A DNA stretch of 64,000 bases from Macrostomum lignano (lineage: Eukaryota): assembly GCA_002269645.1 (NCBI GenBank), contig NIVC01003146.1:1-64000 (forward strand). The letters run 5' to 3'. The notes under the pieces were generated by a model. The model made no database searches and had not been told where the DNA came from. It worked only from the letters and a program-made list of their open reading frames with translations. The position numbers were made by a program, and so were the translations under genes. Every line of letters begins with the position of its first letter. Within the stretch, counting starts at the first letter, position 1. Below, piece after piece: positions 1 to 64,000 of this stretch.

Positions 1-44
1 AGCTAAGACGGCGCTGAGAGGCTCTGATTGGTGGGAGATGTCTC

Positions 45-330
45 CTATTGGCTACGGAGGTCTCTGATTGGCTACGGAGGTCTTTGATTGGCTACGGAGG
101 TCTCTGATTGGCTACGGAGGTCTCTGATTGGCTAAGGAGGTCTCTGATTGGCTACGGAGGTCTTTGATTGGCTACGGAGGTCTCTGATTGGCTACGGAGG
201 TCTCTGATTGGCTACGGAGGTCTTTGATTGGCTACAGAGGTCTTTGATTGGCTACGGAGGTCTCTGATTGGCTACGGAGGTCTCTGATTGGCTACGGAGG
301 TCTCTGATTGGCTACGGAGGTTTCTGATTG
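45..330. repeat. 20-bp minisatellite (ATTGGCTACGGAGGTCTCTG)n
   Basis: About 14 tandem copies in a RyR intron, next to the donor at 348. Confidence 0.95.
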
Positions 331-348
331 GGAGTGAGATAGACTCAC

Positions 349-29186
<28,838 letters not shown>

Positions 29187-29742
29187 GCCCTTGGAAAGGA
29201 AATGGCAAAGGGAGCACGATGTACTTTGGCAAGTGAGTTTGGATTTCAAAGCAGCAAAAATGAATGAATAAAACAGAAAGCAGGAAAGCTTAGCACCATA
29301 AAAAGCAAAACCAGACAGTTTGGCGTCACCTGAAAGTCTGACACTCAGGTAACAAATGACGCAACAGTTGCTCGAAAAGCCGAACGCCGAAGGAAATTCT
29401 TTTTGAATAACTCGATAAAAAGATTTGACACTCAACAAAAATCAATCAATAACTGGCGGAAGAAACGCAGCGGATCTAAGGTGAATTTACATCCTCCGAC
29501 AGCATGAGGTGAACCATAGCTGGGCAGCCGGGGTGGCGACTGATTCTTCTGCTGCTGCTGATGAAGCTGGGAGGCTGGCTGGTTTATCACCGAACACTTC
29601 GGTTCGCCAATGGGTCAGCGGATGCGGCACTGGCGGAGGCTGCAGAGGTGCGCGCACAGGGGTTGGGAGCGCTGGTTGATCGCAAACTACCGGGGAGTCT
29701 CTACCCCCCCCCCCCCCGGGTCCGGGTAGCAACGCCCTTTAC

Positions 29743-30100
29743 CTGCGAACTTCGATCGCCGAGAGCAAGCAGAAGGCTGGTGGCCTGCAGAGTTCCCGGG
29801 GGCCGCTTCTGCCTGCAGCTTGAATGTGACGTTGGATGCACTGCTGCTGCTGCTGCAGCTACTAGAAGCAAAGATCTGGAACTGCAGGCAATTTTTTGGA
29901 CACAGGGGGCCACGCGCGGCTGACAGCGGGTGAGAGGGGGGAGAAGGGATCGGGGGGAGAAATTTCTGGGGTTGGGGAGGGAAGAGACGCAAGGAGAGAC
30001 AGAGAAGGAAGTCTGAAGACGAGAGAGAGAGAGGGCAGGAGTGCAGCTCAGTGCAGCTCGCAGGGCCGATCGCAGCTGCGCTCCCCCTTCTCTCCTTCCC
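29743..30100 (-). other. Possible non-coding 5' exon of RyR
   Basis: CAG|GTAAAG donor-like site at 29743 in a GC-rich stretch; a polypyrimidine tract plus AG lies 3 nt before the RyR ATG (TTTCCTTTCCAAG|GGCATG), implying an upstream UTR exon. The left-to-right extent is a guess. Confidence 0.3.
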
Positions 30101-30198
30101 CAGGCCAGGCAGATCCCGAAGCTCTGCGGCCACCCCTCTGCCACGTGCAGCCGCAAAGTCGCGCAGCAAGAGCGGCTTGCCGTCGACTGTGCGAAATT

Positions 30199-30512
<314 letters not shown>

Positions 30513-30549
30513 TCTTCATTTCAGTGTCTGTCTTGGTGTCTGTCCTAAT

Positions 30550-31868
30550 GCTATAAGAATCGACATGAATCATGATTAATAGAAACCGACAAGAGTCATG
30601 AGTCATAAGAACATGTGTCGTAAAATCCGGCGTGAATCATAAGAACCGACATGAGTCATAAAAACCGACATGAGTCATAAAAACCGACACGAGTCATAAA
30701 AAACCGACACGAGTCATAAAAAACCGACACGAGTCATAAAAACCGACATGAGTCCCAGTCGCGAGACTTAATGCCGACCCAGCAACATGCATTCCAAATT
30801 TCCAAATAGTCACATTCCCAACCGTCACATTCCCAAACTTTACATTCCCAAACGGTCACACACTCAAATTGTCACATTCCGAGCGTAGCTACGCAAGTTA
30901 AAAAAAGATTTTAAGTTTCAATAAACTTCAAAATTTTCGAAAAAGTTCTGGCAAGAATTTTTTTTCTTTTTTCGAATTCCAGAATCTCATGTCTAATCAA
31001 AGTCTCACTGCTATACTGGCTACTGCTCGCTAGTAGTAACTATATTGTTTATTAAAAATGTGGGTTAAATATCGATAACTTGACTTGAATGGAACAGGAG
31101 TTCTTAACAAACACTAGAGTCTAACTTGTGCGTATGGACAGAAAAATGGGCTGGTGCACCCTTCAGCTAGTGCACCCTGATCCTTCAGCTGGTGCCCCCG
31201 ATCCTTCAGCTGGTGCCCCCCGATCCTTCAGCTGGTGCCCCCGATCCTTCAGCTGGGTGCCTCCCGATCCTTCAGCTGGGTGCCTCCCGATCCTTCAGCT
31301 GGGTGCCTCCCGATCCTTCAGCTGGGTGCCTCCCGATCCTTCAGCTGGGTGCCCCTCCCCGATCCTTCAGCTGGGTGCCCCTCCTCGATCCTTCAGCTGG
31401 GTGCCTCCCAATCCTTCAGCTGGGTGCCCCTCCCCGATCCTTCAGCTGGGTGCCTCCCGATCCTTCAGCTGGGTGCCCCCCGATCCTTCAGCTGGTGCCC
31501 CCCGATCCTTCAGCTGGTGCCCCCGATCCTTCAGCTGGGTGCCTCCCGATCCTTCAGCTGGGTGCCTCCCGATCCTTCAGCTGGGTGCCTCCCGATCCTT
31601 CAGCTGGGTGCCTCCCGATCCTTCAGCTGGGTGCCCCTCCCCGATCCTTCAGCTGGGTGTCCCTCCCCGATCCTTCAGCTGGGAGCCCCGGATCTTTCAG
31701 CTGGGTGCCCCTTTCCGATCCTTCAGCTGGGTGCCCCTTTCCGATCCTTCAGCTGGGTGCCCCCCGATCCTTCAGCTGGGTGCCCCATGATCCTTCAGCT
31801 GGGTGCCCCTTTCCGATCCTTCAGCTGGGTGCCCCTTTCCGATCCTTCAGCTGGGTGCCCCCCGATCC
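30550..31868 (-). repeat. Inverted diverged duplicate of intronic DNA at 14370-17870 (minisatellite A - AT-rich core - minisatellite B - minisatellite C), lacking both exons
   Basis: The reverse complement reproduces, in order: the CAGCTGAAGGATCGGG array; core words CTGTCCATAC.GCAC, GAACTCCTGTTC, AAGTCAAGT, GCAGTGAGA, TGATTAGAC, TTTATTGA.ACT; the GGGAATGTGAC array; TGCATGTTGCTGGG; and the ATGACTCA.GTC.G array. Confidence 0.85.
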
Positions 31869-32640
31869 TTCAAGGCGGTCAGGAGTGCTTCGGACTGCAG
31901 GACAGCCCTCACGGAACGGAAGTCCGCTGCGATGTCGCAGATCCTCGCGATCATCAGACACCAGACCGCCGAGGTAGACGAACTGCTGACAGCGCCTCGG
32001 CAGAAAATTGCAGCCTCAATTTCGTCCGGCACTCAGAGCACGACGGTCTTCTGCGTGGTGACCACCAGGCCGACAGTCGCCGCAATGCTTTCCAGCCGGT
32101 CCAGCCGCCGCTGGGCGCCCTCGACGGTCGAGGACAGCAGGGCGAGATCGTCGGCGGAGCCAAGCACACTGAGCTGCCTCTCCGGTTGGCGCCGACCCAC
32201 GCGTCGCTGCAGCAGAAAGCCGTCGTCGTTAGAAGGAAGAGCGGTCCGCAGCACCCAGTCAAGCACCAGGACGAACAGGAACGAAATCCGACAGGCCGTC
32301 CGGTGTCAGCACAGCAGCGTTCGTGCCATGATACAGCGCCATGACGGCGGGAATCAGCTGCTCTGGTATGCTGGGAGCACAGCACTCACGACCGAGTCGA
32401 AAGCCTTCCTGAAGTCAATAAAGAGAACAATCAGGCTCGACTCGGTCCGCGCTTTCTCGATGACTCGGCGAAGAGCCAGGATCTGCGCCACTGTGCCGCG
32501 CAGGACTGCAGGCAGATACCTCGGTGCTTCTCAAGCCGTGTGGTGCCCCCCCCCCCCGATTCTTCGGAATAGCGATGTGCGCCGTGTTACATTCGCTGTG
32601 AGCCGCCTCACCGAAAAGCAGGCGGTTCATCACATTGGCA
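31869..32640 (-). mobile_element. Degenerate non-LTR retrotransposon (LINE) reverse transcriptase fragment
   Basis: Minus-strand peptides across frameshifts: LFVLVLDWVLRTALP, SVLGSADDLALLSS (YADD box mutated to SADD), AATVGLVVTTQKT, QQFVYLGG; upstream IAIPK and LFIDFRKAFDSV-type motif. Truncated where the CAGCTGAAGGATCGGG minisatellite begins. Confidence 0.85.
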
Positions 32641-32697
32641 ACCTCACTGGCCTCACAGCTGAGTCGCAGCCCTCATAATCGAATTGTCAAAACCGAA

Positions 32698-32975
32698 GGG
32701 GCTTGTAGCCTAGTGGTCAGAGCATGTGACCTACGACTGAAAGGTCGGGCCCTCGGGGTTCGATTCTCGACCCATTTGTGTCCTTGAGCAAGAAACTTAA
32801 CTTTGCATTGCTTCAGTTCACCCAACTGTAAAGTCGGTTACCAGCATTAGCTGGGGTAATTTAGGGGGTGTGGTGACCCCCCCCCCAGTCCTTGGACTGA
32901 ACAGCCGTACGCAGCCTTCAGATGCGCCGCGTAATAGCTGCGGCTGAGCTGTCGGTTGCACATCTGCCGGTGTAA
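32698..32975 (+). mobile_element. tRNA-derived SINE with CORE (MIR-like) central domain
   Basis: A box TAGCCTAGTGG, B box GGTTCGATTC, then GTGTCCTTGAGCAAGAAACTTAACTTTGCATTGCTTCAGTTCACCCAACTGTAAAGTCGG, which resembles the MIR CORE consensus as I recall it (GTGACCTTGGGCAAGTCACTTAACCTCTCTG...CTCAGTTTCCTCATCTGTAAAATGGG); ends in a TTGTTATT-type tail. Confidence 0.75.
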
Positions 32976-33019
32976 TCAATTGTTATTTGTTATTAGTTCA
33001 AAAGCAGTTGATACCTTAA

Positions 33020-33939
33020 CAGTAGAACAACCAAGAGGGGGGGAGGGAAATTCCCCCCCCCTGACAATTTTTTTGCTGCGCCGGAACGGAGCAACGCAGG
33101 CACACGAAATTCAAGAACACGGGCTGACTTTTTGTTGCGCACCTTCTCAAACAAGAATCAAGTCGCCAGCCCTTCGGACCGTTGAGATATTAGACAATTC
33201 TGCCAGAAGGTCGGATTTTTCCCATAAGCGCTAGTGTATTCAGTACACCCCTGTGCGCCAATTAGCACTGCGCCTCAGTGCAGCCTTGCCAAGTCTACAA
33301 ATTTCACCAGCACGTCGAACACATGTGTCTGCATCAGCTCTGACTTCGTTGGTTACTGGCCTTCACCCAAGTGGAGCTTCTGGACCCTAAACAGCTGTGG
33401 CACCAGGTGACTATCGACACCCTGATGCGGATTTCTCTAGTTTCGTCGATCAAGCCTCGACAGAGGGCAAGAATCAACCGCCAGACATTCTCAGCTAGTC
33501 TCTCAAGCATTCCGTCATCACCCGGACGCCGTCGGCTCCTTCAAAAAATTACAACAGGTGACTATGGACATCCTGTTGCAAATATGTCAGGTTTTTCTTA
33601 TCAAGCTTCAATAATGAGCAAACCTCAACTGCTGGACATCCTCAGCTAGTCAGTCAAGCATTCAGCCATCACCCCGACGCCGTAAGCACCTTCAACAGGT
33701 GGCACCAGGGGAGTAAGGACACCTGAGCGTGATTTTTCATCATGCTCTTAACATTTCGGCGTCGGGGTGATGGCTGATTCTTGTTTGAGAAGGTGCGCAA
33801 CAAAAAGTCAGCCCGTGTTCTTGAATTTTGTGTGCCTGTGTTGCTCCGTTCCGGCGCAGCAAAAAAAATTGTCAGGGGGGAAATTCCCCCCCCCTCTTGG
33901 TAGTTCGACGGGCGGAAAAATGGCTTGGTATTCCTACTG
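33020..33939. mobile_element. Non-autonomous inverted-repeat element (MITE-like), flanked by TTAA
   Basis: About 130-bp near-identical inverted repeats 33031-33160 and 33776-33900; outermost termini TTAA|CAGTAG ... CTACTG|TTAA (TTAA at 33016-33019 and 33940-33943); no transposase ORF. Confidence 0.8.
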
Positions 33940-34084
33940 TTAAACTGACTTGTCATTATAGACTCAACCAATGGCAACTGTGTGCTCGATGGAGTTGGCA
34001 AGTGTGAGAATTAGCTTGCAATGTAGCCCAAAAAATCAAAGTTTTGATAACAATAATGATAGATTTGTTTGCATTTGAATCTTC

Positions 34085-35300
34085 AGGTTTTAAATAAATA
34101 TAAAGACATTAATAATAATAATAATATAAATGGTTTTGTTTTACGTTTGACACCGATCGCCGCGCCAATACTGAAGTTGCTCAGACTGGCAATGATGAAG
34201 CCAAGGATGCTGGAGGTGAAAATGTACACAGATGAGTAGATGCAGATTATATAAAAAGCTAGGACTCGATAAAAAGTATTGATAAAGCTATGCTTGAGGG
34301 TAAAAGAGCACAAAAAGGAGAGTTGCAAGCGGATTAGACTGGGAATCAGAATAGAATTTTGGTAAATCAAGTCAGGACAGGCAAATAAAATCATCAAGTC
34401 AGTTCTCGCTAGCAAATGGATGAGCACCGACTGTGTTTGGTTGGAGCACAGATCTGTCAGTTGCAACTGGAATCAAATGTTGAAGCAGGTAAGTCATAAC
34501 AATATCTGGTAATATTATTAATAAAACTGCGGCACAACAGGTCGAGAGCTGGCAGGCGGGCAAGTCGGGGCCGGCGTGGCTGCTGCAACTGGGCGGCGCC
34601 GCATGAGCTGGGCCGGGGGGTTGGCGGCTGCTGATGGAGCTGAGGTGAGGGCAGAGGGGGTGGGGGGCAGAGGGGGTGAGAGCAGAGGGGTGAGGGGCAG
34701 AGGGGTGAGGGCAGAGGGGGTGGGGGCAGAGGGGGTGAGGGCAGAGGAGGTGAGGGCAGAGGGGGTGAGGGCAGAGGGGTGAGGGCAGAGGGGGTGAGGG
34801 GCAGAGGAGGTGAGGGCAGAGGGGGTGAGGGGCAGAGGAGGTGAGGGCAGAGGGGGTGAGGGGCAGAGGAGGTGAGGGCAGAGGGGGTGAGGGGCAGAGG
34901 AGGTGAGGGCAGAGGGGGTGAGGGTAGAGGAGGTGAATAACAAATACAACTGGCAAAGTGCCCGCCCAGTTGAGCAGCAGCGCGGAGGCACAGAAGGACA
35001 CAAAAGTACAAAAGATGAGAACGGCAAAGTGCGGATATACAAATGACGGCGAACGGTAAAAACTGGCAGATAAAAATGCAAGCCATATACGGGCAGGGGA
35101 CTGGAGCAGCGCTGAGCATTATGGAGGATGGGGTGGCAGTCAGGCCAGCGTAAAAACAAGAAAATCTGTGAATATAATAAACAAGCAAAGTGGTAAATTC
35201 AATACTACTCACTAAACATACAGAAATGTACCAATGGGAAAAGCATCTGAGCATGCCAATAAATAATAACAGTCATCATAATCAGAAAATAACCCTGCAG
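34085..35300 (-). mobile_element. Possible highly decayed LINE 3' end interrupted by a minisatellite
   Basis: The minus strand ends in a (TAT)n tail near 34110-34125; peptide LPDIVMTYLLQHLIP weakly recalls the DLIxxYKI motif of CR1/L2 C-termini. Weak support. Confidence 0.25.
34640..34930. repeat. G-rich minisatellite (GAGGGCAGAGG(A/G)G(G)T)n
   Basis: Direct reading. Confidence 0.9.
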
Positions 35301-35652
35301 AAGTTGATCATTTTATTATAAGACTAAGACGAGCAAAGGGCACTTTTGCACGCAAATTATACACTGATTCTGGCCTGCTTACTAACAGTAGGATAATTCG
35401 AATCTGCAAAGCTTTCGATAGCAACAATGGGGAAGACGACAATTGATGAATTTGACAGCCATAATCTTTGTGGTTAAATAAATTGACGATGAGTCAGACG
35501 GATGGTTAGGAATGTGGGATCAGAAGGCCAGCTACTGGACAGACAGACAGACAGACCGGATTAGTGCATCCATTGATTAATGACTGTACGCGAGTCTGCG
35601 GCGAAGTCAAAACAATTTTATAAGGGTCAAACAGCTCAAAAGAGGCGCTATT

Positions 35653-36040
35653 GGAGTCCCTACTCAGGTAACTGGAGTCCCTACTTAAGTACATGGAGTC
35701 CCTACTAAAGCAACGGGGAGTCCCTACTAAAGCAACGGGGAGTCCCTACTTAAGTACAGGGAGTCCCTACTAAAGCAACGGGGAGTCCCTACTTAAGTAC
35801 GGGGAGTCCCTACTAAAGTAACGGGGAGTCCCTACTGAAGTAACGGGGAGTCCCTACTAAAGTAACGGGGAGTCCCTACTGAAGTAACGGGGAGTCCCTA
35901 CTAAAGTAACGGGGAGTCCCTACTGAAGTAACGGGGAGTCCCTACTGAAGTAACGGGGAGTCCCTACTAAAGTAACGGGGAGTCCCTACTGAAGTAACGG
36001 GGAGTCCCTACTGAAGCAACGGGGAGTCCCTACTGAAGTA
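35653..36040. repeat. 22-bp minisatellite (GGGGAGTCCCTACTRAAGTAAC)n
   Basis: Lies just downstream of the VKR stop codon. Confidence 0.93.
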
Positions 36041-36157
36041 CTGAAGTCAGGGCGGCTGTACACCCTGTGTGAGCGTGTGTGAGTGCGTGCCTGCGTACAG
36101 GGCACAGATGAGCAGTGGCGCTAGTAGGCATGGCAGCAGCAGTTGACAGGCGGGAGG

Positions 36158-39100
36158 TCACAGCTCGGACAGCAGCCGCATGGAGGCGTCGCTTCTGGCA
36201 GTTTTGATGGCCTCCATCGGCAGACCGCTGTTGTTCCTGCGCAGCTGCAGGGTCTGCTGTCCGCGCAGGTCGTTGGCTTGCGCCTTGGCGGCGGTGCTGG
36301 AGGCCACATAGGCAGCGGCCAGCGAGTGCGAGCTGGTGGAGTTCAGCTTGTTCAGCTGCTCGACGGACTGCTGCGGCCGCTTGGTGGAGTTGGTGACGGA
36401 CCGGACGCTGCCGCTGCTGCCGCGGAGTTTGTCGTCGCGGTTGATTCGCCGGAAGCCGAGGTAGTCCAGCGGCTGGCTGGGCGGCGCCTCCTCCAGGCAG
36501 GCCGCCACGCAGCCCGGATGTCTGGCTAGCTCCTCGGCCACATCCGTCATGGTCGGCCGCTTGTCGTGCTCGAAGCTCCAGCAGCAGGCCATGAGGTTGC
36601 GCAGCAGCGGGTTGACGTCCACCGGCAGGTGCTCCAGCAGGGTGTCGCCGCGTTTCACGGCGTCGCAGACCTCCTCGTTGGAGCGGCTGCCGTAGGGGAA
36701 CTTGCCGAAGGTGACGATCTCGTACAGCACGATGGCGTAGGACCAGACGTCTGACTTGTAGGTGAACAGGCCGTACTGGATCGCCTCCGGCGACATCCAG
36801 CGGACTGGCAGCATGCCGCGGCGATCGAATCTGCGGGCAGCATGGAAGTAAAGTACTGTTGCAGCAGTGGGATTCAATGCATTACAGCAATGGAAGGCAC
36901 TGCATTACAGCAATGGAAGGCATTGCATTACAGCAATGGAAGGCACTGCATTACAGCAATGGAAGGCACTGCATTACAGCAATGGAAGGCATTGCATTAC
37001 AGCAATGGAAGGCACTGCATTACAGCAATGGAAGGCACTGCATTACAGCAATGGAAGGCACTGCATTACAGCAATGGAAGGCACTGCATTACAGCAATGG
37101 AAGACACTGCATTACAGCAATGGAAGGCACTGCATTACAGCAATGGAAGGCACTGCATTACAGCAATGGAAGACACTGCATTACAGCAATGGAAGGCACT
37201 GCATGACAGCAGTGGAAGGCACTGCATGACAGCAGTGGAAGGCACTGCATTACAGCAGTGGAAGGCACTGCATTACAGCAATGGAAGGCACTGCATTACA
37301 GCAGTGTAAGGCACTGCATTACAGCAGTGGGAGTCACTGCATTACAGCAGTGGGAGTCATTGCATGACAGCAGTGGAAGGCACTGCATTACAGCAGTGGG
37401 AGTCATTGCATGACAGCAGTGGAAGGCACTGCATTACAGCAGTGGGAGTCATTGCATGACAGCAGTGGAAGGCACTGCATTACAGCAGTGGGAGTCATTG
37501 CATGACAGCAGTGGAAGGCACTGCATTACAGCAGTGGGAGTCATTGCATGACAGCAGTGGAAGGCACTGCATTACAGCAGCAGTGGGAGTCATTGCATGA
37601 CAGCAGTGGAAGGCACTGCATTACAGCAGTGGGAGTCACTGCATGACAGCAGTGGAAGGCACTGCATGACAGCAGTGGAAGGCACTGCATGACAGCAGTG
37701 GAAGGCACTGTAAACCAAGAATTGCATTAATTGCAAGCAGTTATCAATTGCAACAACAGCCAGTCAGCCAACTGGCACTCAACAACGTAAACAAACAAGC
37801 GGCAGTTTCGTTGGAAAGTCGGAAAACGAGCGATTTCAACTCTCTGCGCAAGTTTGAAAGCTTCAGAGCGAGCGCGCACAGTGGGGCACAGGGCGCAGGG
37901 TTGTAAAACACCCCCTCCTTTCGGACTCAGTACCAGTTTAATGCTGGTAGCGCGCGAACAAGCAGAGAATTCTGCAACTTGCACTTTTAGGGCCTTGAAA
38001 AAGTTGCCAACAGCGATTTACCAGCGGGCTTGTCAGCTTAACCACTTAGAGAGCTGCGCGCGAGTTGACACGAAACAGTGGACAGTTGAAGTTTATAGCC
38101 TTAGATTCTTAGCCATAAGATCTCGGACATAAAAATTTAAAAGGCCCCGGACAGTCGGACACCCAGCTTAAAAACCCCAGACACTCAGTTTACAACCCGG
38201 ACACCCTCATTACAAACCTAGCTCTCAGACACTCAGCTTACTAACCCCGGGCACAGCTTATAAATCCCGGACACCCATCTTATAAATCCCGGATATCCAT
38301 CTTATAAATCCCGGACACTCATCTTATAAAACCCGAACAACCAGCTTATAAATCCCGGATACCCAGCTTATAAATACCGGACACCCATCTTATAAATCCC
38401 GGACACCCATCTTATAAATCCCGGACACCCATCTTATAAATCCCGGACACTCATCTTATAAAACCCGAACAACCAGCTTATAAATCCCGGATACCCGGCT
38501 TATAAATCCCGGACACCCATCTTATAAATCCCGGACACTCATCTTATAAATCCCGGACACTCATTTTATAAAACCCGGACACTTATCTTAAAAAACCCGG
38601 ACAAACCCCGGACACCCTAGGCAGAAGACAGCAGTCCCCCAGCTCACCGATAATAGTCCTTCTTGTCGCTGACCTCCCTGGCCAGCCCGAAGTCGCAAAT
38701 CTTGATGGTGAGCTTGTCGGTCACCAGGCAGTTGCGAAGCGCCACATCCCGGTGGATGTACTTGACCCCGTGCAGGTACTCCAAGCCCTTGGCGATGTCT
38801 ATAGCAAAGTTCGTCAGCGTAGTCGGCAGGCTGGCCGAGAACTCGCCGGGCTCCCTGGCGTGGACGCGCCGGGAGATCAGGTAGGTCTTCAGGTCGCCGT
38901 GCAGGCACATCTCCATGATGGCGTAGAACGGCTCCTCCTGGGTGGACACGGCCAGCAGACAGACGATGTTGGAGTGCTTGAACTGGCGCATCAGAGTGGC
39001 CTCGCTCAGGAAGGTGCACTTCTCCGAGTTGCTGGCCGTGTCACGGAGCGACTTCAGCGCGCAGGGAATCCACTGGTTCTTCAGCTGCACCTCGCCGCCG

Positions 39101-42100
39101 AGAACGATGCCGAAGGCGCCTTCGCCGAGCTTCCTGTTGACGGACACGCGGTCCCTCGGCACCTCAATGTCGGCCAGCCGCTGCTTCAGCTCCATCAGCG
39201 GCTCGTCCAGGAACATCTGGCGCTTCATCTGCTGGTGGTTGACGTACCGGAACCCGACAACTGCCACCACCACCACAAGGATGATGAAGAAGATGATGAC
39301 GCTGAAGGTGAAGATGAGGTTCACCTTCTGGCAGTCCAGATCTGGCATGCGCAGCAGAGTGCGGATGAAGTCGTTCCAGCCGCAGGACTCGCGCGCCAGC
39401 CGCTCGATGAATTTAAAGTTCGACTTGAACTCTTTGAAGTTTGTAGTGTTCTTCATGGAGCCGTTCTGAGGATTGGGCAGAGCGGTGTGGCACTGTTTAT
39501 CTTGGATCATTGTTCTCATATATCTGAGCATTGGTTCTCATATCTCTGAGCATTGTTCTCATATATCTGAGCATTGGTTTTCATATCTCTGAGCATTGTT
39601 CTCATATATCTGAGCATTGGTTTTCATATCTCTGAGCATTGATTCTCATATATCTTAGCATTGGTTCTCATATCTCTGAGCATTGATTCTCATATATCTG
39701 AGCATTGGTTCTCATATCTCTGAGCATTGGGTCTCATATTTCTGAGCATTGGGTCTCATATCTCTGAGCATTGGGTCTCATATCTCTGAGCATTGGGTCT
39801 CATATCTCTGAGCATTGGGTCTCTATCTCTGAGCATTGGGTCTCATATCTTTGATCATTGTTCTCATATCTCTGAGCATTGATTCTCATATCTCTGAGCA
39901 TTGGGTCTCATATCTCTGAACATTGGTTCTCATATATCTGAGCATTGGTTTTCATATCTCTGAGCATTGATTCTCATATATCTTAGCATTGGTTCTCATA
40001 TCTCTGAGCATTGATTCTCATATATCTGAGCATTGGTTCTCATATCTCTGAGCATTGGGTCTCATATTTCTGAGCATTGGGTCTCATATCTCTGAGCATT
40101 GGGTCTCATATCTCTGAGCATTGGGTCTCATATCTCTGAGCATTGGGTCTCTATCTCTGAGCATTGGGTCTCATATCTTTGATCATTGTTCTCATATCTC
40201 TGAGCATTGATTCTCATATCTCTGAGCATTGGGTCTCATATCTCTGAACATTGGTTCTCATATCTCTGAGCATTCTCACAGCTCTGCACATGAATACAGC
40301 CAGACCCGGACACTCACCTGGAAGGTCTCCCAGTTGTACCTGAACAGCTGCTGGGAGGTGAAGCCGAGCTTATCGCCAGAGTACTGGTGCAGGTACACCA
40401 TCATGGAGCCGGAGCGGACATTGTGCAAATCGTTGAAGCTGACGTTGTGCGCGTCCCTGGCCATTTCGGAGGGGAAGTCCGTGCTATTGATCTTGGCCAG
40501 GTAGGAGTTCACCTGCAGTGCAATGGGAGGCTTGATTTAGGGCCATTCAAAGCCTAGTGAAGAGTGTAGGATAATTGCACTCGCAGGTAAATAGGTCATG
40601 ACCTCAAGCAAAGCAACAAAACGGGGTCATGACCTCAATCAAGGAACAAATGGGGTCATAACCTCAATCAAAGCAACAAAACGGGGTCATGACCTCAATC
40701 AAAGCAACAAAACGAGGTTATGACCTCAATCAGAGCAACAAAAGGGGGTCATAAACTCAATCAGAGCAACAAAATGGGGTCATGACCTCAATCAGAGCAA
40801 CAAAACGGGGTCATGACCTCAATCAGAGCAATAAAATGGGGTCATGACCTCAATCAGAGCAACAAAAAAGGTCATGACCTCAATCAGAGCAACAAAACGG
40901 GGTCATGATCTCAATCAGAGCAACAAAAAAGGTCATGACCTCAATCAGGGCAATAAAATGGGGTCATGACCTCAATCAGAGCAACGAAATGGGGTCATGA
41001 CCTCAATCAGAGCAACAAAACGGGGTCATGACCTCAATCAGAGCAACAAAACGGGGTCATGACCTCAATCAGAGCAACAAAATGGGGTCATGACCTCAAT
41101 CAGAGCAACAAAATGGGGTCATGACCTCAATCAGAGCAACAAAACGGGGTCATGACATTAATTTAGACAAGGTAATAACCTGCAACTAAGAGGCCGTAAT
41201 GCTTGTAGAAGCTTAAGGCAACAATAAGAATTTTGAGTAGTAAGTAAAAAGCAAAATCGAATCAAAGTTTCAACCATTTCCATGAAAAACTAAAAGCAAA
41301 AACTGAAATAGAACATTTTGTACTCTGAGAGAATCGGCTACATGCGACTTGGTACATGCATAATGTAATATAAAAGTACACACAGCGGTTCATGAATTCC
41401 AGTCAAACAAAAAAATATTGCGACCTTTCAGCGAGCCCCGTATTGACAAAACACAGCCAGCCAGCCAGTCAGCTCGGTGTGTTGGCTGTCAGCCTCTCCT
41501 CACGTACCCTAACAGCTGTTAGTGTAAGAGGGGAACCCAGCGACCCCAGGCCCCGCCCAGGCGTACCACACGGGCATTGGAGAAGTGGTAGGTGCTGCTC
41601 GGGTCGTCCTCGATTAGGAGAGCCACCGAGTTGGCCAGGACGCTGACCGCATCGCTGGCGTAGCTGTGGAAATAGTCCTCGTCCAGGGAGTGCTCGTGTC
41701 GCTGCCCGCTGCCGGCCGAGGTCACGTTGATGTAGTTCTTCACAATCAGATGCTGCTTGGCCGGCTGCAGCAGCTTGGAGTGCGGGCAGTGGGTCTCCTG
41801 CAGACCGGGCAGGTACTGGCTGCAGTTCACCTTCTCCGTGCCGTTCACCTGGCCTGGTGTGGGGAAGGGTGCAAGGGCTGGGCCTTGACTGATATCGGCT
41901 GGAGAATGGGGATCCAAGTGTCCGAAACACGGGACACCCCAACTTCTGACAACTCATCAACTTCATAAACTTCTTGACACCTGATCAGCCTATTAAACCT
42001 TGGACACCTCACCAACTTCCTAAACCTCGGACACCTTATCAACTTCCTAAACCTCGGACACCTTATCAACTTCCTAAACCTCGGACACCTTATTAACTTC

Positions 42101-43900
42101 CTAAACCTCGGACACCTCATCAAATTCCTAAACCTCGGACACCTCATTAACTGCCTAAACCTCAGACACCTCATCAACCTAAACCTCGGACACCTCATCC
42201 AATTCCTAAACCTCGGACACCTCATCAACTTAAACCTCGGACACCTTATCAACTTCCTTAACCTCGGACACCTAAACTTTTAAAACTCCAGACACCCTAC
42301 CAGTGAAAAATTCGGTCACGGAAACATTCGAAACTCGGACACCCCAGCTTCCGACACCTCGGACATCCAAACATTCAAAACAAAAACCAAGGACACCGCC
42401 GCGCTGTTCCAAAACCTCGGACATCCCACCCCAACTTTTGAGACTTCGGTCACTAAATTCCAAAATCTCGGACACCCCTAGCTTTGTGTAACAACAACAT
42501 CCGATATGTATCGAAAAAAGCGATTCAAAGGGAGAATTGAGCACTCACCGCTTAAAAAGATCTTTCTGCTCCAGTGGGCGAGAATGAACAGGTAGTTATT
42601 ATCGGGAGTCATGTCCAGCTCCGCAGCGGCGCACAGGTACAAACAGGTGCCCCTATCAAAGTAGTCCATGGCCAGCACCTGGCAGCCTTCACGTCGCATT
42701 GATTTCAGATTCTTCAGCGCCTGCTTGTAGCTCAGCCGCTCCTCTTCGATCACCTCCTCGTGGCAGACGTTGATGGTGCCGGAGTCCAAGAAGGCGGTCT
42801 TGTTCAGGAACATCTTGTTGCGCACCAGCAGCCCGATGGTGTCCCACTTGCGCTGGTTCAGGTAGCTGGTGATCGTGTCCGAGTACGGCTCGTAGCTGGG
42901 GATGGTGCGGTAAAAGTACGGATAGCGGGAGGTGTCGCTGTACACCTGCGACTCCACTGTGGGGGAGATGACCACCGTCTGGAAATTGTTGCTGGCCTCC
43001 ACCACGGGTTCGATCGTGTCTGAGCAGGTGGCTCCGATGACGCCAAGCAGCGGCTGCTTCTTCGGCTGCAGCAGGGTGCTGATGTAGAATCCCAGCTCTG
43101 CCGACTTGTCGCAGTCCACCGCACCGTTCACCAGCTCGATGTGGTAGCCGAGGTCGGAGAGCCGGCACTTCGGCTGTCCGGAGCAGTTGCCCCAGTTTAG
43201 CTCCCCGACTTCCTGAGCAGGTGGGGAGATTTGGGATTTCTACTGAGTTCTATTGGGGAGATCTGGGATTTCTACTGAGTTCTATTGGGGAGATCTGGGA
43301 TTTCTATTGAGTTCGATTGTGGATATTTGGGATTTCTATTGAGTTTGATTGGGAGATTGATGATTTCTATTGAGTTCGAATAGGGAGATTAGGGATTTCT
43401 AATGAGAGTTCGATTGGGGAGATTTGGGATTTTTACTGAGTTTGATTGAGGAAATTAGGGATTTCTACTGATTGAGATTTGGGATTTCTATTGATTGGGG
43501 AGATTTAGGATTTCTAATGATTGGGCAGATTTGGGATTTCTACTGAGTTCGATTGGGGAGATTTGGGATTTCTACTGAGTTCGATTGGGGAGAATTGAGG
43601 GAACACCGGGATTCTTGAAAGTACATACAATGAATTATTTCTTAGATTAAAGGGAGTACAGCTCGTAATAAGCTGGGTACCTTGCCCGTAGAGGTGAATC
43701 TTCCTCCTAGCGGGATCTGCTGCGCATTGCAATTATCAGCTCAGACCCACCTGCTGCCTCAAAGAATCTCCGCCCGCAACTGTTACCTCCTACTGAGTCT
43801 TCCTGTCTCATTAATTGTCAGGCCAGACTCCCCCCCTCCGCGGCAGCTTCATCAGTTCATGAGTCACATGACTGCGGCCGCGGGTTGTTGCAGTCGGGTG

Positions 43901-43970
<70 letters not shown>

Positions 43971-46900
43971 AAATGCAGTAACTCCTGTGCCTGCTCTCGG
44001 AGACAGGTGCCAATATTAGCACCGGAAGTTTGTAATATAAACTGGCAGCCTGCCCTGTAGTCAGATGACTAAGTTAGATTAGTTAACCTTGAGATGTACT
44101 TTGGCCACGACTGAGGCACTGTGTCCCTGTCCGTTCTGAACTTTTGCTAAGGTCTTAATCATCAATTATCTTACCTTTAATAGACTGAATAATCTACCAA
44201 ATCTACTCAGCAGCATCTCTACCTCACCCCAGTCTAAATATCTACCCCCCAGTCTACATCTCTACCTCCCCCAATCTATATCTCTACCTCCACCAGTCTA
44301 CATCTCTACCTCCCCCAGTCTACATCTCAACCTCACCCCAGTTTACATCTCTACCTCCCCCAGTCTACATCTCTACCTCCCCCAGTCTACATCTCTACCT
44401 CCCCCAGTCTACATCTCTACCTCCCCCAGTCTACATCTCTACCTCCCCCAGTCTACATCTCTACCTCCCCCAGTCTACATCTCTACCCCCCCCAGTCCAC
44501 ATCTCTACCCCCAGTCTACATCTCTACCTCCCCTCAGTCTACATCTCTACCTCCCCCAGTCTAGATCTCTACCTCCCCTCAGTCTACATCTCTACCCCCC
44601 AGTCTACATCTCTACCTCACCCCAGTCTACATCTCTACCTCACCCCAGTCTACATCTCTACCCCCCAGTCCACATCTCTACCCCCCCCCAGTCCACATCT
44701 CTACCCCCCAGTCCACATCTCTACCCCCCCAGTCTACATCTCTACCTCCCCTCAGTCTACATCTCTACCTCCCCCAGTCTAGATCTCTACCTCCCCTCAG
44801 TCTACATCTCTACCCCCCAGTCCACATCTCTACCTCCCCCAGTCTAGATCTCTACCTCCCCTCAGTCTACATCTCTACCTCACCCCAGTCCACATCTCTA
44901 CCTCCCCCAGTCTACATCTCAACCTCACCCCAGTCTACATCTCTACCTCCCCCAGTCTACATCTCTACCTCCCCCAGTCTACATCTCTACCTCCCCCAGT
45001 CTACATCTCTACCTCCCCCAGTCTACATCTCTACCTCCCCCAGTCTACATCTCTACCTCCCCCAGTCTACATCTCTACCTCCCCCAGTCTACATCTCTAC
45101 CTCACCCCAGTCTACATCTCTACCCCCCAGTCCACATCTCTACCCCCCCAGTCCACATCTCTACCCCCCCCAGTCCACATCTCTACCCCCAGTCCACATC
45201 TCTACCCCCCAGTCTACATCTCTACCCCCCAGTCTACATCTCTACCTCCCCTCAGTCTACATCTCTACCTCCCCCAGTCTAGATCTCTACCTCCCCTCAG
45301 TCTACATCTCTACCCCCCAGTCCACATCTCTACCTCCCCCAGTCTAGATCTCTACCTCCCCTCAGTCTACATCTCTACCTCACCCCAGTCCACATCTCTA
45401 CCTCCCCCAGTCTACATCTCTATTAACTACAATCTACATCTCTACCTCCCCCAGTCTACATCTCTATTAACTACAATCTACATCTCTACCTCCCCCAGTC
45501 TACATCTCTACCTCCCCCAGTCTACATCTCTACCTCCCCCAGTCTACATCTCTACCTCCCCCAGTCTACATCTCTACCTCCGCCAGTCTACATCTCTACC
45601 TCCGCCAGTCTACATCCCTACCTCCGCCAGTCTACATCTCTACCAACTACAATCTACATCCCTACCTCCGCCAGCCTACATCTCTACCAACTACAATCTA
45701 CATCTCTACCTCTCAGACTACACCTTTAACTCTCCAATCTACGTCTCTACCTTCTCAATGCACATCTAGCTACATTATCTCACCTCCGCCACCTTCTTAG
45801 TGATTCTCTCATTAGAGAAGCGCTTGCCGCCGGGGAACATGCCGGCCAGGTACAGGTACTTCTTGTCCGTCCGGTCCGGCAGGTGGGCGCAGAACTCGCA
45901 GCTGTCCCAGGCCTCCATGGCCCGGCCAAGCCAGTCACAGTGCTGCCCGCCGGCCTGGCTGTAGTTGAAACGCAGCGACAGCAGCAGCCGCTCCAACCGC
46001 GGGTCCTGGCCGGCCACCGCCGTTGCCATCGACTTTGTCCGCTTGCTGATCACCGGCCGGCCGGAAAAGCGCCGGGCCGCGTCCGGGACGTCCGCCAGGC
46101 TGGCCGCCGACAGCCAGCCGCCGCAGTCCGAGTCACAGGCTGCCGCTGGCGACATGGTGTACTGGAAGCTGGGTGAGGCAATGATGAAGCTGGGTGAGTC
46201 AATGATGAAGCTGGGTGAGTCAATGATGAAGCTGGGTAATGATGTCAAAGCTGGGTAAAGCAATAATGAAGCTGGAGGTGAGGCAATGATGAAGCTGGGT
46301 GAGTCAATGATGAAGCTGGGTGAGGCAATGATGAAGCTGGGTAATGATGTCAAAGCTGGGTTAGGCAATGATGAAGCTTGGTGAGGCAATGATGAAGCTG
46401 GGTGAGGCAATGATGAAGCTGGGTTAGCAATGATGAAGCTGGGTTAGCAATGATGAAGCTTGGTGAGGCAATGATGAAGCTGGGTAATGCAATAATGAAC
46501 CTGGAGGTGAGACAATGATGAAGCTGAGTGAGACAAGAGGAACGAATGAGAAATAGCTCTGCCATTTTGTTACAAAAAAAGAACAAAAGGCAGTTTTTTG
46601 GCGCAGTTGCCTGTGGATTTTTGGCCCCACCCCTTCTGTCCATAAAATATACCCGCATGGCATCCGAACAACGCACTTAATTGACCTCTACCCACCAAAC
46701 AAGTGCACAACTCAAGTGAGAACAGTCTCCAGAGTGTGAACTCAGTGCACAGCATCCGGAAGCTTCATCTGCCTACCCGCATTTTGTTTGCCCAACTCCG
46801 CCCACCTGTGAACCCACTTAAGCCCTCAAAAAGCTCAAGGCGCAGCTCCCAGTAACAATCCTTTCTATCTGAAGTTTTCAACTATTTGCTCAGGCGGGCG

Positions 46901-47282
46901 CCAGCTCAGATAAGCAGCCCCTCGCTCACCTCTGCTCGAACAGTTCACCAAAATAAGCTCGATCATCGCCGGATGAAGCATTGAACAGCTGATCCCGCCG
47001 GTCTATGAGGCCCATATCGATTGTGCAGCTGCTGGCGCTGCAAGGGGGCGGAAGCGGAATTCAGCTTCACTTTGATGACGTAACAGGCTTTTTAAATAGC
47101 CGCTGATATGGATAATTATCTCACTGTTACTGATTGCTTGATAAATGAGTACTGGCTGCCTGCACTGCCGATATGCAGGCAGAGTAGAAAGCATGAATAT
47201 TCAAGTCTGTATAGGAAGCTGTATAAATCTGTTGGATAGAAGACAGACAGAAGACAGACAGAAGCCAGAAAAACAGACAGAC

Positions 47283-47337
<55 letters not shown>

Positions 47338-48472
47338 CACAGACAGACAGACACACAGACAGACAGACAATCACGTTTCGTTCCTCGCAGACAAAAGTTG
47401 AACAGCATAAATGGTAACCAACTCAGACCCCGTCACAAATCATGGGGACTCATGGCGGGCTTTCCAAAACCACCCGCCCTTCTGGATTCCCCAAAACAGA
47501 GCAGCAGGGGAGGCGGCACTCACTGCAGCGGCGGTCTGCTCAGAATTTGCACGTCGCGATAGCGGAAGAAGTCGGTGAGCAGGGCGGCAACGACTCGGGC
47601 GGTGAAGAGGCCGGCGGCGTCGGGGGGGCCGCAGACCGACACGGGCAGCGGCTGCGAGTCCGAGACGCTGGCGAAAAAGTAGCGAGGGCGCGACGACACG
47701 GCTGCGGGTTGCCGGGGAGGGGGTGAGGGTCACTTGATAATCCGAGTTGCATGCTTAGATTTGGGAGGCTAGCCCAGCAACTGAGGAACTGGGAGGCTGG
47801 CCCAGCAACTGAGGAACTGGGAGGCTGGCCCAGCAACTGAGGAACTGGGAGGCTGGCCCAGCAACTGAGGATCTGGGAGGCTGGCCCAGCAACTGAGGAA
47901 CTGGGAGGCTGGCCCAGCAACTGAGGAACTGGGAGGCTGGCCTAGCAACTAAAGATCTGGGAGGCTGGCCCAGCAACTGGGGATCTGGGAGGCTGGCCCA
48001 GCAACTGGGGATCTGGGAGGCTGGCCCAGCAACTGGGGATCTGGGAGGCTGGCCCAGCAACTGAGGATCTGGGAGGCTGGCCTAGCAACTGAGGATCTGG
48101 GAGGGCGGCCCAGCAACTGAGGGTCTGGGAGGCTGGTCCAGCAACTGAGGATCTGAGAGGCTGGCCTAGCAACTGAGGGTCTGGGAGGCTGGCCCAGCAA
48201 CTGAGGATCTGGGAGGCTGGCCCAGCAACTGAGGATCTGGGAGGCTGGCCCAGCAACTGGGGATCTGGGAGTTTAAGATAAAAAGTCTGCCCAAACAGCA
48301 GCACAGACTTACAGCCATTGAACCGGTTTACCAGGTCTGGGCACTCATTGGCAGACACAGTGCACAGGGGCAGAGGCAAGCTGAGCAGCAGCAGCAGTGG
48401 CAGCAGCTGGCTTCTCAAATGCCAGCACTGCTCAGGCGCCAAGGCAGCCCCTCTTGAACTGCAGTTGCTCAT
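36158..48472 (-). CDS. VKR: Venus kinase receptor (Venus flytrap module + TM + insulin-receptor-like tyrosine kinase)
   Basis: Well-phased exons 45784-~46161, 42549-43212, 41567-41853, 40318-40512, 38648-39492, 36158-36830. Tentative 5' exons 48313-48472 (signal peptide LLPLLLLLSLPLPLCTVSA), 47524-47701, 46930-47037, with probably one or two more small exons near 46700-46870. VFT motifs YLAGMFP, GVIGATCSD, SDTSRYPYFYRTIPS; TM LIFTFSVIIFFIILVVVVAVVGF; kinase LGEGAFGIV, IHRDVALRNCLV, ICDFGLAR, DYYRFDRRGMLPVRWMSPE, KSDVWSY. Confidence 0.88.
36877..37710. repeat. 23-bp minisatellite (GCATTACAGCARTGGAAGGCACT)n
   Basis: Located in the last VKR intron. Confidence 0.95.
38270..38610. repeat. 22-bp minisatellite (TTATAAATCCCGGACACCCATC)n
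   Basis: Located in the last VKR intron, near the donor at 38647. Confidence 0.9.
39505..40273. repeat. ~22-bp minisatellite (CATTGGGTCTCATATCTCTGAG)n with a ~330-bp block duplication
   Basis: Rare variants TATCTTAGCA, CTCTATCTCT and TTGATCATTG each recur about 328 bp apart. Confidence 0.93.
40595..41155. repeat. 31-bp minisatellite (TCATGACCTCAATCAGAGCAACAAAAYGGGG)n
   Basis: VKR intron. Confidence 0.93.
41985..42275. repeat. 27-bp minisatellite (AAACCTCGGACACCTYATCAACTTCCT)n
   Basis: VKR intron. Confidence 0.9.
43215..43590. repeat. ~31-bp minisatellite (GGGGAGATTTGGGATTTCTACTGAGTTCGATT)n
   Basis: Abuts the VKR acceptor at 43213. Confidence 0.88.
43907..43966. repeat. (GA)n microsatellite
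   Basis: Direct reading. Confidence 0.95.
44215..45720. repeat. ~22-bp minisatellite (CCCCAGTCTACATCTCTACCTC)n
   Basis: About 68 copies in a VKR intron. Confidence 0.95.
46165..46530. repeat. 21-bp minisatellite (CTGGGTGAGGCAATGATGAAG)n
   Basis: Merges directly into the VKR acceptor near 46162. Confidence 0.93.
47277..47369. repeat. (GACA)n microsatellite
   Basis: Direct reading. Confidence 0.93.
47765..48270. repeat. 28-bp minisatellite (GGCTGGCCCAGCAACTGAGGATCTGGGA)n
   Basis: Located in the first VKR intron. Confidence 0.94.
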
Positions 48473-48539
48473 GCTAGCAGTGCCTGCAATACAGGTGCAC
48501 TTGCAAGTGGCCAATAAATTCAAAATGAGGCTAAAGAGG

Positions 48540-50470
48540 CATATAGGATAAAAATAGCATTATTATTTGATTTCAGTTGTTTAAAACATTATTGGACTAG
48601 GCCTATAAGTAGTAAACTTGCAAGTCCAATCTAGCCAATGAGAAAAAGCAGCCAATCAAGAATAATAGCCAGTACCTTAGGTAAAGGCCCTATACCTAAA
48701 CTATCAGATTTAGGAGTTTTGATGATATTAATTTAAAAAAATTAACATTTCTAATAACCAATTATTAATTATATAATTTCTAATACATATTAAATTATTA
48801 ATTAATCAATCTAGAACCTATAAAAAATAAACCTATTAATGAATAATGATTATTATTTGACTTGTCTAAACTGCTATATCAACTAGTTAATCTTATAGTT
48901 TATATATCATATGTCATTAACACCTTATAATTATCAATTTGCTAAAACATTATATATTGCTAGGTCCTTGGTTTAGTTTACTTTATAAATAATAGGTTTA
49001 ATAGCCAATGGATCATTGCTAAGCTAAGGCAAAAAGCATTTTATCTAAATATTCTATGTTTACTGAAATGCTTATAATATTGTATATAATTAAAACAAAA
49101 TGAAATATCAAAGATAATCAATACATTCAACTTGGCTAATATTAGGCCTTTCTAAATATACTAAATCTCTAAGGTTTGTATGTTTGAATGAATGAATGCT
49201 TGTCCATAATATTTTCTAAATGTAAAAACCCGCCTTAAATAAAAACTTAATTGTCACAATGATTTTTATATCCAAGCATAAGTTATAAATATAAATTAGA
49301 ATAAATTAATAATAGGCCCTATACACTTAATTATCTCTAGTATGCTATAGTTTGGATCATGTATCAATGTATGCCAGGCTTAATGCTGGGAAAAAATGAC
49401 AAGACCACATTTGTCTAGGTTTGTGTGCCAATACAAAAAAATTGTCATTTGATACAATGTATCTGCTGTGTCATAGACGCTGGGATATATCCTAATGTCT
49501 ATTGAAAAATAATAAGATGCTTATTGTACACTAGGACATGTCTCCTTGTACATGTATACTAGAAGTCTTTGATTATCAATTAGGTAAATACATATAAACT
49601 CAATTAGTAGTTAGTCAGTATAAGATAGATATAGGCTAGTAGACTTATAACTTAAATAATCATATAACTTAATTATCTAGCTAGCCATCTGCTTAATTAT
49701 CTAGCTAAAGGAATACTCATTATTAATTTTTGCTATATGACTACTTATTTATTATTAGTTTTACTAGTTGACAGTTGATAATTTATTAATTTAAACTTAG
49801 CAATCTTCCTATTTAATCTATTATAATATTTATTTTTAAACTAAACAGAAAAAATAAATATCTAAAAAATAATTCAAGGAACAAAAGTAAAGAATTATTG
49901 ATTTAGATTGTTAAATATAAATATATAAGATATAATATAATATATAAAAACATAAACTTGAATTTTATACTAAAATTTTATTATAAATATTGGAATGAAA
50001 TATAAAGATTTATAGTGTTATTGCTAGTTTTAAAGTTGAATTATTAAAAAATCTATTACTAAAGTGTATATATTGTTGCTGATAGCCTGATGTTGATATA
50101 TATTAGGCCTAGGCCTAGTAGAATTTAATTCAAGGATCCTTCATTATTAGTTACTGCTTTAGTAGAGAAAAAGTTACAACACTATACTATATGCCTCTTA
50201 TGATCTTATCTAAACTGAAATAAGAATGATATATAGCAAGTTCCTACCTAGGCCTATAGTTAGAATGAAAGCAATAAAGATATGTGAGATTATAAGACAT
50301 TATAATTCATAATCTGGTATATTATAATCTTAGATTAGGCTTTGTTAATTATAAATTAACAATTGATAAATTATATCAATTTTTCATCTAGATGATTATT
50401 GTAAGGCAGCTTTTAAAAATACATAGGCTAGTTTTTAGGGCCTAATAATTCTGTCTTGTCTTGCCATGGT
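48540..50470. other. Extremely AT-rich, CpG-depleted block between divergent VKR and laminin genes
   Basis: I found only about two CG dinucleotides by eye (near 49230 and 49477) in about 1.9 kb; TA, CTAG and TAGGCCTA-type words are abundant; no ORF. Confidence 0.8.
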
Positions 50471-50477
50471 TATAATA

Positions 50478-51256
50478 TAGCTTTTTGCAGCCCATTTGGG
50501 CCTATGCACATTGAATTTAATCCAAGATATGGTTGCCAATGTAATGTAGCTTTTGTCTATGGTAGCAAGGCTGGCACAGCGGCATTTAATTTGGTCCAAC
50601 AAGCATTCAATTTGCTCTATAGCTTCATTTGCAACTGCTGCGGAGGAGCAAGATCAGCCCCACATGGCACAATTGTGGATCATAGGCCTATGCTAGGTTG
50701 TTGAACGAATGCCATGGCATTGGCTGGTGATTGAAGCGCTTGACAGAGGTGAACACCTAAAGGCTGCTGAATGTAAAAGAAAATATTGTTTTCAGCATCC
50801 ATCAGTGCGTTGAAAATCTGCCGGCAGAGATCGCCTGCGAAAGGGTGGCAATCGCCAAGGCAAGTTGCTCGAGAGCCTCAGGTCCAACTGCTACGAGTAC
50901 TCGATGCAATTGAGACGAACCCTTCGTTGACGGTGCAGAAAATGCAGCAGAAGTTTAAGGAACAGTTCCAGTTGGTTATCAGATTTTGAATATCAGCAGA
51001 ACTCTTGAAAAGCGACAGAAAATTGTCGGTAGAGACGCTGACATTCCAGCGGTACGCAACAACCCGCAGACGGTTGCGAGAAGGCAGGAGTTTGCCGAAA
51101 GGCTCACGAGCGTTTGAACCAAATTTGATGCTTGTTGGACCAAATTAAATGCTGCTGTGCCAGCCTTGCTACCATAGACAAAAGCTCCGTTACATTGGCG
51201 AACGTATCTTGGATTAAATTCAATGCGCGTAGGCCCAAATGGGCTGCAAAAAGCTA
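50478..51256 (+). mobile_element. Inverted-repeat DNA transposon relic with IS630/Tc1-like HTH fragment
   Basis: 137-bp inverted arms 50478-50614 and 51120-51256 (10 mismatches); internal peptide LLRVLDAIETNPSLTVQKMQQKFKEQFQLVI resembles the winged-helix region of IS630/Tc1-mariner transposases; no DDE domain seen. Confidence 0.65.
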
Positions 51257-51631
51257 CAATAAAATTTAATGAAGATATCGGTTACCTGTTCAAATCATGC
51301 TTTGAGCTGAGGGTAAAACTAAGTTGATTAAATAACTTGTTGAATAAAAACTAAATATTATGCATTTCTCGTCAGTCAGTGCAAAAAGCAAATATTTGAT
51401 ACTATTGCTTTGTTACACGTAATTATTTTGATTTAACGAACAACAATTTTGTTATGAACTCTCGGTTTTTGCGCCAATACAAAGCGACGAAGAAGTTCCA
51501 GAAGATTTCAGCAAGTTTAAAAACTCATAGCTTTCTTCCTACTAGCAGTTTTAACGAAATAACCTTTTAGTATATTTATCAAATGATAGCCTTTTGAACA
51601 CATTTTAGCACTGCTTTCATTTCATTCCTAA

Positions 51632-64000
<12,369 letters not shown>

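Follow-up and report, generated by a model that had tools for sequence, protein, structure and literature searches.

About 1.3 kb of DNA in the flatworm Macrostomum lignano, at positions 30553-31872 (-) of contig NIVC01003146.1 (assembly GCA_002269645.1), is a decayed inverted copy of intron DNA that is colinear with 14371->17915 (+) of the same contig. We analysed positions 1-64000 of this contig, which we refer to as the window, and we call the copy the ghost because it carries the repeats of its source while lacking the exons embedded between them. We suggest that the ghost is probably the relic of an old, local, DNA-level inverted segmental duplication that lost its exon pieces by ordinary deletions and has since drifted. 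It sits between a RyR gene and an ANF_receptor/PK_Tyr receptor gene, 1.36 kb from the RyR ATG on the upstream side, in what is either the promoter/intergenic region or a 5'UTR intron.

The source locus contains two genes in opposite orientation. The RyR gene lies on the minus strand with a start codon at ~29192 (-), and its large ORF carries Ins145_P3_rec, MIR, RIH, SPRY and RyR domains. In protein searches this ORF is 53% identical to a mollusc RyR, the longest match is 1608 aa, and the matches include neither a ~5000-aa RyR nor a M. lignano RyR model. Nested antisense inside RyR intron 16919->12450 (-) is a three-exon EF-hand gene, 14105-16067 (+), whose 68-aa product with two EF-hands (MSQDRK...EFLAYMK) is identical to M. 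lignano PAA53041.1/PAA86180.1. Intron 2 of this gene falls between loop positions 11 and 12 of the second EF-hand; the last exon encodes the loop-position-12 Glu and the exiting helix, and read-through of the donor gives Gly and then a stop. A Ca2+-binding protein gene is thus nested in a Ca2+-release channel gene, an arrangement common to the window and two paralogous contigs, NIVC01000292.1 (L002) and NIVC01000874.1 (L003). These two were compared as 22-kb loci reaching ~27.5 and 28.6 kb in window-equivalent coordinates, which is short of the ghost position, and exact look-ups of two ORFs at the border between the ghost and its flanking LINE gave no match. The features of the source locus are as follows.

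14371..16006 (+): source minisatellite A, 65 units, filling intron 2 of the EF-hand gene almost completely
16007..16126 (+): segment missing in the ghost (deletion 1), comprising the 3' end of the intron, the terminal EF-hand exon and the 59 nt of 3'UTR that follow it
16046-16067 (+): last EF-hand exon, encoding EFLAYMK and the stop
16127..16417 (+): source core, comprising distal 3'UTR, the poly(A) signal region and DNA downstream of the EF-hand gene
16418..16902 (+): source minisatellite B, 30 units of 16 bp
16903..17490 (-): segment missing in the ghost (deletion 2), comprising 17 nt of intron and nearly the whole 577-bp RyR exon
17496->16920 (-): 577-bp RyR exon, with the AG of its 3' splice site at 17498-17497 (-)
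17516..17915 (+): source minisatellite C with a degenerate tail, 17 units of 19 bp
28637, 28441, 28151, 26530, 26043-23206, 19292, 18220, 17496-16920, 12450 and on to the contig start (-): RyR exons that follow the start codon

The ghost and its immediate flanks are composed of the following features.

31890..32650 (-): flanking non-LTR reverse-transcriptase fragment with frameshifts and many stops (RVT_1, E=7.9e-7)
31160..31872 (-): ghost minisatellite A, ~30 units of 21-26 bp each
30885..31150 (-): ghost AT-rich core, homologue of 16127-16415
30795..30880 (-): ghost minisatellite B remnant, ~5 degenerate units of 15-16 bp each
30778..30790 (-): relic of the RyR exon start and 3' splice site, with the sequence GCATGTTGCTGGG (reverse-complemented, cccag/CAACATGC)
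30553..30756 (-): ghost minisatellite C with a degenerate tail, ~7.5 units of 19 bp
30199..30512 (+): flanking (CAGA)79 microsatellite, adjoining the C end of the ghost

The GC-rich exons of the window are separated by over 30 distinct minisatellite arrays, reflecting the repeat-rich genome of M. lignano, more than half of which is reportedly repetitive, with 15% simple and tandem repeats and 180-312 Mb in recently duplicated blocks (PMC5730564). Minisatellites also fill the introns of the receptor gene that lies upstream of RyR, at ~36158-48473 (-). This gene, which pairs an ANF_receptor (Venus-flytrap) ectodomain at 42478-43131 with a tyrosine-kinase domain at 38644-39531 that continues in 36158-36877, looks like a Venus kinase receptor by its predicted domains; no M. 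lignano protein was among the matches when its VKR-like kinase ORF was used as a protein query. Beyond it, Laminin_N and laminin-type EGF domains at 52079-54295 (+) point to a netrin- or laminin-like gene. GC content is 0.20-0.28 at 48500-50500, between the receptor and laminin-like genes, and 0.6-0.69 in exons. Three long (GACA)n microsatellites share one orientation (12640-13279, 30199-30512 and 47241-47369). Two inverted-repeat pairs of ~140 bp, 33022-33160/33775-33909 (92% identical) and 50470-50614/51120-51264 (91%), each enclose ~0.5-0.6 kb and are possibly MITE- or foldback-type elements.

Homology between ghost and source extends over all four modules. An earlier sequence-only reading of this DNA had claimed that the minus strand repeats the order A, core, B, C, and BLAST of the reverse-complemented ghost recovers exactly this order, with 85-87% identity over ~750 bp for array A, 84% over 87 bp for B and 72% over 195 bp for C. 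The core is the sole inter-locus match of unique DNA within the window. Its two copies (16127-16415 and 31150-30885) align with a local score of 119, far better than shuffled sequences (16.4 +/- 2.6, maximum 27, n=300), and other AT-rich DNA of the window, the block at 48.5-50.5 kb, serves as a natural control that matches the core at E~1 only. In a MAFFT alignment the core is 75% identical over 280 aligned nt (K2P 0.30) with many small indels, which bears out the description of a diverged AT-rich core of ~300 bp (we measure ~290 bp). The same reading had noted a rare variant common to both A arrays, and we find a single TAGCTGAAGG in each, at 15981 in the source and 31169 in the ghost, in the same register within the last full A unit. 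Its absence from paralog L003 makes this variant suggestive rather than decisive. Past the outer edge of A homology is at chance level, and on the C side it ends at ~17915/30553 in the degenerate C tail (score 28 against 11 +/- 2). Neither weaker homology beyond A or C nor relics of neighbouring exons were found on either side of the ghost.

The direction of descent is recorded at the junction between ghost B and C. The 13-mer GCATGTTGCTGGG occurs in the window at 17489-17501 (+) and 30778-30790 (-) only, with 0.16 matches expected when one mismatch is allowed, and on the minus strand it reads cccag/CAACATGC, which is the 3' splice site of RyR together with the bases that open the exon. The ghost thus keeps the terminal partial unit of B, GGAATGC, with which source B also ends, followed by the RyR acceptor and 6-9 bases from the start of the exon, as had been proposed; a remnant of functional source sequence is present in the copy. 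Arrays A, B and C are retained along with the acceptor, so that the ghost is a copy made at the DNA level and not a spliced retrocopy.

These bases also bear on the converse proposal, made as an alternative in the sequence-only reading, that a pre-existing A-core-B-C element donates its modules, in order, to introns around exons. The conserved module order and the placement of the source exons exactly between modules would fit such a donor, as would 9-10-mers that are common to arrays somewhat above expectation (10 pairs versus 2.3, k=9). However, the RyR acceptor and first exon bases are unexpected in a donor that predates the exon. The 577-bp RyR exon is ancestral, because it can be aligned to mollusc and rotifer RyRs, and so is the last EF-hand exon, because it supplies the loop-position-12 Glu and the exiting helix; both are therefore older than the ghost. 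Since the ghost carries the RyR acceptor and exon bases, it derives from an ancestor with at least the RyR exon and is not a pre-existing donor. The ghost moreover has no termini or target-site duplication (TSD), no third copy is present in the 64 kb and the two 22-kb loci, nearly all other arrays are locus-specific, and we know of no mechanism that places ordered modules around pre-existing exons. We therefore reject the donor element, which we regard as extremely improbable.

The two segments missing from the ghost were correctly recognized from the sequence alone: 16007-16126 is absent with a join at GC, and 16903-17490 is absent with a join at TGC. In the alignments below, a slash marks each breakpoint.

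Junction 1, source: ...CTCC TAGCTGAAGGATCGGGGGCTCC CAGC/TGACACTCC...(exon 3)...CAACTTGC/CCATATCTCTGTCC
Junction 1, ghost: ...GCAC TAGCTGAAGG GTGCAC CAGC/CCATTTTTCTGTCC, that is ...CACCAGC/CCAT..., with GC microhomology
Junction 2, source: ...GTTTTGGAATGC/GCCGCC...(RyR exon)...GAGTGC/ATGTTGCTGGGG
Junction 2, ghost: TTTGGAATGC/ATGTTGCTGGG, with TGC microhomology, coinciding with the relic at 30778..30790
B/C junction 21-mer: TTTGGAATGCATGTTGCTGGG

We estimate the probability of such microhomology arising by chance at ~0.16 for at least 2 bp and ~0.05 for at least 3 bp, or ~0.008 jointly. Within the slack that the microhomology allows, neither missing piece has GT-AG or CT-AC ends on either strand, and splicing as their origin is rejected, in agreement with the earlier argument. 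The idea that the copy had lost precisely its two coding segments holds for the loss and overstates the precision, as intron and 3'UTR are also gone. Deletion 1 took out 39 intronic, 22 coding and 59 3'UTR nucleotides. Deletion 2 took out 17 intronic nucleotides together with 568-571 of the 577 nt of the exon, leaving 6-9 nt. The left breakpoints both lie inside the last partial array unit, in A at CAGC/TGA and in B at GGAATG/C, and both deletions extend from the array end into unique DNA on its 3' side. The two deletions (n=2) thus track array ends and not exon borders. Because the exons sit between arrays, array-anchored deletions take out exons, and the exon-less look of the ghost is a by-product of this anchoring and not of an exon-targeted process.

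Taken with the RyR relic, which supports the part of the earlier proposal that described a locus-derived duplicate deprived of two coding segments at microhomologies, these junctions suggest the following history. Approximately 3.5 kb of the RyR/EF-hand locus (14371-17915) would have been copied in reverse orientation and inserted 12.6 kb away, into non-coding DNA 1.36 kb upstream of the RyR ATG and beside a dead LINE, in a copy that lacks two unique GC-rich stretches just 3' of arrays A and B. These stretches may have been skipped during the duplication itself, through polymerase template switching at the array ends in a discontinuous event of the MMBIR/FoSTeS type. Alternatively, a plain inverted duplication may have been followed by microhomology-mediated deletion or replication slippage seeded in the unstable arrays. 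The two routes fit the data equally well. The core would then have drifted to K2P 0.30, with arrays that are now shorter than those of the source. The outer junctions, LINE/A and C/microsatellite, carry no mechanistic information.

Several known systems resemble the ghost. Relics of partial, non-processed segmental duplications, or pseudo-loci, are likewise DNA-level copies that are colinear with their source, include intron and intergenic DNA, diverge neutrally and accumulate many deletions with loss of their coding parts. The ghost is unlike a typical relic of this kind in that it is inverted, retains 1.3 kb of ~3.5 kb, consists almost entirely of minisatellite, and has a coding remnant of only 6-9 nt plus a splice acceptor. 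MMBIR is described as producing duplicates that are discontinuous, interspersed with deletions and inverted stretches, and joined at microhomologies (Hastings et al. 2009, PMC2621351). The ghost has parallels to this in an inverted copy near its source, skipped segments, 2-3-bp microhomology and breakpoints at likely replication-stalling sequence, here tandem arrays. The ghost differs in that the event is old, its outer joins are uninformative, and sequential later deletions fit it equally well. Minisatellite instability with flanking deletions offers a third likeness, both in deletions that run from a terminal partial unit into the unique flank and in the quick change of copy number and dominant unit between paralogs at this locus, although for the ghost the link would be drawn from two breakpoints and not from a polymorphism.

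The age of the ghost relative to other duplications in this genome can be read from the core. The source arrangement A - exon 3 - core - B - RyR exon - C is present in both L002 and L003, and core K2P between the window source and these paralogs is 0.003 and 0.017 (range among the three contigs 0.003-0.02). The ghost core differs from each of the three contigs by 0.28-0.31, and the ghost duplication is therefore far older than the recent M. lignano duplication. The same comparison addresses whether the ghost arose through a misjoined or chimeric contig in the assembly. Such an error would be favoured by a genome that is very rich in repeats, partly duplicated and was difficult to assemble (PMC5730564). 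A misassembly, however, predicts a near-identical copy; the two cores differ at 25% of positions and by numerous small indels, and we therefore conclude that the ghost does not reflect an assembly artefact. The recurrence of the source arrangement in two independently assembled contigs and the unique sequence flanking the ghost also argue against a misjoin, leaving this explanation with a negligible probability.

Against the slow divergence of unique sequence, the arrays turn over very fast: A and C have changed between paralogs at <2% unique-sequence divergence. In array A, 26-mers predominate in the window and in L002, 22-mers in L003 (10272-12038), and array C has 17 versus 9 copies between paralogs. 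Between ghost and source, array lengths are 713 versus 1636 bp for A, ~86 versus 484 bp for B and ~200 versus 400 bp for C. Most of the ~30 other arrays in the window have locus-specific units. Different arrays do share 9-10-mers above the level of shuffled units (10 pairs against 2.3 expected at k=9), and those with shared words fall into groups beginning at 14371, 38158 and 46165, at 2254 and 19582, and at 9825 and 47758; CACCCAGCT, for example, is found in three arrays and CCCACAGAT in two. Such words hint that some arrays grew from common seeds or are locally related.

The sequence-only reading had also proposed that the exon-less cassette may now move as a composite element, and the present data do not bear this out. 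There are no terminal inverted repeats (TIRs) in 30500-31950 and no TSD, the longest word shared by the flanks being 5 nt, equal to the shuffle mean. No third copy was found in the 64-kb window and the two 22-kb paralogous loci. Scans of metagenome DNA yielded 0 matches, either for a pair of A units or for a motif from the core, a protein search with the array-A ORF gave nothing at E<=1e-5, and the core contains no Rfam families or tRNA-derived SINEs. A cassette propagated by, for example, LINE machinery, through transduction or reverse-transcriptase template switching, could nonetheless be suggested by the minus-strand order of RT fragment, A-core-B-C and (TCTG)n, which superficially resembles a LINE body, transduced DNA and a tail; reverse transcriptases do switch template at microhomologies. 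Yet the LINE is cut within or just after the RT domain and not at a natural 3' end, the fragment ending ~35 codons past RVT_1 and precisely at the start of ghost array A, and no LINE lies upstream of source A. The three (GACA)n microsatellites of the window have unrelated flanks and are not the tails of one family, and with no TSD and no other copies in the sequence covered, mobility appears improbable. LINE-mediated retrocopying or 3' transduction in particular is rejected, given the truncated RT and the unrelated (GACA)n flanks. Introner elements and satellite-carrying transposons resemble the ghost in placing repeat-bearing, intron-associated DNA at more than one position. The ghost differs from them in having no TIRs, TSD or splice sites of its own, in the two copies seen, in its host-exon relic, and in a status as intron that is only putative. 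What these data describe is most likely a commonplace partial segmental duplication, old and inverted, and nothing in the sequence covered points to a new kind of mobile element.

Array A does not fit simple decay as readily as the rest of the ghost. Its 23-mer CAGCTGAAGGATCGGGAGGCACC ranks first among the units of the ghost array (9 of 29 units) and, in identical form, third among those of the source array (13 of 65). The 16-nt CAGCTGAAGGATCGGG does not vary in any of the four arrays, despite 25% divergence of the core. Neutral drift would predict weaker conservation of array A than is seen, and duplication followed by drift therefore needs an extra assumption, either ectopic gene conversion or constraint on the unit. 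Ectopic gene conversion between long, similar and nearby arrays is the simplest explanation. Selective constraint on the A unit is also conceivable, as the unit contains a CAGCTG E-box and is located upstream of and within a muscle/neuron channel gene.

A further possibility is that the ghost has been kept because it is useful, whether as a putative upstream enhancer of tandem CAGCTG E-boxes or through pairing of the inverted copies in the RyR pre-mRNA to give dsRNA or circular RNA. Such a role is compatible with a duplication origin. It would account for the 16 invariant nt of the A unit and the identical 23-mer in the face of 25% core divergence and fast turnover, and the position 1.36 kb upstream of the RyR ATG would suit it. 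On the other hand, B, C and the core are decaying at a roughly neutral-looking 72-84% identity, and gene conversion between similar arrays 14 kb apart explains A equally well. We consider a useful ghost unlikely and infer that the relic probably has no function. Somewhat less likely still is that the cassette, or array A with its CAGCTG 16-mer, occurs in more dispersed copies or has been kept similar by selection or gene conversion; if so, what lies at the RyR promoter would be a minisatellite cassette that propagates or has a function, and not a dead relic.

As an old inverted duplication that has drifted, the ghost has a significance that is largely confined to its locus, where it provides a worked example of how an inverted duplication decays in introns packed with minisatellites. 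In such decay, deletions would start at the unstable ends of arrays, and the unique, exonic sequence that separates the arrays would be the first to disappear. Relics of this kind can mislead searches for repeat families and for 'introners'. The inverted pair, with ~700 bp of array A at ~85-87% identity, could also serve as a substrate for inverting RyR exons 1-8, or as a source of dsRNA if the ghost is transcribed.
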